Below are positions 1-64,000 of a stretch of 64,000 nucleotides of DNA, piece after piece (the stretch's first letter is position 1; each line of letters starts with the position of its first letter). Made by a program: the position numbers and the translations under genes. The notes beneath the pieces were generated by a model. That model searched no databases, was not told the origin of the DNA, and saw nothing but the letters and a program-made list of their open reading frames with translations. Location of the stretch: NCBI GenBank assembly GCA_965243105.1, contig CBDEUC010000003.1:2487541-2551540 (forward strand), given 5' to 3'. This DNA is from Gammaproteobacteria bacterium. GTDB taxonomy: Bacteria; Pseudomonadota; Gammaproteobacteria; Eutrophobiales; Eutrophobiaceae.

Positions 1-182
1 GCAAAACACGTATTTACGGACAATTAGGCTGGTCAATACAGGAATGTACTGTCCAGGCTTTCAGTCTAAACCACTTCCAGAGCCCCTGGACGCCAGGCAA
101 ACAATATATATGGAGTACGGTTTAGACTGGCTGCCCCGGTGAATACCGTTTAATACTCCGGGTAGCTTACCTTTTTCTTATC

Positions 183-686
183 TCATGGCATCTCGAATCG
201 GTGATCTTCGGGATGCACCGTTAAAACGGGGCATGGCGCCTTGCGAACTACATTTTCAGCAACACTGCCCATCAGGAGGTGCATCAGGCCGCTATAGCCA
301 TGGGTTCCCATTACGATCATCTTGATATCCTGCTCCCGCGCGTAGCGAATAATCTCTACAAATGCGGCACCCTCTATCACTTTTCTCACTATTCCACTTT
401 TTAAACCCTCGTCATTTTCCAGTACCTGCGACAGGTTACTTTCAGCGCTCTCCATAACATCCTGGTAATAACCTTCCGGTAAAAAGCCGGACATGGGCGG
501 GCTAACCGAGACCAGCGCTTCAGATATTACATATACAAGGTGTAATTCCGCTTCAAACGTCTGAGCCATGGTGTATGCATAGTTTAAAGCGTGTGCTGAA
601 TTTTGACTGAAGTCTGTCGGGTGGAGAATACGGTCGATGTTAATCATATGATTTCTCTCCTGCTCTTTTTCACGTTTTATTTTCAA
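183..686 (-). CDS. Universal stress protein (UspA family)
   Basis: Usp-like alpha/beta ATP-binding fold, 154-167 aa. A better start is probably M14 (MINIDRIL, about 647), which has an AGGAGA RBS about 8 nt upstream. Confidence 0.65.
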   Translation of the reverse strand: MKIKREKEQERNHMINIDRILHPTDFSQNSAHALNYAYTMAQTFEAELHLVYVISEALVSVSPPMSGFLPEGYYQDVMESAESNLSQVLENDEGLKSGIVRKVIEGAAFVEIIRYAREQDIKMIVMGTHGYSGLMHLLMGSVAENVVRKAPCPVLTVHPEDHRFEMP

Positions 687-817
687 ACTAATTCAACCTG
701 CCTCGTTGATCTGGATCAAGAAAGGTCTGTTGAGGCTGGCCTACTATCAGGATGAGGATTGTTGTGTGAACAGCTTTCCATGCAATTGATGCTCTTGGCC
801 AATGAGGAAGCACTGAA

Positions 818-1441
818 ATGAACAGAATCTCGATACTTACCCGGCTAATTTGCCTTGCTGCCATGGCAGTGCTCGTAGTTGCCTGTGCTAACAGGGTCTA
901 TAATCCCCTCGACGACTTTGAAGAAGTTGCGCCTGCAACGGCACTCGAGGTACCGCAGGTATCGCCGGAAAACGCGCCTACCGCAGAGCTCGCAATGATC
1001 AAGAGAGGTCAATATCTTGTTGAACTGCTGGGTTGCGCCAATTGTCACACTGACGGCGCGCTAATTGGCCAACCGAATTCGGATAAAGCACTCGCCGGTT
1101 CGAGCATCGGCATCGCATATTCAAATCCACTGCAATATGAATCGCCAGGAATTGTCTTCCCGTCGAATCTCACTCCGGATCGGGAGACGGGTATTGGTGA
1201 CTGGACAGATATCCAGTTAATGAAAATGATTCGCAGTGGTATTGATCGACATGGCCATCGAAAACTGTCCGTAATGCCCTGGCCTGCCTATTCCGTTATC
1301 TCCGACGACGATGCCCTTGCCATGACAGCCTACCTGCGAAACCTTGAGCCGGTAAAGAATCGCGTGCCTGCTAACGTTGCGCCCGGTCAGGTATCAACTG
1401 AGCGCTACGTGCATTTTGGCATGTACCAGAGCCGGGAGTAG
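818..1441 (+). CDS. c-type cytochrome, probable lipoprotein
   Basis: Single CxxCH haem-binding motif (GCANCHT). N-terminal signal with lipobox-like LVVAC. Confidence 0.6.
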   Translation: MNRISILTRLICLAAMAVLVVACANRVYNPLDDFEEVAPATALEVPQVSPENAPTAELAMIKRGQYLVELLGCANCHTDGALIGQPNSDKALAGSSIGIAYSNPLQYESPGIVFPSNLTPDRETGIGDWTDIQLMKMIRSGIDRHGHRKLSVMPWPAYSVISDDDALAMTAYLRNLEPVKNRVPANVAPGQVSTERYVHFGMYQSRE

Positions 1442-1449
1442 ATTTTCGA

Positions 1450-3333
1450 TTAGTAGCTGGCGTCTATCCAGGGCCCGTAAAAGACCCGTTCGCCTTCTAT
1501 GAATTCAATGCCAAGCTGGTATTGAAATGTATCACCACTTAATACCCACGAGGGGATGACAATGTTGGCACTCTCGCCAACCTGCAGGGTGACGTGATCA
1601 GAGTATGCGTGCGCCTGGAAAACCTGTGCATCCTGGCGTACTCGAACAGTCACCGTGTAGGAATTGCCGGATGTTATGCCTTCAAGCTCCAGGGTCACAT
1701 CCAGCTCATCGTCAATTCTCCTGATACCTCCGTGAACAGTGGGTATGGTTTCCACGTCTTCCGCGTATTCTGACAACAGCTGCAGAAAATCTGTATTCAC
1801 TGCCGAGTAATCACAGTTGGCCCTGTTCAAAACGGAAGCCCAGAATGCCTCGCCTGCCAGGTTTGTTGCACCCAGGTCTGCCATTGCGCGAACAACGTCT
1901 CCGGGAGCCTGTTGACCACATGCCCGGGCCAGGGAAGATACCCAGGCTTCACCAATCGCATAAATCACATTTTCATCATACTTTTCAGCAAATACTGCCG
2001 CAGACATGAGATCATCAAACTTCAGGTCGTGCCTGGTCCAGGCGGCTGATGCAAGGATTCTAAGTGCGTTTCGTGTTTCATCGAGTTCAAGGGTTTCGTA
2101 AGAAGCCCACTCGGCAATCCCTTCGCTAAAAAAGCGGGCATCATCGGCATGGTCACTCATGCGTCGGTCTGAACCAATACCCACGAGAACATGCACTGTT
2201 TCATGCACGAATACGTGGGCGCGTTCATCCGCATCTCGCAAAGCACTGCTGCGCATACGCAGTTTCTTCCAACCAGCAATGCCCAGGTGCTGATCGCTGG
2301 TATCGGTAAGATCAGCCACTACCTTGCCTGACAGGCTTATCCCGAGTAGTTGCTCAACGTTCCTGTAATGTTCGTCAGCTTCAAGCTGTAGAAGCTGAGC
2401 GAATTTCTCGTCCCTGGCATAATGTGAAAGTCGGTAGAACTCGGTTTCTACAACTCGTGGGCGATAGTTCCCTCCATCGCCTGCCAGTCCCCCTACCATG
2501 TCGGAGAACATGGTAATGCTAAGGTAGCTCAGAATTACCATGGCCGCGGCCAGGGTAGTTAAAATGCCTTTCACGCGAGGGCCCAGCCTGTTGGTAAACC
2601 TGACAGAGGTATCCTGGTCGCTGGATGTCCACAGGCGACCCGCCAGGAAAAAACACAGGCTGGCAAGAACCAGGTGATAACTCCATGCTTTTACAGAAAA
2701 AAGTATTTCCTCGCCGCGGTAATCGGGCACCAGCAGGGAAGACGGATTTAGAAATTTTAGTGCCGGAACACCTGCCTCAAGAACGCTTATACTGATCCAG
2801 TAAATAATTACGGCAAGCACTCCGAAGACACGGAACCAGGAGGCAAATAATCCGATGGCCAGCCCGACAAAACATACGCCAAAACCAAGAGCGAGCTCAA
2901 GCCACCACAGTTTCCATGAAAATTGAGTTTGGGTAACTGAATTCACATTAAAACTATGTACGAAGAAGGAGTTGAACTGGCTGATGATAAAGATTGCCAG
3001 GAGTATGAAGGAGGTAGCAAGTACCTTGGTAAAGTAAACTTGCCAGCGTGATACAGGCAGACTCCATAGAAGGTTTAGTGTTGAATGTTCCCGCTCATGG
3101 GGGAATATCCTGTAGGCGGCGACGAGGCCGATGACAAAATAGGTGCCGGCAGAGATCATTGCGTTCTCAGTCGTAAGTATTCCTGACAGGTAGGACCAGG
3201 TGATCGTATCGGGTGTTTGTTCGGAAAGAAGGAAATACCAGCCAAGTATTTCAATTGCGAAAAGGGCCAGGATAAGCGGAATCATGTGATGCAACTCTTT
3301 CCTGGCCAGGCTCAGAAAACAGGCAGCATTCAT
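1450..3333 (-). CDS. ABC-2-type membrane permease fused to an M1-like (gluzincin) zinc peptidase domain
   Basis: N-terminal about 250 aa is multi-TM. The C-terminal soluble domain has HETVH followed by E about 23 residues later (HExxH...E). 4-bp overlap with the upstream permease, so the two are translationally coupled. Confidence 0.5.
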   Translation of the reverse strand: MNAACFLSLARKELHHMIPLILALFAIEILGWYFLLSEQTPDTITWSYLSGILTTENAMISAGTYFVIGLVAAYRIFPHEREHSTLNLLWSLPVSRWQVYFTKVLATSFILLAIFIISQFNSFFVHSFNVNSVTQTQFSWKLWWLELALGFGVCFVGLAIGLFASWFRVFGVLAVIIYWISISVLEAGVPALKFLNPSSLLVPDYRGEEILFSVKAWSYHLVLASLCFFLAGRLWTSSDQDTSVRFTNRLGPRVKGILTTLAAAMVILSYLSITMFSDMVGGLAGDGGNYRPRVVETEFYRLSHYARDEKFAQLLQLEADEHYRNVEQLLGISLSGKVVADLTDTSDQHLGIAGWKKLRMRSSALRDADERAHVFVHETVHVLVGIGSDRRMSDHADDARFFSEGIAEWASYETLELDETRNALRILASAAWTRHDLKFDDLMSAAVFAEKYDENVIYAIGEAWVSSLARACGQQAPGDVVRAMADLGATNLAGEAFWASVLNRANCDYSAVNTDFLQLLSEYAEDVETIPTVHGGIRRIDDELDVTLELEGITSGNSYTVTVRVRQDAQVFQAHAYSDHVTLQVGESANIVIPSWVLSGDTFQYQLGIEFIEGERVFYGPWIDASY

Positions 3334-5258
3334 GGCATAACCAACTTGTCATAGCCGAACCTTACAATCATGTTATAGGGCATGAGCTGGCATTCAAGGG
3401 CGGTGTAAACACGATTTCCTTTACCATACCTGCCTGTTATAGATCGAATCACCTGCTTTTGCCCAACCGGCCATGTGAACTCGTCTTTTCGTAAAGTATT
3501 AGGCGCGACGGGAATGTTGTAACCGGGAAGCTTGCGATGAAGCGCGGTACAACTCATCTCTGAAGCAAGGGCTTTCTCAAGCTCAAGGTTAAATTTTAAA
3601 ACCCGCTGTCCGCTCTCGTTAACCTCGCCGGTAACGGAATACCTGGCTACTGGAATGGCTGCGATCCTGCTGGCGTACTCTTCTTGCCGTGCAAGTTGTT
3701 CTACCTGGTTTCTCCATTGCTCAACAAACCCAGGCCATGAAAGGCCGGTTGCTGACTCAAAACGTGCTGTGAAAGGCTTACGCCAGTCCGACCACCAGTC
3801 ACGTATATCTCCATGAACCTCGCGTCGAAATTCGGACTCTGCGAATTGCCTCACGGTGTCATGACCCACCAGGTCTTCCAGTACGCGCCAACCTGAGTAA
3901 GAAAGGGCAAGGCCGAGGGATTCGCCTATGCGATCGCTGGTCGTTTCCCACTGGGTAATTGTTTTTTCATCTATGTTGACTCGTTGCGAGACATACATGG
4001 CAAGAACGAGTAAATCATTTGCAGGGGTATCAAGCGACCCAGGGGGTTCTCCGTTATGCACGACTAACCAGCTTGAAAACCCATCCAGGAACCAGTGCGA
4101 AGGCTCGAGTATTACCCTGTTTAACGAAGCGGTGGATAACAACTGGTGAACAACAAAAATACCAAAATGCGGAAAATTCCAGCCGGGTGCGTCAATAAAG
4201 TTTGCATCAACCCTTATACCTTGCGTGGTGCTGGCCAGGCGTGTGGAGTACGCCTTGGATTTAGCAATGGGCGAAAGTGAAATACGGGTGATGTATTCAT
4301 CCTTGTTAAAGGGCAGGTATGACTCAACCTTGGATAGCGGTATTTTCAACTGGTCTGCGAGTGTAATTGCATCCTGTTCATATTTTGGATCCAGGTAAGC
4401 TATCTCAAGCTTTTCTCGAGCGATAACATGTTCCTGCGTAAAGGCAAAGTTTTGTTCATTGCCTGGAGGCTCGAGCATGCCAATCATGCCGAGTGATACA
4501 ACCACCAGCACAAATAGAAAGCTCTTGTCACGCGTTGACATGGGTACAGCAAGACTTTCTACGTAGGAACCATCGTCGACGTTCATCAGTAGAAAAGCCA
4601 GGGCTATAGCAATCACCCCTATAGCCAGGGATATTCCCAGCTCTGCAAGGGGGAAACTGTCCCGTTCAAAACTAAAAAGTTCCTGGTCGATGAGTGCAAC
4701 AGGACCAAAGCGGTTGAGCTCCAGTGATGTTTCTGTGCTGATAAAAAAAAGAGCGACTGCTGCAAGGCTGGCGAGTGGTATTCGCCAGCGTCCCAGTAGT
4801 GAAAAAACAAATACGCAACTCCACACGACAAAAACGTAAGCCCCAAGGCGGGTAGCCATGATCACGGAAAAGCGGAATTCGAGAGGTTCGTGAAAACTGG
4901 CGGTGTACATTGAATACCCCCAGACAGAAAACGCGAAAATACTGACCACCACGAGGCCTATAGCGTACTTTACAGATACCATGTAAGCAGGCCTGAAGGG
5001 GAGCGCCTCGATAAATCGTTGTGTCCTGCTGTAGTATTCCTGGGTAACCAGGAAGTAACCAACCCCGAGTGCGATAAAGACAAGTGCCGGCCAGGCAAAA
5101 ATGGGTACCAGCTGCAGGTCACTTAAGACTGCATCACTGAACAACATGAACCTGACGATGAGCCATGCAAATATTATTGAAACCAGCGACAACCAGGCAA
5201 AGCTAGCGCGATGTTGTCGTAGCTCCTTGCCAGCCAGGCCGCGCAGGATAGTGATCAT
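3330..5258 (-). CDS. ABC-2-type membrane permease with a large C-terminal soluble domain (paralog of 1450-3333, no HExxH)
   Basis: Six-TM-like N-terminal region followed by about 390 soluble residues. Overlaps the ATPase gene stop by 4 bp. Confidence 0.45.
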   Translation of the reverse strand: MITILRGLAGKELRQHRASFAWLSLVSIIFAWLIVRFMLFSDAVLSDLQLVPIFAWPALVFIALGVGYFLVTQEYYSRTQRFIEALPFRPAYMVSVKYAIGLVVVSIFAFSVWGYSMYTASFHEPLEFRFSVIMATRLGAYVFVVWSCVFVFSLLGRWRIPLASLAAVALFFISTETSLELNRFGPVALIDQELFSFERDSFPLAELGISLAIGVIAIALAFLLMNVDDGSYVESLAVPMSTRDKSFLFVLVVVSLGMIGMLEPPGNEQNFAFTQEHVIAREKLEIAYLDPKYEQDAITLADQLKIPLSKVESYLPFNKDEYITRISLSPIAKSKAYSTRLASTTQGIRVDANFIDAPGWNFPHFGIFVVHQLLSTASLNRVILEPSHWFLDGFSSWLVVHNGEPPGSLDTPANDLLVLAMYVSQRVNIDEKTITQWETTSDRIGESLGLALSYSGWRVLEDLVGHDTVRQFAESEFRREVHGDIRDWWSDWRKPFTARFESATGLSWPGFVEQWRNQVEQLARQEEYASRIAAIPVARYSVTGEVNESGQRVLKFNLELEKALASEMSCTALHRKLPGYNIPVAPNTLRKDEFTWPVGQKQVIRSITGRYGKGNRVYTALECQLMPYNMIVRFGYDKLVMP

Positions 5259-6154
5259 AACTTGACTGATTCGCTGACCATGTCGACAAAGATATCTTCC
5301 AGGGAAAGCTGTTCCACGGTCCAGGGTGCGCTGACCGTTGCTGGAATGTCCTGTTCATGAAATCGAAGGGTGACTGCCCGCCCGGCATCATTGCGTCGGT
5401 CCTGCAATACACTCGTCGAGCATGCGAGTAATTCATCCGGCAGGTCCATATCAAGATCTATGCCTTCACCTGCGCTTAACATATATCGTCGTATAGAAGC
5501 TCTCAGGTTTTCAAGTGAACCCTCGTAGAGCATTGTGCCGCGATTTATAATGCCAACAGTATCTGCTGCGCGCTCAATTTCATCGATGAGGTGAGTGGAA
5601 AATAGCGTGGTCCTGTGTGCCCTGACAGTATGGTCGCGCACAATATCGATAAATTCCCGGCGCGCCACCGGGTCCATACCCGTGGTGGGCTCATCCAGCA
5701 GCAACAATTTTGGATGATGTGCCAGCGCCAGTGACAGGGCCAGCTTGGCGCGCATGCCGCTGGAAAATGCCTGTATCTTGCGATCGGTAGGGACCTCGAA
5801 AATACGCAGGATACGCTGGTATTCTCCATCATCCCAGCCTGGATAAAAGGATGATACGAACCTGCCCAGCTCACCAGCGGTCATCCATTCATAAAAGTGG
5901 TGTTCCTGTGCGACATAGCCTATGGATGCCCGCGGCTTGAAATCATTCCTTCCAACGGTATTGCCAAGTATGGAAACTTTGCCCGAATTTGCATGGGTGA
6001 TCCCCATGATGATACGCAGGGCCGTCGATTTACCCGCGCCATTTCTTCCCAGGAAGCCATAGACTTGCCCTTCTTCAACGACCATGTTCAGTCCATTGAT
6101 CGCAACCAGCTGTCCATACTTCTTGTGTACATCGCTAAGCTCTAATGCACTCAT
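5255..6154 (-). CDS. ABC transporter ATP-binding protein
   Basis: Walker A GRNGAGKST, ABC signature SSGMRAK, Walker B LLLLDEP, and a C-terminal accessory domain. Confidence 0.85.
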   Translation of the reverse strand: MSALELSDVHKKYGQLVAINGLNMVVEEGQVYGFLGRNGAGKSTALRIIMGITHANSGKVSILGNTVGRNDFKPRASIGYVAQEHHFYEWMTAGELGRFVSSFYPGWDDGEYQRILRIFEVPTDRKIQAFSSGMRAKLALSLALAHHPKLLLLDEPTTGMDPVARREFIDIVRDHTVRAHRTTLFSTHLIDEIERAADTVGIINRGTMLYEGSLENLRASIRRYMLSAGEGIDLDMDLPDELLACSTSVLQDRRNDAGRAVTLRFHEQDIPATVSAPWTVEQLSLEDIFVDMVSESVKL

Positions 6155-6452
6155 ATCATCTACTCTACCATCAACATCCAGGTTTTAGTTGACAAATTCC
6201 TGCAAAATTCTCGCACTAAAACAGTTTAAAGCGGGCGAACTGGCTTCTTGACCCGGGAATAGACCGCCCTCAGTGTCATTGTAGTAACCCCGGGCAAAGT
6301 ACCCGAAACTACTGCTTTTCTGGGGAATATTCGTACTCACTTTCCTGCCAGTCATTGTTTTTCTTGGCCGTTTAACCCCTTCCGGTTTTTGCTGCGTTTC
6401 AATAAATACGGACACAGGACCGAATTCGATAATCCACAGCAGGAGAAATTCC

Positions 6453-8261
6453 ATGAAGATAATTAACAAGCAATGTGTGCTGATTGCCGCGACTGTATTT
6501 TTGGTCGCCTGTAGCCAGGATGAATCCACCAAGATATCAAAGTCATCCGGTAAGCCAGGGGACCTCAAGCCGGTTCCGATGCAGGTAGAAAGCGCAATAA
6601 CAAACCCTGTCGATATTTCCAGCGTCGAGCCAGTTGAAATTGATGAGGCCAAAATTGCGATGGAAGCTTCATTACCCCCGCTGGAGCGTGCCATGGAAGC
6701 ACCAGCGACGGTAGCGGGAAAACCGAAGAAAACCAGGGAAATCAGTATTGCCAGGATGGAATCTGCCGATTTTGCGGCACCTGCCTTTTTCCGGGAAATA
6801 CGCGCTGCGAGTGAGCCGCGAGACAGGGAAAATTACGCACATTTCGAAGACAACCAGACCAGGCGTGTCATGGAACATCCCGTTTCCACCTTCAGTATCG
6901 ACGTCGATACCGGCTCCTACGCAAATGTAAGGAGGATGCTGAATGCTGGCAGGTTGCCAGCACGCGACGCCGTCAGGACAGAGGAACTGGTGAATTACTT
7001 TTCCTACGATTACCCGGCGCACAACAACCGTGACGAACCGTTTGCCCTTTACAGGGAAATCGCACCGAGTCCGTGGAATGAAAATACCTACCTGTTACAC
7101 CTTGGTATCAGGGGTTATGACCTGGCAGAAACATCCTTGCCGGCCTCCAACCTGGTTTTCCTCGTGGACGTGTCAGGTTCCATGCAATCAGCCAACAAGC
7201 TGGAGTTACTGAAATCTTCCCTGAAACTGCTTACCAGGCAGCTCGATGCGGATGATCGGGTCTCGATCGTGGTATACGCCGGTGCTTCGGGTGTTGTCCT
7301 TGAACCGACTCCCGGGAATCAAAGGGCCAGGATCATTGCCTCGCTGGAAAGTCTTCAGGCAGGTGGTTCTACCAATGGTGCCGCGGGTATTCGCCTGGCC
7401 TATGCAATGGCGGAACAGGGATTCATCAAGGGAGGAATAAACCGGGTCCTGCTGGCAACCGATGGCGACTTCAATGTTGGCACAAGCAATATTGAGCAGC
7501 TAAAGGATCTTGTCGCTGAAAAGCGAAAAACAGGGATTTCGCTGAGTGCCCTGGGCTTTGGTACCGGGAATTATAACGATTACCTGATGGAGCAAATTGC
7601 AGATACCGGCAATGGTAACTACGCCTATATCGACACCCTGAACGAGGCACAGAAGGTACTGGTCGATGAAATGAACTCAACACTCTTTACGATTGCAAAG
7701 GACGTAAAAATCCAGCTGGAGTTTAACCCGGCACTTGTCTCGGAGTATCGACTCGTGGGCTATGAAAACCGCGTGCTGAACAGGGAGGACTTTAATAACG
7801 ACAAGGTTGATGCCGGAGAAATTGGCGCAGGACATACCGTAACTGCGCTTTACGAGATAAGCCTGGTTCCAGGAAAAGGCAAGTTGATTGACCCCCTGCG
7901 TTACCAGCAGGAAAAGCTGCCGGGTGCCACTACTGATGAACTGGCCTTCCTGAGGATCCGCTACAAGGAACCGGACTCTGAGACCAGCAAGCTTCTCGAG
8001 TGGGCGCTGGATAAAAAAGAGATCATCGCTGATATAGAAAAAACCAGCACAGACTTTCGCTTTGCATCAGCCGTGGCCTCCTTTGCCCAGGAGTTACGTG
8101 GTGGCAGGAATATCGGTGCTTTCTCCTACCCACAGGTTTACCAGCTGGCGAAAGGTGCACTGGGCGAGGATAGCTTTGGTTACCGTAGCGAGTTTATCCA
8201 GATGGTAAAACTTGCCGGGTCAATCAGTACGCCAGGCAGGCATGCACAGCTTATTCGTTAG
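6453..8261 (+). CDS. von Willebrand factor A domain lipoprotein (YfbK-like)
   Basis: Lipoprotein signal (LVACSQ). vWA MIDAS motif DVSGSM. Length and architecture match vWA+DUF3520 proteins. Confidence 0.7.
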   Translation: MKIINKQCVLIAATVFLVACSQDESTKISKSSGKPGDLKPVPMQVESAITNPVDISSVEPVEIDEAKIAMEASLPPLERAMEAPATVAGKPKKTREISIARMESADFAAPAFFREIRAASEPRDRENYAHFEDNQTRRVMEHPVSTFSIDVDTGSYANVRRMLNAGRLPARDAVRTEELVNYFSYDYPAHNNRDEPFALYREIAPSPWNENTYLLHLGIRGYDLAETSLPASNLVFLVDVSGSMQSANKLELLKSSLKLLTRQLDADDRVSIVVYAGASGVVLEPTPGNQRARIIASLESLQAGGSTNGAAGIRLAYAMAEQGFIKGGINRVLLATDGDFNVGTSNIEQLKDLVAEKRKTGISLSALGFGTGNYNDYLMEQIADTGNGNYAYIDTLNEAQKVLVDEMNSTLFTIAKDVKIQLEFNPALVSEYRLVGYENRVLNREDFNNDKVDAGEIGAGHTVTALYEISLVPGKGKLIDPLRYQQEKLPGATTDELAFLRIRYKEPDSETSKLLEWALDKKEIIADIEKTSTDFRFASAVASFAQELRGGRNIGAFSYPQVYQLAKGALGEDSFGYRSEFIQMVKLAGSISTPGRHAQLIR

Positions 8262-8274
8262 GAAATTGGGTGGT

Positions 8275-8298
8275 GAGCACCCGGTGGCGCGGGTGCTC
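8275..8298. terminator. Hairpin between convergent genes (9-bp perfect stem GAGCACCCG/CGGGTGCTC, 6-nt loop)
   Basis: Read directly from the sequence. No strong U-tract on either side. Confidence 0.3.
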
Positions 8299-8334
8299 CT
8301 CAATAAAGTTCACCTGGGATCCTCAGGGACAGGT

Positions 8335-9255
8335 TTATTCCATTCCGAGTAATTGGCGGGTCTCACGCATGACGATTTTCCAGGCCGTGGAAATCGGCGC
8401 AATGACATCAAAATGCCCGGCGCCGTCGACAACAGCGAGGCTGATATCATCACCTGCTGCGCGCGCCTTCGCCAGGAATGCGGTGCTCTGCCTGAGAGGT
8501 ACAAGCACATCTGCGGCGCCATGCACCATGCGCACGGGTACATTAAGCGGTAGTAACTGTACCGGGTTTACCTGTGCTACGCGTTCAGGCACGTCTTCCG
8601 GCTCGGCCATGAGCAAACCAGGGACACCGGTATTGCAATCCTGGGTGTCATACTCATGGCGATAGCTTGAAAGGTTACTGATAGCTGCCAGGGGTACCAC
8701 TCCCCTTATTTTTAGCGGGTTGGCGCTATAGAATTCGCTACTGGAGTCAAGGTTGTTTCTTGCCGCGTACCACAGCACCAGGTGCCCCCCGGCCGAGTGT
8801 CCCATCAACACCACGCGCGAGAGGTCAAGTCTGTGCCCGGGTGCAATTTCGCGAAGGTATTCAATACTGTTAGCCAGGTCATGCATGGTGCCCGGCCAGG
8901 CGCCTCCTTCATTACCAATACGACGATACTCCACGGTCCATGAGGCAATACGAGCCCGGGCCAGTTCTCCGCTCAAGTTTGCTGCCATGGTTAAATCAAA
9001 GTCGGAGAGCCAGCAACCACCGTGGACGAATACCACGACTGGATGCGGTCCTTTACCCGCAGGCAAACGTAATTCGCCAAACTGGTATTGGCCTGGCCCA
9101 TAATTGATTACATGGTCTGCTGGTGGCTTGGGTAGTGCACTGAGTTGCTCCCAGCTAATCGGCAAGCCTTTTTCACCGGCCTGGATACTGGCCACTGAAA
9201 GAGTGCCCAGCACTGCTATGAGTACAAGGAAATATTTTTTACAGTGTCTGCTCAT
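8335..9255 (-). CDS. Secreted alpha/beta-hydrolase (esterase/lipase family)
   Basis: Signal peptide. HGGCW oxyanion motif and GHSAGG nucleophile elbow. Confidence 0.7.
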   Translation of the reverse strand: MSRHCKKYFLVLIAVLGTLSVASIQAGEKGLPISWEQLSALPKPPADHVINYGPGQYQFGELRLPAGKGPHPVVVFVHGGCWLSDFDLTMAANLSGELARARIASWTVEYRRIGNEGGAWPGTMHDLANSIEYLREIAPGHRLDLSRVVLMGHSAGGHLVLWYAARNNLDSSSEFYSANPLKIRGVVPLAAISNLSSYRHEYDTQDCNTGVPGLLMAEPEDVPERVAQVNPVQLLPLNVPVRMVHGAADVLVPLRQSTAFLAKARAAGDDISLAVVDGAGHFDVIAPISTAWKIVMRETRQLLGME

Positions 9256-10658
9256 TTTGAAAACACCATTAAACGTAACAACGGGTAGAGGATAACAACA
9301 GTCAGGCAGGACGTGATGACTTCAATTGCAATAATATCTGCCATAACATAGTGTGCCATGATAACGCTGGAAAAAAGTGTAATCACGCCGGCCCAGTTAA
9401 CATTCTCGGGCTCGTCATCTGAAACTTCCAGTCCTGCCTGTATTCGAGGCTTCACTAAAAAGTAATCCACAAGGATTATCCCGGACAGGGTGCTCAGCAA
9501 TACACCGAGCAGGCTGATCCAGGCCTCTACCAGTTCAAGAATATGACCGTAAAGCATCAGCAGGCCGATAATGTTGGCAAAGACGATGAAAGTGAAGCGA
9601 CCCGGGCGCCATTTTATCAATGCGTCGAAAAAGTTTGTCAGGGAAAGCGACGCGGCATAACAATTAAGTACCTGCGCCTTTGCCTGCGCAATAAACATGA
9701 GTAGAAAACCAGTTACACCGCCATAAAGCATGAATGCTGCGGCAATACTATCAGGACTTTTTAACACCAGTTGCTGTGCTTCCTGCATGGAAAGACCCTG
9801 TGACTCGACATAGTAATTGGCGAGCCCAGCCGCTGCCGCGTACATCAGGATACCCCCTGTCAACATGACCAGTACTGACTGGAAAAAACCGCCAATGAGC
9901 ACCGCAGAGGTTGCATGCATGGTAGAGCGGGCATAGCGCCCATAGTCGACCGACACCAGTGGCAGGGCACAGGCCGGACCAATGAGAATATTCAAACTGA
10001 AAACAAACTTGTCCCAGTCAGACTGTATACCCATGGATCGAAGTGCCTCTGCCGGGAACTGGCTTTGAAACGTGAGGACACCTGTTAATGAACTATCAGC
10101 CTGCATGACGACCTTGACGAGCACCCATGCCATGACCAGCAAAAAAGCGATTAGCAGGAGCGACGAAAAGCGTGCAATGATGGCAAAACCAAACGTGGTC
10201 ACGAGGATCCAGAGAAGGGTCAGGCCGCCATATATAATGAGTTTCATGGCGAGCCCATCGGACAACTGGAAAAAATGCAGGATACCCCTGTAAAGCAGGG
10301 CATTTTCCAGGGCCAGCATTCCGATTATGAGGAAGCTGAAGATTACGGACGCCAGTACAGAGCCCTTGATGCCGAGCCCATATTGACGGGTTACAAGGGT
10401 ATTGGAGTACCCGGTATGGTAGGCAACGTGGGAAAGGCCCCAGCCGAGGAAACTGCCAAATATCAATGAAACAATACCGGCGATCAGGGCAATTTTCACG
10501 CCGGCAACAAAACAAACCAGCGCACCAAAAAAAAGGATCACCAGGGTAGTCACAATACCCGCTGTGTTCCAGGTCAGGCTCAACCAGCCAAGACGTTCCT
10601 GTTCAGGAACTGCCTCGAGGGAATGGTCATCTACAAGCGCTTTAAGGTTCTCTGCCAT
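9252..10658 (-). CDS. NCS1-like (purine-cytosine permease family) transporter
   Basis: About 12 predicted TM segments. N-terminal region resembles CodB/NCS1 permeases. Weak call. Confidence 0.4.
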   Translation of the reverse strand: MAENLKALVDDHSLEAVPEQERLGWLSLTWNTAGIVTTLVILFFGALVCFVAGVKIALIAGIVSLIFGSFLGWGLSHVAYHTGYSNTLVTRQYGLGIKGSVLASVIFSFLIIGMLALENALLYRGILHFFQLSDGLAMKLIIYGGLTLLWILVTTFGFAIIARFSSLLLIAFLLVMAWVLVKVVMQADSSLTGVLTFQSQFPAEALRSMGIQSDWDKFVFSLNILIGPACALPLVSVDYGRYARSTMHATSAVLIGGFFQSVLVMLTGGILMYAAAAGLANYYVESQGLSMQEAQQLVLKSPDSIAAAFMLYGGVTGFLLMFIAQAKAQVLNCYAASLSLTNFFDALIKWRPGRFTFIVFANIIGLLMLYGHILELVEAWISLLGVLLSTLSGIILVDYFLVKPRIQAGLEVSDDEPENVNWAGVITLFSSVIMAHYVMADIIAIEVITSCLTVVILYPLLRLMVFSK

Positions 10659-10744
10659 TGAAAAATAACAAGCGTCTTTACCAGGGAAGAATGATAAGCC
10701 TGAGAGCTTACATTTGACTGGTTTTACTGTCTATAGCACCATCA

Positions 10745-11890
10745 TTGGCACAGGTGTTTAAACAACCGACTCAAACCAACAAAGCTTCGCAAAATACCGG
10801 GAAAAAAATGGCAGGGCCTAAATTTAACAAGAACCTGGAGTTCTATCATCGGCTGGTTGATAGTATTGAAACCCGCCCGGAATTACTCACGGACTATCTC
10901 ACTCCAAATGACAGGTTTTTTGTCTGTAATGCGGTGGATGCACCGTTTGTTGATGTGAATGACTATCGCCTTAAGATACACGGTGACGGAGTCAGTAAGT
11001 CACTTGAGTTGAGTTATGAAGAAATAACAGCATTACCCCGGCATGATCTTGTCTGTTACCTGGAATGCGCAGGAAATCACCGTGAATTATTTGACCGAAT
11101 CAAGGGTCAGCCGATTCTTGCCGCCGAGGATGGATTTGGCATGACTGAGTGGACAACAGGTGGTGTCGGTAACGCAAAGTGGGGAGGTGTTTCCCTTCAC
11201 GTTTTACTGGAAATGGCTGGCCTCGATCCTGCTGCTGTCCAGGTCAATGGCAAGGGACTGGACGCAGAGGCTGCAGAAGGTGGGGTGAGTCGACCCATGC
11301 CACTCGATAAAGCACTGGACCCGGACACCCTGGTGGCCTGGTCAATGAATGATGAGCCCCTTCCGGTCGACAACGGATTTCCGCTTCGCCTCATCGTACC
11401 TGGTTGGGTCGGCACCAACAGTATCAAGTGGCTGGGTGAACTCCTTGTGTCAAAGTCCCCTGTGAGCGTAAGCCGCAATACTGAACATTATGTATTAATC
11501 GGTCCGGATTGGCCTGCTAATGGCGAGGTTCTCGGCGAGGTCATCAATGAACAAAACATAAAAAGCTCCCTGGCGCTTCAATGGAACGCTACCCTGCCTG
11601 CAGGGCTGAATATTATTCGTGGTAATGCACGTTCACCCCTGGCACCGATTGCAAGCGTGCAATGGAGTGTGGATGAGGGTGCCAGCTGGAGCGAAGCGAC
11701 CCTGGTGTCGGAAAATACCAGGTACAGCTGGTGTCTTTTTGAATTTGAATGGGAGGCGACGCAAGGGGAGCATGGCATCCTGACCCGCGCGACAGATGCG
11801 CAGGGTAACACCCAGCCAATGACGATTCCGTTTAACAAGGAAGGTTACCTGTTCAACCAGGTATTTTCGCATCCTGTTTCGGTGACCTAG
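10745..11890 (+). CDS. Sulfite-oxidase-family molybdopterin oxidoreductase
   Basis: Conserved Mo-ligand cysteine context (YLECAGNHR) with a C-terminal dimerisation-like domain. An alternative start at M22 is possible. Confidence 0.6.
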   Translation: MAQVFKQPTQTNKASQNTGKKMAGPKFNKNLEFYHRLVDSIETRPELLTDYLTPNDRFFVCNAVDAPFVDVNDYRLKIHGDGVSKSLELSYEEITALPRHDLVCYLECAGNHRELFDRIKGQPILAAEDGFGMTEWTTGGVGNAKWGGVSLHVLLEMAGLDPAAVQVNGKGLDAEAAEGGVSRPMPLDKALDPDTLVAWSMNDEPLPVDNGFPLRLIVPGWVGTNSIKWLGELLVSKSPVSVSRNTEHYVLIGPDWPANGEVLGEVINEQNIKSSLALQWNATLPAGLNIIRGNARSPLAPIASVQWSVDEGASWSEATLVSENTRYSWCLFEFEWEATQGEHGILTRATDAQGNTQPMTIPFNKEGYLFNQVFSHPVSVT

Positions 11891-12095
11891 CTTATACACC
11901 GACTCACAACTGGCGAGTCTATTATCACCGGTACAACTGCATTTTTTCACGTTTGAGTCCTGTCTTTTAATTGCAGCACCACCATTCGCTGTCATATGCG
12001 GCACCAGGTAAAGCGCGCAATTATTGACCTGGATCATGGTCGAATTCTGCTGTCGTTTTAAGCTATTGATACAGCTTTCAAAACGGAGGTAAACC

Positions 12096-12650
12096 ATGAC
12101 CGGGATAATCGATACTATCCACGCGGATCACCGTAATTATTCGGTGCTTTTATCGATGCTTAATGCTGACATTGATAACATGAAAAAAGGTGAGAAAGCT
12201 GACTTTATCAGGCTATATGACATCATGAATTACATGATTAATTATCCGGATGTAAAGCATCATCCTGCTGAAGAGATCATTTTCGAACGACTCGAACAAA
12301 AGCAGCCGGAAATAAAAGAAGAGGTCACGCAGCTCGTGGAAGAGCATCGGCAACTGGCTGAGACAGGGCGTGCTTTACAGGAAAAACTTCAGCAGGTCAT
12401 CGGTGGGGGCATAGTCTCAAGGGAGTCGATCAGTGACGCTGCCAGGGATTACTATGAACTGCTGTCAAATCACCTGAACTTTGAAGAAGGCAAGTTGCTG
12501 CCGCTGGTGAAGCAGTCTTTCTCTGACGATGACTGGCAGAATATACAAGTCAGGCTCTCTGAAGATGAAGATCCCTTGTTTGGAAACGCTATTGATGAGC
12601 AATTTACAAACCTGTTACAGCGAATTTCAGAGTACAGGAATCTAAACTAG
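12096..12650 (+). CDS. Hemerythrin-like domain protein
   Basis: His/Glu-rich helical protein (DHRNY..., KHHPAEE...). Family assignment is tentative. Confidence 0.4.
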   Translation: MTGIIDTIHADHRNYSVLLSMLNADIDNMKKGEKADFIRLYDIMNYMINYPDVKHHPAEEIIFERLEQKQPEIKEEVTQLVEEHRQLAETGRALQEKLQQVIGGGIVSRESISDAARDYYELLSNHLNFEEGKLLPLVKQSFSDDDWQNIQVRLSEDEDPLFGNAIDEQFTNLLQRISEYRNLN

Positions 12651-12680
12651 TTTCTTGTCCAGCAGGGGCAGGGTAGAGAG

Positions 12681-12715
12681 CAAATAAAAACCCCGCCCGG
12701 GAAACCGGGCAGGGG
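12681..12715. terminator. Rho-independent terminator serving a convergent gene pair
   Basis: GC stem ccccgcccgg/ccgggcagggg with a gaaa loop. A T-rich tract follows on the minus strand (caaataaaaa on plus). Confidence 0.5.
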
Positions 12716-12743
12716 CTTGTCAATCACTGTATTTAATCGTCTA

Positions 12744-13226
12744 TCAGGGCTGGTAGGGCAGGGAAGAATGATGCAGCACAATTCTCAGCGTTCCTTCTTC
12801 GTCTTTCTTATAGCCCCAGCTTTTATCAAGCTTGGTGACGTTGCCATCCTTGTCAGTGCAGATCACCCAGCCCATCCACATTGCCACGTCTCCCTGGATG
12901 AAAGTGGCTGAAGTCTCAGAAACCACGTTGCGCCACCCCTTGATCGCAAAACCACCATCCAGCGGATAGTCATCACTGTGACCGACGAAGTAGGATAGTG
13001 CACCTTCTCTCGTTGGTCGGAAAGTTTGTTCGCCGCTTGCGAGGGTCGGCTTGAACAGGACCGGACCCATGTTATAACCATAGGCAGCATCAAGCGCGCC
13101 GTTGGCCATTTCCGTCGCAGCATCGATACCGCCGTCTTCGAAAGCTTTTGAAATAGCAACCAGGGCATCGCCCCATATCTTGCGTGCTTCTGTCAGTTCC
13201 TGTTCCGTAATCGTAGTTGTCATCAT
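12744..13226 (-). CDS. Hypothetical protein, NTF2-like/SnoaL-like fold suspected
   Basis: 160 aa with no diagnostic motif. The size and sequence feel of NTF2-like proteins. Confidence 0.3.
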   Translation of the reverse strand: MMTTTITEQELTEARKIWGDALVAISKAFEDGGIDAATEMANGALDAAYGYNMGPVLFKPTLASGEQTFRPTREGALSYFVGHSDDYPLDGGFAIKGWRNVVSETSATFIQGDVAMWMGWVICTDKDGNVTKLDKSWGYKKDEEGTLRIVLHHSSLPYQP

Positions 13227-13474
13227 TACACTCCATAATAAGCACCATGAAGGTGCACCTGGTTTTAATTGTGAGCCAGCGAGTCAGGCCGTAGCTGTTT
13301 TAATACTGTAAAAGCTGCATTCGAGCCGACGAAGATGGGCACAGTAAGAGGCAGCCAGATAGAAGTCAATAGAGGAAAGTTCGAATAAAATTTAGTAAAA
13401 ACTCGAAAAAATCGAAGTTTCCACTGAGCAAAGAAGGCTCCTGTGCCGGTTGACATCCCAGCAACCGGGGAGTG

Positions 13475-14185
13475 TCAAAAAGAATGGTGCAGGCTGACCT
13501 GGATTTGCCCCTTGTCGACGTTGCTGGTTGCCTGGTGCATATAGCCGCCCTGTATTTTGAAGTTCTTTGTAAGGCTGTATCCAAGCGCGGCATAGAGACG
13601 ATTTCGATCAAAGGTTTTTACGCGCCGACCGTTGCCAATATTTTTTTCCAGGTTGAGAAAGATCTCGTTATAAATTGCAAGATACCAGGTGCCCGGGTCA
13701 ATGTGGGTGTTATTCAGTGGAATATCCATGAACAGTGCGTAGCGGAAACGAGTGCGAAAGTCCTGGTCCTCCACCCATCGCTGCTCTGTACGAAATCGGT
13801 GCCTGAACTTGAGGCGTTCGCCAAGCCCGTGCCGAACCAGGGCTTCCTGGTAAATACGGTGTTCATTGCTGGTGGCATCGCTGTCCCCAAAAGCACCGGA
13901 AGTAATATTGGCGTAACCCTGTGTCAGCGTCACAACCTTGTTCCTCGTGGTCCAGGTCAGCCCACCCCTGAGCAACAATTGCTCCAGGTCACCACCAAGA
14001 TCCCAGTTACGATATTGCACATCTCCCTGCAGACCCCATTGCGATCCTTCAAATTGTTTGGCGAAAAAGTACATGTACCATGCGCCAGTATCGTCCTCGT
14101 CGATAGCCTGCTGCGCAAAGGAAACGCCGGGCAGCATCTTCAACACCAGGATAAGGCACAGTAATTTCTTGATTGGCTTATTCAT
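13475..14185 (-). CDS. Outer-membrane beta-barrel protein (DUF2490-like)
   Basis: Signal peptide ending SFA after the internal start MNKPIKK. Aromatic-rich alternating beta strands and a C-terminal F. Confidence 0.5.
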   Translation of the reverse strand: MNKPIKKLLCLILVLKMLPGVSFAQQAIDEDDTGAWYMYFFAKQFEGSQWGLQGDVQYRNWDLGGDLEQLLLRGGLTWTTRNKVVTLTQGYANITSGAFGDSDATSNEHRIYQEALVRHGLGERLKFRHRFRTEQRWVEDQDFRTRFRYALFMDIPLNNTHIDPGTWYLAIYNEIFLNLEKNIGNGRRVKTFDRNRLYAALGYSLTKNFKIQGGYMHQATSNVDKGQIQVSLHHSF

Positions 14186-14654
14186 ACGGGGCGGGATTAT
14201 GCACAAATACATCGGTGTTCTTCAATTTTTATGCAGCGCTTGGCGAGGGGTAAACGCGCATTCGGGTAAGTTTTCGCGTCGAACATCAGCGCCAGGCTGC
14301 GTGGATATCTTGAAAGTCTTGCTTGTCATGGCAATGGATTATAACCGTATTTGTCACCCATTTGAGGTAGTCAGTGTCAGAATTCCGTAAGCGAAAAGCA
14401 GTAATATCTCCTGCGCTGACATAAATCTGTCCTTATTTGATGCATACCGGGCCAGTCCCTGCTGGCAGCCTGCCTTCACTTGCGGGTTCGCTCGATTAAC
14501 GATTATCATTTGTCGACTTTCCTTGTCTTATACATCTCGAATGTGTTTTCGAAACTGCTTTCGAACATCTTTTGAGTAGATTTGCTGAGTCCAATCTATA
14601 AATAAAAACAACAATTCAGGGGTCTGAATCGTCGCAGGGGGAACCGCGAGGGAA

Positions 14655-15467
14655 ATGGAGGAAAAGAGTCCGGAAGATGCAGGGTTGCCTTCGCCCGAGA
14701 GCCTGGTGCAGGACATTGGGCGGGGCAGGTTACAAGCTGAGGGCTTACTCGTCTCCCGTTACTGGCGCAGCCTGTATTTCATACTCCAGCGCCGAAGCAA
14801 TGATGTTGATCTCGCTGCTGACATTGCCCAGGACACCTTCATGGTGGTCATTCGCAAGGCCCGCAATGGTGAAATAACCAATCCTTCTGCTGTCGCCGCG
14901 TTTATTCGCCAGACCGGTATTAACCTGCTTATCGCGCATTACAGGAAGGAAAAAAGAAGAAATACAGAGGCTGACAGCGATATTATTCTTGACGCCGCCG
15001 ATAGCTCACCTGGCCTGTTACAGTCAGTAGAAGCAGAAAAGGTATTCGAACTCGTCATCCAGGTGCTGGAAGAGTTAAAGGTCGAAAGAGACCGCGAGAT
15101 TCTAAAGGCCTATTTTTTACATGAAGAAGAAAAAGCCGCGATATGCGACCGCCTGGGGCTGAGCCACGAACATTTTGACCGGGTACTTCACAGGGCCAGG
15201 GGCAGGTTAAAGCAATTACTTGAATTCAAGTACGGGGAAATCAAGCTAACTGGTGCAGAAGAGAGCATCGCCAGTACCCTGTTACTGATGCTTTTTCTCA
15301 TTGAAACAGCTCATATTCCTTATCATCCGCATAATTTCTCTAATTCTGCATTTACAGTGAGAGAACCGCACTCTTCCCATCACTATGAAGGCAGAAACGA
15401 GATTTACGGAAGAATCTTCAACTCGGGAGGGGAGGACAGCTATACCTGTCCCATGAAAACCAGTTGA
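14655..15467 (+). CDS. ECF-type RNA polymerase sigma factor with a roughly 80-aa C-terminal extension
   Basis: Sigma-70 region 2 (DIAQDTFMVV) and region 4 (REILKAYFLHEE...). The extra C-terminal segment includes a hydrophobic stretch. Confidence 0.75.
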   Translation: MEEKSPEDAGLPSPESLVQDIGRGRLQAEGLLVSRYWRSLYFILQRRSNDVDLAADIAQDTFMVVIRKARNGEITNPSAVAAFIRQTGINLLIAHYRKEKRRNTEADSDIILDAADSSPGLLQSVEAEKVFELVIQVLEELKVERDREILKAYFLHEEEKAAICDRLGLSHEHFDRVLHRARGRLKQLLEFKYGEIKLTGAEESIASTLLLMLFLIETAHIPYHPHNFSNSAFTVREPHSSHHYEGRNEIYGRIFNSGGEDSYTCPMKTS

Positions 15468-15478
15468 GAGTGAATTAA

Positions 15479-16117
15479 ATGGATAAAGACTACATAGAAG
15501 AGCAGGACATTTCGGGTAAATACCTGCGTGGCGAGTTAACTGCTGAAGAAATAGAGAGCTTTGAGCTTCTGTTCATGGATGACCCGGAACTGTTGGAGCG
15601 ACTTGAACTTGACGCAGCGTTTTTTCGACATGCAGGTGGTGCGCACGAAGAAATTGATAATGTTAATAAAAACAGCACTTGGTTATCGTTTATCCAGGTT
15701 GCCATGGGCATGGCAGCGGGTGTACTGATCATGACTTTTGTACCCCAGTTAACCAGGGATGATGAGGATTTACTGGACACCCTTGGTATTGCCCAGGTCG
15801 AATACATTGATGAACTCAGGGGTGTTGATCCGGGTAAGGTTCCAACACGCTCGATTGAGTTAAACAGTAGCGCAGAGAACCTGGTGATTGTCATTGATAC
15901 CGGTGACATATTAAACATGTCCTATGACATCGTTATTAACAGGAACTCAGGAAACAGGCAGGTGGTCTCCAGCGTTATTAATGTCGCTGATACAACGGGT
16001 GAACTTGTCATTTATATTCCCGTGAGACTTATTAGTGAAGATGTTTATGTCCTGACAATGTATGAGAGTGGCACTCGTGATGTGATGAAAACATTCTTTC
16101 TTGATGTAAGCCATTAG
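15479..16117 (+). CDS. Single-pass membrane protein in the anti-sigma position (putative anti-sigma factor)
   Basis: Lies 12 nt downstream of the ECF sigma gene. Cytoplasmic N-terminus, one TM (WLSFIQVAMGMAAGVLIMTFV), periplasmic C-terminus. No zinc-binding anti-sigma motif. Confidence 0.4.
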   Translation: MDKDYIEEQDISGKYLRGELTAEEIESFELLFMDDPELLERLELDAAFFRHAGGAHEEIDNVNKNSTWLSFIQVAMGMAAGVLIMTFVPQLTRDDEDLLDTLGIAQVEYIDELRGVDPGKVPTRSIELNSSAENLVIVIDTGDILNMSYDIVINRNSGNRQVVSSVINVADTTGELVIYIPVRLISEDVYVLTMYESGTRDVMKTFFLDVSH

Positions 16118-16145
16118 CACGGTTCTACATTGCCCTGTAGAAAAA

Positions 16146-17444
16146 ATGAAAAAAAAAGATATACGGGCACTTATTCCGGAGATAGCGACGAGCATGACGG
16201 GTGCCAGTTATGGCTCTTCTACATTGAGCGCCGGTATGACCTACCTGGGTCAGTTTATCTCTCACGAAATCGTTCCTAACACCATAAAGCTGACTACTTC
16301 ACGGGTAGTCACAAGAGAACTTAACCTTGACAGCGTCTATGGTGACAACAGTCTTTACACCAACCTGCTCGGGGATAAGGATAATATTTTCTTTCGCAAA
16401 AACGGGCGGTTTGTCCTGAATGAAAACAATCCGCATGACCTGAACAGGATTGAAAAGGGCCCCTTGAAGGGAACCGCCGTTATACCGGAGCAGCGTAATG
16501 ATGAAAACATGATCATTGCGCAACTGCACCTGCTGTGGCAAAAGTTACACAATGCCCTGATGGATAAAGGTATCGCAAGGAGTGCCCTGGATGCGCGAAA
16601 GATAGTCACGCTCATGATTCAGGTGGTTATTATCGAGGATTACCTGCACCAGGTGCTGGACGAGAATGTGTTTCACGCTTACTTCAGAAGCAGCAGGAAA
16701 TACCTGAAATTCGATTTCACCAGCATCCCGACTTTTTTTTCACACGCTGGTTTCCGCTTCGGGCATAGCATGGTCCGTGAAGTCTATGAAGTGAACAACG
16801 GCAGGAAGCTGCCCCTGTTAAGTCTCTTCGGCAGTGAAATGCCTATCCCGGGCGACAAGGCCATTTCATGGGACAAGTTTTTTAGAATCGACGGTAGTGA
16901 AAGTGCGCAGAAAGCGCTTGAAATAAATACTTTTATCAGCACACACATGAAAAGCATACCAGGCAGTGGTTTGCATAACATCACAACCCATATTATCGAG
17001 CGTAATCTTCTTGCCGGGTTGGAAGCCGGTTTGCCAGGTGGTAAGGAGTTTGTACAGTCAGTTATGGAACAATGCAATCGCTGCGACATCAAGAAAGACC
17101 TTGACCTCCACCTGCTGGAGGATATCTCGCAGGCTTCTTTCAGCGATGTCAAAGGCCTTTCCATTGATAACCTGCCATTGTGGCTCTATATCCTTTACGA
17201 GGCACAGGTGGAACATTCAGGTTTCAGGCTGGGCGTCCTCGGAAGCATGATCGCCGCGGAGGTATTAAGTGCCTCAATGTCCGGTGCTGCTATTTCCGTA
17301 TATAAGAATGACACTTACGAGGTAGATGAAGTTATGGAAATGCTTGACGAATTAGTTCCGGGATTCACGTCGGGATTTGATGTGAATTTCAAACAGGCCG
17401 ACATGTTCATGTCGAATTTGATCAAATTTGTGGAAAACAGCTAG
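16146..17444 (+). CDS. Short bacterial haem peroxidase of the peroxidase-cyclooxygenase (animal haem peroxidase) superfamily
   Basis: Distal-His region LGQFISHEI. REHNR-like helix RNDENMIIAQLHLLWQKLHN. Proximal FRFGH motif (AGFRFGHSMV). No signal peptide. Confidence 0.5.
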   Translation: MKKKDIRALIPEIATSMTGASYGSSTLSAGMTYLGQFISHEIVPNTIKLTTSRVVTRELNLDSVYGDNSLYTNLLGDKDNIFFRKNGRFVLNENNPHDLNRIEKGPLKGTAVIPEQRNDENMIIAQLHLLWQKLHNALMDKGIARSALDARKIVTLMIQVVIIEDYLHQVLDENVFHAYFRSSRKYLKFDFTSIPTFFSHAGFRFGHSMVREVYEVNNGRKLPLLSLFGSEMPIPGDKAISWDKFFRIDGSESAQKALEINTFISTHMKSIPGSGLHNITTHIIERNLLAGLEAGLPGGKEFVQSVMEQCNRCDIKKDLDLHLLEDISQASFSDVKGLSIDNLPLWLYILYEAQVEHSGFRLGVLGSMIAAEVLSASMSGAAISVYKNDTYEVDEVMEMLDELVPGFTSGFDVNFKQADMFMSNLIKFVENS

Positions 17445-17455
17445 GAGGAGGAAAG

Positions 17456-17950
17456 ATGGCTAAAGACTATAAGAAGGAAACGGACTGGGCGGCAGGGCCC
17501 CACAACGTATCGACAGCTATATTCGAGGTGGATAATTCCCAGGCAGAAAAACATACCGATCTACATCCGTATCTTCCCAGTGACAATGGCAAGTACAAGT
17601 TCAAATCGCTGGTGTATCCCGACGGAGCGGGTGGTCACTTTATTTTCCAGATACCCGATGATAACGGGCCATGGGATAAAAACATGGGCGTTATTATGCG
17701 TTCGCTGAAGTTAAAATTGCAGGATGATGAAAAAGGTAATCCTTACCTGCTGGACGCAAATGTCAGCTACGATCTGAAAGGGGGTAGCATTGGTAATGAT
17801 CCCGGTTGGGATGTCACCGAGTGGCGTGTCGATGTTGCGAATATTGGTAGGGAGGATGAAGAAATCCTGGACACGGTTACCTGGACCAAGGAAGGTGTAG
17901 GTACGATCCAGACCTTCGCCAAGTGGCGTCCTTACAAAGAGCTCGCATAA
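17456..17950 (+). CDS. Hypothetical 164-aa protein with no recognisable family
   Basis: Strong RBS (TAGGAGGAGG) 6 nt before the ATG. Sits between the peroxidase and CHAT genes with 11-nt and 22-nt gaps. Confidence 0.5.
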   Translation: MAKDYKKETDWAAGPHNVSTAIFEVDNSQAEKHTDLHPYLPSDNGKYKFKSLVYPDGAGGHFIFQIPDDNGPWDKNMGVIMRSLKLKLQDDEKGNPYLLDANVSYDLKGGSIGNDPGWDVTEWRVDVANIGREDEEILDTVTWTKEGVGTIQTFAKWRPYKELA

Positions 17951-17972
17951 ACACACAGGGCAGGTTGTCAGC

Positions 17973-20666
17973 ATGGGAGTGAGATTCCTGTTTTTAAGTT
18001 TGAGCCTTCTGGTTTGTCCAGGGGCTCTCGCCTGCGATGTTGAGTTGATTTTCTCAAGGTCATTGCCTTCCGCGCAGGGATCAAGGAGTGACCCTGTCGG
18101 AGCGCTGGCAATTCACGAGGAATATTTGCAGCAGGTGTCCTGCAGAAGCAGCCCCGCTACTCGAGCCGGTAGTTCTATCAAGCTTGTCGAGCTAATCCTT
18201 AACAAGGCGCAACATGGGTCGGCTAGCCGGGAAGCCTTGCATGAAAATGCGATTGCGCTGATCAGTGATGCAAAAAATGAAAGTAAGGCTAATGGTTTGT
18301 ATATCGAGTATGCACGCCTTCTTCAATTGCAGTGGGTCCTGCATCTCCAGATAAATGAATCCATAAAAGGCCTGGAGCTGCTACCCGAGGCTATTGATTA
18401 CTTAAAACGAGCTGAAGCTCCCACTGAATTGATCGCGGAGATTTATAAAGATCTTTCCTACACCTATATCCTGGCAGGAGAATTCTCCAGTGCGAAAACA
18501 TACCTGAGACGGGCTGTTGTTCTTACAGTAAATTCCAGCGATGACGATCTAAAAACAGAAATTATCCTGTCTATCGCTGATGCCTATAGAAAAACGGCCG
18601 AGCTCGAAATTGCAACAAGATACTATCGGCAGGCATATTCAATCAACGAGGCGAAAAACAATGAATTCAAGTACGACGCCCTGCTCAAGCTGGGTACCCT
18701 CGACAGGGAACAGGGCTACATTGACAGGGCTGTTAAGAAACATCTTAATTCCTACGAATTCTTTAAAAGTGGAAATTATTACAGGTCACTGGTAGCTGAA
18801 ATCGAACTTGCCCGTGATTTCCTGGCAAAGAGTGATCTTGAACAGTCAAGCAAGTACGCATTACTCGCCTTCAATGATAGTCGTGCGTTCACTGAGCAAA
18901 AACTCGATGCAGTGCTGGTATTGATGAAATCCGATCCGGGTAACTGGGAAAAATGGTCGAATGAAATCCAGGCTATCCTGGAGAGCGCTATAGCAAGATC
19001 AGGCACTGATGTTGCTCACCCGATACGCCAGCTGGAGCATGCTCGCCTGGAACTTGGGTATGTTTCAGAATCAGGAGATGAAGATGCTATCAGGCAAGTA
19101 GGTGAAAAAGGATTACGCGTATTCACAAGGTTACGCGATGACTTGAACCGCTCAGAGGAGGCTTACCACGGCTGGATGGCGTCCGCAAAACCCTTTATCA
19201 GCACCTATATCAAGACACTCTATCACACGGACAAGGAGCGCCTGTTTGATGTCCTTGAAAAAACCTACTCAATTAGTCCGAAACCGAACCAGTTACAAGG
19301 CGCTCCCCTGCTTAATCAGCAAAAGGAACCAGAAGAGATTGCCCTTTTTGAAGCCTATCTTGGCGCCGAGAAAATGGTGGTCGATGCCAGTTCGGACTGG
19401 GAAAAGGAACGTAATACTACTAACAGGGAAAAGCTGGAGCAGCTCAAAACAAGCAGGGACCTGGCAAGAGAAGCTTACCTTGAATCGAGGAAAAGCAAGC
19501 AAGAGAAAATTATTCCTCGGCCCGAAGTCGTCGAAATGACACCGAGTGAAATCGCTCCTGGAGACCTGTTTCTCAGGTATTACCTGCAAAAAGATATCAG
19601 CCTGTTGCTGGCAAGGCATGCGGGTGGTGAAGAGATTATCGAGTTGCCAGCTCGCTCAGAAATAAGAAAGCTGGTGAACGAACTGGACGAGCTTTTCCTG
19701 TCTGGTGGATCGAGCCGTGCAAAGCGACTGCAGTTACTGGGCCAGTTACGGGTGCTGTTGCCAGTACAATTATTGCAGGACAGGGATTTCCTCAGGCTGG
19801 TCATCCTGCCCGATGACGAGATCCACAGGGTACCCTTTTCCGCGATCAACCTGGAAAACCGGGATGGCTTCTATAAACCTGTTTCGAGCAAGTATCGAAT
19901 TACACGAACACATTCGGCATACCAGTACTATGCCGGGAATAGCCAGGGCAACATGAATGTTGAAAATACCGGTGCTGATATCCTGGTATTTGCCGATCCA
20001 CATTTTGACGAATATCGGCATGCTGGTAGTTCCTCAGACTCTTTCAGGAACTGGTCAAGGAACCTTGCTCGATTACCGCACACAGCGGATGAAGCCAGGC
20101 AAATCGTTACTCTTTTCCCCGATAAGAAAACCGCTGTTTTCCAGGGTAAAGAAGCTACGGACGCAATCCTGTTATCAGAGCAGGCAAGATTGGCAAATGT
20201 TCTGCATATTGCCACTCACGGTTACTACAACCAGAACACACCGGACATTGTTGGTGTCGCAACAGCGGTGGAAGACAAGGATGGTAATCCACAAAGGGGT
20301 TTCCTGAGCTTGTCAGCATTGCTGAGCATGCCCTATAACTCGGACTTAATTGTCATCAGCGGTTGTGAAACTATGCTTGGAAAAGAATATGACGGTTTTG
20401 GCGTGCAGGGCCTTGCCCAGGCCTTCATTGCACAAGGTGCTGGCTCCGTTGTCGGTACGCTATGGAAAGTTGCAGATAAACCCACCTCGATATTTATGAG
20501 GTACTTCTACGAGGCGCTGAAATCAAATGGCGGCAACAGTTCCCTGGCATTAAATACTGCCAGGAACAGGTTGGCATCAATGGGGAGATACAGGGATCCG
20601 ATTTACTGGGCTGCATTTGTCCTGACTTCGGCGAATACCTCGTTTGAGGAAAACATTCTTCATTGA
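17973..20666 (+). CDS. Secreted TPR-repeat protein with a C-terminal CHAT (caspase-like) peptidase domain
   Basis: Signal peptide (LLVCPGALA). TPR-like helical repeats. CHAT His/Cys dyad (HIATHGYY and ISGCETMLG). Confidence 0.75.
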   Translation: MGVRFLFLSLSLLVCPGALACDVELIFSRSLPSAQGSRSDPVGALAIHEEYLQQVSCRSSPATRAGSSIKLVELILNKAQHGSASREALHENAIALISDAKNESKANGLYIEYARLLQLQWVLHLQINESIKGLELLPEAIDYLKRAEAPTELIAEIYKDLSYTYILAGEFSSAKTYLRRAVVLTVNSSDDDLKTEIILSIADAYRKTAELEIATRYYRQAYSINEAKNNEFKYDALLKLGTLDREQGYIDRAVKKHLNSYEFFKSGNYYRSLVAEIELARDFLAKSDLEQSSKYALLAFNDSRAFTEQKLDAVLVLMKSDPGNWEKWSNEIQAILESAIARSGTDVAHPIRQLEHARLELGYVSESGDEDAIRQVGEKGLRVFTRLRDDLNRSEEAYHGWMASAKPFISTYIKTLYHTDKERLFDVLEKTYSISPKPNQLQGAPLLNQQKEPEEIALFEAYLGAEKMVVDASSDWEKERNTTNREKLEQLKTSRDLAREAYLESRKSKQEKIIPRPEVVEMTPSEIAPGDLFLRYYLQKDISLLLARHAGGEEIIELPARSEIRKLVNELDELFLSGGSSRAKRLQLLGQLRVLLPVQLLQDRDFLRLVILPDDEIHRVPFSAINLENRDGFYKPVSSKYRITRTHSAYQYYAGNSQGNMNVENTGADILVFADPHFDEYRHAGSSSDSFRNWSRNLARLPHTADEARQIVTLFPDKKTAVFQGKEATDAILLSEQARLANVLHIATHGYYNQNTPDIVGVATAVEDKDGNPQRGFLSLSALLSMPYNSDLIVISGCETMLGKEYDGFGVQGLAQAFIAQGAGSVVGTLWKVADKPTSIFMRYFYEALKSNGGNSSLALNTARNRLASMGRYRDPIYWAAFVLTSANTSFEENILH

Positions 20667-20732
20667 ATAGTGGCTGGGACTCAGGCGATCGTCACCATTA
20701 AATCTGCTTAACCAGGGCTCCAGGCAGGTCGA

Positions 20733-22223
20733 CTAGTCCCAGGAAAAATCACCATCCTGGTTCAAGGGCACCCCTTCCAGTTCAAATGCCCTGACCAGGG
20801 GCTCTAGTTCTGACTCGTAGTTTTTCCAACGGTACACGGACTTACTATAGATAGGTTGCCTGACCTGCCAGCTACTGGCTGTCCTGACGGACCTGCCGAA
20901 CTCCTGTGGTGAAAGACAATTCTCATCCCACTCTAGATCAAGGAAATCCAGGAGAGCTCTAATTTCCCTTTCACCATGACCAACCAGGTCCTGGTATCTC
21001 ATGGTATAAACGGGTATATCCAGGTTCTTTGTCCAGTGCTGCATTAATTTCAGGTACCCGGAGTAATAACAGGCGATATTACTCAAGGTGAAACTGAAAG
21101 ACTGTGAGTCTACAAAATTTTGAAAATAACAGGACAGGCAGGTATCAAGCGTGTTCCTGACACAATGAATAATGCGGGCCCTGGGGAAGATTAGCTTGAT
21201 CAAGGGCAAGTAGGTAAAGTTTGCAGGCATTTTATCAATAAAACGCACAGGACCAGCGCCTACCAGGTTTTCCGCTTTTTCCAGGTAAAGCTGTGCGAAA
21301 TCTTGCAACTTTTCCCTGGTTATATTTTCACGGTAGCCACTGAATGCATCTGATGTACCGGAAGTGATTACCCTACCAGACTTGTTTGTTGATAATTTAC
21401 CGCTAATAACCCTCTTATTTTTACACAATTCAAAATAAAAAAAGTTGTGAATATCTCTCAGCTCTCCCATACCAGCCACATCCCGGTGGGAAGCAAGAAT
21501 TTGCTCTGTTAATGTCGTGCCTGACCGGGGCATGCCGACTATAAAAACAGGCCTGTCATCACTTACCCCGCTTGATTGGACCGAGGCCATATATTCCACT
21601 GAAAAATTGGCAATCAGTTGATTAATATGCTGGTGAAAATCTGTTTGGCTGAATTGTAACTGGACCCGGGCATTGCCTTTACGATAATGACGAAATGCCT
21701 CCCGGTAATTTTTACAGTCATCGTAGATTTTCCCCAATGTAAAATGCAAAGTACATTGTGCGTCTTGCGATATGTCGGGTTGCCTTAAAAGCTCTTCTGC
21801 TTTACTAATTAGAGATTCTTCACCTGAATATTTCTTACAATGTGCCAGTTGATAATAACTGTTAGCAAATGACGGATTTAACTCGAGTGATTTTAAATAC
21901 AGGGTCTCCGCTTCCGAAAAAAGACCCATATCAAACTTGGCATTACCCATCCTGTATATGGGCAAATAGGATTCACCATGTAACTTGATGACCGTGGCAA
22001 GTATTGCTATTGCATCTTCAGCCTTATGTTGTTGTTGAAGTGCCAGGGCAAGCCCGAGCATGGCTGAAAAATTGTTTTCGGACTGTTCAAGTATTTGCCG
22101 GTAAATGATTTCTGCGTCTTCCGGCTTTTTCTCATTATGATACTGGCGCGCCTTCAGCAGTTGTTCGTCGAAGCGGGCTTTCCGTGGCCTTATTTGGCCT
22201 TTTATTTCATAGTTCTTGTTCAT
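20733..22223 (-). CDS. TPR-repeat protein fused to a sulfotransferase domain
   Basis: N-terminal TPRs. PAPS-binding 5'-PSB-like motif GMPRSGTT and a downstream sulfotransferase region. Confidence 0.7.
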   Translation of the reverse strand: MNKNYEIKGQIRPRKARFDEQLLKARQYHNEKKPEDAEIIYRQILEQSENNFSAMLGLALALQQQHKAEDAIAILATVIKLHGESYLPIYRMGNAKFDMGLFSEAETLYLKSLELNPSFANSYYQLAHCKKYSGEESLISKAEELLRQPDISQDAQCTLHFTLGKIYDDCKNYREAFRHYRKGNARVQLQFSQTDFHQHINQLIANFSVEYMASVQSSGVSDDRPVFIVGMPRSGTTLTEQILASHRDVAGMGELRDIHNFFYFELCKNKRVISGKLSTNKSGRVITSGTSDAFSGYRENITREKLQDFAQLYLEKAENLVGAGPVRFIDKMPANFTYLPLIKLIFPRARIIHCVRNTLDTCLSCYFQNFVDSQSFSFTLSNIACYYSGYLKLMQHWTKNLDIPVYTMRYQDLVGHGEREIRALLDFLDLEWDENCLSPQEFGRSVRTASSWQVRQPIYSKSVYRWKNYESELEPLVRAFELEGVPLNQDGDFSWD

Positions 22224-22277
22224 ACACTACTTCGCCATGGAGAAATGCCGTAAAATCGCTAATCATTTCCAAGGTTT

Positions 22278-24425
22278 CTAACTGAAAATATCTCCTGCCC
22301 GGATTTTCTCATCAACGATGGCGGGGCAGCGAAAACGCTCACCATATAAGCTGGTAAGTTCGTTACAGCGCTGACTAAAATTCTCCAGGCCATAGGTATT
22401 GACGAACTGTATAAAGCCCCCGGTCCAGACCGGTGCACCAATGCCCATGATGGAACCGATGTTTCCGTCGACGACTGACCTCAAAACACCGGTTTCAAGA
22501 CATTTGAGAGTTTCAATCACCTGCCTGAATAGCAGCCTGTCCTTCACATCCTGGTCATCAATGTCGAACACGGGGTTGTAATACTTGTCCAGCAGTGAAG
22601 GCCACACGGTCCTGTTACCATCCTCGGTATAGTCATAAAAACCGCCGTTGTGATGTTTACCTCCACGGTTATTTTGATTCACCAGGAAATCCAGTACTTC
22701 CCGTTGAATATCCAGCTCACCCCACTTGTCTTTTTCTCCCATTGCATCCCAGGTCTCAATGATCTTCAATGACAGCTGCTGGCTGACTTCATCATAGATA
22801 GTTATAGGGCCTACAGGCATACCGAGAGCTTTTCCAAGATTATCTATTTTTACCGGGTGAAGTCCTTCGTGCAGCAGGCGGACCCCTTCATTGAGATAGG
22901 TGCCAAAAGTACGCGAAGTGAAAAAGCCCAGTGAATCGTTTACCACGATGGGAGTCTTTCTAATCTGTTGCGTGTAATCAAAGGCACGTGCCAGTGTTTC
23001 ATCGCTGGTTAATTCGCCACAGATGATTTCTACCAGGGGCATCTTGTCTACGGGCGAGAAAAAATGGATGCCGATAAAATTTTCCGGGTGTGAACTTGCC
23101 TGAGCCAACCCGGTAATAGGCAGGGTGGAGGTATTTGAACCCCAGACCCCGTTAGCTACAAGGTATTTTTCCAAAGACTTGATAATTTCATTTTTTACAT
23201 CCTTATTTTCAAAGACGGCTTCGATGATGAGATCGCAGCCCTCAAGCTCATTATCATTCGCGGTTGCCTTGATGAGTCCAAGTACCTGCTCCTTGCCTGG
23301 TTCATCCATACGACCCTGCTGCACTCTCTTGTTCAACAATTTTTCTGAATAGGCTTTACCCCTGTCAGCAGATTCCTGGCTGACGTCTTTCAAGATCACT
23401 TCGATACCGGCCATTGCGGAGACATAGGCGATCCCCTGGCCCATCATTCCTGCACCCAGGACACCGACTTTATTCACCCGGCTTTTCTCCACGTCGACAG
23501 GACGACTGGCGCCGCTATTGACCTTGTTGAGCCCGAAAAAGAAGGTGGTGATCATATTCCTGGCCACATCGGTCTGCACCAGGCGGGTAAAAGCCCGTGA
23601 CTCGACACGCAGTGCCGTGTCAAAGTCCACGGTAGCAGCCTGTACCGCACAATCAAGCACCTCGGCAGGCGCCGGCAGCAGGCCACGGGTTTTCTGCGCC
23701 GTCATGGCAGGCGCGCCCATCAGGACCTGTGCCAGTCGCGGTGAATTTGCACCGCCACCGGGAATCTTGTGACCTTTACGGTCCCAGGGCTGGAAGGCGG
23801 CTTCTTCATTACCTTTTTGTGCAAGAAGCCAGTCTCTTGCCCGAGGTAGCAAATCATCCAGGCTTTGCACCGTCTCGTGGATGAGCCCGGCCTGCAGGGC
23901 CTGTTGAGCATCAAGCTTCCTGCCTTCAAGAAGATAGGGCGCTGATTGTTCCAGTCCAAGCAGGTTGACGGTCCGGACAATTCCACCGGCACCCGGGAGC
24001 AACCCAAGAGTCACTTCCGGCAAACCCAATTGAACCGATTTGTCATCAAGCGCAATGCGGTAGTTGCAGGCAAGGCAAATCTCAAACCCACCCCCGAGAG
24101 CTGCCCCGTTGATAGCCGCAACTACAGGCACCGGCAGCTTTTCAAGACGGCGAAACTGTAATTTTACTTTTTCAACCATGTCAAAGAATTCACTTTCAGA
24201 TCCGGGCTTCACTGCAAGAAGCTCATTCAGATCACCACCTGCAAAGAAAACTTTCTTTGCTGATGCGATAATGACGCCACCCAGTTCTTCTTCTTTCTCC
24301 AGCCTGTCCACGGTGCTGACCATGGCTTCGCGATACTCTGCGTTCATGCAGTTGACCGGGCCTGACTGGTCCATGGTAATCGTGACTATGCCGTCACTGT
24401 CTTTCTCGTATTTAAAAACACTCAT
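22278..24425 (-). CDS. Fatty-acid oxidation complex alpha subunit (enoyl-CoA hydratase/3-hydroxyacyl-CoA dehydrogenase, FadB/FadJ-like)
   Basis: Crotonase fold followed by an NAD-binding 3HCDH domain (GVLGAGMMGQGIA). Start placed at the internal MSVFKYEK so it does not overlap the thiolase. Confidence 0.85.
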   Translation of the reverse strand: MSVFKYEKDSDGIVTITMDQSGPVNCMNAEYREAMVSTVDRLEKEEELGGVIIASAKKVFFAGGDLNELLAVKPGSESEFFDMVEKVKLQFRRLEKLPVPVVAAINGAALGGGFEICLACNYRIALDDKSVQLGLPEVTLGLLPGAGGIVRTVNLLGLEQSAPYLLEGRKLDAQQALQAGLIHETVQSLDDLLPRARDWLLAQKGNEEAAFQPWDRKGHKIPGGGANSPRLAQVLMGAPAMTAQKTRGLLPAPAEVLDCAVQAATVDFDTALRVESRAFTRLVQTDVARNMITTFFFGLNKVNSGASRPVDVEKSRVNKVGVLGAGMMGQGIAYVSAMAGIEVILKDVSQESADRGKAYSEKLLNKRVQQGRMDEPGKEQVLGLIKATANDNELEGCDLIIEAVFENKDVKNEIIKSLEKYLVANGVWGSNTSTLPITGLAQASSHPENFIGIHFFSPVDKMPLVEIICGELTSDETLARAFDYTQQIRKTPIVVNDSLGFFTSRTFGTYLNEGVRLLHEGLHPVKIDNLGKALGMPVGPITIYDEVSQQLSLKIIETWDAMGEKDKWGELDIQREVLDFLVNQNNRGGKHHNGGFYDYTEDGNRTVWPSLLDKYYNPVFDIDDQDVKDRLLFRQVIETLKCLETGVLRSVVDGNIGSIMGIGAPVWTGGFIQFVNTYGLENFSQRCNELTSLYGERFRCPAIVDEKIRAGDIFS

Positions 24426-24438
24426 GCTCAAGATCCTG

Positions 24439-25647
24439 TTATACGCGTTCAATAATGGTCGATATACCCATGCCACCGCCGATGCAAAGAGACAGCATGG
24501 CACGTTTTAACGAACGTCTTTCCAGCTCATCCATCATGGTGCTGACAAGCATTGCACCCGTGGCTCCAAGGGGGTGGCCCATGGCTATGGCACCTCCGTT
24601 AACATTTGTGATTTCATGATCGATATCAAGATCGCGCATGTAACGCATTGCCACCGATGCGAAAGCTTCATTGATTTCCCAAAGGTCAATGTCCTTCTTT
24701 TCCAGGCCGGCCTTTTTAAGGCACTTTTCCGCTGCAGGTCCCGGACCAGTTAACATGATAATAGGATCAGTAGATAACACTGCTGTTGCCACGACACGTC
24801 CCCGGGGTGTCAGTCCGAGATCCTTTCCTGCCTTTTCGCTACCAACCAGGACTGCACTGGATCCGTCGACAATGCCGGAAGAGTTGCCCGGCGTGTGAAC
24901 GTGGTTCACTTTCTGGAGGGTGTTGTATTTCCTGATGATGATGTCATCAAAGCCATACTGGCCCATCGCCTCAAAAGACGGTTTAAGTGCGGCCAGGCCT
25001 GCCATGGACGTGTCGGGCTTGATGAAATCATCTTGGTCAAGGATGGTAATACCGTTTTTGTCTTTGACCGGTACGACGGAACGGTCGAAATAACCATTTT
25101 CCCTGGCATGGCTCGCGCGTTTCTGGGATTCGACGGCATAGGCATCCACGTCTTCACGGGACCATCCCTCGAGCGTGGCAATAGTGTCAGCACCGATACC
25201 CTGTGGCACAAAGCCCGTTTTCATTGCGAAGGCGGCATCCTGCACCATGGCCCCGCCATTACTGAACATGGGTACCCGTGACATTGATTCAATACCCCCG
25301 GCAACTACGAGATCTTCCCAGCCGGAAGCCACCTTCTGTGCGGCAATGTTCACAGCTTCCAGGCCTGAGGCACAAAACCGGTCCAGCTGCATCCCTGCCA
25401 CGGACTCGTCCCAATCGGCATTTTGCACGATCATTTTTGCGACATCGCTACCCTGTTCACCCACCGGCGTCACGCAGCCCATAACCACGTCATCTACGTA
25501 AGAAGTATCAAGGTCGTGCCGGCTTTGAAGTTCCCTCAACAGGCCTGCGCCCAGGTCGATAGGCTTTACCTCGTGCAGGCTGCCGTCCTTTTTACCCTTG
25601 CTGCGAGGGGTTCTCAGGGCATCATAAATATAGGCATTCTCGGGCAT
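24439..25647 (-). CDS. 3-ketoacyl-CoA thiolase (FadA/FadI-like)
   Basis: Thiolase N- and C-terminal signatures with active-site Cys contexts. Lies upstream of fadB/J on the same strand, which is the fadIJ-like order. Confidence 0.85.
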
Positions 25648-25848
25648 TACAGTACTCCAGTTTATAACTCGCCAGCTGGCATAAAATTAATTTCAAGCGG
25701 GCTTGGGAAGATAACCCTTCCTGCGTAACATTCCAAATAAAGAACATTCACTGGCCTGGCTATTATTCCTCGCCAATCAAGCAAAGCACTGTTAAGCTCG
25801 GTTGAAAAAGCTCAATGAGCAAATGGTTTACAAGGCTCAACTGTTGAT

Positions 25849-26748
25849 TTGTTCCACGCGCTCCAGGTTCAGGGCAAGACCCTGATGCTTCGACTTCGCT
25901 CACCCTGCGTCACCCCTTGTAATTTACACTGGATTATCTGCATCACTTTTATTGTGATCCTGGCCGCGAGCCCGGGTATAACTCTTGCAGCGATCATGGG
26001 ACCAACGGACGATCGCCGACAGCCCCGCCTGGAAAGAGATGAGCATGCTTTTGCTGCCACAGGCCAGGTCAAGTGTACGACGATATCGGGTAAACATTCT
26101 GCAACTGCTGCGCTCCTGCATACCCCGGGGCTGGGTAATCGTTATTTTCTAACTGTCGGTCACGCTTTTCTAAATCCAGGCACTGGTGAGAAATTTCGTG
26201 GATGCCGGTTTTCCCTTGCCGGGCGAAGCGGGGAATATCCTGTTCTTCAAAACAGGCACGGTGACGTGATGACCACGGGCTGGGATGGTGATTGGGCAAT
26301 CGGGCAGCTTGCTAATACAGCGGGACTGGAATCCATGAAGGGGTTCAATCTGCGTGCGACGAACCCCTATGACTTTATCAAGAGTCCAGTCCTGCAATTG
26401 CAATACGACACTGAATCGAAGCAGCTACTTGTTGCAGAGAAATGTAAACTGTATCGCATGCAGCTGTGGAACCTGCAACATGGAGAGCGTATTTTTATCC
26501 ATGATTGCGACATTCGCGCGGGTGGTTCCGGTGGCCCCATGGTGGTTAAAAACGATGGTGCTTATCAAATTATCGGGTTTTATTTGGGTACGGTTTCAAG
26601 GAACAGGTATTACGAGATGGAACCTAAAGCGGATTACTCCCTTTTTGATCCGGAGTCCTTTGTCAATGTTTCCCGGCGGGTTGATCCGGAAATATTGCAG
26701 GCTATCGAACAAATGGACAGTATTGGTACTAAGCCCAAACTTCCCTGA
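25849..26748 (+). CDS. Trypsin-like (S1/chymotrypsin-fold) serine protease, membrane-anchored or secreted
   Basis: Catalytic triad contexts TVGHAF (His), DWAIGQL (Asp), GGSGGP (Ser). N-terminal hydrophobic segment. Confidence 0.55.
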   Translation: MFHALQVQGKTLMLRLRSPCVTPCNLHWIICITFIVILAASPGITLAAIMGPTDDRRQPRLERDEHAFAATGQVKCTTISGKHSATAALLHTPGLGNRYFLTVGHAFLNPGTGEKFRGCRFSLAGRSGEYPVLQNRHGDVMTTGWDGDWAIGQLANTAGLESMKGFNLRATNPYDFIKSPVLQLQYDTESKQLLVAEKCKLYRMQLWNLQHGERIFIHDCDIRAGGSGGPMVVKNDGAYQIIGFYLGTVSRNRYYEMEPKADYSLFDPESFVNVSRRVDPEILQAIEQMDSIGTKPKLP

Positions 26749-27886
26749 ATAGTCTCAGGGAATTCAGGCCCAGGATCTTTTCAATACGCTGGGAAGTGTG
26801 TCCGCGAGAGTGAAGCATATCTGCCAGCTGCTGGAATTGACCGGGCCCCTGGATTTCCGGAATAAATGGAGTGACTCCCGGTTTTTCCCCCTTTGCTGCG
26901 ATACCGGCTTTTTTTCTCATTTCATGTTCTTTTCTGAGCGCAGCTCGATAGGCATCCATGTCGTCTACGGCTGTTGTGAGGCCGTCGGTACCAATGCCTA
27001 CGTGGTCTTCGCCACAGATTTTAATCGCATGCTCGATATGGCGGACGATATCCAGTGCTTCAGGAAAGCTGTCTTCTTTAAGAAAAGGCATAAAGTATAT
27101 GCCCACCATGCCACCTTTTTCTGCCAACAGGCGTAGCTCTGCATCGGTCTTGTTGCGCGGAGTATCGGCCAGTGCGCGGCAACCGGTGTGGGTGATGGCA
27201 ACGGGTTTACTCGACGCTCGAATAGCGTCAAGGCATGTTTGCTCACCGCTATGACTCAGGTCTACCAGGGTATTGCTTTCATTCAGCGCTTCTACAACTT
27301 CGTGCCCGAGCCTGGTCAGGCCCCTGTTTTCCTGCACCATGGAACCATCACCCACCTTGTTGCGCAGGTTGTAGGTGAGCTGTATTACCTTGACACCGAG
27401 ATTCGCGAAGGTAGAAACCCGCTCCGGCTTATCATCGAGCATCAGGGAATTTTGAAAACCCATGATGATTCCGACCCTGTTTTCCTCGTGGGCCTTCCTG
27501 ATATCTTCCGTCGACCAGGTTTTTAACAGGTGTTTTGAGTTTTCCCTGATTATTCGATTCCAGTTGGACACGCTTTGAACACTATATTCAAATGGCTCCA
27601 TGGGACCGGCGACGTAACCGATAGTGACATTGATTGCGGTGGTTCCGGATGCAAGTACGTCCTCGATGGTGCGCGGACCCAGGCTTGACGCCGGGGCGCT
27701 GATTTCATAGCCCGGCAGGTTTGGGTTTGCAAGAAAGCCAAGGTTATTGATAACAAGCGGATTGCTTAATCCCGGGAACGTAACGGTCTCTGGAATTGCC
27801 TGTTTTTCACCAGCCAGTAGTTTTTTTGAGGATAGTGAAAGGGCCAGTGAATAACCGAGGAGTTCCCTGCGCGTAATCCTGCTCAA
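26729..27886 (-). CDS. Membrane dipeptidase (peptidase M19 family) with Tat signal
   Basis: Twin-arginine motif RRELL. Renal-dipeptidase-like motifs (DLSHSG, HVGIGTDG). Confidence 0.65.
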   Translation of the reverse strand: MSRITRRELLGYSLALSLSSKKLLAGEKQAIPETVTFPGLSNPLVINNLGFLANPNLPGYEISAPASSLGPRTIEDVLASGTTAINVTIGYVAGPMEPFEYSVQSVSNWNRIIRENSKHLLKTWSTEDIRKAHEENRVGIIMGFQNSLMLDDKPERVSTFANLGVKVIQLTYNLRNKVGDGSMVQENRGLTRLGHEVVEALNESNTLVDLSHSGEQTCLDAIRASSKPVAITHTGCRALADTPRNKTDAELRLLAEKGGMVGIYFMPFLKEDSFPEALDIVRHIEHAIKICGEDHVGIGTDGLTTAVDDMDAYRAALRKEHEMRKKAGIAAKGEKPGVTPFIPEIQGPGQFQQLADMLHSRGHTSQRIEKILGLNSLRLFREVWA

Positions 27887-28069
27887 TTTTTTCTCTCGTC
27901 TCTTTTCCCGCTCATTATAAGACCGGGCCCGGCATGATGTGAAATCGAATATCGTGCGCGCCCAATTAGCAGAGTCAATTCTATTGATTATTCATGCCTG
28001 TGCTGAAGCAAGATCTAAGCAGTATGCTAGAATCGCCCTCTACAGTTCTCTTAAAGAAATAAATGCCAC

Positions 28070-29353
28070 ATGACTCCGCTTGATGTATTGAGTAAACATA
28101 CCAGCAGCGCCATTGAGTCCAGGCAGTTTGGCAAGACATTACATAATGCGCTTTGCGAATTGATTGATTGTCTCGGGCTTGCCATTACAGTCAGGGACGA
28201 CGGCGAAAGTTCCTACCTGGTATATTTTATTCACAGCAATGGAGAGGAAGTACTTCCATTAAAGGGGAAGCTTTCTGATTGCCTGAAAAGTGATACACAG
28301 GTTTCTAACATTGCCCTCAATTCCTGGACCGCCTTTGAACGATACGAGTTCCGGGCGAAAAACGATGTAACAGCAGAAATACAGGGTTACGAATCTGTCG
28401 CCAGGATTGCCTGGCAACTGGGCGGATACTCGACCTATGACATTCTTCTATTTTCCATTGGAGATTCCGGGTACAGCGGAGTCGTTTCTGAATACCTGCA
28501 AATGGCGGTCAACCTGCTGGCCACGGGTATATTGCGCCGCGTGGAAAACACCGAGCTTTCAAAGGCAGAAGGCTGGATAAACAAGGAGCTTGAGGAGATT
28601 GCGAAACTGCAGGAAACCCTGCGACCCGATATCCTTGACGATATAAGGGGTGCGGAGTTTGCAGTTCATGCCGAGGCATACCGATATGCAGGTGGAGATT
28701 ATTATGACGTGGCAAACCTGAATCACTTCAGTGAAGAGAGCCAGGCTTCGGATTCGGGTGATATGTTCAGTCTGGCAATAGCCGACGTGTCCGGACATGG
28801 TCCATCTGCGGTACTCGAACTTGCCATGCTGGACGCGATCTTGAGAACATACAGCACAAGCCAGGCTTTCCTGGGTGAATCCCGGGGTCCTGACACTGTC
28901 GCGACTTACGTGAATCGTAATATGTTTACCCGTCGCTCAAGGGCGACTTTCACTACGGCAATATTCAGCGTTTTTAATCCGGAAACCAGGATCCTCAGTC
29001 ATTCATGCGCGGGTCATCCAGCACCAATATGGAAAAAGGCCGATACCCGGCAGACCATTGAGTTACTGGTTACGGAAGACATCCCTATTTGTGTACTGCA
29101 GGACTACCAGTGGTCAAGAATGGAAACCAGCATCGCACCCGGGGACATCATGGTTTTTTATACCGATGGCATTACGGAAAGCCGCAGTGATGATGGCTCG
29201 TTGTTTGGCACTTGTCGCCTTGTTGAGGCCGTGGATAAAGCACCACCCGAGCCACAGGCTGTAATCGACTCCGTTCTCGAGTCTGTAAACCATTTTACTT
29301 CAAATGCGGAAAGCGAAGATGATGTGACCTTGCTGGCGGTAAAGTACAACTAG
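28070..29353 (+). CDS. PP2C-type serine phosphatase (SpoIIE/RsbU family) with an N-terminal uncharacterised sensor domain
   Basis: IADVSGHG metal-binding motif and C-terminal FYTDGITE...DDVTLL of the SpoIIE domain. Confidence 0.7.
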   Translation: MTPLDVLSKHTSSAIESRQFGKTLHNALCELIDCLGLAITVRDDGESSYLVYFIHSNGEEVLPLKGKLSDCLKSDTQVSNIALNSWTAFERYEFRAKNDVTAEIQGYESVARIAWQLGGYSTYDILLFSIGDSGYSGVVSEYLQMAVNLLATGILRRVENTELSKAEGWINKELEEIAKLQETLRPDILDDIRGAEFAVHAEAYRYAGGDYYDVANLNHFSEESQASDSGDMFSLAIADVSGHGPSAVLELAMLDAILRTYSTSQAFLGESRGPDTVATYVNRNMFTRRSRATFTTAIFSVFNPETRILSHSCAGHPAPIWKKADTRQTIELLVTEDIPICVLQDYQWSRMETSIAPGDIMVFYTDGITESRSDDGSLFGTCRLVEAVDKAPPEPQAVIDSVLESVNHFTSNAESEDDVTLLAVKYN

Positions 29354-29496
29354 CTCCCGGTACTTCGCCTCGCAGCTCTTCAGATGAAATGGAAAACAAT
29401 CACTACCTTTCTGAATTAGTTACTTCAAGTTTTGTGACATGGAAATAAGTGTTAGCATGATTTCTTCCTGAACGAGAAATAAAAGGAAAATAATTT

Positions 29497-29994
29497 ATGG
29501 CGACTATCACACTTCATGGGCACGCGACAAACACCAACGGTGACCTGCCCGTAGTCGACAGTATTGCACCGGACTTCACCCTGGTAGATGGCGACTTAAA
29601 CGACGTTTCGCTCGGTGATTTTCGAGGTAAAAGCAAGTTACTAAACATTGTGCCGAGCCTGGATACTCCTGTGTGTGCCGCATCGACCAGGAAATTTAAT
29701 GAAGTCAGTTCGGACTATCCGGATACTGTATTCCTGACTATTTCCGCTGATTTACCTTTTGCGATGAAACGCTTTTGTTCAGTTGAAGGTGTTGATAACG
29801 TCATTCCCCTGGCCATGATGAGGTCTAACAAGTTTGCCTCGGACTACGGGGTGCTCATTGTTGATGGGCCAATGTGTGGCATAACGGCGAGGGCAATTGT
29901 CGTACTGGACAATGAAAACCGGGTATTACACACGGAATTGGTGCGAGAGCTTGGTGACCAGCCGGATTACGACGCAGCACTGGCGAAACTTTAA
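29497..29994 (+). CDS. tpx: Thiol peroxidase (lipid hydroperoxide peroxidase)
   Basis: Tpx-type atypical 2-Cys peroxiredoxin with peroxidatic Cys in the PSLDTPVC context. Confidence 0.85.
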   Translation: MATITLHGHATNTNGDLPVVDSIAPDFTLVDGDLNDVSLGDFRGKSKLLNIVPSLDTPVCAASTRKFNEVSSDYPDTVFLTISADLPFAMKRFCSVEGVDNVIPLAMMRSNKFASDYGVLIVDGPMCGITARAIVVLDNENRVLHTELVRELGDQPDYDAALAKL

Positions 29995-30038
29995 CCTGCA
30001 GCAATTGATGTTGTAACTGGCTGAAGAAGGAGCATGGA

Positions 30039-30449
30039 ATGAAAAAAGTACCCGTAAATAATCAAAAGGCACCCGACCTCGGCAAGGTATTTAACTGGGG
30101 ATTAAAAGTCAGCGATTTCAGTGAACTGTTCTTTGTCTCCGGTCACGGTGCAATGAACCCGGATTTCAGCGTTGAATGTGCGGGTGATCCCGGGGGGCAG
30201 GCACGTTTCATCTTTGAACAGGTGAAAGAGTACCTCGCAGAGAATGACTATAGCCTTGACGAGGTTGTGCAAATAAAACTCACCATTACAAAAGATGTCA
30301 CGGAAGAGCAGTTTCATGATGTCGTGCAGGTTTACGAAGAGTACATGAAAGATATCCCGGTGCGTCCTACCGGCGGCACCATGCGCGTGGTGGACAGGCT
30401 GGCTTTTCCCGGCATGATGGTGGAATTTGAATTCCTGGCAGCAAAGTAA
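30039..30449 (+). CDS. RidA/YjgF-family (Rid) protein
   Basis: About 130 aa with the chorismate-mutase-like Rid fold and a conserved C-terminal region. Confidence 0.55.
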   Translation: MKKVPVNNQKAPDLGKVFNWGLKVSDFSELFFVSGHGAMNPDFSVECAGDPGGQARFIFEQVKEYLAENDYSLDEVVQIKLTITKDVTEEQFHDVVQVYEEYMKDIPVRPTGGTMRVVDRLAFPGMMVEFEFLAAK

Positions 30450-30464
30450 CAAAAAGGCAACAAA

Positions 30465-30911
30465 TTGATGAAACGGTTTATTCACTTTCGAGGCCTGGTA
30501 AGCAGGTGTGCCTTTATTTTTCTGTGCATGCAGGTCCAGGCAAGTGATGAAGTCGGCACCGCAAGTGTTCTTGAAACAATGGAAAACATTATTGTTCCAG
30601 CCTCTGATACGCTCTGGGGAGTTGATGATCCACAAACCGGGGAAGACTGGCAGCGTCTTGAGACGGCCGCTGGCGCCCTGGTAAATGCGGGACAGGCAAT
30701 AAAGCAGGGGGGTAGTGGGCCGAGTGATGCGGCCTGGGCATCAGAGGCCCAGTGGCAGGAACTGGTGTCATCAATGATACAGGCTGCTGCCAGTGCACAG
30801 ACTGCGGTGAAAGAGAAAAACCTGGATGCACTGCTTGACGCGGGAGATGAGCTCTATCCGCCCTGCGAAAGCTGTCACAAGCTGTTTAACCCCGCGGTAG
30901 TGAACCAGTAA
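30465..30911 (+). CDS. Cytochrome c' / class II four-helix-bundle c-type cytochrome
   Basis: Signal peptide. Single C-terminal CxxCH (CESCH) near the C-terminus. Confidence 0.55.
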   Translation: MMKRFIHFRGLVSRCAFIFLCMQVQASDEVGTASVLETMENIIVPASDTLWGVDDPQTGEDWQRLETAAGALVNAGQAIKQGGSGPSDAAWASEAQWQELVSSMIQAAASAQTAVKEKNLDALLDAGDELYPPCESCHKLFNPAVVNQ

Positions 30912-30921
30912 GCAACTGCTT

Positions 30922-32103
30922 TTAGTCGATTGTATTCCCGGGAACGCGTACCAGGCCTTCCATGAGCACACGGGCGCTCCGGCCCATGCTGACTTTCTCC
31001 ACCAGCCATTTTCCTGAATCATTCCTGCAGGTTGCGCCGACCTTGAGCGTTCCCGAGGGATGACCAAAGGTGACACTGCTTCGTTCACCTCCGCCAGCCG
31101 CGAGGTTAACCAGGGTACCGGGAATACTGGCTGCCGTGCCGATGGCCACTGCAGCGGTTCCCATCATGGCGTGGTGTAATTTGCCCATGGAAAGCGCGCG
31201 CACGTTCAGATCAATATCTGCTGAGGACACCTGCTTGCCACTGGACGCCCTGTAATCTGCCGGTGGTGCAACAAACGCAACCTTGGGCACGTGCTGGCTT
31301 TTCTCAGCACCAGCCAGGTCATTAAACAAACCCATCATCATTCCGCCGTGGGCGCGAATAGTTTCAAACCGTGCCAACGCTTCGGGATCGCCATTGATTG
31401 CGTCCTGTAACTCGGTTCCGCTGTAGCCAATGTCTGCTGCATTAAGAAAAATGCTCGGTATTCCGGAATTGATCAGGGTGGCATCAAGGGTCCCTATCCC
31501 TGGCACCTCAATTGAATCCACCAGGTTTCCAGTAGGGAACATCTCTTCCGAGGGGTCTACGGGTTCGAGAAAATCAATTCCAACCTCTGCTGCTGGAAAT
31601 GTCACCCCATCAAGTTCGAAGTCACCTGTCTCCTGTACCTCACCATTCGTAATTGGCACATGGGCGATAATGGTCTTTTGAATATTGACCTGGAAAATGC
31701 GTACCTCCGCAGTACCGTTTTCCGGGATTCGACCAGGCTCGACCAGCCCGTTGCTTATGGCAAAGGGGCCGACCGCGGCTGACAGGTTGCCACAATTTCC
31801 GCCCCAGTCGACGAAGGGTTCGTCTATGGATACCTGGCCAAACAGGTAATCCACATCATGATCGGGCTTGTCGCTTTTACACAGGATCACGGCCTTGCTG
31901 GTGCTCGACGTTGCGCCTCCCATACCGTCGGTGTGCTTGCCATAGGGATCAGGGCTTCCAATAACCCGCATCAGGAAGCTGTTCCTGGCTTCACCTGCTG
32001 CGCGTGCTGATTCGGGTAAGTCGTCGCGAAGGAAAAATACCCCCTTGCTTGTACCACCTCGCATGTAGGTGGCGGGAACGCGGACTTGGGCTGGATGGCT
32101 CAT
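30922..32103 (-). CDS. prpF: 2-methylaconitate cis-trans isomerase
   Basis: PrpF-family N-terminus (YMRGGTSKGVFF). Immediately downstream of acnD. Confidence 0.75.
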   Translation of the reverse strand: MSHPAQVRVPATYMRGGTSKGVFFLRDDLPESARAAGEARNSFLMRVIGSPDPYGKHTDGMGGATSSTSKAVILCKSDKPDHDVDYLFGQVSIDEPFVDWGGNCGNLSAAVGPFAISNGLVEPGRIPENGTAEVRIFQVNIQKTIIAHVPITNGEVQETGDFELDGVTFPAAEVGIDFLEPVDPSEEMFPTGNLVDSIEVPGIGTLDATLINSGIPSIFLNAADIGYSGTELQDAINGDPEALARFETIRAHGGMMMGLFNDLAGAEKSQHVPKVAFVAPPADYRASSGKQVSSADIDLNVRALSMGKLHHAMMGTAAVAIGTAASIPGTLVNLAAGGGERSSVTFGHPSGTLKVGATCRNDSGKWLVEKVSMGRSARVLMEGLVRVPGNTID

Positions 32104-32114
32104 GCAATATTGTC

Positions 32115-34727
32115 TCAGGCAGCGGTGGAATCAAGAAAATCCTGGGCGAAGCGTTGCAAAACACCACCGGCAGTATAAACGGTTAACTCTTCCTCGGTAT
32201 CAAGACGGCAGGTGACATTTATCATGACACTGGATCCGTCCCGTCTTGTCATTTCCACCACCAGCTTTGAAGCGGGTGCGATATTTCCCGTCACCGTAAA
32301 AGTTTCGCTGCCATCAATTTTATAGGTCTCACGTGTTTCACCACTTGTGAACTGCAGCGGTAACACGCCCATGCCGACAAGGTTGGTACGGTGAATACGT
32401 TCAAAACCTTCGGCGATAATGGCCTGCACACCCGCCAGGCGCACACCCTTGGCGGCCCAGTCGCGCGATGAACCCTGCCCATAGTCAGCACCAGCAATAA
32501 TACAAAGAGCCTGGTTCCTGTCCATGTAGGTTTCAATCGCTTCCCACATACGCATTTGTTTACCTTCGGGTTCGAGTCGTGCCAGTGAACCCTGCATCAC
32601 CTCGCCATCGTCATCCAGGCACATTTCGTTTAACAATTTTGGGTTGGCAAAAGTTGCGCGCTGCGCAGTCAGGTGGTCGCCACGATGGGTAGCATAGGAA
32701 TTAAAGTCTTCTTCCGGCAGACCCATGCTGGCGAGGTATTCACCGGCAGCGGAGCTTGCCAGGATAGCATTTGAGGGCGAGAGGTGGTCAGTGGTGATGT
32801 TATCACCCAGTACCGCCAGCGGGCGCATATCCTTGAGAGAGCGTTCTCCGGCCAGTGCTCCTTCCCAGTAGGGAGGCCGGCGTATGTAGGTGCTTTTGGG
32901 TCGCCAGTCATAAAGTGGGCTACTGGCAGGTTCAATCTTGCCGAGATCAAACATCGGGATATAGACGGAGCGGAATTGTTCGGGTTTTACAAATTCATTC
33001 ACAATGGCATCTATTTCTTCATCGGAAGGCCAGATATCCTTGAGCGTGATGGAATTTCCATTCGCGTCCTGTCCCAGCTCATCCTGCTCAATGTCAAATC
33101 GAACCGTGCCCGCTATGGCATAGGCAACAACCAGTGGTGGCGAGGCCAGGAATGCCTGCCTGGCATAGGGATGAATGCGACCGTCAAAATTTCGATTGCC
33201 CGAGAGCACCGCCGTGGCATAAACATCGCGATCAATAATTTCCTGCTGGATAACAGGGTCCAGGGCCCCGCTCATGCCATTACATGTGGTGCAGGCATAG
33301 GCCACGATTCCAAAGCCCAGTTTTTCCAGCTCATTTAGCAGGCCTGCTTCTTCAAGGTAGAGTTTTGCGACTTTTGAGCCCGGTGCAAAGGAAGATTTCA
33401 CCCATGGCTTGCGAACCAGTCCCAGTTCATTGGCCTTTTGTGCAAGTAAACCCGCTGCTACAACATTGCGAGGATTTGAAGTGTTTGTGCAACTGGTGAT
33501 GGCTGCAATGATCACCGCGCCGTCAGGCAATTTGCCTTCTTCTTCCTCTGCCCTGGTCCTGTCCAGGTTAACCGCTATACCTTTCTCCGCAAGAGCAGAA
33601 GTTGGCAGACGCCTGTGCGGGTTGGATGGTCCTGCCATGTTTCGCTCAACCGTGGACAGGTCAAACTGCAGGACCCGCTCATATTCTGCTGCGGAAAGTT
33701 CGCTTGCCCATAATCCTGCGGCCCTGGCATAGTTCTCTACCAGTTTTACCTGCTCGGCATCGCGCCCGGTCAGGTTGAGATAGTCAATGGTCTGCTCATC
33801 AATGTAGAACATTGCCGCTGATGCGCCATACTCAGGAGTCATGTTGGAAATTGTGGCTCGATCGCCAATGGTGAGTTTGCTGGCGCCATCACCATAAAAT
33901 TCAACGTAGGAAGACACGACACGTTCGCCACGCAGAAACTCCGTAATTGCAAGCACGATATCGGTGGCAGTTATGCCAGGCTTACGTTCGCCAATGAGTT
34001 CTACCCCCACGATTTCAGGCAGACGCATCATTGAGGGCCTCCCCAGCATGACGGTCTCTGCTTCAAGACCACCGACACCAATCGCAATTACGCCAAGCGC
34101 ATCCACGTGGGGTGTGTGGCTGTCGGTACCAACACAGGTGTCCGGAAAAGCAATTCCATCCCTTACCTGGATCACCGGGGACATTTTCTCAAGGTTGATT
34201 TGATGCATGATGCCATTACCGGCTGGAATAACATCCACGTTCCGGAATGCAGTCTTGGTCCATTCAATGAAATGAAAGCGATCTTCATTTCGGCGCTCTT
34301 CAATAGCGCGATTTTTTTCAAAAGCATCCGGGTCAAACCCGGCTGCTTCCACCGCGAGAGAGTGATCAACGATAAGCTGGGTGGGCACCACGGGATTCAC
34401 ATCGGCAGGGTCACCACCTTTATCGGCAATGGCATCACGCAAGCCGGCAAGATCGACCAGCGCCGTTTGACCGAGAATATCGTGGCAGACTACGCGTGCA
34501 GGATACCAGGGAAAGTCGATTTCCCTTTTGCGCTCGATGATTTGTTCCAGGTACGCGCCCAGTTGATCGGGATCGCAACGTCGCACCAGCTGTTCTGCCA
34601 GGATACGCGATGTGTAGGGTAAACTCCTGTAGGCCCCCGGCTTGATCTCATCCACAGCAGTCCGGGTGTCAAAATAATCCAGCTCGGTGCCGGGAAGGGA
34701 AATGCGGTACCTGGAATTGGTCTTCAT
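32115..34727 (-). CDS. acnD: Fe/S-dependent 2-methylcitrate dehydratase (aconitase family)
   Basis: 870-aa aconitase-A-like protein with Fe-S ligand cysteines. AcnD-type N-terminus. Confidence 0.8.
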   Translation of the reverse strand: MKTNSRYRISLPGTELDYFDTRTAVDEIKPGAYRSLPYTSRILAEQLVRRCDPDQLGAYLEQIIERKREIDFPWYPARVVCHDILGQTALVDLAGLRDAIADKGGDPADVNPVVPTQLIVDHSLAVEAAGFDPDAFEKNRAIEERRNEDRFHFIEWTKTAFRNVDVIPAGNGIMHQINLEKMSPVIQVRDGIAFPDTCVGTDSHTPHVDALGVIAIGVGGLEAETVMLGRPSMMRLPEIVGVELIGERKPGITATDIVLAITEFLRGERVVSSYVEFYGDGASKLTIGDRATISNMTPEYGASAAMFYIDEQTIDYLNLTGRDAEQVKLVENYARAAGLWASELSAAEYERVLQFDLSTVERNMAGPSNPHRRLPTSALAEKGIAVNLDRTRAEEEEGKLPDGAVIIAAITSCTNTSNPRNVVAAGLLAQKANELGLVRKPWVKSSFAPGSKVAKLYLEEAGLLNELEKLGFGIVAYACTTCNGMSGALDPVIQQEIIDRDVYATAVLSGNRNFDGRIHPYARQAFLASPPLVVAYAIAGTVRFDIEQDELGQDANGNSITLKDIWPSDEEIDAIVNEFVKPEQFRSVYIPMFDLGKIEPASSPLYDWRPKSTYIRRPPYWEGALAGERSLKDMRPLAVLGDNITTDHLSPSNAILASSAAGEYLASMGLPEEDFNSYATHRGDHLTAQRATFANPKLLNEMCLDDDGEVMQGSLARLEPEGKQMRMWEAIETYMDRNQALCIIAGADYGQGSSRDWAAKGVRLAGVQAIIAEGFERIHRTNLVGMGVLPLQFTSGETRETYKIDGSETFTVTGNIAPASKLVVEMTRRDGSSVMINVTCRLDTEEELTVYTAGGVLQRFAQDFLDSTAA

Positions 34728-34737
34728 AAAACTTCAA

Positions 34738-34811
34738 ATTGTCGACATTTAAAGGAAATATTAGAAAATAATTCGCGAATACTAACAATATTCCCAATAA
34801 TTGTCGACAAT
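34738..34811. promoter_or_regulatory. Two palindromic TGTCGACA-core sites (34740-34747 and 34800-34811) in the acnD/cheR divergent region
   Basis: Read directly. The 12-bp perfect palindrome ATTGTCGACAAT and a second TGTCGACA core lie about 60 bp apart. Confidence 0.3.
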
Positions 34812-35033
34812 GTTGGTATTTTTGATCTTTCTCCCGGTGTTCGTCCGCAGCGCTGCATAACATCGAAAGCAGCAGGATTTCCAGCCACGTCAGGCCAGGA
34901 AGATGCGCAGCGAAGGGTCGCCGCCAGGCCCTGTAGGCAAATACACGCTTCGCAGCGCTTTAGTTTTTACCGTCGCTACCGATATGCAGGTAAATAGAAT
35001 TTTTACAGGCATATCGTCCGTCATAGCTGGTCA

Positions 35034-35894
35034 TTGAACGTGGGCATACCATTGGAAAATCAACTCGAATTTACTGACCAGCAATTCAACAAGCTGAGAA
35101 GTCTTCTTCACCAGGAAGCAGGAATAGCCCTGGCAGACATCAAGAAAGAATTGATGTATGGAAGGCTATTCAGGCGAATCAGGAACCTGAACCTGTCCGG
35201 CTTTGATGATTATCTTTCATTACTTGAACACAAGCCGGAACAGGAGATGGGGGATTTTATCAATTCCATCACTACCAATCTCACCGGTTTTTTCCGCGAA
35301 GAACATCATTTTCATTACCTGCAAAATGAAGTATTGCCCTGGATATACCAACGTCACCGCATCGACAAGCGTATCAGGATATGGTCGGCGGGCTGCTCCA
35401 CGGGAGAAGAACCCTACAGCATTGCCATGGCGCTGCTTGAAAGCATTCCTGAACCACAAAAGTGGGACATACAGATCCTGGCCACAGACATAGACTCCCA
35501 GGTTATCTCGACAGCGTCTTTCGGTATCTACGGTGCCGGTGCCATCGCTAAAATTTCTCCCCGGCGAAAGCAGCGCTGGTTTGAGCAAGCGGGCCAGGAA
35601 GAGGGTGGGAAAATGATAATAAAAAAGGAAGTAAGGAACCTGGTTACATTCAAGCGCCTGAACCTGGTAGATGATTGGGCAATGAGAAACAAATTTGACG
35701 TTATCTTTTGCAGAAACGTGGTGATCTACTTTGACAGGAAAACGAAATGCAGGCTTTTTGCCCGCTTTGCAGAACATAGCTGCCCCGGTGGATTCCTGTT
35801 TATCGGGCATTCCGAGTCCCTGTTTGATCTCAATGATAGTTTTAAACTGATTGGTAACACGGTTTATCGAAAAACCGGCACGGACAATAAATAA
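35034..35894 (+). CDS. cheR: Chemotaxis protein methyltransferase
   Basis: CheR N-terminal helical domain plus SAM-dependent methyltransferase motifs (RIWSAGCSTGEEPYS). Confidence 0.8.
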   Translation: MNVGIPLENQLEFTDQQFNKLRSLLHQEAGIALADIKKELMYGRLFRRIRNLNLSGFDDYLSLLEHKPEQEMGDFINSITTNLTGFFREEHHFHYLQNEVLPWIYQRHRIDKRIRIWSAGCSTGEEPYSIAMALLESIPEPQKWDIQILATDIDSQVISTASFGIYGAGAIAKISPRRKQRWFEQAGQEEGGKMIIKKEVRNLVTFKRLNLVDDWAMRNKFDVIFCRNVVIYFDRKTKCRLFARFAEHSCPGGFLFIGHSESLFDLNDSFKLIGNTVYRKTGTDNK

Positions 35895-35932
35895 GATACT
35901 TATTGTTTAACAACTTGAACAAGAAAAAGAAA

Positions 35933-37033
35933 ATGGGAAAGAGCATAAAAGTATTGATAGTCGACGATTCTATCCTCGTCAGGAAACTGATGCAGCGCAT
36001 CCTGGAAAAGGACGGTGACCTGGAAGTCGTGGGAACTGCGGAAGACGCCTTTGTCGCCCTGGAAATGATTAACAGGCTAAAGCCCGATGTACTGACCCTT
36101 GATGTCGAAATGCCAGGGATGAATGGCATCACTTTCCTGTCCAGGTTGATGCAATCGAATCCCCTGCCTGTGGTAATGGTCTCCTCCCTGACTGAAAAGA
36201 ATGCGGATATCACACTGCAGGCGCTGGAACTTGGTGCAGTTGAATTTGTGACAAAACCAAGGGTTGATGTTGCTGCGACGCTTGATGGATATTCCAGTGA
36301 ATTGATTCGTAAAATCAAGATCGCCTCAAAAGCAAATATAGTGGCGAGACATACTCGGGCGAGGCAAGCACCGGCGAATGCCAGAATCAAGACAACCTCT
36401 TTTCGTCGATCTTTAACGTCGCAGGACAGGCTCGATGAAGCCGATTATCCTGCCCCCTATGAACTAATCGCTATCGGTGCTTCGACTGGTGGCACTGAGG
36501 CGATTCGTGAAATCCTTCACGTGATGCCACGGACGGCGCCAGCCATCGTTATCACTCAGCACATCCCGGAAGGTTTCAGCGGAGTGTTTGCCAGGCGTCT
36601 CGATTCAATCACCGAGATGAATGTGTGCCAGGTCGAAGGTGAAGAACAAATTTGCGAGGGTAACGTTTACATAGCACCCGGTAATCGACATCTCTCGATT
36701 GTTAAGCAGGGAAACAGGTTGTCCTGCAAGTTGACAGCGGGTAAACCGGTTAATTACCACATTCCATCTGTAGAGGTTCTGTTTCGTTCTGTTGCAAGGT
36801 ATGTCGGCAAGAATGCGATCGGCGTGATGCTCACCGGGATGGGCAGTGATGGTGCAGATGCACTCAGGGAAATGCGGCAGACCGGTGCCCTGACAATTGC
36901 CCAGGATGAGCAAAGCAGCGTGGTCTGGGGTATGCCGGGAGAAGCTGTTTCAAGGGGTGCGGTTGATATCGTCCTGCCCCTGAATGAAATTTCTACAAAG
37001 CTACTTCGTGCTTCACGAAGACTGGCGGCATAA
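35933..37033 (+). CDS. cheB: Protein-glutamate methylesterase/glutaminase with receiver domain
   Basis: REC domain (VLIVDDS...D) and CheB methylesterase catalytic domain (GASTGG...). Start at the internal MGKSIKV. Confidence 0.8.
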   Translation: MGKSIKVLIVDDSILVRKLMQRILEKDGDLEVVGTAEDAFVALEMINRLKPDVLTLDVEMPGMNGITFLSRLMQSNPLPVVMVSSLTEKNADITLQALELGAVEFVTKPRVDVAATLDGYSSELIRKIKIASKANIVARHTRARQAPANARIKTTSFRRSLTSQDRLDEADYPAPYELIAIGASTGGTEAIREILHVMPRTAPAIVITQHIPEGFSGVFARRLDSITEMNVCQVEGEEQICEGNVYIAPGNRHLSIVKQGNRLSCKLTAGKPVNYHIPSVEVLFRSVARYVGKNAIGVMLTGMGSDGADALREMRQTGALTIAQDEQSSVVWGMPGEAVSRGAVDIVLPLNEISTKLLRASRRLAA

Positions 37034-37074
37034 ATGCCCTGAAGGAAATCAGGGGCTTTACCAGTATAGCGTCG

Positions 37075-38676
37075 CTACTTTAACCGGAAGCCATCGTACC
37101 CGCTGTTTGCTACCTCGCGGCATTTTTCATAATAACCAGGACAGCCTATGTAGGGCATAAACACCCTTGGTTTCCCCGGGATGTTCGCCCCGAGATACCA
37201 GGAATTACAGCCCAGCAACAATGATGTTTCGGCAAGTTCATTCACGTGGCTTACCCAGGCCTGTTCAGCACTGACTTCAGCCTCCATCGAGCCAAGTTGT
37301 TGCTCGCGCAGGTAGACGATAGCGTCCCTAATATACTCAACGTGCTGCTCTATAGATGGCATCATGTTGCTTAACACCGAGGGAGAGCCAGGACCTGTAA
37401 TCATGAACATATTTGGGAAACCGGCAACTTGTAGTCCCAGGTAATTAAGTGGTCCGGCTTCCCACTTGTTCTTTAACGTTTGCCCATCACGACCACGTAT
37501 ATCTATTCGCAGCAGAGCACCTGTCATGGCGTCGTAGCCAGTAGCCAGTACGATAACGTCAAACTCGTACTCTTTATTTCCAACAAGGATACCCTTTTCT
37601 GTGTAGCCTTCGATGGGTGTTGAGCTGATGTCCACTAAATCAACATTTTCACGGTTAAAGGTTTCGTAGTAGCCAGTGTCCGTAACGACTCTTTTACAGC
37701 CGAATATGGTTTGTGGAAGCAGTTTTTCAGCAACAGCAGGATCTTTGACGGTCTGACGAATTTTTTCTCGTATAAAATTTGCGGCAATATCGTTGGCATT
37801 TTTGTCAACCAGCAGATCGGCGAAAACACCGTACCACTTCAAACCACCCAGCTCCCAGCGATGTTCCAGTTCCTTTCGAATCTCCTCTTGGCTCATTTCC
37901 CCGGCACAGCGTTCATTGGGTTCAAACTCCATGTTGCCAAACTGGCTTCGCGCAGAATCGCGCAAGTCGTCATAGTGGACCTTGATGTTTTCCTGCTCCC
38001 CCTCGTGAAAAGGGCGATTGTGAGAGGGTACGCTGAAGGCAGGTGTACGTTGAAAAACAGTCAGCTCTTTGGCCTGCTTCGCGATAGCGGTAATACTTTG
38101 CACGCCGGATGAACCGGTACCAATCACAGCGACTTTTAGCCCGGAAAAATCCACCTCTTCGTGGGGCCACTCCCCAGTATGATAGATCGTTCCCTTGTAG
38201 GCAGACTCGTTTTTAAACACCGGCCTGGAAGTGTTAGAGAGACAACCGGTTGCGAAGATGCAAAATTGTGCAGAGAAGTGTTCGCCTGTGGTTGAAACCA
38301 GCAGCCAGCGGCAATTTGCTTCATCATATGTTGCCGACTCAACGCGAGTGTTCAACCGGATACCATCGGCAAGTTTGAAGCGCTCTACCACGTGTTCCAT
38401 GTAGGAAAGGATCTCGGCCTGGCTTGAATATTTTTCTGACCAGGTCCAGTCCTGTTGTAACTGCTTGTCGAACTGGTAGGAATATTCCATGCTGGGCGCA
38501 TCGCAACGGGCACCCGGATAACGATTCCAGAACCAGGTACCACCGATGCCACTGCCAGCCTCGAGGACTTTTACAGAGAACCCGGCTTCCCGGGCACAGT
38601 GCAGCATGTACAGGCCAGAAAACCCTGCGCCTACAATAATGATATCCAGCTCTGAATTTTCCCCTGATCCTGTCAT
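37075..38676 (-). CDS. Baeyer-Villiger (type I flavin-dependent) monooxygenase
   Basis: FAD GxGxxG (VGAGFSG). BVMO fingerprint FxGxxxHxxxWP (FKGTIYHTGEWP). Second Rossmann motif GTGSSG. Confidence 0.75.
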   Translation of the reverse strand: MTGSGENSELDIIIVGAGFSGLYMLHCAREAGFSVKVLEAGSGIGGTWFWNRYPGARCDAPSMEYSYQFDKQLQQDWTWSEKYSSQAEILSYMEHVVERFKLADGIRLNTRVESATYDEANCRWLLVSTTGEHFSAQFCIFATGCLSNTSRPVFKNESAYKGTIYHTGEWPHEEVDFSGLKVAVIGTGSSGVQSITAIAKQAKELTVFQRTPAFSVPSHNRPFHEGEQENIKVHYDDLRDSARSQFGNMEFEPNERCAGEMSQEEIRKELEHRWELGGLKWYGVFADLLVDKNANDIAANFIREKIRQTVKDPAVAEKLLPQTIFGCKRVVTDTGYYETFNRENVDLVDISSTPIEGYTEKGILVGNKEYEFDVIVLATGYDAMTGALLRIDIRGRDGQTLKNKWEAGPLNYLGLQVAGFPNMFMITGPGSPSVLSNMMPSIEQHVEYIRDAIVYLREQQLGSMEAEVSAEQAWVSHVNELAETSLLLGCNSWYLGANIPGKPRVFMPYIGCPGYYEKCREVANSGYDGFRLK

Positions 38677-38760
38677 GCTATTGCTCCGCCGTGCATGGCA
38701 ACATTACCATCACACGCCGGGTTTTACGATAGACATCACGCAAGCAGGCGAAATGGGTAG

Positions 38761-40509
38761 CTAGGTAGCGGCTTTATTTGTCAACCACAGGGTTTGATAT
38801 GGCGCCAGGCTGATGGTTGCCTGCTGATCCTCGAAACTTGTTCCACTGACCAGGTCTGTCCATTCATCAGTCACTATCAGGTTTATGTCCATCAGCCTGA
38901 GAGACTGTTCCCGGTGCGTGATATTGTGAAGGCAGAAGATGCTCTGGTCTCGCTCGAGGCTTTGTCTCCAGAAAGCGAATATTGTATCCCCCATGTGCAT
39001 GGTGAACTGGGTAGCATTTGGGTGGAAAGCAGCCTGGTTACGGCGAACCTTTATGAGATGTTTCAAGCGACTGAAAACTTGTGCATGGTGAGTTGCTCCT
39101 GAAAGCTTACTTTCCAGATCTTCGAGGTCCCAAATATGGCGGTTTATTGCACGATTACTGCCGGTGTGCTCCCGACGATTGTGATCATTTTCTGTGGCCA
39201 CGAGGCTGTGCAGGTAGAACGCAGGAATACCCTCAAGCCCGAGCATGATGGCATGGGCGCAAACAAAACGTTCAAGTTGCCACTCATCGGGCTCGCCCTC
39301 AAGAGTACCTTTCAACGCGTCAAACAGCGCAATATTAATTTCATAGGGTTTCTTCTCGCTGTCATTGAGTGCACGCCATGACACGTGACCGCCGAAGTTT
39401 TGCATGGTGTTTATCAGGGCGTCGAGGTCATCATCATCCAGTATTCCCTCGACAGGTCTTAGACCTATGCCATCGTGTGAAGCGATAAAATTAAAATATG
39501 TTGTTCCCATCTGTGCCGGCGGCATGCTCATCATCCAGTTCTTAAGGTGGTGACAGTTACCGGACAGCAGCGTGTAAAGTAAAAGCGGGGGTAATGAAAA
39601 GTTGTAAATCATATGGGCTTCGTTGGCATTACCAAAGTAACTGAGGTTCTCACGGTTGGGAATGTTGGTTTCCGTGATAATGAGGCTACCCGGCGTATGT
39701 GCTTCAGTGATACTACGAAACAGGCGAACGATCTCATGGGTTTCCGGGAGGTTAAGACAATTAGTACCCGGTTCTTTCCAGAGGAAGGCAACGGCATCAA
39801 GCCGAAATATTTTTACTCCTTTTTCAAGATAAAATCTTACAATCTCGACAAATTCGATTAATACATCGGGGTTTGAAAAATCCAGGTCGACCTGGTCTGC
39901 GCTGAAGGTGCACCAAACGTAACGCTCCCCATTCGGGGTATCTATCGCCTTCAGGAGCTCATTGGTTCTCGGTCGGACTACCATGGACAGGTCTTTATCA
40001 GGAGTGGTCGTATAAAAGTAATCTTTCCCGGGAGATTCGCCGCGCCTGAATTGTTCAAACCAGCGGCTCCTGCCGGAGCAGTGATTTATCACGAGGTCAG
40101 ACATCAACTTGAAATGTTCGGCGAGTCTTTCTATGTCTTCCCAATCGCCCATCGAGTCATTGACCTGCAGGTATTCCATGACAGCAAAGCCGTCGTCGGA
40201 ACTGTAGGGAAAGAATGGCAGCAAATGAACTATGGAGATGCTGTCAGCGAGGTAGTGATCAAGAAAATGCTGCAAGGAGGCAAGGGGATGCCTGGTATCC
40301 TGTTCAAGGGTGTTGCCGTAGGTAATAACCGCGATGTCGGATTCATTCCAAAGCGACGTATTATCAACACTCGGTTCGCAACTACTGTCTAACCCGGCAG
40401 CCTCCAGGATACGTGTTGAGATATTTTCAACATCGTGCTCGGGATATATGCGGGTAACGTGATTAAGAACGCGAGCGAACAGCCCGTCAGCTTCAAATTC
40501 TGCTGGCAC
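38761..40509 (-). CDS. GH13 sucrose-phosphorylase-like sugar phosphorylase (candidate glucosylglycerate phosphorylase)
   Basis: GH13_18-like architecture. It sits immediately downstream of, and is co-oriented with, glycosyl-3-phosphoglycerate synthase and phosphatase genes. Confidence 0.6.
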
Positions 40510-40515
40510 GACTTA

Positions 40516-41742
40516 CTACTCCGACGCAAATTCTTTCATGTCTTCATCCACGGCCGAGAGAAACTCGGTAGTGACCGTTGGTATTGCACTGGTAATACGG
40601 GTCCAACTGGGGATAAAAGGTGTTTCCATGGGATGGTCAAGAAAGTGGAGTCCGGCTTTCATAATATTCTCTGCAAATAATTCCACGGCCTTCTCCTCGG
40701 CATGAATGTCCAGGCTGAGACCGTTTATTGCCGCATCATTGTTGTATGTTTCAATAAAGTCCAGTGCAATTCTAAAGTAGGTAGCCTTTATTGTGCGAAA
40801 GGTTTCAGTATTAAACACCACGCCTGTCGTCGCCAGTTTTCTAAAAATTGCCTTGCTGATATCAATTGACATCTTGGAAAGCCCCTTGGACTCATCATCA
40901 AAGGACAAGGTCTGGTGCTTATGATCATACTGATCTGCAATATCCACCTGGCATAATCGATTATTCGCGTAATTACGGTTCATTTCTGAAAGAACACCAA
41001 TTTCAAGACCCCAGTCACTCGGGATTCGAATATCATTTATAACGTCCGTTCGTAACGAAAACTCACCGGCAAGCGGGTATCGAAAACTATCAAGGAATTC
41101 AATGTAGCTATCCAGGCCAAAAATCTTCTTGAGAGAACGTAGCAGGGGGGTGACCAGCAGGCGGCATACGCGGCCATTGATAGAGCCCGCTGCCACACGC
41201 GGGTAGAACCCTTTACAAAACACATAGTTAAAGTTCGGGTTAGCTACAGGATAGATGAGGCGGGCCAGCATTTGCCTGTCATAGGTAACAATGTCGCAGT
41301 CATGTAGTGCGACGGATTCGGCAATGTTTGCGGCATTCACGTAGCCGAGGCAATACCAGACATTACGTCCCTTGCCTAGCTCACGAGGCTGCAGGTTATG
41401 TGCTTTCAGTTTCTCATCGATTGCCTGCAAACGAGGGCCATCATTCCAAAGCACCCTGTGGTTACCCGGTAACCTGGCAAAAAAACTTAGAGCATGGCGG
41501 TATTGTTTCTCGTCGGCCCGATCAAGACCGATAACAATTTGTGACAGGTAAGGTACCTTGCATAGTTCATTAACAATCGTCGTTAAGGCGGGGCCTTCCA
41601 GTTCGGAATAGAGACAGGGAAGCACGAGCGCCATGGGCCGGGACGCTGAAAAACTGACCAGTTCCTGCTCGATTTCTTCGAGTGGCCGATGAGTCAGGTT
41701 GTGTAAAGTCGTTACAATTCCGTTCTGTTGAAAATCACCCAT
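40516..41742 (-). CDS. Glycosyl-3-phosphoglycerate synthase (glucosyl- or mannosyl-3-PG synthase family glycosyltransferase)
   Basis: About 400-aa GT-A-like protein with a DxD-like HDCDIV. Syntenic with an MPGP-family phosphatase. Confidence 0.5.
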   Translation of the reverse strand: MGDFQQNGIVTTLHNLTHRPLEEIEQELVSFSASRPMALVLPCLYSELEGPALTTIVNELCKVPYLSQIVIGLDRADEKQYRHALSFFARLPGNHRVLWNDGPRLQAIDEKLKAHNLQPRELGKGRNVWYCLGYVNAANIAESVALHDCDIVTYDRQMLARLIYPVANPNFNYVFCKGFYPRVAAGSINGRVCRLLVTPLLRSLKKIFGLDSYIEFLDSFRYPLAGEFSLRTDVINDIRIPSDWGLEIGVLSEMNRNYANNRLCQVDIADQYDHKHQTLSFDDESKGLSKMSIDISKAIFRKLATTGVVFNTETFRTIKATYFRIALDFIETYNNDAAINGLSLDIHAEEKAVELFAENIMKAGLHFLDHPMETPFIPSWTRITSAIPTVTTEFLSAVDEDMKEFASE

Positions 41743-41746
41743 TAGA

Positions 41747-42544
41747 TTAATCCCCTTCGCTTTCGTGTTTTTGCAGCAGGCTTAAGATTGCGTCGTTCCA
41801 GCCCTTTGGCCCGACCTGATTTGTTATCGTGAGTCTATCATGGCTAAAAACTGGTAGATGATGAACCGGGGAACGAACCAGGACTGCTTCGTCAGCGGTC
41901 TCCAGCATGCGTTTATCATTCTCGCTATCTCCCAGTGCAACGACCCATGGCTTCGTTGACCATTTTTCATGATAGTAATTTCTAAGCCACGCCATGGCGT
42001 CAGACTTGTCATATTCACCCTGAACATGAACGAAGCGCCCACCACGTTGTGTATGTAAATTTTGCAATGACAGGCGGTCACAAAAATCATCAAGATGTGA
42101 ATCCGATTGCCGCCACAGCAGCGGTTCACTGAAATCGCGTTTCATGGCATTCATTGCAGCTTTTATTTCAAGGCCGGTGGATGACTGGATTTCCTCGATC
42201 GTCATATCGGCGAAACCGATAAAGTTGTACTGCTGCTGTGTCCTGAGCCGGTGAATAATCTCCAGTATTTCCTGGCGCTTTTGCGCAAACGTTATTTCCG
42301 GGGTGGGCGTGTCGGAAAGGTATACCGCAGCGCCGTTTTCAACAACGAATGGGTCTGTCACACCCAGTTGTTCCCGAAGAGCGAGTATTTCTGCGGCAGT
42401 TTTACTGCTGCTGAAGACCAGTGGGATCCGGTGTTTCTTCAGGGCATCAATACCGGGCAATGCCGCTTCGTAACTGTAGGTGTGATGGTCCAGCAGGGTA
42501 CCGTCAAGGTCAGTGATTACTACGATTGAAGATGTGCCTGTCAC
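41747..42544 (-). CDS. HAD-IIB mannosyl/glucosyl-3-phosphoglycerate phosphatase (YedP/MpgP family)
   Basis: HAD motif I (ITDLDGTLL) and Cof-type cap region. About 265 aa. Confidence 0.65.
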   Translation of the reverse strand: MTGTSSIVVITDLDGTLLDHHTYSYEAALPGIDALKKHRIPLVFSSSKTAAEILALREQLGVTDPFVVENGAAVYLSDTPTPEITFAQKRQEILEIIHRLRTQQQYNFIGFADMTIEEIQSSTGLEIKAAMNAMKRDFSEPLLWRQSDSHLDDFCDRLSLQNLHTQRGGRFVHVQGEYDKSDAMAWLRNYYHEKWSTKPWVVALGDSENDKRMLETADEAVLVRSPVHHLPVFSHDRLTITNQVGPKGWNDAILSLLQKHESEGD

Positions 42545-42782
42545 GGGTGAACCAGTTTTGAATCTACATGAGCGGTGAAGGCGAAATTATACCGTTTATT
42601 GGGTGTGAGGGCGGCATTTTGGTTTTCATGGAGTTCGCCCCAATCTGGGGAAATTGCATCCTTTTGGGGCATGTTCAAGGCTGTCATTGAGATTGTGCAG
42701 GAAACATAGATAATCCTGTTCTGGGTTATGAATGCTTCCCGGTAATGTATCTGTATCCTTAAAAGACGGAGAACACATCACT

Positions 42783-42998
42783 ATGAAATTGCCAGCGGTC
42801 AATCTCACCATCTTCCTCACTATTTTTTCTCAACAGCTAACAGCTCACCCGTTTCACGATAGCCTGTTCCATTCACATTATCTTTCGTGGGTCGCCAGCA
42901 GCGCGGTGTTTTGCGTCATCATCTACTTCGGTGCACGGCAAGTAAAAAATATGGGCCAGCAGAAAAAAGCCAGGCAAAGAAACCACGGGGATAAATAA
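42783..42998 (+). CDS. Small hydrophobic His-rich ORF upstream of ureD (speculative)
   Basis: MKLPAVNLTIFLTIF...HPFHDSLFHSHY, followed by one TM segment. No support from a recognised family. Confidence 0.2.
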   Translation: MKLPAVNLTIFLTIFSQQLTAHPFHDSLFHSHYLSWVASSAVFCVIIYFGARQVKNMGQQKKARQRNHGDK

Positions 42999-43002
42999 CA
43001 GG

Positions 43003-43878
43003 GTGAACTTTCCTGCTCTATCTTCGAGTGGTTTGAACGGAGATATTGATTCCCGCCAGGTCGCTCGACACTGGCCTGCGCAGCTCAGTCTTGCATATGT
43101 GCGGAACAGGGAAGGCACAAAGCTGGCCAGGCGTCGCCACTTTGGGCCCCTGTGCGTGCAGAAACCTTTTTACCCGGAAGGGCCTGGAGTCTGTCACACC
43201 TATATCCTGCATCCACCGGCTGGCATCGCCGGTGGTGATGCCCTTGATATTGATGTCGAACTGGACAGCGAAAGTGAAGTCCTAATAACAACGCCTGCGG
43301 CGACCAAGTTCTACCGCGCAAATCCCTACCCGGCAAAGCTGACACAACAAATCAGGGTTGCAGAGAGAGCCAGCATGGAATGGCTGCCCCAGGGGAATAT
43401 CTTTTTTGATGGCGCTGAAGTCCTGTTAAAGACGATCATGAAACTAAAGCAGGATTCGCGTTTAATTGCATGGGATAGCCAGTGTCTCGGACGACCAGCA
43501 TGCAAGGAAATCTATAGCAGCGGAGCTTACCAGCAAAGGTTTGAAGTGTGGGTAGATGAGCAACCGGTAATGATCGATAGCCTTGGCTTGTCGGCAGGCT
43601 CAAAGATGCAATCGGCTCAATGGGGTCTTTCTGCAAAGGCGGTAAATGCCATCCTTGTTGCCTACCCGGCTGACCAGGCCCTGCTCGAAACCATTAACAT
43701 TTTTATTGAGCAGAACATCCCTGGTTGCGCAGCCACGCTTGTCGATGGTCTATTGCTCGTTCGTTGTTTTGGGGATGAACTCGATAGTATGCATCACAGG
43801 CTGACCAGTCTCTGGCAGCTGCTTCGTCCTTCGATACTTGGGAAGGAACCCTGTATACCAAGAATCTGGAATACTTAA
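43003..43878 (+). CDS. ureD: Urease accessory protein UreD
   Basis: UreD/UreH family. First gene of the ure operon. Confidence 0.8.
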   Translation: MNFPALSSSGLNGDIDSRQVARHWPAQLSLAYVRNREGTKLARRRHFGPLCVQKPFYPEGPGVCHTYILHPPAGIAGGDALDIDVELDSESEVLITTPAATKFYRANPYPAKLTQQIRVAERASMEWLPQGNIFFDGAEVLLKTIMKLKQDSRLIAWDSQCLGRPACKEIYSSGAYQQRFEVWVDEQPVMIDSLGLSAGSKMQSAQWGLSAKAVNAILVAYPADQALLETINIFIEQNIPGCAATLVDGLLLVRCFGDELDSMHHRLTSLWQLLRPSILGKEPCIPRIWNT

Positions 43879-43893
43879 ATAGAGGTTTGCATT

Positions 43894-44196
43894 ATGGATC
43901 TGACTCCACGGGAAAAAGACAAGCTTTTGATTTTTTGTGCCGGCATGCTGGCGCAGCAGCGGCGGGAACGGGGCATCAAGCTGAACTACCCGGAATCCAT
44001 GGCACTGATATCTTCAGCTATTCTTGAAGGTGCCAGGGAAGGAAAAAGTGTGGCGGAACTCATGGATTACGGGCGCACGATACTGACCATCGACGATGTG
44101 CAGGAAGGTATTGCGGACATGATCCCGGAAGTGCAGGTTGAAGCGACATTTCCTGATGGCACCAAGCTGGTGACCGTTCACAATCCAATTATCTGA
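43894..44196 (+). CDS. ureA: Urease gamma subunit
   Basis: [14 protein letters not shown]..., 100 aa. Confidence 0.9.
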
Positions 44197-44209
44197 TGGC
44201 GAGAGAAAT

Positions 44210-44515
44210 ATGAAACCCGGAGAAATTCTGACGGACAGCGGTGATATAGAACTGAATGCGAAGCAGGAAGTGACCGAGATTAGCGTGTCAAATACGGGGG
44301 ATCGGCCGGTACAGGTGGGCTCCCACTATCATTTTTTTGAAACCAACTCTGCCCTTGAATTTGATCGAGACAAGACCAGGGGCAAGCGCCTGAATATACC
44401 GGCTGGCACCGCCGTTCGATTCGAGCCAGGTCAGTCGCGCACGGTGGAACTTGTCGAGTATGGAGGTGATCGCAATATCTATGGTTTCACCGGGCAGGTA
44501 ATGGGCGCACTTTGA
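44210..44515 (+). CDS. ureB: Urease beta subunit
   Basis: MKPGEI..., 101 aa, UreB family. Confidence 0.9.
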
Positions 44516-44525
44516 GGGAAAGTTA

Positions 44526-46229
<1,704 letters not shown>

Positions 46230-46248
46230 CTATGCAAATTATTGTGCA

Positions 46249-46683
46249 ATGCTAAAACTCGTAGAGAAAATCAATGACAGCCTGGAACACGAAGCCAGCC
46301 TGGAATTGCCCTTTGAGGATCGCCAGCGAGCGCGCCTGAAAACGGTTCTTGATGATGGCCGGGAGGTAGGGCTTTTTCTTCCCCGCGGTGACATTTTGCG
46401 CGGGGGAGATCTTCTAAAAAGCGAGGACGGCATCATTGTCAGGATTGCCGCGGCAGCGGAGAGCGTTTCCACCGCGAGCTGCACTGACCAGCACCAGCTT
46501 TCCAGGGCCTGCTATCACCTGGGTAACCGTCACGTGGCGCTGCAAATAGGTCATAACTGGCTGCGCTACCTGGAAGATCACGTGCTTGATGCGATGGTAA
46601 AGGGTCTCGGTCTCGAAGTCATTCATGAACAGGCACCTTTTGAACCGGAATCCGGCGCTTATTCCGCTCACCATCACCACTAG
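46249..46683 (+). CDS. ureE: Urease accessory protein UreE (Ni chaperone)
   Basis: Starts MLKLVEK. His-rich C-terminus (AHHHH). Confidence 0.8.
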   Translation: MLKLVEKINDSLEHEASLELPFEDRQRARLKTVLDDGREVGLFLPRGDILRGGDLLKSEDGIIVRIAAAAESVSTASCTDQHQLSRACYHLGNRHVALQIGHNWLRYLEDHVLDAMVKGLGLEVIHEQAPFEPESGAYSAHHHH

Positions 46684-46689
46684 CCCGGC

Positions 46690-47373
46690 ATGCAGCAATT
46701 AGTGAACAACCAGGCCCTTCTACAGCTGGTAAGACTCGCCAGTCCCAGCCTTCCAATCGGTTCTTATTCCTATTCCCAGGGACTTGAACATGCCTGCGAA
46801 GTTGGCTGGATAAAAAATTGTGACGAAGCTCAAGCCTGGCTCGAAGGCGTTATGCTAAACGGTCTTGCCAGGCTGGATATTCCGCTCTTGTCGCGCATGT
46901 GGCATGCCTGGGAGTCAGCCGACGCTATCGAGGCGCTCAAGTGGAGCCGCTACCTGCTGGCCTGCCGCGAGACAAGTGAATTACGCAAGGAAGATCGACA
47001 GACTGGCATCTCGCTTGCGCGCCTGCTGAGAGACCTGGGTAACGATGCCGCTGATGACTGCATGGAAAGTGAATCAGCTTCACTGGCCCTGAGTTTTACA
47101 CTGGCGGCCCATCACTGGAATATCCCCCTGGATGGGTGCAGCTATGCCTATTGCTGGTCGTGGCTGGAAAACCAGGTAGCGGCAGCCATCAAGCTGGTAC
47201 CCCTGGGACAGACAGACGGGCAGCGTATCCTTGGTGAACTGATACCAGTCATCGAGCAATGCGTGGACACCGGCCTCGAGCTCGAGGACGATCACATTGA
47301 AGGGAGCCTGCCGGGACTGGCGCTAGGCAGTGCCATGCATGAAAATCAATACAGCCGATTATTTCAATCATAG
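46690..47373 (+). CDS. ureF: Urease accessory protein UreF
   Basis: UreF helical family, placed between ureE and ureG. Confidence 0.8.
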   Translation: MQQLVNNQALLQLVRLASPSLPIGSYSYSQGLEHACEVGWIKNCDEAQAWLEGVMLNGLARLDIPLLSRMWHAWESADAIEALKWSRYLLACRETSELRKEDRQTGISLARLLRDLGNDAADDCMESESASLALSFTLAAHHWNIPLDGCSYAYCWSWLENQVAAAIKLVPLGQTDGQRILGELIPVIEQCVDTGLELEDDHIEGSLPGLALGSAMHENQYSRLFQS

Positions 47374-47385
47374 AGAGAAGACACG

Positions 47386-47994
47386 ATGACAAAGCAGGTA
47401 TTGCGTATCGGAGTAGGCGGGCCAGTGGGCTCGGGTAAAACGGCCCTGTTAAATGCTTTATGCAAATCCATGCGGGATGATTATGAAATCGCCGTGGTGA
47501 CCAATGATATCTACACTCGCGAAGACCAGGAGTTTCTTATTCGACACGAAGCGCTTGAGTCGGAGCGCATCATGGGTGTTGAAACCGGGGGCTGCCCCCA
47601 TACCGCGATTCGCGAGGATGCCTCGATGAACATCAATGCCGTGGAACAATTGATAGACAAGTTTCCGGGGCTTGATTTTGTCCTGATCGAAAGTGGAGGG
47701 GACAACCTGAGTGCGACCTTTAGCCCGGAGTTATCCGACCTGACTATTTATGTTATTGACGTTGCCGCGGGCGACAAGATCCCGCGAAAAGGTGGCCCCG
47801 GAATTACAAAATCTGACATCCTGATCATTAACAAGATTGACCTGGCTCCCATGGTTGGTGCTTCCCTTGAAGTCATGGAGCGTGACGCAAGAAAGATGCG
47901 TGGTGAAAGACCCTTTATTTTCACCAACCTCAAAGAAAAGGATGGGCTTGGCGAGGTTATTGATTTCATCTGTGACAGGGGAATGCTTCACTGA
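47386..47994 (+). CDS. ureG: Urease accessory GTPase UreG
   Basis: P-loop GPVGSGKT, about 200 aa. Confidence 0.9.
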
Positions 47995-48051
47995 GTCAAT
48001 ATCGCCTGTAACTACAGGCACTTCGGACTGGCATCAGTTACAATTTGCTGA

Positions 48052-49776
48052 ATGGTTGCCAGTAATCACACAGCTTCGCAGGAATATTCCGCCTGGAACC
48101 CGGGAATTCTCTCAACGATTCCCCCGGAATACCGGGAACTGGAAACCATCCATGATCCCGCCAACGTAAGCAGTCGTTACAGCGAAGTCACCGACCTTTC
48201 CAGCACGACCGGTTTGCCCGTGGAAGAACTGGTGAGTTTCAGGCCGTCGCGACTTGTCCTGCACGAGGTGATTGTTCGTGTTACTGCTGACATCGTTGTC
48301 ATGGAAGGTGAGAAGGAAGAAGATCTCGGTATCAATTTTCGCCGTATCGCTAACTGCATCCTTGACAAGTACCTGGCGCCACGGCGTGGAGACATCGACG
48401 CCCAGTTTCAACAACGAAAGCTCGAGGTCGAGCAACGTGTTCGGGAAGAAATTGATTTTCTTCTCAATATCGATGCAGTAGCGGCGAGTGAAAGACCTTC
48501 CCTGCTTGCACGATTGCTTGGAAGGAAAACAGCAAGGCCGGGACTGGCGCCGCTTGATCGTGAGGCCTCGGAAATTGGCAGCATAAATCGTTACAAGCAA
48601 CTCGGGCTTGAAGCAAGCGATGCGCTGGACGTAGCGGTATATCGAAGCCTGTACCGTGTGCTGGGATCCCTGCTTGCGAAAAGAGGTTACATCGGCCGCG
48701 ATCCCCGGCTGTTGCAAGAAGTGTGCAGTATTCACGCGCTCAACTACCTGGCCAGCCATGATATTCGCGGGATTGTAGGGCAGGTGATTGATCAAGCCAT
48801 TGCGAAAGAAGCCTACCAGGTCATTCCCGATGCTGAGAATCCCATCCTGTTCAGCCTGAAAGGGGCTTCGGCAGCGGGAAAAAGTTCACTGCGACCCCGC
48901 TTGCGCGAGCTGATGGTCGAGCTCGGGATCAGCACCAATGCTTATGGCACCATCAGCCCTGATATCTGGCGCAGGCTACTGATTGACTACGACGGGCTGG
49001 GAGAGGCCTACAAGTACGCCGGTCGACTCAGCAGCAAGGAGGTCAACGTGATTGACGACAAGCTGGATCGCTACATTCGTGACAAGGCCGAGCAAAGACA
49101 GGCGCTACCGCACCTCATGGTGGATCGCTTTCGCTTTGACAGCTTTGATAGTGAAAAAGTTGGTCGGGTTTTGCAGGACACCTATGTCAGGCATATCGAT
49201 ACCATGTACATGTACTTTATTATCACGCCGCCGGAAGCCACGGTTGAAAGAGGCTGGTTGAGAGGCCTTGAGCGGGGTCGCTACAAGGCAGTTGATGATT
49301 TCCTCGGGCACTGTGTCGAAGCCTATGTGGGTATGCCAAGGCTCCTGTTCAAGTACATCGGCAAGACGAGGCCGAAGTACATGTTTGAATTTCTGGATAA
49401 CAGCGTTCCCAAGGGGAAATTTCCCTCGCTCGTAGCGAGGGGTAGCCAGGACCTGATGCAGGTTTATCGAATCGAGCCCCTGGTCAACATCGAGCGATAC
49501 CAGCGAATCAATGAACTGGCTAATGCCCCGGACAAGGTGCATGCACCGGCAGATGAACTGGTTGTCGCGAGGAACCTGCAGTTCATCAGGCAATGTGTAA
49601 AAGCATTCAAGACGATCGAGTTTCTTGAACCGGAAACAGCACAGCTCTATCTCAGGGTGAGTAATGGAAAATATTCCGTCACTGACCAGGAAGTATTTAA
49701 CGCCGCGCTGGGTGATGAGGTCCTGCGCGAAACCCTTGCCTGTCTTGCACCTGAGTTACTTGCTGAATCGGGTTAA
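48052..49776 (+). CDS. Hypothetical protein with a C-terminal P-loop (zeta-toxin/AAA_33-like kinase fold) domain
   Basis: Walker A LKGASAAGKSS and Walker-B-like HLMVDRFRFD. The N-terminal 270 aa are unassigned. Confidence 0.45.
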   Translation: MVASNHTASQEYSAWNPGILSTIPPEYRELETIHDPANVSSRYSEVTDLSSTTGLPVEELVSFRPSRLVLHEVIVRVTADIVVMEGEKEEDLGINFRRIANCILDKYLAPRRGDIDAQFQQRKLEVEQRVREEIDFLLNIDAVAASERPSLLARLLGRKTARPGLAPLDREASEIGSINRYKQLGLEASDALDVAVYRSLYRVLGSLLAKRGYIGRDPRLLQEVCSIHALNYLASHDIRGIVGQVIDQAIAKEAYQVIPDAENPILFSLKGASAAGKSSLRPRLRELMVELGISTNAYGTISPDIWRRLLIDYDGLGEAYKYAGRLSSKEVNVIDDKLDRYIRDKAEQRQALPHLMVDRFRFDSFDSEKVGRVLQDTYVRHIDTMYMYFIITPPEATVERGWLRGLERGRYKAVDDFLGHCVEAYVGMPRLLFKYIGKTRPKYMFEFLDNSVPKGKFPSLVARGSQDLMQVYRIEPLVNIERYQRINELANAPDKVHAPADELVVARNLQFIRQCVKAFKTIEFLEPETAQLYLRVSNGKYSVTDQEVFNAALGDEVLRETLACLAPELLAESG

Positions 49777-49819
49777 AATCCAAGGCTTAAATTTAATATA
49801 ACAAGCGTGAATTTACACC

Positions 49820-50581
49820 ATGACTACTTCGCTATTTGATTTATCAGGCAGGTTGGCACTGGTTACCGGTGCCAGTCGCGGGATTGGAGAAGAAATTGCC
49901 AGGTTACTGGCGGAGCAGGGTGCGCATGTCATCGTCTCCAGCAGGAAAATTGATGCCTGTGAAAAAGTGGCTGATTCTATTCGGGAAAACGGTGGAAAAG
50001 CATCAGCGTTTGCCTGTCACATCGGCGAGTTGGAGCAGATCGAGAAAATCTACCAGTATATTAAAGATGAGCACGGGAAGCTGGATATCCTGGTCAATAA
50101 TGCTGCTGCCAATCCCTATTACGGACACATCGTTGACACCGAACCGTCGGCCTTTCAAAAAACGGTAGACGTGAATATTCGCGGATATTTTTACATGACC
50201 TCCAGTGCCTGCAGGATCATGGGTGAAAAGGGCGGCAGTATCATCAATGTTGCATCCGTCAATGGTGTCAGGCCGGGGGATAAGCAGGGTATTTACTCTA
50301 TTACCAAGAGCGCCATTATCGGCATGACCAGGGCCTTTGCGCTGGAGTGTGGCCCGGACAACATTCGTGTAAATGCGCTTCTGCCGGGCCTGACCGATAC
50401 AAAGTTCGCCAGTGCATTAACCAGTAATGAGCAGGTGCTCAAGACCTGGTTAAAGCAAATACCGCTCAGGCGTTATGCACAACCTTCAGAAATGGCAGGT
50501 GCGGTGCTCTACCTTGCCTCTGATGCTTCTGCGTTCGCCACTGGTACCTGTATTACTGTTGATGGTGGTTACCTCATCTAG
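49820..50581 (+). CDS. Short-chain dehydrogenase/reductase (SDR)
   Basis: TGASRGIG NAD(P)-binding motif and NNAA; catalytic Y..K inferred. Confidence 0.8.
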   Translation: MTTSLFDLSGRLALVTGASRGIGEEIARLLAEQGAHVIVSSRKIDACEKVADSIRENGGKASAFACHIGELEQIEKIYQYIKDEHGKLDILVNNAAANPYYGHIVDTEPSAFQKTVDVNIRGYFYMTSSACRIMGEKGGSIINVASVNGVRPGDKQGIYSITKSAIIGMTRAFALECGPDNIRVNALLPGLTDTKFASALTSNEQVLKTWLKQIPLRRYAQPSEMAGAVLYLASDASAFATGTCITVDGGYLI

Positions 50582-50602
50582 ATCATTTGCGGGTTCAGGA
50601 TA

Positions 50603-52063
50603 GTGGATACTTATCGTCAACAATTGGCCGAGCAATTTCGTGAATTTCTTGATGATGAAAGTGTCATCGACCAGCCGACGTCCCTGGCTGCCTATGAATG
50701 TGATGGCCTGAGCGCCTATCGCCAGCAACCCCTGCTGGTTCTCCTGCCTTCAACAACAGAACATGTTCAGGAGATCATGCGTATTTGCCATGAAAAGGAA
50801 ATCCCGGTTGTTGGTCGTGGCGCAGGCACAAGCCTGTCGGGTGGTGCCTTACCACACAGTGAAGGCGTCGTGCTCAGCCTGGCAAAGATGAACCGCATCC
50901 TGAAGATTGATCCTCTTGCGCGCAGTGCCGTGGTTGAAGCCGGGGTCCAAAACCTGTCCATTTCTGATGCTGTGCGCCAGCATGGACTGTACTACGCACC
51001 GGATCCTTCCTCGCAGATCGCCTGTTCCATCGGGGGCAACGTTGCTGAGAATGCCGGCGGCGTCCATTGCCTGAAGTACGGGCTCACCCTGCATAATGTA
51101 CTTGCACTGAAGTATGTTGCCAGCGACGGCGAGCTCATGGAGATCGATCAGTGTTCCATGCAACAGCATGGCTATGATCTTCTCCCTTTACTGGTTGGCT
51201 CAGAGGGAATGCTCGGTATCGTGGTGGAAGTTACGGTGAAGCTACTGCCAATACCCAGCAGCGCAAAAGTTGTCATGGGCGTGTTTGATTCTGTTGACCT
51301 CGCTGGCAACAGTGTCGCTGCAATCATTGCCGCGGGAATCATACCGGCTGGTATAGAGATGATGGATAACCCGGCGATTCGTGCTGCCGAGGATTTTGTT
51401 AATGCGGGTTACCCGGTTGATGCCGAGGCCATCCTGATTTGCGAACTGGACGGTACTGAAGAGGAAGTGCAGGTCCAGCTTGAACAGGTAAAGAAGGTGC
51501 TCGCCGATGGCGGTGCAGTTGAGACGCGCCTGGCCAGGAATGAGGCAGAACGCCTGCTTTTCTGGTCTGGTCGAAAGGCGGCTTTCCCTGCAGTGGGGCG
51601 ACTGTCGCCGGATTACTATTGTATCGATGGCACTATTCCGAGAAAGGAACTGGCAAAAGTGCTTTCCGGCATAAAGGAACTCTCCGAATCTTATGGTCTG
51701 CCCGTCGCAAACGTTTTTCACGCGGGTGATGGCAACCTGCACCCGCTGATTCTTTATGATGCAAACAGGGAAGGTGAGCTTGAAAAGACAGAGGAACTCG
51801 GCAGCAGGATACTGCAGCTTTGTATTCAACATGGTGGCACGATAACCGGTGAACATGGCGTTGGTGTGGAGAAGCTCGGTGAAATGTGCATACAGTTCAG
51901 CGACGCTGAACGGGAACGCTTTCATGAACTCAGGGAGTGCTTTGACGAAAAGGGGATCCTGAACCCGGGCAAGGCTATTCCCACCCTGGCACGTTGTGCC
52001 GAGTTCAACGGCATGCATGTACATGATGGCGACCTGCCTTTCCCGGAACTGGATCGTTTCTAG
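50603..52063 (+). CDS. glcD: Glycolate oxidase FAD-linked subunit
   Basis: FAD_binding_4 plus FAD-oxidase C-terminal domain. Followed by glcE and glcF. Confidence 0.75.
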   Translation: MDTYRQQLAEQFREFLDDESVIDQPTSLAAYECDGLSAYRQQPLLVLLPSTTEHVQEIMRICHEKEIPVVGRGAGTSLSGGALPHSEGVVLSLAKMNRILKIDPLARSAVVEAGVQNLSISDAVRQHGLYYAPDPSSQIACSIGGNVAENAGGVHCLKYGLTLHNVLALKYVASDGELMEIDQCSMQQHGYDLLPLLVGSEGMLGIVVEVTVKLLPIPSSAKVVMGVFDSVDLAGNSVAAIIAAGIIPAGIEMMDNPAIRAAEDFVNAGYPVDAEAILICELDGTEEEVQVQLEQVKKVLADGGAVETRLARNEAERLLFWSGRKAAFPAVGRLSPDYYCIDGTIPRKELAKVLSGIKELSESYGLPVANVFHAGDGNLHPLILYDANREGELEKTEELGSRILQLCIQHGGTITGEHGVGVEKLGEMCIQFSDAERERFHELRECFDEKGILNPGKAIPTLARCAEFNGMHVHDGDLPFPELDRF

Positions 52064-52068
52064 GCATC

Positions 52069-53130
52069 ATGCTCGAGGATTCAAATATCGAGGCTGACCT
52101 GCTGGCACAGGTAAAGGAAGCGCTGGAGAAAAAGCAAGCCCTGCGCATAGTCGGTGGTGACAGCAAGGCATTTTACGGAGAGCAGGTCGACGCGGAGAAT
52201 ATCTACATGTCCGGCCACTCCGGTGTTGTTGATTATGATCCTGCAGAACTTGTTATCACCCTGCGCGCCGGTAGTCGCCTCAGGGATGTCGAGGGCTTGC
52301 TTGCACAGCACCAGCAAATGCTGGCATTTGAACCGCCGTGCTACTCTGACAACAGTACTATCGGCGGTGTGGTAGCCAGCGGGCTGGCGGGTCCTCGACG
52401 GGCCTTTAGCGGGGGCGTGCGGGATTACCTGCTTGGCGTGAAGATGATTGATGGTCGGGGGCAGCTTCTTGGCTTCGGTGGCCGGGTCATCAAGAATGTT
52501 GCCGGCTTTGATATCTCCCGTTCCATGGTTGGTGCGATGGGTACGCTTGGATTGCTGCTGGAAGTATCCATTCGTGTTGTCCCCTTGCCTGCCACGGAAG
52601 TGACACTGTCCTTTGAACATGATGGTGCGGGAGATCACACGCACTGGATCAACAGCCTGGGTTCTAAACCATTACCGCTATCCGCTTCGCTCTGGCACAG
52701 GGGGCAAAGCCTTGTTCGACTCTCCGGAAGTGAAGTGGGTGTTGCCCAGGCCAGCAAGCAGCTGGGTGGTGAGGAAGTGCAATTTGACTGGCGCAACCTC
52801 GCCGTGCAAAAGCATGACTTTTTTGAACCCGGCCAGGCCATTACCCGTGTTGCTGTTCCACCCACCGCGCCCCTGCTTGATGTTGACGCGGCCTGCCTTG
52901 TCGAATGGCGAGGAGCCCAGCGCTGGTTTTCAGGTGAGCTTGGCATGTCACGCCTGCGCGCACAGGTCGACGCTCTCAATGGCAGCGTCTGTGCTTTCAG
53001 GGATCATCCACGCGGTGTACTTAAATTCCATACGCTACCCGAAGCCATGCTGGGACTGCAGCGCCAGGTGAAAGCCCGCTTTGACCCGCTTGGGATCTTT
53101 AACCCCGATCGAATGTACCCGGGGATCTAG
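52069..53130 (+). CDS. glcE: Glycolate oxidase FAD-binding subunit
   Basis: Shorter FAD_binding_4 paralog in the middle position of the cluster. Confidence 0.7.
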   Translation: MLEDSNIEADLLAQVKEALEKKQALRIVGGDSKAFYGEQVDAENIYMSGHSGVVDYDPAELVITLRAGSRLRDVEGLLAQHQQMLAFEPPCYSDNSTIGGVVASGLAGPRRAFSGGVRDYLLGVKMIDGRGQLLGFGGRVIKNVAGFDISRSMVGAMGTLGLLLEVSIRVVPLPATEVTLSFEHDGAGDHTHWINSLGSKPLPLSASLWHRGQSLVRLSGSEVGVAQASKQLGGEEVQFDWRNLAVQKHDFFEPGQAITRVAVPPTAPLLDVDAACLVEWRGAQRWFSGELGMSRLRAQVDALNGSVCAFRDHPRGVLKFHTLPEAMLGLQRQVKARFDPLGIFNPDRMYPGI

Positions 53131-53132
53131 CC

Positions 53133-54332
53133 ATGCAGACTCGACTCGAGCATGACTTCCTCGAAACCAAAAACGGCCAGGCAGTCAATGACATTCTTCG
53201 AAAATGCGTACACTGTGGTTTCTGTAACGCCACCTGCCCAACATACCAGTTGCTGGGCGATGAGCTGGACGGACCTCGCGGTCGTATCTACCAGGTAAAG
53301 CAGTATTTTGAAGGTGCGCCAGCCAACGGGGAAATTCTCAAGCACCTGGATCGCTGCCTGACTTGCAGGGCCTGTGAAACTACCTGTCCTTCCGGTGTCG
53401 ATTACAGCCAGCTCATGGAAATCGCCCGGCCTGCTATTGAAAAAGACCAGCAGCGCCATGTTGCTGACAGGATGACACGCCGTGCGATCCTGTATTTGAT
53501 AAATCGTACATGGCTCTTTTCAGCCTGTGTGTTTATTGCACGCTCACTGGGTAGCTTGTTACCGGCCCGTTTGCGCACGGCAGTTCCGCCGGCGCAAAAA
53601 TTGTTACAACGTAAAACGGGCAAGCATGACAGGAAAATGCTCTTACTCGCCGGCTGTGTGCAGCCGGTGTTTAGCCCGAATACCAACCACGGCGTTGCCA
53701 ATTTTCTCGATTCTATCGGTATCGAAGTCATTGAGCTTAATGAGAGTCTTTGCTGCGGTTCCGCAGCCATGCACACATCCGACATGGAGCGCGGCCTGCA
53801 GCAGGCGAGGGGGTTGATTGATCGCTGGTGGCCCCACGTGGAAAGTGGGGTGGAGGCGATAATTGTCAGCGCCAGCGGCTGTGGCGTCACGGTGAAAGAT
53901 TACGGCCGCCTGCTGGCTGGTGACAGGCAGTATGCTGAGAAAGCCGCGAAAGTTAGTGAGCTGTGCCGTGACCCCATTGAAGTGATAGAGCCGGTGGCCG
54001 ACAGGATAGTCAGCCGCGACAGGCGAGGTTCCCGAATCGCGGTGCACACACCCTGTACACTGCAACATGGTCTTGGTATCACGGGTCGCGTGGAGGCGCT
54101 GCTGGAAAAAGCCGGCTATGAAATCTGCAAGGTAGAAGAAGCGCAGCTGTGCTGTGGTTCCGCCGGGACTTATTCCCTGCTGCAAAGTGAAATATCAGCC
54201 ACGCTCAGGGAAAATAAACTACGGGCGCTGTCGGTGAATAAGCCGGACATGATTGCGACGGCGAACGTGGGTTGCCAGGCACACCTGTCCCACGGCGATA
54301 TTCCCGTGGTTCACTGGATAGAGTTGCTGTAG
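53133..54332 (+). CDS. glcF: Glycolate oxidase iron-sulfur subunit
   Basis: Two 4Fe-4S Cys clusters (CVHCGFCNATCP, CLTCRACETTCP) and C-terminal CCG domains. Confidence 0.75.
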   Translation: MQTRLEHDFLETKNGQAVNDILRKCVHCGFCNATCPTYQLLGDELDGPRGRIYQVKQYFEGAPANGEILKHLDRCLTCRACETTCPSGVDYSQLMEIARPAIEKDQQRHVADRMTRRAILYLINRTWLFSACVFIARSLGSLLPARLRTAVPPAQKLLQRKTGKHDRKMLLLAGCVQPVFSPNTNHGVANFLDSIGIEVIELNESLCCGSAAMHTSDMERGLQQARGLIDRWWPHVESGVEAIIVSASGCGVTVKDYGRLLAGDRQYAEKAAKVSELCRDPIEVIEPVADRIVSRDRRGSRIAVHTPCTLQHGLGITGRVEALLEKAGYEICKVEEAQLCCGSAGTYSLLQSEISATLRENKLRALSVNKPDMIATANVGCQAHLSHGDIPVVHWIELL

Positions 54333-54344
54333 CAGGCTGAGGTG

Positions 54345-55889
54345 TTAGTCCAGCAGTAACAGGATCACCAGTAACAGGAGTACACCGTGAATTGCGCTGA
54401 AGTAAAATTTACGAGGTGCTCTACCTTGCTGGCGCAATTGTTCCCTTTCTTCACTCAAACCGGCATATTTATCCGGCCAACTGGTTCCCATGTACTCGGC
54501 AAGGAAGTTGTTGGCTCGCTCCACCTGCAGGCCCATGTCACGCATCAGGTCATCTATGTAGTGAATATTCACCGGGCCAAGAAAATATCCTGCAGAGCGA
54601 TAGGTGTACTCCTGTATCCATTCCAGCACGCGATCGATTTCCTTTTCCATGAAATCCCTGGCGGGTAACCTGAGTTCACCCCTGAAAACCTGCGCCAACC
54701 AGTGTGCCGATACCTCGGCCGTCAGGGTGTTGTTAAAAGTTGATGCATAGCCAATGAAGCCGAGATGCTGTTCTGCAGGTGGCAGGATGTGACGGTAAAG
54801 TCGAAACTTGCCATCCTGCCTGGCGAGACCCTGTAGTTCCTCGCTGAGAAAATCAAAGCCCTGGTTCCAGCCGGTACCGAGAACCACGAGATCGGCTTCG
54901 AGCTCCTCGCCACATTCCAGCAGCAGGCCCTTTTCGGTAAATGACTTGATTGCTCCCTGCACCATGTCCACATTGCCGTCATTGGCCTGGGCAAAAAATT
55001 CGTCAGCCATACCAAGGCTTTCAAGACCGGTGGGCATGTCATGTTGTGGCACCATGATATCGGGCATGTTCAAACCACCACGCATCATGCGCATCTGGAA
55101 TTTCCAGAATAGTTTTGCCAGTGGCTTTCCAACGCCGTGCATGAACTTGTCCAGGGTATTCAGGGTGTGATACTTGAGGAATGATTCGGAGAAACGCGAC
55201 TGCAGCAGGTAATCCGTGGGTATACCGAAGTTATAACGGGGTAACATCCAGTGTGTTCGCCTGAACAGCAGGCTACAGTGACTCGCCGTTGTCGCGGCAA
55301 AGGCAGCGCAATCAAGCGCAGACTTGCCAGCACCCACGATGACAACACGTTTACCCCTTGAGATCTCCGCATCAACAAGATTGCTCGTATGCCTGATCTC
55401 TCCCCGAAACTTCTCCTGGCCCTCTATTTCCGGGATTCGCGGTGTTGAAAACACGCCATTACAAACCACCACGAAATTGAAACTTTCCGTGGATTCAGCT
55501 GTGTCTTCACCGGCACCTTTCACGCTTACCTCAAAATGCGTCTTACCGTCAGCGCTTATTCTTTCAATGTTTGTGATCTCACGGTTAAACTGGATACGTT
55601 CCGTAACGCCGAACTTGCCAGCATAGTCGGTAAGGTAGGCGTGTACATCGGTTGCACTGGGATAATCCTTAACATCATCTGGATAGGCGAGATCGGAGTA
55701 ACGATAAACTTTCTTTGCCGTGTTTGTTCGAAGCCCCGGGTAGGCCCGGGTACCTGTCCAGACTCCTCCAAGGTCAGGTTCCTTTTCGAATACGGTTACG
55801 TCAAAACCATCAGCAATAAACACCTTTGCAGTGGCGATGCCGGCCAGCCCGGCGCCAACGATGGCTACGCTACCCTGTGAAGTCGTCAT
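54345..55889 (-). CDS. Flavin-containing monooxygenase-like protein (FMO family) with C-terminal membrane anchor
   Basis: Two dinucleotide-binding motifs (VAIVGAGLAG, VVIVGAGKSALD). C-terminal TM (VLLLLVILLLL). Confidence 0.55.
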   Translation of the reverse strand: MTTSQGSVAIVGAGLAGIATAKVFIADGFDVTVFEKEPDLGGVWTGTRAYPGLRTNTAKKVYRYSDLAYPDDVKDYPSATDVHAYLTDYAGKFGVTERIQFNREITNIERISADGKTHFEVSVKGAGEDTAESTESFNFVVVCNGVFSTPRIPEIEGQEKFRGEIRHTSNLVDAEISRGKRVVIVGAGKSALDCAAFAATTASHCSLLFRRTHWMLPRYNFGIPTDYLLQSRFSESFLKYHTLNTLDKFMHGVGKPLAKLFWKFQMRMMRGGLNMPDIMVPQHDMPTGLESLGMADEFFAQANDGNVDMVQGAIKSFTEKGLLLECGEELEADLVVLGTGWNQGFDFLSEELQGLARQDGKFRLYRHILPPAEQHLGFIGYASTFNNTLTAEVSAHWLAQVFRGELRLPARDFMEKEIDRVLEWIQEYTYRSAGYFLGPVNIHYIDDLMRDMGLQVERANNFLAEYMGTSWPDKYAGLSEEREQLRQQGRAPRKFYFSAIHGVLLLLVILLLLD

Positions 55890-55993
55890 GAGGATCCCCT
55901 GCAGGCGGTGATTGTGCTGAAAATAGTAGCATGAACATTCTTAATTGCCATGCTATGGTGTTTTTATTTACCGAAATTGAGTGAATCCTGATC

Positions 55994-56749
55994 GTGACTT
56001 CAAGTTCAACCAGGCCCCTTGCACTTGTTACCGGTTCCGCCCGTAGAATTGGAGCCGATATTTCAAGATTGCTGCACGCCAATGGCTATGATCTCGCGCT
56101 TCACTATCGTGATTCTGAGAAAGAAGCCGAGCTACTCTGTGCCGAGCTGAATGAACTGCGCAATGAGTCTGCCTTTACGCTGCGTGCTGATCTTCGAAAT
56201 ATGGATGAGGTGGAAAAAATATTTGAAAAGCTTGCAGTTCGACATGATGGACTGCAGTTACTGGTGAATAATGCCTCGGCTTTTTACCCCACTGAACTTT
56301 CAAGCGCCACTGTTGAAGAATGGGATGATCTCTTTGACACTAACCTGAAAGCACCGTTTTTCCTGAGCCAGCACGCGGCAAAATATCTTCAGACCAATGG
56401 CGGTAGTATCGTTAATATTGTTGACATCATTGCGGATAAACCAAGAAAAGACTACACCCCTTACAGCGCGAGCAAGTCAGCGCTGGTTGCTATGACGCGT
56501 TCGCTGGCACGGGAACTGGCGCCGGACATTCGTGTCAATGGCGTTTCACCGGGCGCGATACTTTGGCCGGAGGACGCCGCCGAGCAGAGCGAAGAGGCGA
56601 AGCAAAAAATTCTTTCCGCGACACCGCTTGGCAGGATTGGGGAACCCGCGGATATTGCGCAGGCGGTGTTATTCCTGGCCCGCGACGCTGAATACGTGAC
56701 AGGCCAGGTATTATCGGTGGACGGAGGAAGCAGTCTTACTCGAAGTTAG
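55994..56749 (+). CDS. SDR-family reductase, pteridine-reductase/FolM-like
   Basis: VTGSARRIG cofactor motif. Overall resemblance to PTR1/FolM. Confidence 0.55.
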   Translation: MTSSSTRPLALVTGSARRIGADISRLLHANGYDLALHYRDSEKEAELLCAELNELRNESAFTLRADLRNMDEVEKIFEKLAVRHDGLQLLVNNASAFYPTELSSATVEEWDDLFDTNLKAPFFLSQHAAKYLQTNGGSIVNIVDIIADKPRKDYTPYSASKSALVAMTRSLARELAPDIRVNGVSPGAILWPEDAAEQSEEAKQKILSATPLGRIGEPADIAQAVLFLARDAEYVTGQVLSVDGGSSLTRS

Positions 56750-58275
56750 TTATTGCTTGGAAAAGAAAACTGCGCCTTTTCGCGCACACCACCTGAAGGC
56801 CATCGTTGCGTAATGGTCTTTCTTCGAGTGTAAAAACGCACGCTGTCCGGGCCGTAGGCATAGAGATCGCCAAACAGCGAACGCTTCCAGCCGCCGAAAC
56901 TGTGGCAGGCCACGGGTACCGGCAAGGGCACATTGATTCCCACCATGCCCACCTTGATCTTGTCACTGAAATATCTCGCAGCTTCACCATCCCGGGTGAA
57001 GATACAGGTACCGTTTCCAAATTCGTGATCGTCAATGAGCTGCATGGCCTGCTCTTCGGATTCGGCGCGTACCAGGCAAAGAACCGGTCCAAAAATCTCT
57101 TCCTGGTAAATACGCATGTTCGGGGTTACCCGGTCAAACAGGCAGGGACCAAGGAAAAAACCATTTTCATGTCCATCTACCACCAGTGAGCGTCCATCAA
57201 CGACGAGGTCAGCGCCTTCTTCAACACCGAGGTCCACGTAGCCACGTACTTTCTCAAAGTGGGGCCTTGTTACAAGGGGCCCCATGTCATTGTTGTTATC
57301 ATTGCCGTTACCCACGCGCAATGTTTCAAGTTGCTTACTGATGCCACTCGCTACGGCATCCGCGGTTTCATCGCCTATACATACCACTACCGAGATGGCC
57401 ATGCAGCGTTCTCCGCAGGATCCATAGGCTGCACCAATCAGCGCACTCACGGCATTATCAATGTCCGCATCGGGCATGACGATGGCGTGGTTTTTTGCAC
57501 CGCCAAGAGCCTGTACACGTTTGCCCTTCTCGGTGCCCTTTGTGTAAATATATTCGGCTATGGGCGTAGACCCGACAAAGCTGACCGCCTCAACGCGATC
57601 ATCTTCAAGCAGGGTATCCACGGCTTCCTTGTCGCCATTGACCACGTTAAAAACCCCGTCAGGAAGACCGGCTTCCTTTAATAACCGTGCAATCAGCATC
57701 GGTGCGCTGGGATCTTTCTCGGAAGGCTTGAGGATAAAGGTATTGCCACAGGCGATGGCCATGGGGAACATCCACATGGGTACCATGGCGGGAAAGTTAA
57801 ACGGGGTAATGCCTGCCACGACACCGAGAGGCTGTTGTTCTGACCAGCTATCAATAGCAGGCCCGACGTTCTTAGTATGCTCACCCTTTAACATCTGTGG
57901 AATACCGCAGGCATAGTCGACTACCTCGATGCCTCGACCCAGTTCACCCATGGCATCATCCAGCACCTTGCCATGTTCATTGGTGATCAGCGCGACAATT
58001 TCATGCGCATGTTCTTCCAATAATTGCTTGTAGCGGAACATGACCTGCGCCCGTTTTACCGGGGGCGTATCACGCCAGGCGGGGAAGGCGGCTTCGGCGG
58101 CAGCAATGGCCTGCCTCACCGTATCCGCAGAGGCCATGGCCACTTCGCGGCTCACCTCGCCGGTCGCCGGGTTGGTCACGGGTTGTGGACGGTTGCTGTC
58201 ATCAAGCACTTCACCGTTGATGAAGTGACCAAGCACAGTGCCTGTTTCAATGTTTACGTTTTCAGCAATATTCAT
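56746..58275 (-). CDS. mmsA: Methylmalonate/malonate-semialdehyde dehydrogenase (CoA-acylating)
   Basis: ALDH superfamily with the MMSDH-type N-terminus (GHFINGE) and catalytic Cys region. Confidence 0.8.
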   Translation of the reverse strand: MNIAENVNIETGTVLGHFINGEVLDDSNRPQPVTNPATGEVSREVAMASADTVRQAIAAAEAAFPAWRDTPPVKRAQVMFRYKQLLEEHAHEIVALITNEHGKVLDDAMGELGRGIEVVDYACGIPQMLKGEHTKNVGPAIDSWSEQQPLGVVAGITPFNFPAMVPMWMFPMAIACGNTFILKPSEKDPSAPMLIARLLKEAGLPDGVFNVVNGDKEAVDTLLEDDRVEAVSFVGSTPIAEYIYTKGTEKGKRVQALGGAKNHAIVMPDADIDNAVSALIGAAYGSCGERCMAISVVVCIGDETADAVASGISKQLETLRVGNGNDNNNDMGPLVTRPHFEKVRGYVDLGVEEGADLVVDGRSLVVDGHENGFFLGPCLFDRVTPNMRIYQEEIFGPVLCLVRAESEEQAMQLIDDHEFGNGTCIFTRDGEAARYFSDKIKVGMVGINVPLPVPVACHSFGGWKRSLFGDLYAYGPDSVRFYTRRKTITQRWPSGGVREKAQFSFPSNN

Positions 58276-58451
58276 AGTTGGACCTGCTGGTTATCAATTT
58301 GGGTCGGGTCTATCTCTCAATAGCCCACGGACGCGCTGTGAATACATCCATGTACGCTCAACGGTGGCATCCATGCCACCGAAGGTCCGTGTGTCTATTG
58401 AGAGACAGCCCAACAAGGGTTGTAAGGGAATTAAATTGTTGTTCCAGCTAA

Positions 58452-59774
58452 TCAGCTGGTGGCGTCTATCACTTTCCTGACGCTGGCAAAACCTTTTTCC
58501 AGTTCATCAACGCTGGAATCAAATATCGGGCAGAAAGCCACGATGTCACCGGTCGTCCTGACCAGCAGGTCTTCCTCCCAGAAACACTTCTTGTGGATCT
58601 CCATGCCGCGAATGCCGACTCCATCTGCAGAAGGCTTTACGTCTATGGCGCCCATTAAACCAATGTTTCTTACGTCGGTAACATCAGGATGGTCGTCAAA
58701 ACTGTGCAGCATGTCTCCAAAGGCCTGCTCCAGTGCACGGGCCTGTTCAAAAGGACCATCATTCTTATAGATGTCCATGGTGGCAATACCGGCTGCGGCA
58801 GCCACCGGGTGACCGGAATAGGTATAACCATGAAACATTTCTGCCATGTGCTCCGGTCCCTGCATGAAGGTTTCGTAGATTTCATCCCTTACCAGTACAG
58901 CACCCATGGGAATCACGCCATTTGTCAGGCCCTTTGCCAGGGTGATCATGTCAGGCATCACGCCGAAACGCTCCGTGGCAAAGGCATGCCCGAGACGACC
59001 AAACCCGGTAATGACTTCATCAAAGATCAGCAGGATGCCATGCTTGTCACAGATATCTCTCAGTCTCTGCAGGTAACCCACCGGGGGTGGCAACACGCCG
59101 GCGGAGCCGGCAACGGGTTCCACGATGACCGCAGCAATATTACTGCCGTCATGCAGGGCAATGACACGTTCCAGGTCGTCGGCAAAGTGCGCACCTGATT
59201 CTGGCTGTCCACGACTGTTTCGGCTGTTTTCAGGATCGTGGGTGTGCCGAATATGATCGACACCGGGGATAAGGCTCGCACTAAAGGCCTTTCGATTTGG
59301 CAACATGCCACCCACGGACATGCCACCGAAGTTCACACCATGGTAACCCTTCTCCCGGCCAATCAGGCGGGTGCGATTACCCTGGCCTCGAATGTTGTGA
59401 TATCCAAGTGCAATCTTCAGCGCTGTATCAACCGATTCGGAACCCGAGTTGGTAAAAAAGCAGCGAGTAAATGACGGTGGTGCCAGGTCAACCACCTTTT
59501 CTGCCAGTTCAAAGGACTTGCTGTTACCCAGGTTGAAGGTCATTGCATAATCCAGTTCAGCGACCTGCTTCTGAACAGCCTCAACAATTTTCGGGTGGCA
59601 ATGCCCAAGGCCACTTGTCCACAGGCCTGATGCCATATCAAATACATCGCGGCCATCGGTCGTGGTGTAGTAGCGACCACTTGCGGAGGCAATCACTCGC
59701 GGGTTTTTCTTGAAGTCCCTGTTCGGGGTAAAGGGCATCCAGAGTGCATCTGTTTTTTCTGCGGTGGTGTTCAT
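58452..59774 (-). CDS. Class III aminotransferase (beta-alanine/omega-amino acid:pyruvate transaminase-like)
   Basis: PLP-fold-I AT-III motifs. Co-oriented with mmsA. Confidence 0.8.
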   Translation of the reverse strand: MNTTAEKTDALWMPFTPNRDFKKNPRVIASASGRYYTTTDGRDVFDMASGLWTSGLGHCHPKIVEAVQKQVAELDYAMTFNLGNSKSFELAEKVVDLAPPSFTRCFFTNSGSESVDTALKIALGYHNIRGQGNRTRLIGREKGYHGVNFGGMSVGGMLPNRKAFSASLIPGVDHIRHTHDPENSRNSRGQPESGAHFADDLERVIALHDGSNIAAVIVEPVAGSAGVLPPPVGYLQRLRDICDKHGILLIFDEVITGFGRLGHAFATERFGVMPDMITLAKGLTNGVIPMGAVLVRDEIYETFMQGPEHMAEMFHGYTYSGHPVAAAAGIATMDIYKNDGPFEQARALEQAFGDMLHSFDDHPDVTDVRNIGLMGAIDVKPSADGVGIRGMEIHKKCFWEEDLLVRTTGDIVAFCPIFDSSVDELEKGFASVRKVIDATS

Positions 59775-59943
59775 GGCTTTGCTACCTGCGTTGTTTGGCT
59801 AGAGGGTCAAAAGTGAATCGAGAGTATAGAAGCTATTATCTATGTTAAACAAGCAGTTAGTCGGCTGATTCCAGGGTATTGAAACACATGGGTTTTTCCT
59901 TAAGAATGTTCAGTATAATAAACACTTTTGAAAGGCTGGAATA

Positions 59944-60492
59944 ATGGACAAAGAAGTAGGTCAGCGCTTACGCGCTATTCGCAGGCGCATGGGGATTTCC
60001 CAGCGCAAGCTCGGGCGCCAGGCCGGCGTTGCCAACGCCACCATTTCGCAAATCGAGTCCGGACAATTGAATCCAACCGTCAGCATGCTGAAAAAAATCC
60101 TCGACGGTATTCCCATCAGCCTGTCTGAATTTTTTTCCGATGACAGTGATATCCAGGAAAAGATTTTTTACCGTGACAGTGAACTCATCGAGATTGCCGA
60201 AGGAGGCGTGAGTTTTCGCCAGGTAGGTTCAAACCTGCGTAACAGTGCGATCCAGCTCCTGAAAGAATGCTACGAACCGGGAGCCACGACTGGCCGGCAT
60301 GCGCTAAGCCATGATGGTGAAGAATGCGGAATTATTCTAAGCGGCAGGCTGCAGGTTGAAGTGGGCGATCAAACCGGGGTACTGAATGCGGGGGACGCCT
60401 ACTACTTCAGGAGCGATCAGCCGCACCGTTTTCAAAACCCGGGAAACGAGAAATGTGAGCTCGTCTCTGCCTGTACACCACCCACTTTCTAA
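59944..60492 (+). CDS. XRE-family HTH transcriptional regulator with C-terminal cupin domain
   Basis: N-terminal HTH_3 (LRAIRRRMGISQRKL). C-terminal cupin. Divergent from the aminotransferase gene. Confidence 0.7.
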   Translation: MDKEVGQRLRAIRRRMGISQRKLGRQAGVANATISQIESGQLNPTVSMLKKILDGIPISLSEFFSDDSDIQEKIFYRDSELIEIAEGGVSFRQVGSNLRNSAIQLLKECYEPGATTGRHALSHDGEECGIILSGRLQVEVGDQTGVLNAGDAYYFRSDQPHRFQNPGNEKCELVSACTPPTF

Positions 60493-60513
60493 GCAGGAAT
60501 AAGCCCGGCCTGT

Positions 60514-62952
60514 TTAGAGACCAAGCTTGGCCAGGCTGATGTCTTCACACTGCTCCTTGATTTCCTGGTAGCTGTCATCGAGGCTGACCAGCTGGCTGGC
60601 AACCCTGGGTGACGCCAGGAAGCGATCAAACATGGGCGAGGTGCGGAAAAAACCAAAAGGCTGCCAGCCCCTGGCCACCATCTGTTGCAACATCTGCAGG
60701 GCGCGGTCGGTTTCCCCGGTCATGTGAAGTAAGGCAACATTAATACCCGCCAGGGTCGGCGTGTTCCAGCCCAGCTTGCGTAGTGACTCGAGTCTTTCAA
60801 AAGCCTGTTGAAAGAATTTGCCAGCCCGCGTGTTATCACCATCAAGTTGCAGCAGGCTATCGCCATGATAAATAAGCGCGGCAATCTCTATCTCCGGCTC
60901 AAGCTTGGCGCAATCGCCCCGGGCAACCTTGTTATGAAATTCCGAGAATCCTTCACCAACCTTTTCGAAATTACCATCAAGGTATGCAGACATTCCTCGC
61001 AGGTAGCTCACCAGCAGGCCCGCGCAGGCCGGCGGCATGTGCTTGCCCTTGTCAAATTCCTCTGAGTCCATGAACTCGGACAGTTCGAGTATTCCCTGGC
61101 CATCCCTTCGTGCCACGGCAATGCTGCCTTTGATCCAGGCTACCTGCCAGTCGTTCATCACGTTTCGGTTATCAAGAACGATGCGTTCCGCCTTGTCTTC
61201 ATCTCCGAGCTGGATCAGTGCTTCGACAACAATGCGATCTGTATAGGGCTTGTACTCGGTGCTGAAGGAATGCCCGGCTACCAGGTTCAGTACCTCGTCA
61301 AACTGGCCAAGCGCAAGACGTGCTTCGATCATCAGCTTGATGAAATTGTCGTTGGGATTCGTCCTGGAAAATTCTTCGAGAATATTAAGCGCTTCCTCGT
61401 AGCGGCCCTGCATCATCAGGGCGTGTGCGTAGTTGAACTGGACCTTGGGATGCAAGGGGTCAATACGCAATGCATCGCGGTAATGATCGTGTGCTTTTTC
61501 CACGTAGCGCGAATCAAGCCAGGAATTACCCAGCCACATGTGGGCCATGGAATACTGCGGTTTTAACTCCACTGCCTTGCGATAGGCAATGCGCGCCTGC
61601 TCCGGCTGACCGGATTTTTCAAAAAACATGCCCCTTGATGCATGTGCTTCAGCCAGGTCGGGTTCGAGCTCAAGTGCCCTGTCAATGGCTGCGACGGCCT
61701 GGTCTCGAACATCGTCCATGGACAGTGGGCCGTAGGTAGTCTGGAAGACCAGTGCATCGGCAAGCCCGGAGTAGGCGAGCGCGTACTCCGGATCCAGTTC
61801 CAGCGCCTGGTTGAAGTAGTCCACTGCCTGCTCAATGGAATCTGCAGTGCGCTTGTGCCAGTGGTGACGCCCGAGGTGATAGTAGTCATGGGCCTCTACG
61901 TTCTCGGTCGCGCCCCTGTATATTTCTTCCGTACCTGCCAGTGTCGCATCGATTTGCAATGTGGGTGCAAGCTGGCGTGCAATTTCACCGGCAATTTCCG
62001 TTTGCAGTGCCAGCTTGTCATCGGTGTCCCGCTCGTAGCTCGCGGCCCAGATGGAGTAACCATTGCGCGCATCGGTAAGCTGGGTAGTGATACGCAGGTG
62101 GTCCCCGTTGATCCTGACCGTACCTTCAAGCAGGGCATCCACATTCAATTGTTCACCTATGGTGCGGACATCCATTGGCTTGTTCTTGAATACAGATGAA
62201 GAAGTCCGCGCTGCCACACGCAGGCTCGTGGCAGACATCAGGGTGTTGCGAATATCTTCTGACAGCCCATCACTGAAATACTCGTGATCGGGATTTCCAC
62301 TTATGTTGAGAAAGGGTAGTACCGCGAGGGATCGAATTTCGTCCGACGCGACATCAGCGTTTCCGCTACCAGCCAGCAGGTCCCTGGTGGTAATGGGATC
62401 AGCGGGGGCGGCCTGTAGCGTGCTTGCTGTTTCAGGGACCGGTTGCTGCATCAGGGACTGTTCCCTCTCGTCGATAAGGTTGGCAACCAGCATGATCAAA
62501 AGCGGTCCAAGAATGACCATTGCGGCCCTGGTCAACAGGCTATTACCGGCCAGTGATTGCGCTGCGGATACCAGCCAGGGTTTTTCTTCGTCATCTTCGC
62601 CCGGGACTGCAGGGTAAAGGGGTTCAACCGGCGCAATCAGGCTATAGCCACGCCGGGGAATTGTTCGAATGTAGATTTTTTCCCGGTCAGTGTCGCCGAG
62701 GACAGTGCGAAGTTCGGAGATACAGCGGTTGATGGCGTCATCGCTGACAATGACTTTTCCCCAGACTTCTTCCAGCAGGGCGTCCCGTGTCACCACCTCG
62801 CCCCGGTGATGGGCCAGGCAAACCATGACGTCCATGACCCTGGGTTCGACGTGTACCTGGTAAGTGCCCTTGCGCAAACTGCCGGCAAGCGGCCTGACTT
62901 CCCATTCCCTGAGGTTAAAACCTCGAAGTAAAGCATCTTTCTCGATGTTCAT
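60514..62952 (-). CDS. Membrane-anchored winged-helix (CadC/ToxR-like) regulator with TolB-N-like and TPR domains
   Basis: N-terminal trans_reg_C-like winged helix. Single TM (AAMVILGPLLIMLVANLI). LAVLPF... TolB-N-like segment. Multiple TPRs. Confidence 0.6.
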   Translation of the reverse strand: MNIEKDALLRGFNLREWEVRPLAGSLRKGTYQVHVEPRVMDVMVCLAHHRGEVVTRDALLEEVWGKVIVSDDAINRCISELRTVLGDTDREKIYIRTIPRRGYSLIAPVEPLYPAVPGEDDEEKPWLVSAAQSLAGNSLLTRAAMVILGPLLIMLVANLIDEREQSLMQQPVPETASTLQAAPADPITTRDLLAGSGNADVASDEIRSLAVLPFLNISGNPDHEYFSDGLSEDIRNTLMSATSLRVAARTSSSVFKNKPMDVRTIGEQLNVDALLEGTVRINGDHLRITTQLTDARNGYSIWAASYERDTDDKLALQTEIAGEIARQLAPTLQIDATLAGTEEIYRGATENVEAHDYYHLGRHHWHKRTADSIEQAVDYFNQALELDPEYALAYSGLADALVFQTTYGPLSMDDVRDQAVAAIDRALELEPDLAEAHASRGMFFEKSGQPEQARIAYRKAVELKPQYSMAHMWLGNSWLDSRYVEKAHDHYRDALRIDPLHPKVQFNYAHALMMQGRYEEALNILEEFSRTNPNDNFIKLMIEARLALGQFDEVLNLVAGHSFSTEYKPYTDRIVVEALIQLGDEDKAERIVLDNRNVMNDWQVAWIKGSIAVARRDGQGILELSEFMDSEEFDKGKHMPPACAGLLVSYLRGMSAYLDGNFEKVGEGFSEFHNKVARGDCAKLEPEIEIAALIYHGDSLLQLDGDNTRAGKFFQQAFERLESLRKLGWNTPTLAGINVALLHMTGETDRALQMLQQMVARGWQPFGFFRTSPMFDRFLASPRVASQLVSLDDSYQEIKEQCEDISLAKLGL

Positions 62953-63201
62953 AAGTCCCCTGAATTGCCTTTAATTACTCGTTATTTTGCAACCCTTATG
63001 CTTCATGCAAGAGAGGAGAATAATCCCCTTAAGCTCTTGAGACAACTCCTGTTTTTAAAAGTTCATCAGCTTTCCATAAGGTTTGAATAGACAAAAAACA
63101 GGCTTTCAGAAGCATAACTCTGTTTTCCCTACAGGATTCGATCCCTGCGATGAATGCATTATTTGCCGCGACGAAACGCATGAACGACGGAGCGCCAGCA
63201 A

Positions 63202-63885
63202 ATGGCAAGACCCAGGATGAGACTGCTGTATTTATTGATTTTCTTTATACAACAGCAGGTTAGTGCAGAAATTGGACCGGGAACGGTGTTCCGGCCGAGT
63301 GCTGCGCGAGTTTCGCCGGCGCTCCCCAGCCTGCTGCTCTCACCATCGAAGCGCGGTATTGAATCTCCTGGCAGTGTCTCTATCACCTCGAGGGCCTACC
63401 AGGGTGAGCTCGAGGCGGTCATCGCGGCGAGCCAGCGCTTTAACCCTCGATCCATCGAGGAAGACAGGGAATACATGGGCGCCATCCTGCAAAAGGGCGG
63501 TGACTATCACTATACCGTCGCGCCGGGTGAGACGGGTGAAGACCGTATTACTGTCAGGGTACCGGTGCCAGTTGGCGCCACCATCGTGGCTTTCTGGCAC
63601 ACCCACGGTGCCGAGGCCCATGCGAGGGAATATTTTTCAGAGGTGGATACGAAGCTTGCAATGGACTGGAAGCTGCCTCTTTACCTGGCTGACTACACCG
63701 GGGTGTTAAAGGTTTTCAGGCCCGGTGACCAGGTCCTGCCTGTGAAAATGGCACAGGCCCATGGTCTACCACCGAAACGCGGTTTTGCCACGGGCAGGAT
63801 TGTCGCCGACGACGCTGGGGATACGGTGAAGATAGCCACGGGCCTGCCAGCGAACAACCTGCTTGGCAGGCTGGGAGTGGAATAA
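63202..63885 (+). CDS. Hypothetical secreted protein with an HxH...SxxD (JAB/MPN-like?) motif
   Basis: Signal peptide (QQVSA). FWHTHGAEAHAREYFSEVD motif. Confidence 0.4.
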   Translation: MARPRMRLLYLLIFFIQQQVSAEIGPGTVFRPSAARVSPALPSLLLSPSKRGIESPGSVSITSRAYQGELEAVIAASQRFNPRSIEEDREYMGAILQKGGDYHYTVAPGETGEDRITVRVPVPVGATIVAFWHTHGAEAHAREYFSEVDTKLAMDWKLPLYLADYTGVLKVFRPGDQVLPVKMAQAHGLPPKRGFATGRIVADDAGDTVKIATGLPANNLLGRLGVE

Positions 63886-64000
63886 GCAGAAGACGAGAAA
63901 AAATTTATTACCGGTTTACCCGCGCACGAATTAGCCCCGGCGGGGCGACAGAAAGGCGCACTGACCAGCTGAAGGGTAATAGCGGTGAGGGTCGAGGTCA

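Follow-up and report, generated by a model that had tools for sequence, protein, structure and literature searches.

We found that a 64,000-nucleotide stretch of DNA (the window) carries a widespread and previously undescribed cassette of five genes, which are predicted to encode an ECF sigma factor, a single-pass anti-sigma factor, a haem peroxidase, a small Trp-rich protein, and an exported TPR-CHAT protein (Table 1). A known counterpart is DdvA of Myxococcus xanthus, an anti-sigma factor that contains a periplasmic TPR-CHAT region as a fused domain (PMC11506125). By that analogy, and with nearly even confidence, we favor a reading of the cassette as a split DdvA, in which a free periplasmic TPR-CHAT protein would serve as both the sensor and the site-1 protease for the anti-sigma factor, with the peroxidase as output. 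We hold it to be plausible, at somewhat short of an even chance, that the Sec-exported TPR-CHAT protein is a dedicated site-1 protease of its own anti-sigma factor that cuts after an invariant juxtamembrane Arg, and that the cassette represents an unrecognized, widespread three-component class of envelope-to-cytoplasm system in marine and soil Gammaproteobacteria, whose output is the peroxidase and its Trp-rich partner.

Table 1. Positions in the window of the cassette genes and of the features discussed in the text
Feature	Position	Strand	Remarks
ECF sigma factor, 270 aa	14655..15467	+	Pfam Sigma70_r2 and r4; TIGR02937, 66 bits vs cut-off of 42.9
Single-pass anti-sigma factor, 212 aa	15479..16117	+	One predicted TM segment; start 11 nt past the sigma stop codon
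Candidate site-1 cleavage site, codons Arg114-Gly115 of the anti-sigma factor	15818..15823	+	~25 residues outside the membrane
Animal-type haem peroxidase homologue, 432 aa, cytoplasmic	16146..17444	+	PF03098, 50.2 bits vs cut-off of 25
Small Trp-rich protein, 164 aa, cytoplasmic	17456..17950	+	W73, W123, W143, and W157 invariant
Exported TPR-CHAT protease (predicted), subject gene	17973..20666	+	ATG at 17973, TGA at 20664-20666; 897 aa
Signal peptide, aa 1-20 (MGVRFLFLSLSLLVCPGALA)	17973..18032	+	Rule-based n/h/c test positive; followed by Cys21-Asp22
TPR / helical-repeat superhelix, aa ~42-507	18096..19493	+	AF2 secondary structure; profile match; Foldseek
CHAT (caspase-fold) domain, aa 597-884	19761..20624	+	PF12770, E=2e-50; His749 codon 20217-20219, Cys798 codon 20364-20366

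The first-pass annotation had described the TPR-CHAT gene product as having a clear signal peptide, about 550 aa of TPR-like repeats, and a C-terminal CHAT domain with an intact His/Cys dyad, a description that holds in all but the length of the repeat region. The hydrophobic segment at the start of the protein, the only one it contains, is its genuine N-terminus, because there is an in-frame stop at 17898 and no start codon before 17973. All signal-peptide calls for this protein and its relatives were made with our own rule-based n/h/c test, which looks for a positive n-region, an uncharged, hydrophobic h-region longer than 8 residues, and a small residue at both -1 and -3. By this test, the protein has a cleavable-looking signal peptide of the Sec SPase I type, with an n-region (MGVR) that ends in Arg4, a 15-residue h-region from F5 to L19 (FLFLSLSLLVCPGAL), and a c-region in which A18-L19-A20 precedes the predicted cut before C21-D22; it has no twin-arginine motif. 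The signal peptide is kept in the 84% orthologue, and we also found signal-peptide-like N-termini in 102 of 129 full-length TPR-CHAT relatives (~80%), compared to 0 to 5% of the co-encoded families (peroxidase, 2/55; small protein, 0/17; sigma factor, 3/62; anti-sigma factor, 1/41). The predicted signal peptide is a trait of the whole TPR-CHAT family and no peculiarity of the window gene, and the protein is in all likelihood exported from the cytoplasm. The same test flagged a permissive lipobox at A-L-A-C21. With its atypical Leu (-2) and Ala (-3), this site fits only a permissive PROSITE-style rule (a strict lipobox was defined as [LVI][ASTVI][GAS]C, with an invariant Cys at +1). The Cys at +1 is kept in the 84% orthologue and in only 15 of the 102 signal-peptide-bearing relatives; Cys21-Asp22 is possibly a lipoprotein mark, which would imply lipid anchoring in this lineage.

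Single-sequence AF2 prediction of the TPR-CHAT protein gave a pLDDT of 40, and we used instead a model built from a 31-sequence alignment (pLDDT, 85.3; pTM, 0.85; residues 1-44, pLDDT of <50). This structure prediction, a check that the first-pass annotation had proposed, yields a helical superhelix and a CHAT fold, with the parts of the protein ordered as signal peptide, disordered linker, TPR superhelix, a small beta/alpha sub-domain (aa 531-603) C-terminal to the helical region, and CHAT domain. The helical hairpins run unbroken for ~465 aa rather than 550. With the query sequence alone, all TPR Pfam matches were below threshold; the family profile matched consensus TPR proteins at an E value of 1e-45, and relatives of the protein exceed the TPR_2 and TPR_12 thresholds. 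The PF12770 match scores 172.3 bits compared to a cut-off of 24 and covers profile positions 14 to 286 of 289. In this domain, the putative dyad lies in the motifs HIATH749G and S796-G797-C798-E799-T800. Neither residue varies in the alignment of 31 family members, and at the aligned positions of distant CHAT proteins, His is found in 35/35 and Cys in 38/38. The top Foldseek matches of the model were Csx29, DdvA, and separase, each with a probability of 1.00, and the alignments to TPR-CHAT chains span 800 to 970 columns, i.e., full length, showing, as does the AF2 model, N-terminal helical repeats and a C-terminal CHAT domain in one chain. C798 aligns with Cys627 ('GAC627ET') of the Scalindua Csx29 chain, which we take to be the catalytic residue of that protein. 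From these features, we infer that the gene product is an active caspase-fold cysteine protease. Asp835 (WxVxD) had been considered as a family-specific determinant of substrate specificity; it was rejected, being conserved in CHAT domains generally (32/38).

Among the partner proteins, the sigma factor has sigma-2 and sigma-4 regions at aa 32 to 102 and aa 144 to 187, followed by a C-terminal extension of ~80 aa, and the alignment of its clade has a mean column identity of 41%. The first-pass annotation had placed a membrane anti-sigma factor upstream of the protease gene, and the 15479-16117 product is indeed built like a single-pass anti-sigma factor, and its gene adjoins the ECF sigma gene. 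Its cytoplasmic N-terminal helix carries a Y15, L20, E24, F28, E29, P36 motif and is followed by a predicted TM segment (~aa 66-89) and a beta-rich periplasmic domain of ~120 aa. The protein has no match in Pfam or NCBIfam, a Pfam scan of 23 relatives gave one weak zf-HC2 match (E=0.01), and a PDB profile search with the family returned insignificant Ig-like matches for the periplasmic part and no anti-sigma domain match. Arg114 is the sole periplasmic position of this family at ≥80% identity: it is present in 59 of 59 distinct members, the next residue is always S, G, or N, and an acidic residue is found at P4, three positions before it, in about half of the sequences. The conservation of this Arg might reflect a structural role or cutting by a protease other than the TPR-CHAT protein.

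When aligned to myeloperoxidase, the peroxidase retains RxxE (R117-E120) and FRFGH207S, and a GQFISH40E motif can be read off its sequence; these presumably represent the catalytic Arg and haem-linking Glu, the proximal His, and the distal-His motif, respectively. By sequence, this 432-aa protein is a member of the PF03098 animal haem peroxidases with the catalytic motifs retained. It has no signal peptide, nor do 53 of its 55 relatives. The small Trp-rich protein has no match in Pfam, NCBIfam, or PADLOC.

The gaps between the five window genes are 11, 28, 11, and 22 nt (in sigma to CHAT order), and terminator-like sites are no commoner than chance; the genes are predicted to form one co-transcribed operon. 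A dyad-motif search established no shared ECF-type promoter motif across the loci or in the window. The sequence TGAGACAT-N15/16-GACAGTA was found only at a few loci of Pseudohongiella type, closely related to one another, where it precedes the sigma gene, and because the window has no comparable motif, we infer autoregulation rather than observe it.

At 61 of 82 genome loci, sigma factor homologues adjoin the CHAT gene. The only conserved neighbors in 68 family loci from many genera were the sigma factor (54 to 61 loci), the anti-sigma factor (52 to 58, the upper count being by HMM), the peroxidase (50 to 52), and a small open reading frame, with every other neighbor cluster present in at most 9. 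The small open reading frame, of 103 to 205 aa, separates the peroxidase and CHAT genes at 49 of 51 loci, 28 of which match the small-protein family HMM. The distant CHAT-only loci (L071-L082) have no peroxidase, small-protein, or anti-sigma genes, and one of them (L078) has a sigma-like open reading frame ~1.9 kb away. The position of the sigma/anti-sigma pair varies (upstream, downstream, or convergent), which argues for selection on linkage rather than inherited synteny. The order of the peroxidase, small-protein, and CHAT genes is fixed, a hint that these three may act together in a way that lies outside the split-DdvA model. A reciprocal search from the sigma factor was made in an independent metagenome collection, where loci were taken as informative if the sigma match was strong and was flanked by no less than 6.5 kb in each direction. 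All 12 informative loci contained the CHAT and anti-sigma genes, and 10 contained the peroxidase. This search also found 14 loci with sigma factor, anti-sigma factor, and CHAT genes and no peroxidase. Since this triad survives the absence of the peroxidase, it constitutes the core of the cassette. The cassette is spread over many Gammaproteobacteria and some Acidobacteriota, including the cultured genera Steroidobacter, Peristeroidobacter, Paraglaciecola, Agaribacter, Bowmanella, Arenicella, and Pseudohongiella.

The TPR-CHAT family itself is large and unnamed. A word-indexed homologue search had returned, apart from the query, one 84% cluster and distant matches to the CHAT domain alone; an exhaustive HMMER search refuted the reading of the protein as an orphan, with 1,426 cluster representatives at E≤1e-30.

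The co-occurrence of the sigma, anti-sigma, and CHAT genes, the invariant juxtamembrane Arg, and a predicted topology that puts the anti-sigma ectodomain and the exported protease on the same side of the membrane are all consistent with a site-1 role for the TPR-CHAT protein. In the mechanism that we propose, the mature protease would be soluble in the periplasm or possibly, in this lineage, lipid anchored via Cys21, and its TPR superhelix would sense a periplasmic cue, probably a protein, and activate the CHAT domain. The CHAT domain would then cut the periplasmic stalk of the anti-sigma factor at or beside Arg114, and loss of the putative Ig-like ectodomain would leave a stump open to RseP-type intramembrane proteolysis, freeing the sigma factor. 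The freed sigma factor would transcribe its own operon, giving more peroxidase and small protein as output and more of the sensor components as feedback. The anti-sigma factor as substrate, cleavage at Arg114, the RseP step, and autoregulation are thus proposed steps, to be read as conditional. The first-pass annotation had suggested that the protease may be regulated through the anti-sigma factor; the link between the two is borne out and extends to a cassette conserved in many genera, and its direction is more likely from protease to anti-sigma factor, by site-1 cleavage. Transcriptional feedback on the protease would still be expected, because all five genes are in one predicted operon.

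The same co-occurrence would be equally expected if the protease were the main target gene of the sigma factor. The main rival, which we consider rather unlikely while giving it real weight, is that the sigma/anti-sigma pair senses alone or via an unlinked protease and that the TPR-CHAT protein is a member of the regulon, processing or degrading envelope or extracellular proteins (damaged proteins, adhesins, or foreign proteins), with the peroxidase at work alongside it in the cytoplasm. It is common for target genes of an ECF sigma factor to lie in its own operon, as might be so for these five genes, which are predicted to be co-transcribed; the CHAT gene always comes after the peroxidase gene and the small open reading frame, like part of a structural-gene block; and secreted caspase-fold proteases are known elsewhere. 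We also found no anti-sigma/CHAT fusions in this anti-sigma family, for which all 18 matches were 177 to 319 aa long with no Pfam domain, or among the top 150 CHAT relatives. However, a protease that is only a regulon member leaves unexplained that, of all periplasmic positions in the anti-sigma factor, only a juxtamembrane stalk Arg is conserved, and it fits poorly with a triad that persists without the peroxidase and a CHAT gene at every informative sigma-clade locus. In addition, both characterized sigma-linked TPR-CHAT systems have the protease upstream of the sigma factor (PMC11506125, PMC10028731).

Cutting by the TPR-CHAT protein would not be needed if it bound the anti-sigma ectodomain and shielded it or relayed a ligand, as RseB or CnrX does. 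TPR domains are protein-binding modules, and the structure of DdvA shows a His-Cys dyad that is misaligned and at rest, with dyad mutations giving no phenotype in unstimulated cells (PMC11506125). This non-proteolytic role is nevertheless improbable: neither His749 and Cys798 nor the HG and SGCET motifs around them vary within the family or among distant CHAT proteins, as one would expect of a working active site but not of a pseudo-enzyme. A role in phage defense, in which the cassette would sense phage in the periplasm and turn on a distant defense regulon, seems still less probable. The comparison that suggests it is with DdvA-DdvS, which controls a CBASS/CRISPR island (PMC11506125), and with Csx29, which is CRISPR associated (PMC10028731), but none of 6 proteins matches any PADLOC model, the window flanks encode metabolic proteins or proteins of unknown function (DUF2490, hemerythrin, sulfotransferase, FadJ, and thiolase), and no neighbor beyond the cassette genes is conserved over the 68 loci. 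It is very improbable that the TPR-CHAT protein is not exported, its hydrophobic stretch being an uncleaved anchor with a cytoplasmic bulk or a start-codon artifact, since although 27 of 129 relatives fail the rule-based test, many of these visibly have signal peptides or truncated gene models, the in-frame stop precludes an alternative upstream start, an A-x-A site follows Arg4 and the h-region, and ~80% of relatives, though highly divergent in sequence, have an N-terminus of the same design.

If the split-DdvA reading is true, control of ECF sigma factors by caspase-fold TPR-CHAT proteins would be a recurrent principle, alongside Craspase and DdvA, and signaling by caspase-fold proteases would be a general theme of the bacterial envelope as well as of the cytoplasm. 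More than 1,000 proteins annotated as 'CHAT domain-containing protein' could gain a context-based functional hypothesis. The cassette also ties caspase-fold proteases to a bacterial member of the animal haem-peroxidase superfamily; we found no literature joining the CHAT domain with heme peroxidase, and the only literature that we found on a periplasmic TPR-CHAT protein was the DdvA paper.

Of the known systems, separase shares the overall architecture and fold of the window protein (Foldseek, 1e-11 to 1e-8). Separase cleaves after the Arg of an ExxR motif, which resembles the anti-sigma stalk with its invariant Arg and frequent acidic P4. In contrast to the window protein, separase is eukaryotic, much larger, securin regulated, and intracellular, and the likeness implies no orthology. 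The cassette resembles the DegS/RseA/RseP and CnrYXH systems in having a periplasmic sensor or protease apart from a membrane anti-sigma factor, and, as proposed here, it would share with site-1/site-2 ECF cascades the removal of an ectodomain that licenses intramembrane cleavage. DegS, however, is a PDZ serine protease and the CnrX sensor is non-proteolytic, whereas the window candidate combines a caspase-fold cysteine protease with a proposed TPR sensor domain. Another ECF sigma factor group with CHAT-domain proteins in its genomic context, as in the cassette, is ECF54, for which proteolytic regulation has been proposed (PMC8999054). By description, ECF54 has no anti-sigma factor and has carboxypeptidase and subtilase neighbors, in contrast to the cassette, with its anti-sigma factor and, usually, a haem peroxidase. 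The text of the ECF reclassification paper does not mention CHAT or peroxidase.

Csx29, of the type III-E CRISPR 'Craspase', acts with Csx30 and CASP-sigma, and its TPR-CHAT protease has been shown experimentally to cleave Csx30, an inhibitor of an ECF-type sigma factor (PMC10028731). The Csx29 chains were the best structural matches of the window protein (2.9e-14 to 1e-12), with the catalytic Cys aligned, and cleavage of an ECF-type sigma factor inhibitor by a TPR-CHAT protease would also be common to both systems. Unlike the window protein, with its signal peptide, Csx29 is cytoplasmic, Cas7-11 bound, and RNA activated. The window has no CRISPR or cas context, and the Craspase context (Cas7-11/gRAMP, Csx30, Csx31, and a CRISPR array) was found neither in PADLOC matches nor among the conserved neighbors.

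A periplasmic TPR-CHAT protein is not unprecedented, because the DdvA anti-sigma factor has one fused to it (PMC11506125). In DdvA, the TPR-CHAT region is turned toward the linker that leads to the TM helix of the same protein; it is the proposed site-1 protease, and its removal lays DdvA open to RseP (PMC11506125). DdvA and the cassette each combine an ECF sigma factor and a single-pass anti-sigma factor with a genetically coupled TPR superhelix and CHAT domain that carry the His-Cys dyad and lie, for the window protein by prediction, in the periplasm. They also share the proposed logic, in which the CHAT domain makes the site-1 cut in a juxtamembrane linker and RseP follows. The match of DdvA (8rot_A) to the AF2 model (Foldseek, 1.3e-12; TMq, 0.41; ~14% identity) is a fold-level likeness only and is no better than that of Csx29. 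The pairing of DdvA with an ECF sigma factor has its counterpart here (in the operon, at 61/82 loci, and at 12/12 informative loci), and its one-polypeptide architecture does not: the window protease is a separate polypeptide with its own 20-aa signal peptide and no anti-sigma domain, and the anti-sigma factor is a separate 212-aa protein with a putative Ig-like ectodomain and without a zinc-binding CHCC motif. Where DdvA controls a CBASS/CRISPR island, the cassette includes genes for a haem peroxidase and a small protein. DdvA-like proteins have been reported from Myxococcota and one Comamonas only (PMC11506125), whereas the cassette is broadly distributed, in many Gammaproteobacteria and some Acidobacteriota. 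Periplasmic anti-sigma proteolysis initiated by a CHAT domain has been proposed for DdvA only; it could not be put to the test there, the signal being unidentified and the protease forming a single polypeptide with its substrate (PMC11506125). The cassette splits the protease and its proposed substrate into two small, tractable genes, in cultured genera, and supplies Arg114 as an explicit candidate cleavage site.

The ORF for the TPR-CHAT candidate protease matched the first-pass annotation exactly in its start and end and lies on the plus strand. Its N terminus is fixed, because an in-frame stop lies at 17898 and no start codon occurs between this position and 17973. The signal peptide claimed for this protein was also seen: the only hydrophobic segment is at the extreme N terminus, which reads MGVR, FLFLSLSLLVCPGAL, and A-L-A followed by C21-D22, a textbook order of n, h, and c regions with an A-x-A site. 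No twin-arginine motif was found in this signal peptide, and the Cys at +1 also satisfies the permissive lipobox rule of our rule-based test.

In a Pfam search, the ORF matched the CHAT model PF12770 over residues 597 to 884 (172 bits against a cutoff of 24, E = 2e-50), with subthreshold TPR matches at residues 132 to 295. NCBIfam contained no specific model, only a weak TPR-type similarity to LapB, and phmmer against the PDB recovered TPR proteins alone. AlphaFold prediction from the single sequence was uninformative (pLDDT of 40), and the model described here rests on a 31-sequence family alignment (pLDDT of 85.3, pTM of 0.85). In this model, residues 1 to 44 are disordered and comprise the signal peptide and a low-complexity linker, which differs from that of the 84% orthologue (the closest relative) as well. 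About two dozen helices paired in hairpins span residues 42 to 507, followed by a three-stranded sheet with helices (residues 531 to 603) and an alpha/beta CHAT core that ends at residue 886. Foldseek comparison to the PDB matched Csx29, the TPR-CHAT protein of the type III-E Craspase (2.9e-14 to 1e-12), the cryo-EM structure of the Myxococcus xanthus anti-sigma factor DdvA (8rot_A, 1.3e-12, TMq of 0.41), and separases (1e-11 to 1e-8), each at 10 to 14% identity. The family profile matched designed consensus TPR proteins at E = 1e-45 and relatives of the CHAT protein pass the Pfam TPR thresholds; therefore, the helical part is genuinely TPR. The repeats had been described as TPR-like over about 550 aa, and it is their nature that held up, while their length is closer to 465 aa.

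To place the active site, we used the same 31-sequence alignment, in which H745, H749, and C798 are invariant, and an alignment of 37 distant CHAT proteins to a profile of the C-terminal part. The latter contained H749 in 35 of 35 sequences, C798 in 38 of 38, W831 in 37 of 38, and D835 in 32 of 38. With the C-terminal profile, SGC798ET also pairs with GAC627ET of the Scalindua brodae Csx29 chain (E of about 0.02), whose Cys627 we take to be the catalytic residue of Csx29. Because of this conservation and the alignment to the Csx29 Cys, the dyad originally quoted as HIATHGYY ... ISGCETMLG is real and correctly placed. H749, the His directly before a Gly, is the predicted caspase-type catalytic His.

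Beyond the CHAT protein and one 84% cluster, a word-indexed search returned only CHAT-domain matches at about 30%, suggesting an orphan. However, an exhaustive HMMER search overturned this status, yielding a family of 1,426 cluster representatives at E <= 1e-30. Full-length relatives of 860 to 900 aa, 35 to 38% identical to the CHAT protein, number about twenty, and many others are longer forms (1,050 to 1,150 aa) with an extra N-terminal region. Among the relatives numbered P0064 to P0193, most members outside the query subgroup are long forms, in which a region of approximately 200 to 300 extra aa with no Pfam match follows the signal peptide and precedes the TPR repeats, and one subgroup begins with a lipobox-like ...F-A-C-P-x-E-E-F-P-G-Q motif. 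Read directly, most relatives' N termini are typical signal peptides. By the simple rule-based test, 102 of 129 full-length CHAT family members were positive, and several of the 27 "negatives" visibly have signal peptides or are truncated gene models. The cassette's peroxidases and small proteins lack signal peptides family-wide (2 of 55 and 0 of 17 positive, respectively), and 3 of 62 sigma factors and 1 of 41 anti-sigma factors were positive. Since a lipobox-like Cys is present in 15 CHAT family members, including the query, lipid anchoring may occur in some lineages and is not a defining trait. Thus, predicted export is a trait of the whole family and no peculiarity of the window protein, an ordinary member of a large, uncharacterized group of putative exported TPR-CHAT proteases.

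The CHAT gene closes a run of five plus-strand genes with gaps of 11, 28, 11, and 22 nt, and the 84% orthologue lies in a corresponding five-gene operon with corresponding flanks. When aligned to myeloperoxidase, the peroxidase keeps the RxxE and FRFGHS motifs, and its sequence contains GQFISHE; we take these to be the catalytic Arg with the heme-linking Glu, the proximal His, and the distal-His motif, respectively.

Coordinates of the five-gene cassette and of other features in the window
Feature	Position	Strand	Remarks
ECF sigma factor	14655-15467	+	Sigma70_r2, r4, TIGR02937
Single-pass membrane protein, 212 aa	15479-16117	+	no database match (Pfam, NCBIfam)
Animal-type heme peroxidase homologue	16146-17444	+	PF03098, 50 bits vs cutoff 25
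Trp-rich protein, 164 aa	17456-17950	+	no database match
TPR-CHAT ORF	17973-20666	+	ATG to TGA, 897 aa
TPR + sulfotransferase gene	20733-22223	-	PF13469
FadJ-like ORF	22278-24503	-	GTG start, 741 aa
Thiolase ORF	24439-25647	-	
230-aa ORF	13472-14164	+	
DUF2490 gene	13475-14212	-	PF10677, E=8e-48
Rfam 5_ureB_sRNA match	44675-44961	-	111.7 bits vs gathering score 40
567-aa ORF	44526-46229		

Several further features of these genes and their surroundings were recorded. The sigma factor has a C-terminal extension of about 80 aa past region 4 (15225-15467, aa ~190 to 270), with a hydrophobic stretch, IASTLLLMLFLIE, and a [VM]-R-E-x5-H motif; it is common to Alteromonadaceae-type orthologues (253 to 282 aa), absent in Arenicella and Pseudohongiella types, and reduced to a short hydrophobic tail in Steroidobacter types, and it could be regulatory or membrane associating. 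The Trp-rich family (~120 to 200 aa, predicted cytoplasmic) had no match in Pfam, NCBIfam, or PADLOC; W73, W123, W143, and W157 are invariant, a SWRPY motif is C-terminal, and at loci L003 to L068 of the genome scan the gene nearly always sits between the peroxidase and CHAT genes. Its product may work together with the peroxidase or be acted on by it. The sulfotransferase gene is convergent with the CHAT gene and outside the conserved cassette. The contig of the 84% relative is syntenic except that this gene is missing and a FadJ-like gene directly follows CHAT, which suggests that the sulfotransferase gene was inserted or deleted recently. The FadJ-like ORF and the upstream thiolase ORF share 65 nt, the FadJ orthologue at locus L002 has 715 aa, and the true start of the FadJ-like ORF is probably downstream of the called GTG. 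The 230-aa ORF mirrors the DUF2490 gene and is almost certainly a shadow ORF. The Rfam match lies antisense within the 567-aa ORF, probably a urease subunit gene, and may reflect coding-sequence conservation and not a real antisense sRNA.

The 212-aa protein has a single transmembrane helix (about aa 66 to 89) and a beta-rich ectodomain of about 120 aa, for whose family no significant match was obtained, the Ig-like matches being insignificant. Its N-terminal cytoplasmic segment, with conserved Y15, L20, E24, F28, E29, and P36, resembles anti-sigma domains without the zinc ligands, and a weak zf-HC2 match was found in 1 of 23 relatives. Because of this architecture and its invariable pairing with an ECF sigma gene, we assign it as a putative anti-sigma factor. 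In an HMM alignment of 59 distinct anti-sigma sequences, Arg114 is the sole periplasmic position with at least 80% identity and is 100% conserved. It lies about 25 residues past the membrane, the following residue is always Ser, Gly, or Asn, and about half of the sequences have an acidic P4 residue, as in L-E-T-M-R|S, where the bar marks the candidate cut after the Arg. No fusion of an anti-sigma factor to CHAT was found within this anti-sigma family.

To ask how widely the cassette is conserved, we scanned genomes, one per species, with the CHAT family alignment and drew neighbor counts from 68 loci with true family members among the 80 returned; the next-nearest relatives were in Thiotrichales and Steroidobacteraceae. 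A sigma factor gene was near CHAT in 54 to 61 of the 68 loci, the anti-sigma gene in 52 by clustering and 58 by HMM, and a peroxidase gene in 50 to 52; these three alone are conserved, every other neighbor cluster occurring at 9 loci or fewer. An ORF of 103 to 205 aa separates peroxidase and CHAT in 49 of 51 loci, and 28 of these ORFs match an HMM of the 164-aa protein. The order is sigma, anti-sigma, peroxidase, small protein, and CHAT in Alteromonadaceae, Arenicella, and Pseudohongiella and peroxidase, small protein, CHAT, sigma, and anti-sigma in Steroidobacteraceae, with a convergent sigma/anti-sigma pair in a few loci. At twelve distant CHAT-domain-only loci (Acidobacteriota, Bacteroidota, and others), no peroxidase, small-protein, or anti-sigma genes were found; at one of them, L078, a sigma-like ORF and the CHAT gene are about 1.9 kb apart. 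In a reciprocal test of the sigma clade alignment against an independent metagenome contig collection, the informative loci (n = 12, those matching sigma strongly and flanked on each side by 6.5 kb or more) contained anti-sigma in 12, CHAT in 12, and peroxidase in 10. Among sigma relatives with weaker matches (E between 1e-57 and 1e-61), it was present in only 2 of 6. Since 14 loci of the metagenome scan keep sigma, anti-sigma, and CHAT without a peroxidase, these three form the core of the cassette, and the peroxidase and small protein are a frequent addition.

No ECF promoter motif common to the family loci was established. A dyad, TGAGACAT-N15/16-GACAGTA, is a candidate ECF promoter 60 to 225 nt upstream of the sigma start codon at L035, L037 to L039, L043, L046, and L063; it is present in closely related genomes only and did not turn up in the window. 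Three Steroidobacteraceae loci have a related TGAGAGAAGCC...GACAGTTA in the gap between their sigma and anti-sigma genes.

A literature search for periplasmic TPR-CHAT proteins returned one paper, the study of DdvA and DdvS. The transmembrane anti-sigma factor DdvA has a TPR-CHAT, with a canonical H862/C907 dyad, as its periplasmic domain; in the dimer, each active site faces the other protomer's flexible linker to the transmembrane helix, and removing the TPR-CHAT exposes DdvA to RseP (PMC11506125). The authors proposed, but could not test, that signal-induced CHAT autoproteolysis is the site-1 step; they describe DdvA as the only characterized anti-sigma factor with a TPR-CHAT domain and the DdvA-like proteins that they found were confined to Myxococcota and one Comamonas (PMC11506125). 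In type III-E CRISPR systems, Csx29 was shown experimentally to cleave Csx30, an inhibitor that binds an ECF-type sigma factor (PMC10028731). A review also mentions CHAT proteins in the genomic context of ECF54, a group without anti-sigma factors (PMC8999054).

The best-supported reading, which we put forward tentatively from the computed architecture, dyad, export signal, topology, cassette conservation, and invariant Arg, is that of a split DdvA, with the CHAT protein as site-1 protease of the anti-sigma factor. The exported TPR-CHAT protein would share a membrane side with the anti-sigma ectodomain, and upon a periplasmic cue it would cut the anti-sigma stalk at or near Arg114. Intramembrane proteolysis, presumably by RseP, would then remove the stump and free the sigma factor, which would transcribe its own operon to give more of the sensor and, as output, a cytoplasmic peroxidase. 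The main rival, in our judgment rather unlikely, takes the protease to be no more than the regulon's principal product, acting on other envelope proteins. Co-occurrence by itself is compatible with both readings, and the fixed order of peroxidase, small protein, and CHAT suits a block of structural genes. In favor of the site-1 model, the triad persists without the peroxidase, the juxtamembrane Arg is invariant, and there are two precedents of TPR-CHAT proteins linked to sigma factors. A noncatalytic shielding role for the CHAT protein is less likely, given the invariant active site, as is a role of the cassette in phage defense, for which neither PADLOC nor the neighbors gave support. That the CHAT protein is not exported is unlikely in view of the family-wide signal peptides.

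The first-pass observation of a TPR-CHAT protein with a signal peptide and an intact dyad is confirmed, and its interpretation is supported with refinements. Searches joining "CHAT domain" with "heme peroxidase" found no literature, the text of the ECF reclassification paper mentions neither, and within the limits of the literature searched the five-gene cassette is undescribed. With a specific candidate substrate and cleavage site, the cassette makes the hypothesis of CHAT as a site-1 protease directly testable. Compared to DdvA and Craspase, this cassette of ECF sigma factor, anti-sigma factor, peroxidase, small protein, and predicted exported TPR-CHAT protein is a variation on a shared theme.

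Follow-up and report, generated by a model that had tools for sequence, protein, structure and literature searches.

The window analysed here is a 64,000-nucleotide stretch of DNA from an uncultured gammaproteobacterium. Positions 38761-42544 are filled by exactly three co-oriented open reading frames (ORFs) on the minus strand, separated by gaps of 4 nt (41743-41746, between gpgP and gpgS) and 6 nt (40510-40515, between gpgS and the GH13 gene). The ORF list thus agrees with the preliminary description, which had reported three co-oriented minus-strand genes with 4-6 nt gaps. The ORFs are real genes and not chance occurrences, because they have strong family matches, thousands of homologues and conserved synteny, and they are probably co-transcribed as an operon. 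The features of the locus were assigned as follows:

41747..42544, minus strand: gpgP, 265 aa, GTG start; predicted glucosyl-3-phosphoglycerate phosphatase, HAD-IIB, MPGP/YedP family.
40516..41742, minus strand: gpgS, 408 aa, ATG start; predicted long-type (~400 aa) glucosyl-3-phosphoglycerate synthase.
38761..40509, minus strand: ggaP, 582 aa, GTG start; candidate GH13_18-type glucosylglycerate phosphorylase (GGaP).
42586..42591, minus strand: candidate -10 box (TATAAT), ~40 nt upstream of the gpgP start and without a recognisable -35; tentative.
42545..42782, no strand: divergent intergenic region, with gpgP on one side and a small conserved ORF and the ure operon on the other.

A Shine-Dalgarno-like sequence stands ahead of gpgS (AAGGGG) and of the GH13 gene (GGAG). 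For gpgP, none is evident ahead of the GTG, which is the sole start upstream of the catalytic DLDGT motif and is kept in L002, the corresponding locus of the closest relative (91% identical). The promoter and regulatory sites of the operon presumably lie in 42545..42782, which is ~91% identical to L002 over the aligned stretch. The TATAAT at 42586-42591 was read from the sequence and is also present in L002 (CGGTATAATTTC); a promoter scan did not list it because the -35 is absent. No Rfam family matched in or near the operon, the divergent region included, and no terminator-like site was found 3' of the GH13 gene. A BVMO-like gene (37075-38676) follows on the same strand, 84 nt downstream of the GH13 gene, and the intervening gap likewise held no terminator-like site (hairpin not significant, z -0.77). 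This gene was not counted as part of the conserved cluster, being kept only in L002 among the related loci.

GpgP matched TIGR01486 (HAD-SF-IIB-MPGP; 218.1 bits, above the cutoff of 164.75) and Pfam Hydrolase_3, its closest solved structure was E. coli YedP (1xvi, E = 3.9e-36), and it carries the HAD catalytic motifs DLDGT (residues 12-16) and GDSEND (residues 205-210). HAD-type GpgPs are MpgP homologues, and GPG and MPG are dephosphorylated alike. All MpgP equivalog models scored under their own cutoffs for the window phosphatase, which appears more consistent with a GpgP than with a bona fide MpgP. The scores of GpgP (275, cutoff 362) and GpgS (NF040724, GpgS_Meth; 358 bits, cutoff 700) against NCBIfam equivalog models were also below threshold, and the naming of both proteins therefore rests on homology and context.

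The alignment of GpgS to NF040724 (E = 5.5e-107) runs end to end, from residues 3-405 of the protein to positions 2-402 of the 402 in the model. Searched alone, the window GpgS matched only mycobacterial GpgS among solved structures. A profile of 15 homologues searched against the PDB also ranked mycobacterial GpgS first (E = 4.8e-07), in a near tie of GT81 GpgS (32.7 bits) with GT78 Rhodothermus MpgS (28.7 bits) that makes this comparison weakly discriminating. The GT-A DxD motif, which binds metal and nucleotide sugar, is present as H147-D148-C149-D150 (HDCD), is invariant in the 15 homologues, and lines up with DSD in mycobacterial GpgS. The protein shares 75% identity with a homologue from Marinobacter (P0218), and homologues at 74-79% identity carry the name glucosyl-3-phosphoglycerate synthase (JGI, NCBI). 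GT55 MpgS models from NCBIfam and Pfam gave no match to the synthase at E <= 0.01, and no Pfam family matched it. As judged from sequence, the synthase is GpgS-like and not a GT55 mannosyl-3-phosphoglycerate synthase; it groups with GpgS and not with unrelated glycosyltransferases, the outcome on which the preliminary description had made its reading depend. That description had left the product as glucosyl- or mannosylglycerate, and the full-length NF040724 match together with the unmatched GT55 MpgS models points to the glucosyl form. Glucose would be favoured over mannose as the donor sugar, with indirect support from the absence of a GT55 MpgS match, the linkage to a GGaP-type phosphorylase and the annotation of homologues as GpgS.

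The GH13 protein matched Pfam Alpha-amylase (E = 9.8e-29), with no Pfam match over its first ~55 residues. Its nucleophile D238 (RLDA), acid/base E280 (TETN, residues 279-282) and D346 (SHDG) align with their counterparts in sucrose phosphorylase (7qqj), glucosylglycerol phosphorylase (7xdq) and YcjM, a characterised GGaP of E. coli. The acid/base motif reads IITETNIP (residues 277-284) where 7qqj has PEIH, and the loop A motif PYEIN (residues 388-392, with E390) corresponds to IYQIN in 7qqj and IYQLT in 7xdq, so that Glu replaces Gln. TETN and the loop A Glu (Gln in other clades) were defined as GGaP diagnostics in a review (PMC7178133) and applied likewise in PMC10608839. TETN occurs in 43 of the 44 TETN-clade sequences, including YcjM (the exception, L043, has TEVN). 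The loop A Glu is shared by the window protein with all 43 other aligned sequences of the clade, again including YcjM; both motifs are absent from 8/8 amylosucrase-like outgroup sequences.

Pairwise comparison gave 39% identity to YcjM (390 bits over 526 residues), 31% to 7qqj (205 bits) and 32% to 7xdq (171 bits). In a neighbour-joining tree of 443 columns, built without bootstrap and sampling one characterised GGaP (YcjM) and two other GH13_18 sequences, the GH13 protein and YcjM fell together, with 7qqj and 7xdq on a separate branch. Members of the immediate subclade of the protein are 57-66% identical to it, as against 39% for the nearest characterised GGaP compared. Filing as a sucrose phosphorylase was rejected on a TIGR03852 score of 211 bits, below the cutoff of 334.4. 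By both published signatures the protein is a candidate strict-type GGaP; the preliminary description had allowed for acceptor-site residues of the sucrose phosphorylase type, and those found (TETN, loop A Glu) are of the GGaP type. The assignment in that description of the three genes to a phosphatase, a synthase and a GH13 phosphorylase is upheld by the family matches, structures, motifs and tree.

Gene order was compared across related loci. gpgS adjoins the GH13 gene in ~27 of the 44 TETN-clade loci and gpgP adjoins gpgS in 21; the full gpgP-gpgS-GH13 arrangement, in the same order and strand, recurs in ~19-20 loci spanning Gammaproteobacteria, Methylophilaceae, Planctomycetota and Verrucomicrobiota. 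Farther TETN-clade loci adjoin MggS-like glycosyltransferases. Among cultured relatives, homologues from Marinobacter, Microbulbifer, Ferrimonas or Hahella are 60-77% identical. In seven related loci the cluster includes a gene for a P-loop kinase that may be a glycerate kinase. No glycerate kinase gene was found in the 64-kb window, neither of this P-loop type nor of the E. coli GlxK type; glycerate kinase is the step that would close the recycling loop.

The window GH13 protein resembles the GGaPs (EC 2.4.1.352; GH13_18) E. coli YcjM, Meiothermus silvanus Mesil_0665 and Spirochaeta thermophila Spith_0877 in its Asp/Glu/Asp residues, TETN, the Glu of loop A PYE(I/L)N, a length of ~560-580 aa, a C-terminal beta domain and its tree clade (YcjM). 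It differs from YcjM in its first ~53 residues, which are unaligned, and falls in a subclade of proteins from marine Gammaproteobacteria and planctomycetes apart from the characterised GGaPs. E. coli ycjM is part of an operon for the uptake and catabolism of sugars (ycjMNOPQRSTUV), whereas the window ggaP is beside gpgS and gpgP. The latter arrangement is like that of the glucosylglycerate (GG) genes of Synechococcus sp. PCC 7002 (A2021 GPGS, A2022 GGAP, A2023 GPGP), Prochlorococcus (a "glucosylglycerate metabolism operon" with an adjacent transporter gene) and Marinobacter (all three genes in 198 of 250 genomes), where the three functions likewise place synthesis and phosphorolytic recycling in one locus. 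By locus tags GGAP lies between GPGS and GPGP in PCC 7002, in contrast to gpgP-gpgS-ggaP in the window, and the window locus lacks a transporter gene such as that beside the Prochlorococcus cluster. A long-type GpgS with a HAD-type, MpgP-homologous phosphatase is also the composition of the two-step GpgS/GpgP pathway of Methanococcoides burtonii, Persephonella marina and Rhodopirellula baltica, although the window scores are under the equivalog cutoffs. The mannosylglycerate pathway (GT55 MpgS and MpgP) draws its phosphatase from the same HAD-IIB MPGP family but differs in its synthase, that of the window being a GpgS homologue without a GT55 MpgS match.

The locus is very probably a gpgP-gpgS-ggaP operon for GG metabolism, a reading based on gene identities, catalytic and specificity motifs, a clade shared with a characterised GGaP, and conserved synteny. 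GpgS would transfer glucose from NDP-glucose onto D-3-phosphoglycerate to give glucosyl-3-phosphoglycerate, from which the HAD-IIB GpgP would strip the phosphate to yield 2-O-alpha-D-glucosyl-D-glycerate, a compatible solute with a negative charge. The GH13_18 enzyme would be a phosphorylase of the retaining type, in which Asp238 serves as nucleophile, Glu280 as acid/base and Asp346 as stabiliser, and would catalyse the reversible reaction GG + phosphate <-> alpha-glucose 1-phosphate (Glc1P) + D-glycerate. The GG pool could thereby be run down and recycled into central metabolism with the energy of the glycosidic bond kept. We infer the actual substrates of the three enzymes and also the phosphorolytic direction in vivo, the latter because cellular phosphate far exceeds Glc1P. 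Futile cycling would probably be blocked post-transcriptionally, by regulation of the enzymes or by the levels of their substrates. PMC7178133 describes the role that GGaP plays in vivo as unconfirmed.

That the GH13 enzyme is mainly synthetic in vivo (alpha-Glc1P + D-glycerate -> GG + Pi) is quite improbable. It would then provide a nucleotide-sugar-independent third route to GG, parallel to GpgS/GpgP, instead of degrading their product. Co-expression with synthetic genes is more readily explained if all three make GG, and the reaction is reversible, with characterised GGaPs binding D-glycerate tightly (KM 1-5 mM; 110 U/mg in synthesis). Phosphate in cells is normally far above Glc1P, however, and free D-glycerate is scarce, which would favour phosphorolysis, and the P-loop kinase within seven related clusters fits use of the released glycerate. 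A phosphorylase-like gene linked to GG genes has been proposed as such a third route, as cited in PMC3736172. Against this, transcript data from Prochlorococcus have been interpreted as GG recycling to G1P and 3PG, and E. coli, which has YcjM without gpgS, is not believed to be a GG accumulator (PMC7178133).

It is very unlikely that the GH13 protein has a specificity other than that of a strict GGaP. It would then be a GG phosphorylase that also uses sucrose, a genuine sucrose phosphorylase, or an enzyme whose substrate is the phosphorylated intermediate or some larger glyceryl glycoside, for instance mannosylglucosylglycerate. Identity to YcjM is only 39%, the GH13_18 enzyme XpGP accepts both sucrose and glycerate, and distant TETN-clade loci have the MggS-like neighbours noted above. 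The R. baltica "SPase", encoded in an mggS-mggB cluster and compared from its published description, reportedly cleaves sucrose and forms no GG from sucrose and glycerate (PMC3736172). In the window protein, however, both GGaP-diagnostic motifs are intact, with the loop A Gln typical of sucrose-acting clades changed to Glu, and its gene is embedded in a gpgP-gpgS cluster without an extra glycosyltransferase.

Urease genes are adjacent and divergent, with ureD starting at 43003, and the preliminary description had connected this to nitrogen limitation. The adjacency is real, but the implied link was dropped as unsupported because only the closest relative shares the urease neighbourhood and gpgP has no promoter of the sigma-54 type ahead of it. 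Among 52 related loci checked, only L002 has ureD in this position, and it is not beside the other ~26 loci with gpgS-GH13 adjacency. No sigma-54-like TGG-N9-10-TGC element turned up in a targeted search of the region ahead of gpgP, and over the whole window the pattern matched 369 times against 342 expected, no better than chance. The operon-embedded GGaP subclade comprises the window, marine Gammaproteobacteria, Methylophilaceae and Planctomycetota, and is at most ~40% identical to the characterised GGaPs compared. It is improbable that this subclade is other than simply catabolic, serving as a phosphate- and Glc1P-sensing valve for GG or as a net synthase, with the urease promoter region coupling GG to nitrogen. 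As a valve, GGaP co-transcribed with GpgS and GpgP would set the steady-state GG pool; as a net synthase it would make GG from Glc1P and glycerate; and nitrogen coupling would act through a divergent promoter region common to the GG and urease operons of this lineage.

Reading the window locus as a gpgP-gpgS-ggaP operon, the preliminary description was correct, and the system is an ordinary one that has already been described. A synthase, a phosphatase and a phosphorylase in one locus are the documented norm for this pathway and give no new insight; the specificity of GGaP was itself originally deduced from genomic association with gpgS/gpgP, the clue to its discovery (PMC7178133). The literature has already asked why genes for synthesis and degradation are transcribed together and what keeps futile cycling in check, and this locus sheds no special light on the question. 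Its main use is in correct annotation, as ggaP and gpgS can be named with good confidence where many homologues in databases are labelled "sucrose phosphorylase" or "alpha-amylase" (GH13 protein) or "glycosyl transferase" (synthase). This naming predicts that the uncultured gammaproteobacterium can make and recycle glucosylglycerate, a solute tied to salt stress and nitrogen scarcity.

The interval 38761-42544 was filled exactly by three minus-strand open reading frames (ORFs) separated by gaps of 4 nt and 6 nt, the same co-oriented genes and spacing that the preliminary description had reported:

41747-42544, minus strand, gpgP (phosphatase), 265 aa, GTG start
40516-41742, minus strand, gpgS (synthase), 408 aa, ATG start
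38761-40509, minus strand, GH13 gene (ggaP, phosphorylase candidate), 582 aa, GTG start

The GC content of this stretch (~48-50%) was unremarkable and like that of the flanking sequence. Shine-Dalgarno-like sequences were found ahead of gpgS and the GH13 gene, and no obvious one was found upstream of the gpgP GTG, which is the sole start before the catalytic DLDGT motif and is kept in the nearest relative. One candidate -10 box, a conserved TATAAT, lies at 42586-42591, no terminator was found 3' of the GH13 gene, and the three genes are predicted from sequence to be co-transcribed.

The GH13 protein contains an alpha-amylase catalytic domain with the catalytic residues Asp238, Glu280 and Asp346 intact. 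It scored 211 bits against the sucrose phosphorylase equivalog model, below the cutoff of 334, and its top solved relatives, at ~190 bits, were 7qqj (sucrose phosphorylase) and 7xdq (glucosylglycerol phosphorylase). Strict glucosylglycerate phosphorylases (GGaPs) were told apart by their discoverers using two sequence diagnostics, TETN at the acid/base position and a loop A Glu versus Gln elsewhere (PMC7178133), and a TETN/PYELN test was used likewise in a later paper (PMC10608839). The window protein carries TETN at 279-282 and PYEIN at 388-392, its loop A Glu occupying the position of Gln in the IYQIN motif of 7qqj and the IYQLT motif of 7xdq. Identity to YcjM, the characterised E. coli GGaP, was 39% over 526 residues (390 bits), versus 31% (205 bits) for 7qqj and 32% (171 bits) for 7xdq. 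Neighbour-joining with three reference sequences, on branches without support values, placed the window protein in one clade with YcjM, and the sucrose and glucosylglycerol phosphorylases on a separate branch, with amylosucrase-like sequences as outgroup. TETN was present in all members of the YcjM clade except that of one locus, L043 (TEVN), and PYE(I/L/M)N in all. The sucrose-phosphorylase-like enzyme of the preliminary description is thus, by TETN, loop A Glu and clade, predicted to be a GGaP, and the acceptor-site comparison proposed there returned the GGaP-type Glu where 7qqj has Gln. GH13_18 also includes XpGP, a sucrose-active glucosylglycerate phosphorylase, and an 'SPase' from Rhodopirellula baltica, whose gene neighbours mggS/mggB, has been reported to cleave sucrose.

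The gpgS product matched no Pfam family and aligned end to end with NF040724, the NCBIfam model for Methanococcoides-type glucosyl-3-phosphoglycerate synthase (E 5.5e-107; 358 bits, short of the 700-bit equivalog cutoff), in keeping with the proposed synthase of ~400 aa. Whether it was glucosyl or mannosyl had been left open; the NF040724 match favours glucosyl, and none of the GT55 MpgS models matched. Searched alone against solved structures, the protein matched only mycobacterial GpgS, weakly over the DxD region, and a 15-homologue profile placed mycobacterial GpgS first at 32.7 bits and Rhodothermus MpgS at 28.7, a weakly discriminating result. H147-D148-C149-D150 was invariant in the homologue alignment. 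Marine Gammaproteobacteria (Ferrimonas, Hahella, Catenovulum, Marinobacter, Marinobacterium) carry abundant homologues of 74-79% identity, named glucosyl-3-phosphoglycerate synthase by several sources. The gpgP product (DLDGT 12-16, GDSEND 205-210) exceeded the curated cutoff of TIGR01486, the HAD-IIB MPGP subfamily (218 bits; cutoff 164.75), fell under every mannosyl-3-phosphoglycerate phosphatase equivalog cutoff and had E. coli YedP as its nearest solved structure, which bears out the MPGP/YedP-family assignment. Archetypal GpgPs are HAD-type MpgP homologues, and such enzymes dephosphorylate both glucosyl- and mannosyl-3-phosphoglycerate (PMC3240985).

A genome-collection scan returned 52 loci, 44 of them in the TETN clade. 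A GpgS homologue (42-97% identity) directly adjoined the GH13 gene in about 27 of the 44, and an MPGP-family phosphatase was also present in 20 loci besides the window (21 with it), giving all three genes. The usual arrangement was gpgP-gpgS-GH13 on one strand, in Gammaproteobacteria (Halieaceae, Pseudohongiella, several MAGs), Methylophilaceae, Planctomycetota (Rhodopirellula, Novipirellula) and one verrucomicrobial MAG; exceptionally, in two loci, the GH13 gene was convergent with gpgS-gpgP. No further conserved neighbour gene was found across these loci. Within the TETN clade, some loci that are more distant (L020 3067-6699, with equivalents in L023, L031, L032, L039, L040 and L044; Bacteroidales, Pirellulaceae, Roseibacillus) have the GH13 gene together with two GT4-like glycosyltransferases weakly matching the mannosylglucosylglycerate synthase model NF041101, and in some of them with a HAD hydrolase, a gene content suggestive of a mannosylglucosylglycerate-type cluster for a di-glycosyl-glycerate.

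Gene identities and motifs were observed directly; the substrates are predicted. GpgS would condense NDP-glucose with 3-phosphoglycerate, GpgP would remove phosphate from the product to give glucosylglycerate, and the GH13_18 phosphorylase would reversibly convert glucosylglycerate and phosphate to alpha-glucose 1-phosphate and D-glycerate. In vivo the phosphorylase is more likely to run towards phosphorolysis, since cellular phosphate is normally far above glucose 1-phosphate. Seven related loci carry, immediately upstream of gpgP and co-oriented with it, a P-loop kinase gene (~308 aa, Pfam PRK/uridine kinase family) with weak PanK-like matches:

L006, 5011-5937
L007, 4929-5885
L010, 4714-5742
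L011, 4927-5853
L012, 4946-5863
L014, 4951-5877
L042, 5030-5914

This position fits the published association, in which a glycerate kinase often accompanies GGaP genes (PMC7178133). The protein is a candidate D-glycerate kinase, which would convert glycerate to 3-phosphoglycerate and so close the recycling loop. Neither a P-loop kinase of that type nor a GlxK-type glycerate kinase was found in the 64-kb window.

Urease genes adjoin the cluster in divergent orientation. The flanking ureD and Baeyer-Villiger-monooxygenase-like genes recur only in L002, the closest relative, which belongs to the same lineage since its contig proteins are 78-97% identical to those of the window. The adjacency in the preliminary description stands as a lineage-specific feature, and the link it suggested to nitrogen limitation is unsupported here: no sigma-54-type element was found upstream of gpgP, and the nitrogen connection, a literature-reported property of the solute, gains no evidence from this locus. 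Other features nearby were:

37075-38676, minus strand, Baeyer-Villiger-type flavin monooxygenase (Pyr_redox_3/FMO-like), 84 nt downstream of the GH13 gene
42783-42998, plus strand, small ORF (~71 aa from an internal ATG), hydrophobic with a His-rich stretch, HPFHDSLFHSHY, ending 4 nt before the ureD GTG start
44675-44961, minus strand, RF02514 (Rfam, 5' ureB sRNA) match, 111.7 bits
48052-49776, plus strand, 574-aa ORF directly 3' of ureG, Walker-A-like GASAAGKSS
30922-37033 and 50603-52063, prpF with an adjoining aconitase-family gene, a cheR-cheB pair and a GlcD-like FAD-linked oxidase

The monooxygenase scored 231 bits against the PtlE model, far under its cutoff, and no terminator was found in the 84-nt gap; being conserved in L002 only, it is probably unrelated to glucosylglycerate metabolism. 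The small ORF, whose protein sequence is kept in L002, matched no Pfam family above its cutoff and may represent a small membrane protein of the urease or nickel cluster that has escaped annotation. The RF02514 match lies on the strand opposite the urease alpha-subunit gene (44526-46229), over its 5' part, and most likely reflects coding-sequence conservation rather than an established antisense RNA in this organism. The 574-aa ORF had no Pfam match at E <= 0.1, the aconitase-family gene is probably acnD (methylcitrate pathway), and the window contains no tRNA genes.

That a 'sucrose phosphorylase-like' gene sits with gpgS and gpgP had been recognised while the function of its enzyme was still unknown, and it was this linkage that led to GGaP. 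In Synechococcus sp. PCC 7002, GPGS, GGAP and GPGP are consecutive locus tags (A2021-A2023), and all three genes occur in 198 of 250 Marinobacter genomes (PMC10873239); in Prochlorococcus, genes for both synthesis and recycling have been explicitly placed in a 'glucosylglycerate metabolism operon'. Synthesis and recycling in one locus, as the preliminary description had it, is therefore a documented norm; that reading was correct in substance, with glucosyl rather than mannosyl as the probable sugar. The gpgP-gpgS-ggaP system is already known and widespread, and the window adds one further instance, from a poorly sampled gammaproteobacterium.

Follow-up and report, generated by a model that had tools for sequence, protein, structure and literature searches.

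RESULTS

Gene content of the locus

In the window, by which we mean the whole 64,000-nt stretch of gammaproteobacterial DNA that was analyzed, a complete ORF of 574 aa occupies positions 48052–49776 of the plus strand, and its ATG is the first codon past an in-frame TGA. The entire urease set ureD-A-B-C-E-F-G lies 5′ of this gene on the same strand and ends with ureG (47386–47994, plus strand; Pfam cobW/UreG, E = 1e−42), which we regard as a neighbor outside the system. Between the two genes there is a 57-nt spacer (47995–48051, plus strand) with a hairpin, identified by sequence scanning and folding (−21.6 kcal/mol, z = −2.3); compared with the corresponding locus of an 86%-identical relative (L085), it shows 3 differences in 57 nt. 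The scan of this spacer found neither a terminator-like nor a sigma-70-like site, so in this lineage transcription may continue from the ure operon into the gene. On the 3′ side, 43 nt from the stop of the ORF, is a gene for a short-chain dehydrogenase/reductase (SDR) oxidoreductase (49820–50581, plus strand; Pfam adh_short_C2, E = 3.8e−67), and GlcD-, GlcE-, and GlcF-like genes come after it. Annotation therefore confirmed the arrangement described in an earlier note on this DNA, which placed the gene 57 nt past ureG on the same strand and ahead of the SDR and Glc genes.

The ORF, which the earlier note had also delimited, is a real gene and not a chance ORF: searches returned over 5,500 homologues (E ≤ 1e−3), thousands of them full-length, and comparison with an orthologue of 86% identity gave a dN/dS of 0.117 for the whole protein and 0.04 for the kinase core. 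In the same comparison, dN/dS was 0.10 for aa 1–100, 0.20 for the helical stalk, and 0.26 for the C-terminal domain. The homologues form 633 clusters at the 50% level, and the approximately 35 full-length ones, which reach down to 23% identity, all have the same three-part architecture; in a collection with one genome per species, there were at least 568 confirmed matches. The orthologue pair is 86% identical, whereas the neighboring UreG and SDR proteins of the same genomes are 99.5% and 95.6% identical, respectively; the gene thus evolves much faster than its neighbors, which makes it less “housekeeping-like” than its distribution suggests. Hits that start near residue 190 were considered as a natural split into an N-terminal protein and a kinase, and this was rejected: these short forms are contig-edge or frameshifted fragments, and so give no evidence for a naturally split pair. 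We found no paper on this family in the literature.

Domain architecture and predicted structure

An AlphaFold2 (AF2) model built from a 109-sequence alignment (35–86% identity) had a pLDDT of 91.4 and a pTM of 0.89; an earlier model from 32 close homologues had a poor kinase core (pLDDT 66). The model confidently divides the protein into three predicted parts, namely, a helical N-terminal domain (aa 1–255), a P-loop kinase core (aa 256–500), and a small C-terminal α/β domain (aa 501–574). Conservation down to 22–23% identity was scored on a 33-sequence alignment. The first 100 residues (48052–48351, plus strand) form a conserved sub-region marked by AWNPG, FRPxRLxLHE, and EDLGxNFR motifs, in which W15, R67, and R97 are invariant throughout that alignment; with a mean conservation of 0.40–0.63, this sub-region is under almost the same constraint as the kinase core. 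The remainder of the N-terminal domain (aa 101–255; 48352–48816, plus strand) is a variable helical stalk, delimited by AF2 secondary structure and pLDDT, with a conservation of 0.24–0.44. Its helices were modeled at residues 89–146, 170–187, 191–211, and 218–253, and the loop at approximately aa 141–170 is poorly conserved and of low confidence.

A profile search gave no significant match of the N-terminal part to PDB sequences, and returned P-loop or coiled-coil noise alone (FtsY, CHMP1a, and UCK, with E-values of 0.04–0.4). Nothing in the PDB matched the N-terminal fold at better than E = 0.5 when the first AF2 model was searched, a model that was poor overall and in which the kinase core was disordered. 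The statement in the earlier note that this part matches nothing thus held for Pfam, PHROG, PADLOC, and significant PDB sequence or fold matches, and the region is a distinct domain of approximately 255 aa. The whole protein had no match in PHROG or PADLOC either, so that it has no link to a listed defense system or phage family. The C-terminal domain (49552–49776, plus strand) is the least conserved part (0.22–0.41), and its pLDDT is 96–98 across most of the region. The median pI is 8.85 for the core, which is mildly basic, and 5.8 and 5.2 for the N- and C-terminal domains, which are both acidic.

Fold and family membership of the kinase core

When the model was compared with the PDB using Foldseek, the top matches of the core (aa 256–500; 48817–49551, plus strand) were PezT (2p5t), zeta (3q8x and 1gvn), and AvrRxo1 (4z8v), with E-values of 2e−4 to 3e−3 and a probability of 1.0, and these ranked above adenylate kinases, PFKFB, and Pnkp1; the TM-scores to PezT, zeta, and AvrRxo1, normalized to the target, were only approximately 0.5. 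In the viral library BFVD, the best named matches were mostly “Zeta toxin domain” proteins. At the sequence level, the protein itself had no Pfam match at E ≤ 1 and did not pass the curated PF06414 model. Across the family, Pfam Zeta_toxin weakly matched 19 of the 33 members (best E = 4.1e−5), AAA_33 weakly matched 12, and the NCBIfam XopAJ/AvrRxo1 model (NF041405) weakly matched 11 (best E = 4.2e−8); on the protein from the window, the last model scored 26 bits (E = 4.9e−6) over aa 256–359 only and did not pass its cut-off of 300 bits. All of these Zeta_toxin, AAA_33, and XopAJ matches are far under the curated thresholds. In a phmmer search against the PDB, the best match was AvrRxo1. Judged by the predicted structure, the core is a zeta-type P-loop phosphotransferase fold. 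The assignment of the C-terminal half to zeta-toxin/AAA_33-like P-loop kinases, made in the earlier note, was borne out by the Foldseek matches of the pLDDT 91 model to PezT, zeta, and AvrRxo1, by the weak Pfam matches, and by the retained catalytic residues described below.

Catalytic and acceptor-site residues

The Walker A P-loop, GASAAGKS (aa 271–278; 48862–48885, plus strand), was identified from conservation and the AvrRxo1 alignment. G271, G276, and K277 do not vary, and S278 hardly does, in the 33-sequence alignment and among the 109 homologues, and phmmer aligned the motif with K166/T167 of the AvrRxo1 P-loop. The same two lines of evidence define an SPDIWR motif (48955–48972, plus strand), in which D304 would act as the catalytic base and R307 would contact the phosphate; phmmer aligned it with NPDVFK of AvrRxo1, so that D304 corresponds to D193 and R307 to K196. 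In AvrRxo1, K166/T167, D193, and K196 correspond to K46/T47, D67, and K70 of zeta and have been named as catalytic (PMC4938570), and the D193N mutant is catalytically impaired (PMC5087710). The Walker B strand and the predicted, family-specific acceptor loop form the segment HLMVDRFRFDSF (aa 354–365; 49111–49146, plus strand), also recognized from conservation and the AvrRxo1 alignment. Here, D358 and F360 are invariant, and conservation is 90% or higher at R359, R361, D363, and F365, in the same two sets of sequences. Residues 366–372, right after the Walker B motif, are modeled with a pLDDT under 50, which suits a flexible loop. Both the Walker A and the Walker-B-like motifs pointed out in the earlier note were therefore confirmed, and are conserved in the 109 homologues.

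The acceptor-binding residues of AvrRxo1, whose acceptor is NAD, are G227, R247, S249, R250, and Y257 (PMC4938570). The HLMVDRFRFDSF segment was aligned by phmmer with VVDKRLSRE of AvrRxo1, which places R247, S249, and R250 on F360, F362, and D363; in this alignment, these three NAD-binding residues are therefore not kept. Zeta binds UDP-GlcNAc through E100, T118, R120, T121, and T128; judged through the AvrRxo1 alignment, the corresponding loop would be DRFRFDSF, which is unlike TGRTT, and the invariant E330 could match E100 of zeta. Further downstream is the lid helix PPEATVERGWLRGLERGRYKA (49228–49290, plus strand), modeled by AF2 as a helix at residues 394–408, with R400, R404, and R410 invariant in the 33-sequence alignment; these arginines are candidate equivalents, inferred rather than superposed, of the zeta lid arginine R158 (R287 in AvrRxo1). 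The complete invariant catalytic set in that alignment comprises G271, G276, K277, R281, D304, R307, E330, D358, R400, R404, and R410. As far as sequence comparison can tell, the zeta-type catalytic residues are kept.

Distribution and genomic context of the family

The family occurs in Gamma-, Beta-, and Alphaproteobacteria, and its hosts are free-living Proteobacteria from marine, soil, and wastewater environments. A neighbor-joining tree of the proteins follows taxonomy, with Halomonadaceae, Njordibacter, Motiliproteus, and Betaproteobacteria grouping coherently. The gene was found on 5 of 72,556 plasmid records, all of them large replicons of 0.43–2.8 Mb, and on none of 50,697 phage records, and its GC content equals that of its flanks. 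At 77 compared loci, no neighbor was conserved, and the 700 bp to either side of the gene held no conserved small ORF save for a clade-restricted gene of the GFA family; over approximately 85 loci in all, neither a conserved neighbor nor a small partner gene turned up. This small gene lies approximately 40 nt 3′ of the kinase gene in the 52–59% clade only; in the window, the SDR gene is found there. Deducing function from neighbors (creatininase/GFA, RecBD, IscRS, and others) was tried and rejected, because these partners are merely clade-restricted. The gene is thus a solitary, non-mobile, taxonomy-congruent resident of the chromosome. The suspicion in the earlier note that it might encode a toxin gained no backing, and a mobile toxin–antitoxin pair is not supported, because the gene lacks a partner, hardly occurs on plasmids and does not occur in phages, has a native GC content, and gives a tree congruent with taxonomy.

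The earlier note had also pointed out the proximity of the urease operon and suggested checking whether the gene is conserved beside ure operons in relatives. The order ureG–kinase gene–SDR gene is kept only at L085 (86% identity) and one further locus (L086, 71%), and only there does a close SDR (87–96% identical) lie directly 3′ of the kinase gene; the other loci have only distant SDRs (≤30% identical), none of them adjacent. The gene might be the final member of the ure operon, encoding a urease-linked kinase that acts in urease maturation or in the regulation of nitrogen metabolism, and the common strand, the 57-nt distance with no terminator-like site in it, the nearly identical spacer in the 86% relative, and the gene order retained in the 86% and 71% relatives would all fit this. 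However, neither ureG nor ureF was found at any other related locus examined (up to 8 kb of flank on each side), including those of the 57–59% clade, and the neighbors across the family are unrelated (creatininase/GFA, RecBD/ABC transporter, IscRS, SulP, BenE, and pyruvate carboxylase). The comparative context largely refutes a link to urease, which we regard as most improbable; the adjacency is best explained as lineage-specific synteny without functional meaning, with at most co-transcription in this lineage.

DISCUSSION

Proposed function and alternative explanations

We give roughly an even chance to the reading that the gene encodes a resident, solitary chromosomal zeta/AvrRxo1-type ATP-dependent kinase, which acts on a nucleotide-like metabolite and carries a built-in N-terminal regulatory or substrate module. 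The protein is presumably catalytically active, and from the features described above, we infer both the nature of its acceptor and the roles of its N- and C-terminal domains. In the proposed mechanism, Mg-ATP would be held by K277/S278 of the P-loop together with D358, D304 would deprotonate the acceptor hydroxyl, and the transferred phosphate would be stabilized by R307 and the lid arginines R400, R404, and R410. The acceptor may be bound by the flexible, family-specific DRFRFDSF loop, probably with the help of the N-terminal aa 1–100 (W15, R67, and R97). By analogy with AvrRxo1 and zeta, the acceptor would most likely come from the dinucleotide or nucleotide-sugar class of small, nucleotide-containing metabolites, and it probably differs from the acceptors of these two enzymes because the acceptor-binding positions differ. 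The helical N-terminal domain and the C-terminal domain would then be built into a single rigid protein and serve in regulation or substrate recognition, with neither of them a degradable antitoxin.

The same architecture could be read as that of an autoinhibited toxin resembling EzeT, in which the N-terminal domain, or its first approximately 100 residues, is a cis-acting antitoxin that blocks the ATP site until proteolysis, temperature, or another stress frees the toxic kinase to poison the nucleotide-sugar or dinucleotide pool. The earlier note had raised the idea of an antitoxin-like module fused in cis, for which EzeT is a precedent (PMC4826407, PMC4803016). A helical N-terminal domain and a zeta-like kinase in a single chain with no partner gene match the EzeT concept, large solitary zeta homologues are a recognized class (PMC4803016), and the faster evolution of the gene relative to its neighbors would also fit. 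However, the N-terminal domain has 255 aa, compared with 83 aa in EzeT and approximately 90 aa in epsilon, and aa 1–100, with the invariant W15, R67, and R97 and a low dN/dS, look more like a catalytic or substrate module than a plug. The family also follows taxonomy, hardly occurs on plasmids, and is missing from phages. No epsilon or PezA fold was among the top 50 matches (all with E > 0.5) of the model dominated by the N-terminal domain, which carries little weight as a negative, given the low overall quality of that model. We consider an EzeT-like toxin possible, albeit unlikely. It seems very unlikely that the protein is the toxin of a classical two-component zeta-type system, with its antitoxin encoded by an unrecognized neighbor or elsewhere: the fold is zeta-like, orphan zeta/PezT toxins without a known antitoxin have been reported (PMC10532202), and a small GFA-family gene follows closely in one clade, but no small ORF is conserved up- or downstream across the family, the GFA gene is restricted to that 52–59% clade and replaced by the SDR gene in the window, and the kinase gene is not on mobile elements.

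A D-x-x-R/K motif and lid arginines are typical of polynucleotide kinases too, and so a nucleic acid is also a possible acceptor. The protein might accordingly be a kinase for polynucleotide or RNA 5′-hydroxyls or for another macromolecule (of the T4 Pnk/Pnkp1/AAA_33 type), engaged in RNA repair or modification, with flanking domains that recognize the substrate. D304 and R307 fit the D-x-x-R signature of polynucleotide kinases (D35/R38 in T4 Pnk), Foldseek matched the core to Pnkp1 (4xrp_A; E = 0.04, rmsd of 4.3 Å over 172 columns), a phage “putative Pnkp1” was matched in BFVD (E = 9.7e−4), AAA_33 was detected in some members (12 of 33), and the core is mildly basic. On the other hand, zeta, PezT, and AvrRxo1 ranked above all Pnk matches in both fold libraries, the matches at the sequence level were only to AvrRxo1 and Zeta_toxin, the acidic N- and C-terminal domains would be unexpected for nucleic-acid-binding modules, and no ligase, phosphatase, or Hen1-type repair partner was found near the gene at any locus. 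We therefore regard this function as improbable, and favor a metabolite kinase with built-in accessory domains.

Implications

Zeta-type kinases are, to our knowledge, known almost only as toxins or effectors, and zeta, PezT, and EzeT poison UDP-GlcNAc. The family described here keeps the zeta-type catalytic machinery, by prediction, but has a different acceptor loop, two extra domains, and no partner gene, and does not reside on mobile elements. The protein might even represent the first member of a branch of zeta/AvrRxo1 kinases that are not toxins, are inherited vertically, and occur in hundreds of free-living Proteobacteria, a tentative idea that we think more likely wrong than right by a wide measure. 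If it were true, the enzyme would make a new phosphorylated nucleotide metabolite, such as a 3′-phosphorylated dinucleotide or nucleotide-sugar, as a signal or metabolic brake, under the control of a new helical sensor domain, and the “zeta toxins” would have arisen as selfish derivatives of an older class of physiological enzymes. The acceptor, once found, could bring to light a new phosphorylated nucleotide metabolite and could also tell us whether zeta kinases under cis regulation serve normal physiology. Two cautions apply to annotation: “zeta toxin family protein” is a label that claims more than is known of this protein, and its adjacency to urease genes is unfit for the transfer of function.

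Comparison with known systems

The polynucleotide and AAA_33-type kinases (T4 Pnk, Pnkp1, and PF13671) share with this protein a P-loop kinase fold with a D-x-x-R motif; they rank under zeta and AvrRxo1 as fold and profile matches, and unlike them, the protein has no associated phosphatase, ligase, or Hen1 modules and has acidic accessory domains. Zeta and PezT are the toxins of the epsilon–zeta and PezAT type II toxin–antitoxin systems, and are UDP-GlcNAc 3′-kinases (PF06414; PDB 1gvn, 3q8x, and 2p5t). They were the top structural matches (E-values of 2e−4 to 1.5e−3, probability of 1.0), and they share the catalytic logic of our protein: a lysine in the P-loop, an aspartate base that follows strand 2, and arginines in the lid (PMC4938570, PMC10532202). 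Nevertheless, they have only approximately 250–290 aa, against 574 aa here, and no epsilon or PezA gene was adjacent at the 77 compared loci. The omega–epsilon–zeta systems are mostly plasmid-borne (PMC10532202), whereas the present family is nearly absent from plasmids. The probable counterpart of the UNAG-binding loop of zeta is the family-specific DRFRFDSF motif.

AvrRxo1/XopAJ is a type III effector of Xanthomonas (PDB 4z8q and 4z8v; NCBIfam NF041405), an NAD/NAAD adenosine-3′-kinase whose product is 3′-NADP. It is the nearest relative at the sequence level (phmmer and NCBIfam) and among the top fold matches, and both proteins have extra N-terminal sequence ahead of the kinase core. They also share the P-loop K/T(S), a catalytic Asp in an xPDxx[KR] motif, and the Walker-B Asp (PMC4938570). 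The differences lie in the replacement of R247, S249, and R250 by F360, F362, and D363, in an N-terminal domain that is much larger and unrelated, in an additional C-terminal domain, in hosts without a type III secretion context, and in the lack of an Arc1/AvrRxo1-ORF2-type gene downstream, where the window has the SDR gene.

In EzeT of E. coli, the first 83 residues quench the UNAG kinase activity of the protein both in trans and in cis (PMC4826407, PMC4803016). By its description, EzeT resembles our protein in being a solitary, chromosomally encoded single chain, in which a helical extension precedes a zeta-like kinase, and in lacking a partner gene. Its antitoxin domain, however, comprises 83 aa (PMC4803016), compared with 255 aa here, where a conserved first 100 aa, a helical stalk, and a C-terminal domain are present. 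Furthermore, EzeT is found in E. coli and several related organisms (PMC4826407), whereas the present family extends across Gamma-, Beta-, and Alphaproteobacteria.

Conservation and setting of the kinase gene

The kinase gene directly after ureG (48052–49776, + strand) encodes 574 amino acids, with its ATG immediately following an in-frame TGA. Upstream on the same strand are ureD, ureA, ureB, ureC, ureE, ureF, and ureG, each with a strong Pfam match, and ureG ends at position 47994, 57 nt before the gene. An SDR gene (49820–50581) begins 43 nt downstream and is followed by GlcD-, GlcE-, and GlcF-like genes. The Walker A motif GASAAGKS occupies residues 271–278, and the second motif quoted in the earlier note was found at residues 354–365 (HLMVDRFRFDSF). 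Since both motifs are present, and the ORF, its translation, and the Pfam matches reproduce the ureG/SDR/glcDEF setting, that observation is confirmed as written.

Over 5,500 homologues were retrieved from 5.8 billion proteins, and the top 120 were all full-length (55–86% identity). When 50%-identity representatives were scanned exhaustively with HMMER, 633 family clusters emerged, 109 of them at E < 1e−30; approximately 35 clusters were full-length, reaching 23–33% identity with a constant N-core-C architecture. Against the 86%-identical orthologue (locus L085), overall dN/dS was 0.117, and the regional values were 0.04 (kinase core), 0.10 (residues 1–100), 0.20 (residues 101–255), and 0.26 (C-terminal 74 residues). 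Purifying selection acts on all three regions, and the gene is real. It evolves far faster than its neighbours, as UreG is 99.5% identical between the two loci (dN/dS 0.005) and the SDR 95.6% identical. Two antisense ORFs within the gene (48112–48795, − strand, 227 aa; 49105–49593, − strand, 162 aa) were taken to be shadow ORFs arising from the GC-rich coding sequence. The spacer after ureG (47995–48051) shows three differences from that of L085, where dS of the flanking genes is 0.4–0.7, and forms a hairpin with a CCUGUA/UACAGG stem and no U tract (−21.6 kcal/mol, z = −2.3), a possible regulatory or processing element. In the 71%-identical relative (L086), the spacer is unrelated.

Distribution and gene neighbourhood

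With one genome per species, the family had at least 568 confirmed matches in Gamma- and Betaproteobacteria, and the carriers among the matches listed included Halomonas/Billgrantia, Marinobacterium, Motiliproteus, Njordibacter, Thauera, Azoarcus, Sulfuritalea, Rhodocyclus, and Achromobacter; other searches also found alphaproteobacterial members. Among 72,556 plasmid records only five had a match, each a replicon of 0.43–2.8 Mb, and a set of 50,697 phage records had none. The gene has the same GC content as its flanking DNA, and the neighbour-joining tree groups by taxonomy. A resident chromosomal gene would show such a pattern, a mobile addiction or defence module would not; together with the lack of a partner gene, it speaks against the toxin framing of the earlier note.

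The proposed link to the urease operon did not hold either. Locus L085 has ureE-F-G, the kinase gene, and then the SDR gene, and L086 has the last 22 UreG residues in the same arrangement, but ureG and ureF were found in none of the other compared loci; the adjacency is local. Clustering of flanking ORFs from 77 fetched loci revealed no family-wide neighbour. In the 57–59% clade, the homologue has a divergent creatininase-family gene on one side and a GFA-family gene on the other, and this clade-restricted GFA gene was the only conserved small ORF within 700 bp of the homologues and the sole recurrent same-strand partner found, limited to the 52–59% clade. In many loci of that clade (L001, 7117–10164; L003/L004, 7101–10172; also L005–L017, L023, and L025), the divergent creatininase-family gene (PF02633) precedes the kinase gene, and in most of these a 140-aa GFA/CENP-V-type zinc protein (PF04828) is encoded approximately 40 nt downstream on the same strand, often followed by beta-propeller, cytochrome P460-like, and DNA polymerase II genes. 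On Azoarcus sp. KH32C pAZKH (L087, 5001–8110), the stop of the homologue overlaps the start of a "PLP-dependent aminotransferase family protein" gene by 7 nt, with gabT and aldehyde dehydrogenase genes upstream. Aminotransferase and aldehyde dehydrogenase genes also occur 7–10 kb 3' of the kinase gene in the window, a shared feature that is probably coincidental.

Other features of the window

Opposite the 5' portion of the urease alpha-subunit gene (44526–46229, + strand), the antisense strand carries a gathering-level Rfam match to 5_ureB_sRNA (RF02514; 44675–44961, − strand), which spans the full model and scores 111.7 bits. It may simply be conserved urease coding sequence caught by a model that was derived from the antisense strand of Helicobacter ureB, or it may be a genuine antisense RNA outside Helicobacter. 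A three-gene block (38761–42544, − strand) encodes a GH13 alpha-amylase-family protein (582 aa), a 408-aa ORF without a Pfam match, and a HAD/sucrose-6-phosphate-phosphatase-like hydrolase (265 aa), a layout resembling a glucosyl compatible-solute synthesis cluster. Two flavin-containing monooxygenase-like genes (37075–38676 and 54345–55889, both − strand) lie within 20 kb of each other; the second, a strong match (E = 2e−50), adjoins the glcDEF-like genes and an SDR, aldehyde dehydrogenase, and class-III aminotransferase group (55994–59774).

Structure and predicted activity

The protein had no match in Pfam, PADLOC, or PHROGs. The single NCBIfam match, XopAJ/AvrRxo1, was weak, scoring 26 bits where the cut-off is 300 and spanning residues 256–359, and AvrRxo1-ORF1 was the best PDB sequence (E = 0.15). 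When 33 diverse family members were scanned one by one, weak but recurrent matches appeared to Zeta_toxin (19/33), AAA_33 (12/33), and XopAJ (11/33; best E = 4e−8). An AlphaFold model from a shallow alignment, in which the core was badly modelled, was replaced by one from 109 sequences of 35–86% identity (pLDDT 91.4, pTM 0.89). It has three parts: a helical N-terminal domain (short helices to residue 80, a 58-residue helix at 89–146, a poorly conserved low-confidence loop, and a helical stretch at 170–253), a five-stranded P-loop core (approximately 262–500), and a small alpha/beta domain (510–574). The top Foldseek matches in PDB were PezT (2p5t), zeta toxin (3q8x, 1gvn), and AvrRxo1 (4z8v, 4z8q), with E-values of 2e−4 to 3e−3 and TM-scores to target of approximately 0.5, followed lower down by adenylate kinases, PFKFB kinase domains, and Pnkp1; in the viral library BFVD, the best named matches were mostly "Zeta toxin domain" proteins. 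These rankings, alongside the weak profile matches, therefore uphold the zeta-toxin-like P-loop kinase assignment at the superfamily level.

The N-terminal domain, described earlier as matching nothing, indeed had no relative detectable by PDB profile, family scans, or fold search. Its residues 1–100 are conserved almost like the core, and the stalk (101–255) is its most variable part. Median pI is acidic for the N- and C-terminal domains (5.8 and 5.2) and mildly basic for the core (8.85), and, judging by the high pTM, the domains probably form a single packed body. For the antitoxin fusion suggested earlier, E. coli EzeT offers a real precedent, a single-chain kinase in which 83 N-terminal residues quench zeta-type UNAG kinase activity in cis (PMC4826407, PMC4803016). 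The size and conservation of the domain favour an integral module for substrate binding or regulation, and similar cis-inhibition appears unlikely here.

Across the 33 sequences, aligned down to 22–23% identity, the invariant residues were W15, R67, and R97 in this putative module and G271, G276, K277, R281, D304, R307, E330, D358, F360, P394, R400, R404, and R410 in the core. In the phmmer alignment with AvrRxo1, K277/S278, D304, and R307 correspond to K166/T167, D193, and K196, which are conserved catalytic positions also present in zeta as K46, T47, D67, and K70 (PMC4938570); D193N abolishes AvrRxo1 activity (PMC5087710). In contrast, the AvrRxo1 acceptor-site residues R247, S249, and R250 are replaced by F360, F362, and D363, within the family's own invariant DRFRFDSF loop, which directly precedes the sole low-confidence core segment (366–372). 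By inference, the protein is an active kinase that shares the zeta/AvrRxo1 mechanism but uses a different acceptor, for which a nucleotide-containing small molecule would be the most economical guess by analogy.

Thus, the kinase class and orphan N-terminal domain of the earlier interpretation stand, and its urease link and toxin framing do not; the protein is most likely a three-domain phosphotransferase of the zeta/AvrRxo1 type, solitary and inherited with the chromosome, with a putative nucleotide-like metabolite as its acceptor. NCBI labels relatives "zeta toxin family protein", and zeta homologues that are large and solitary already form a recognised class (PMC4803016). Because the protein falls below the curated thresholds for both Zeta_toxin and XopAJ, and the partner genes of either family are missing, it was filed as working like both and a member of neither.
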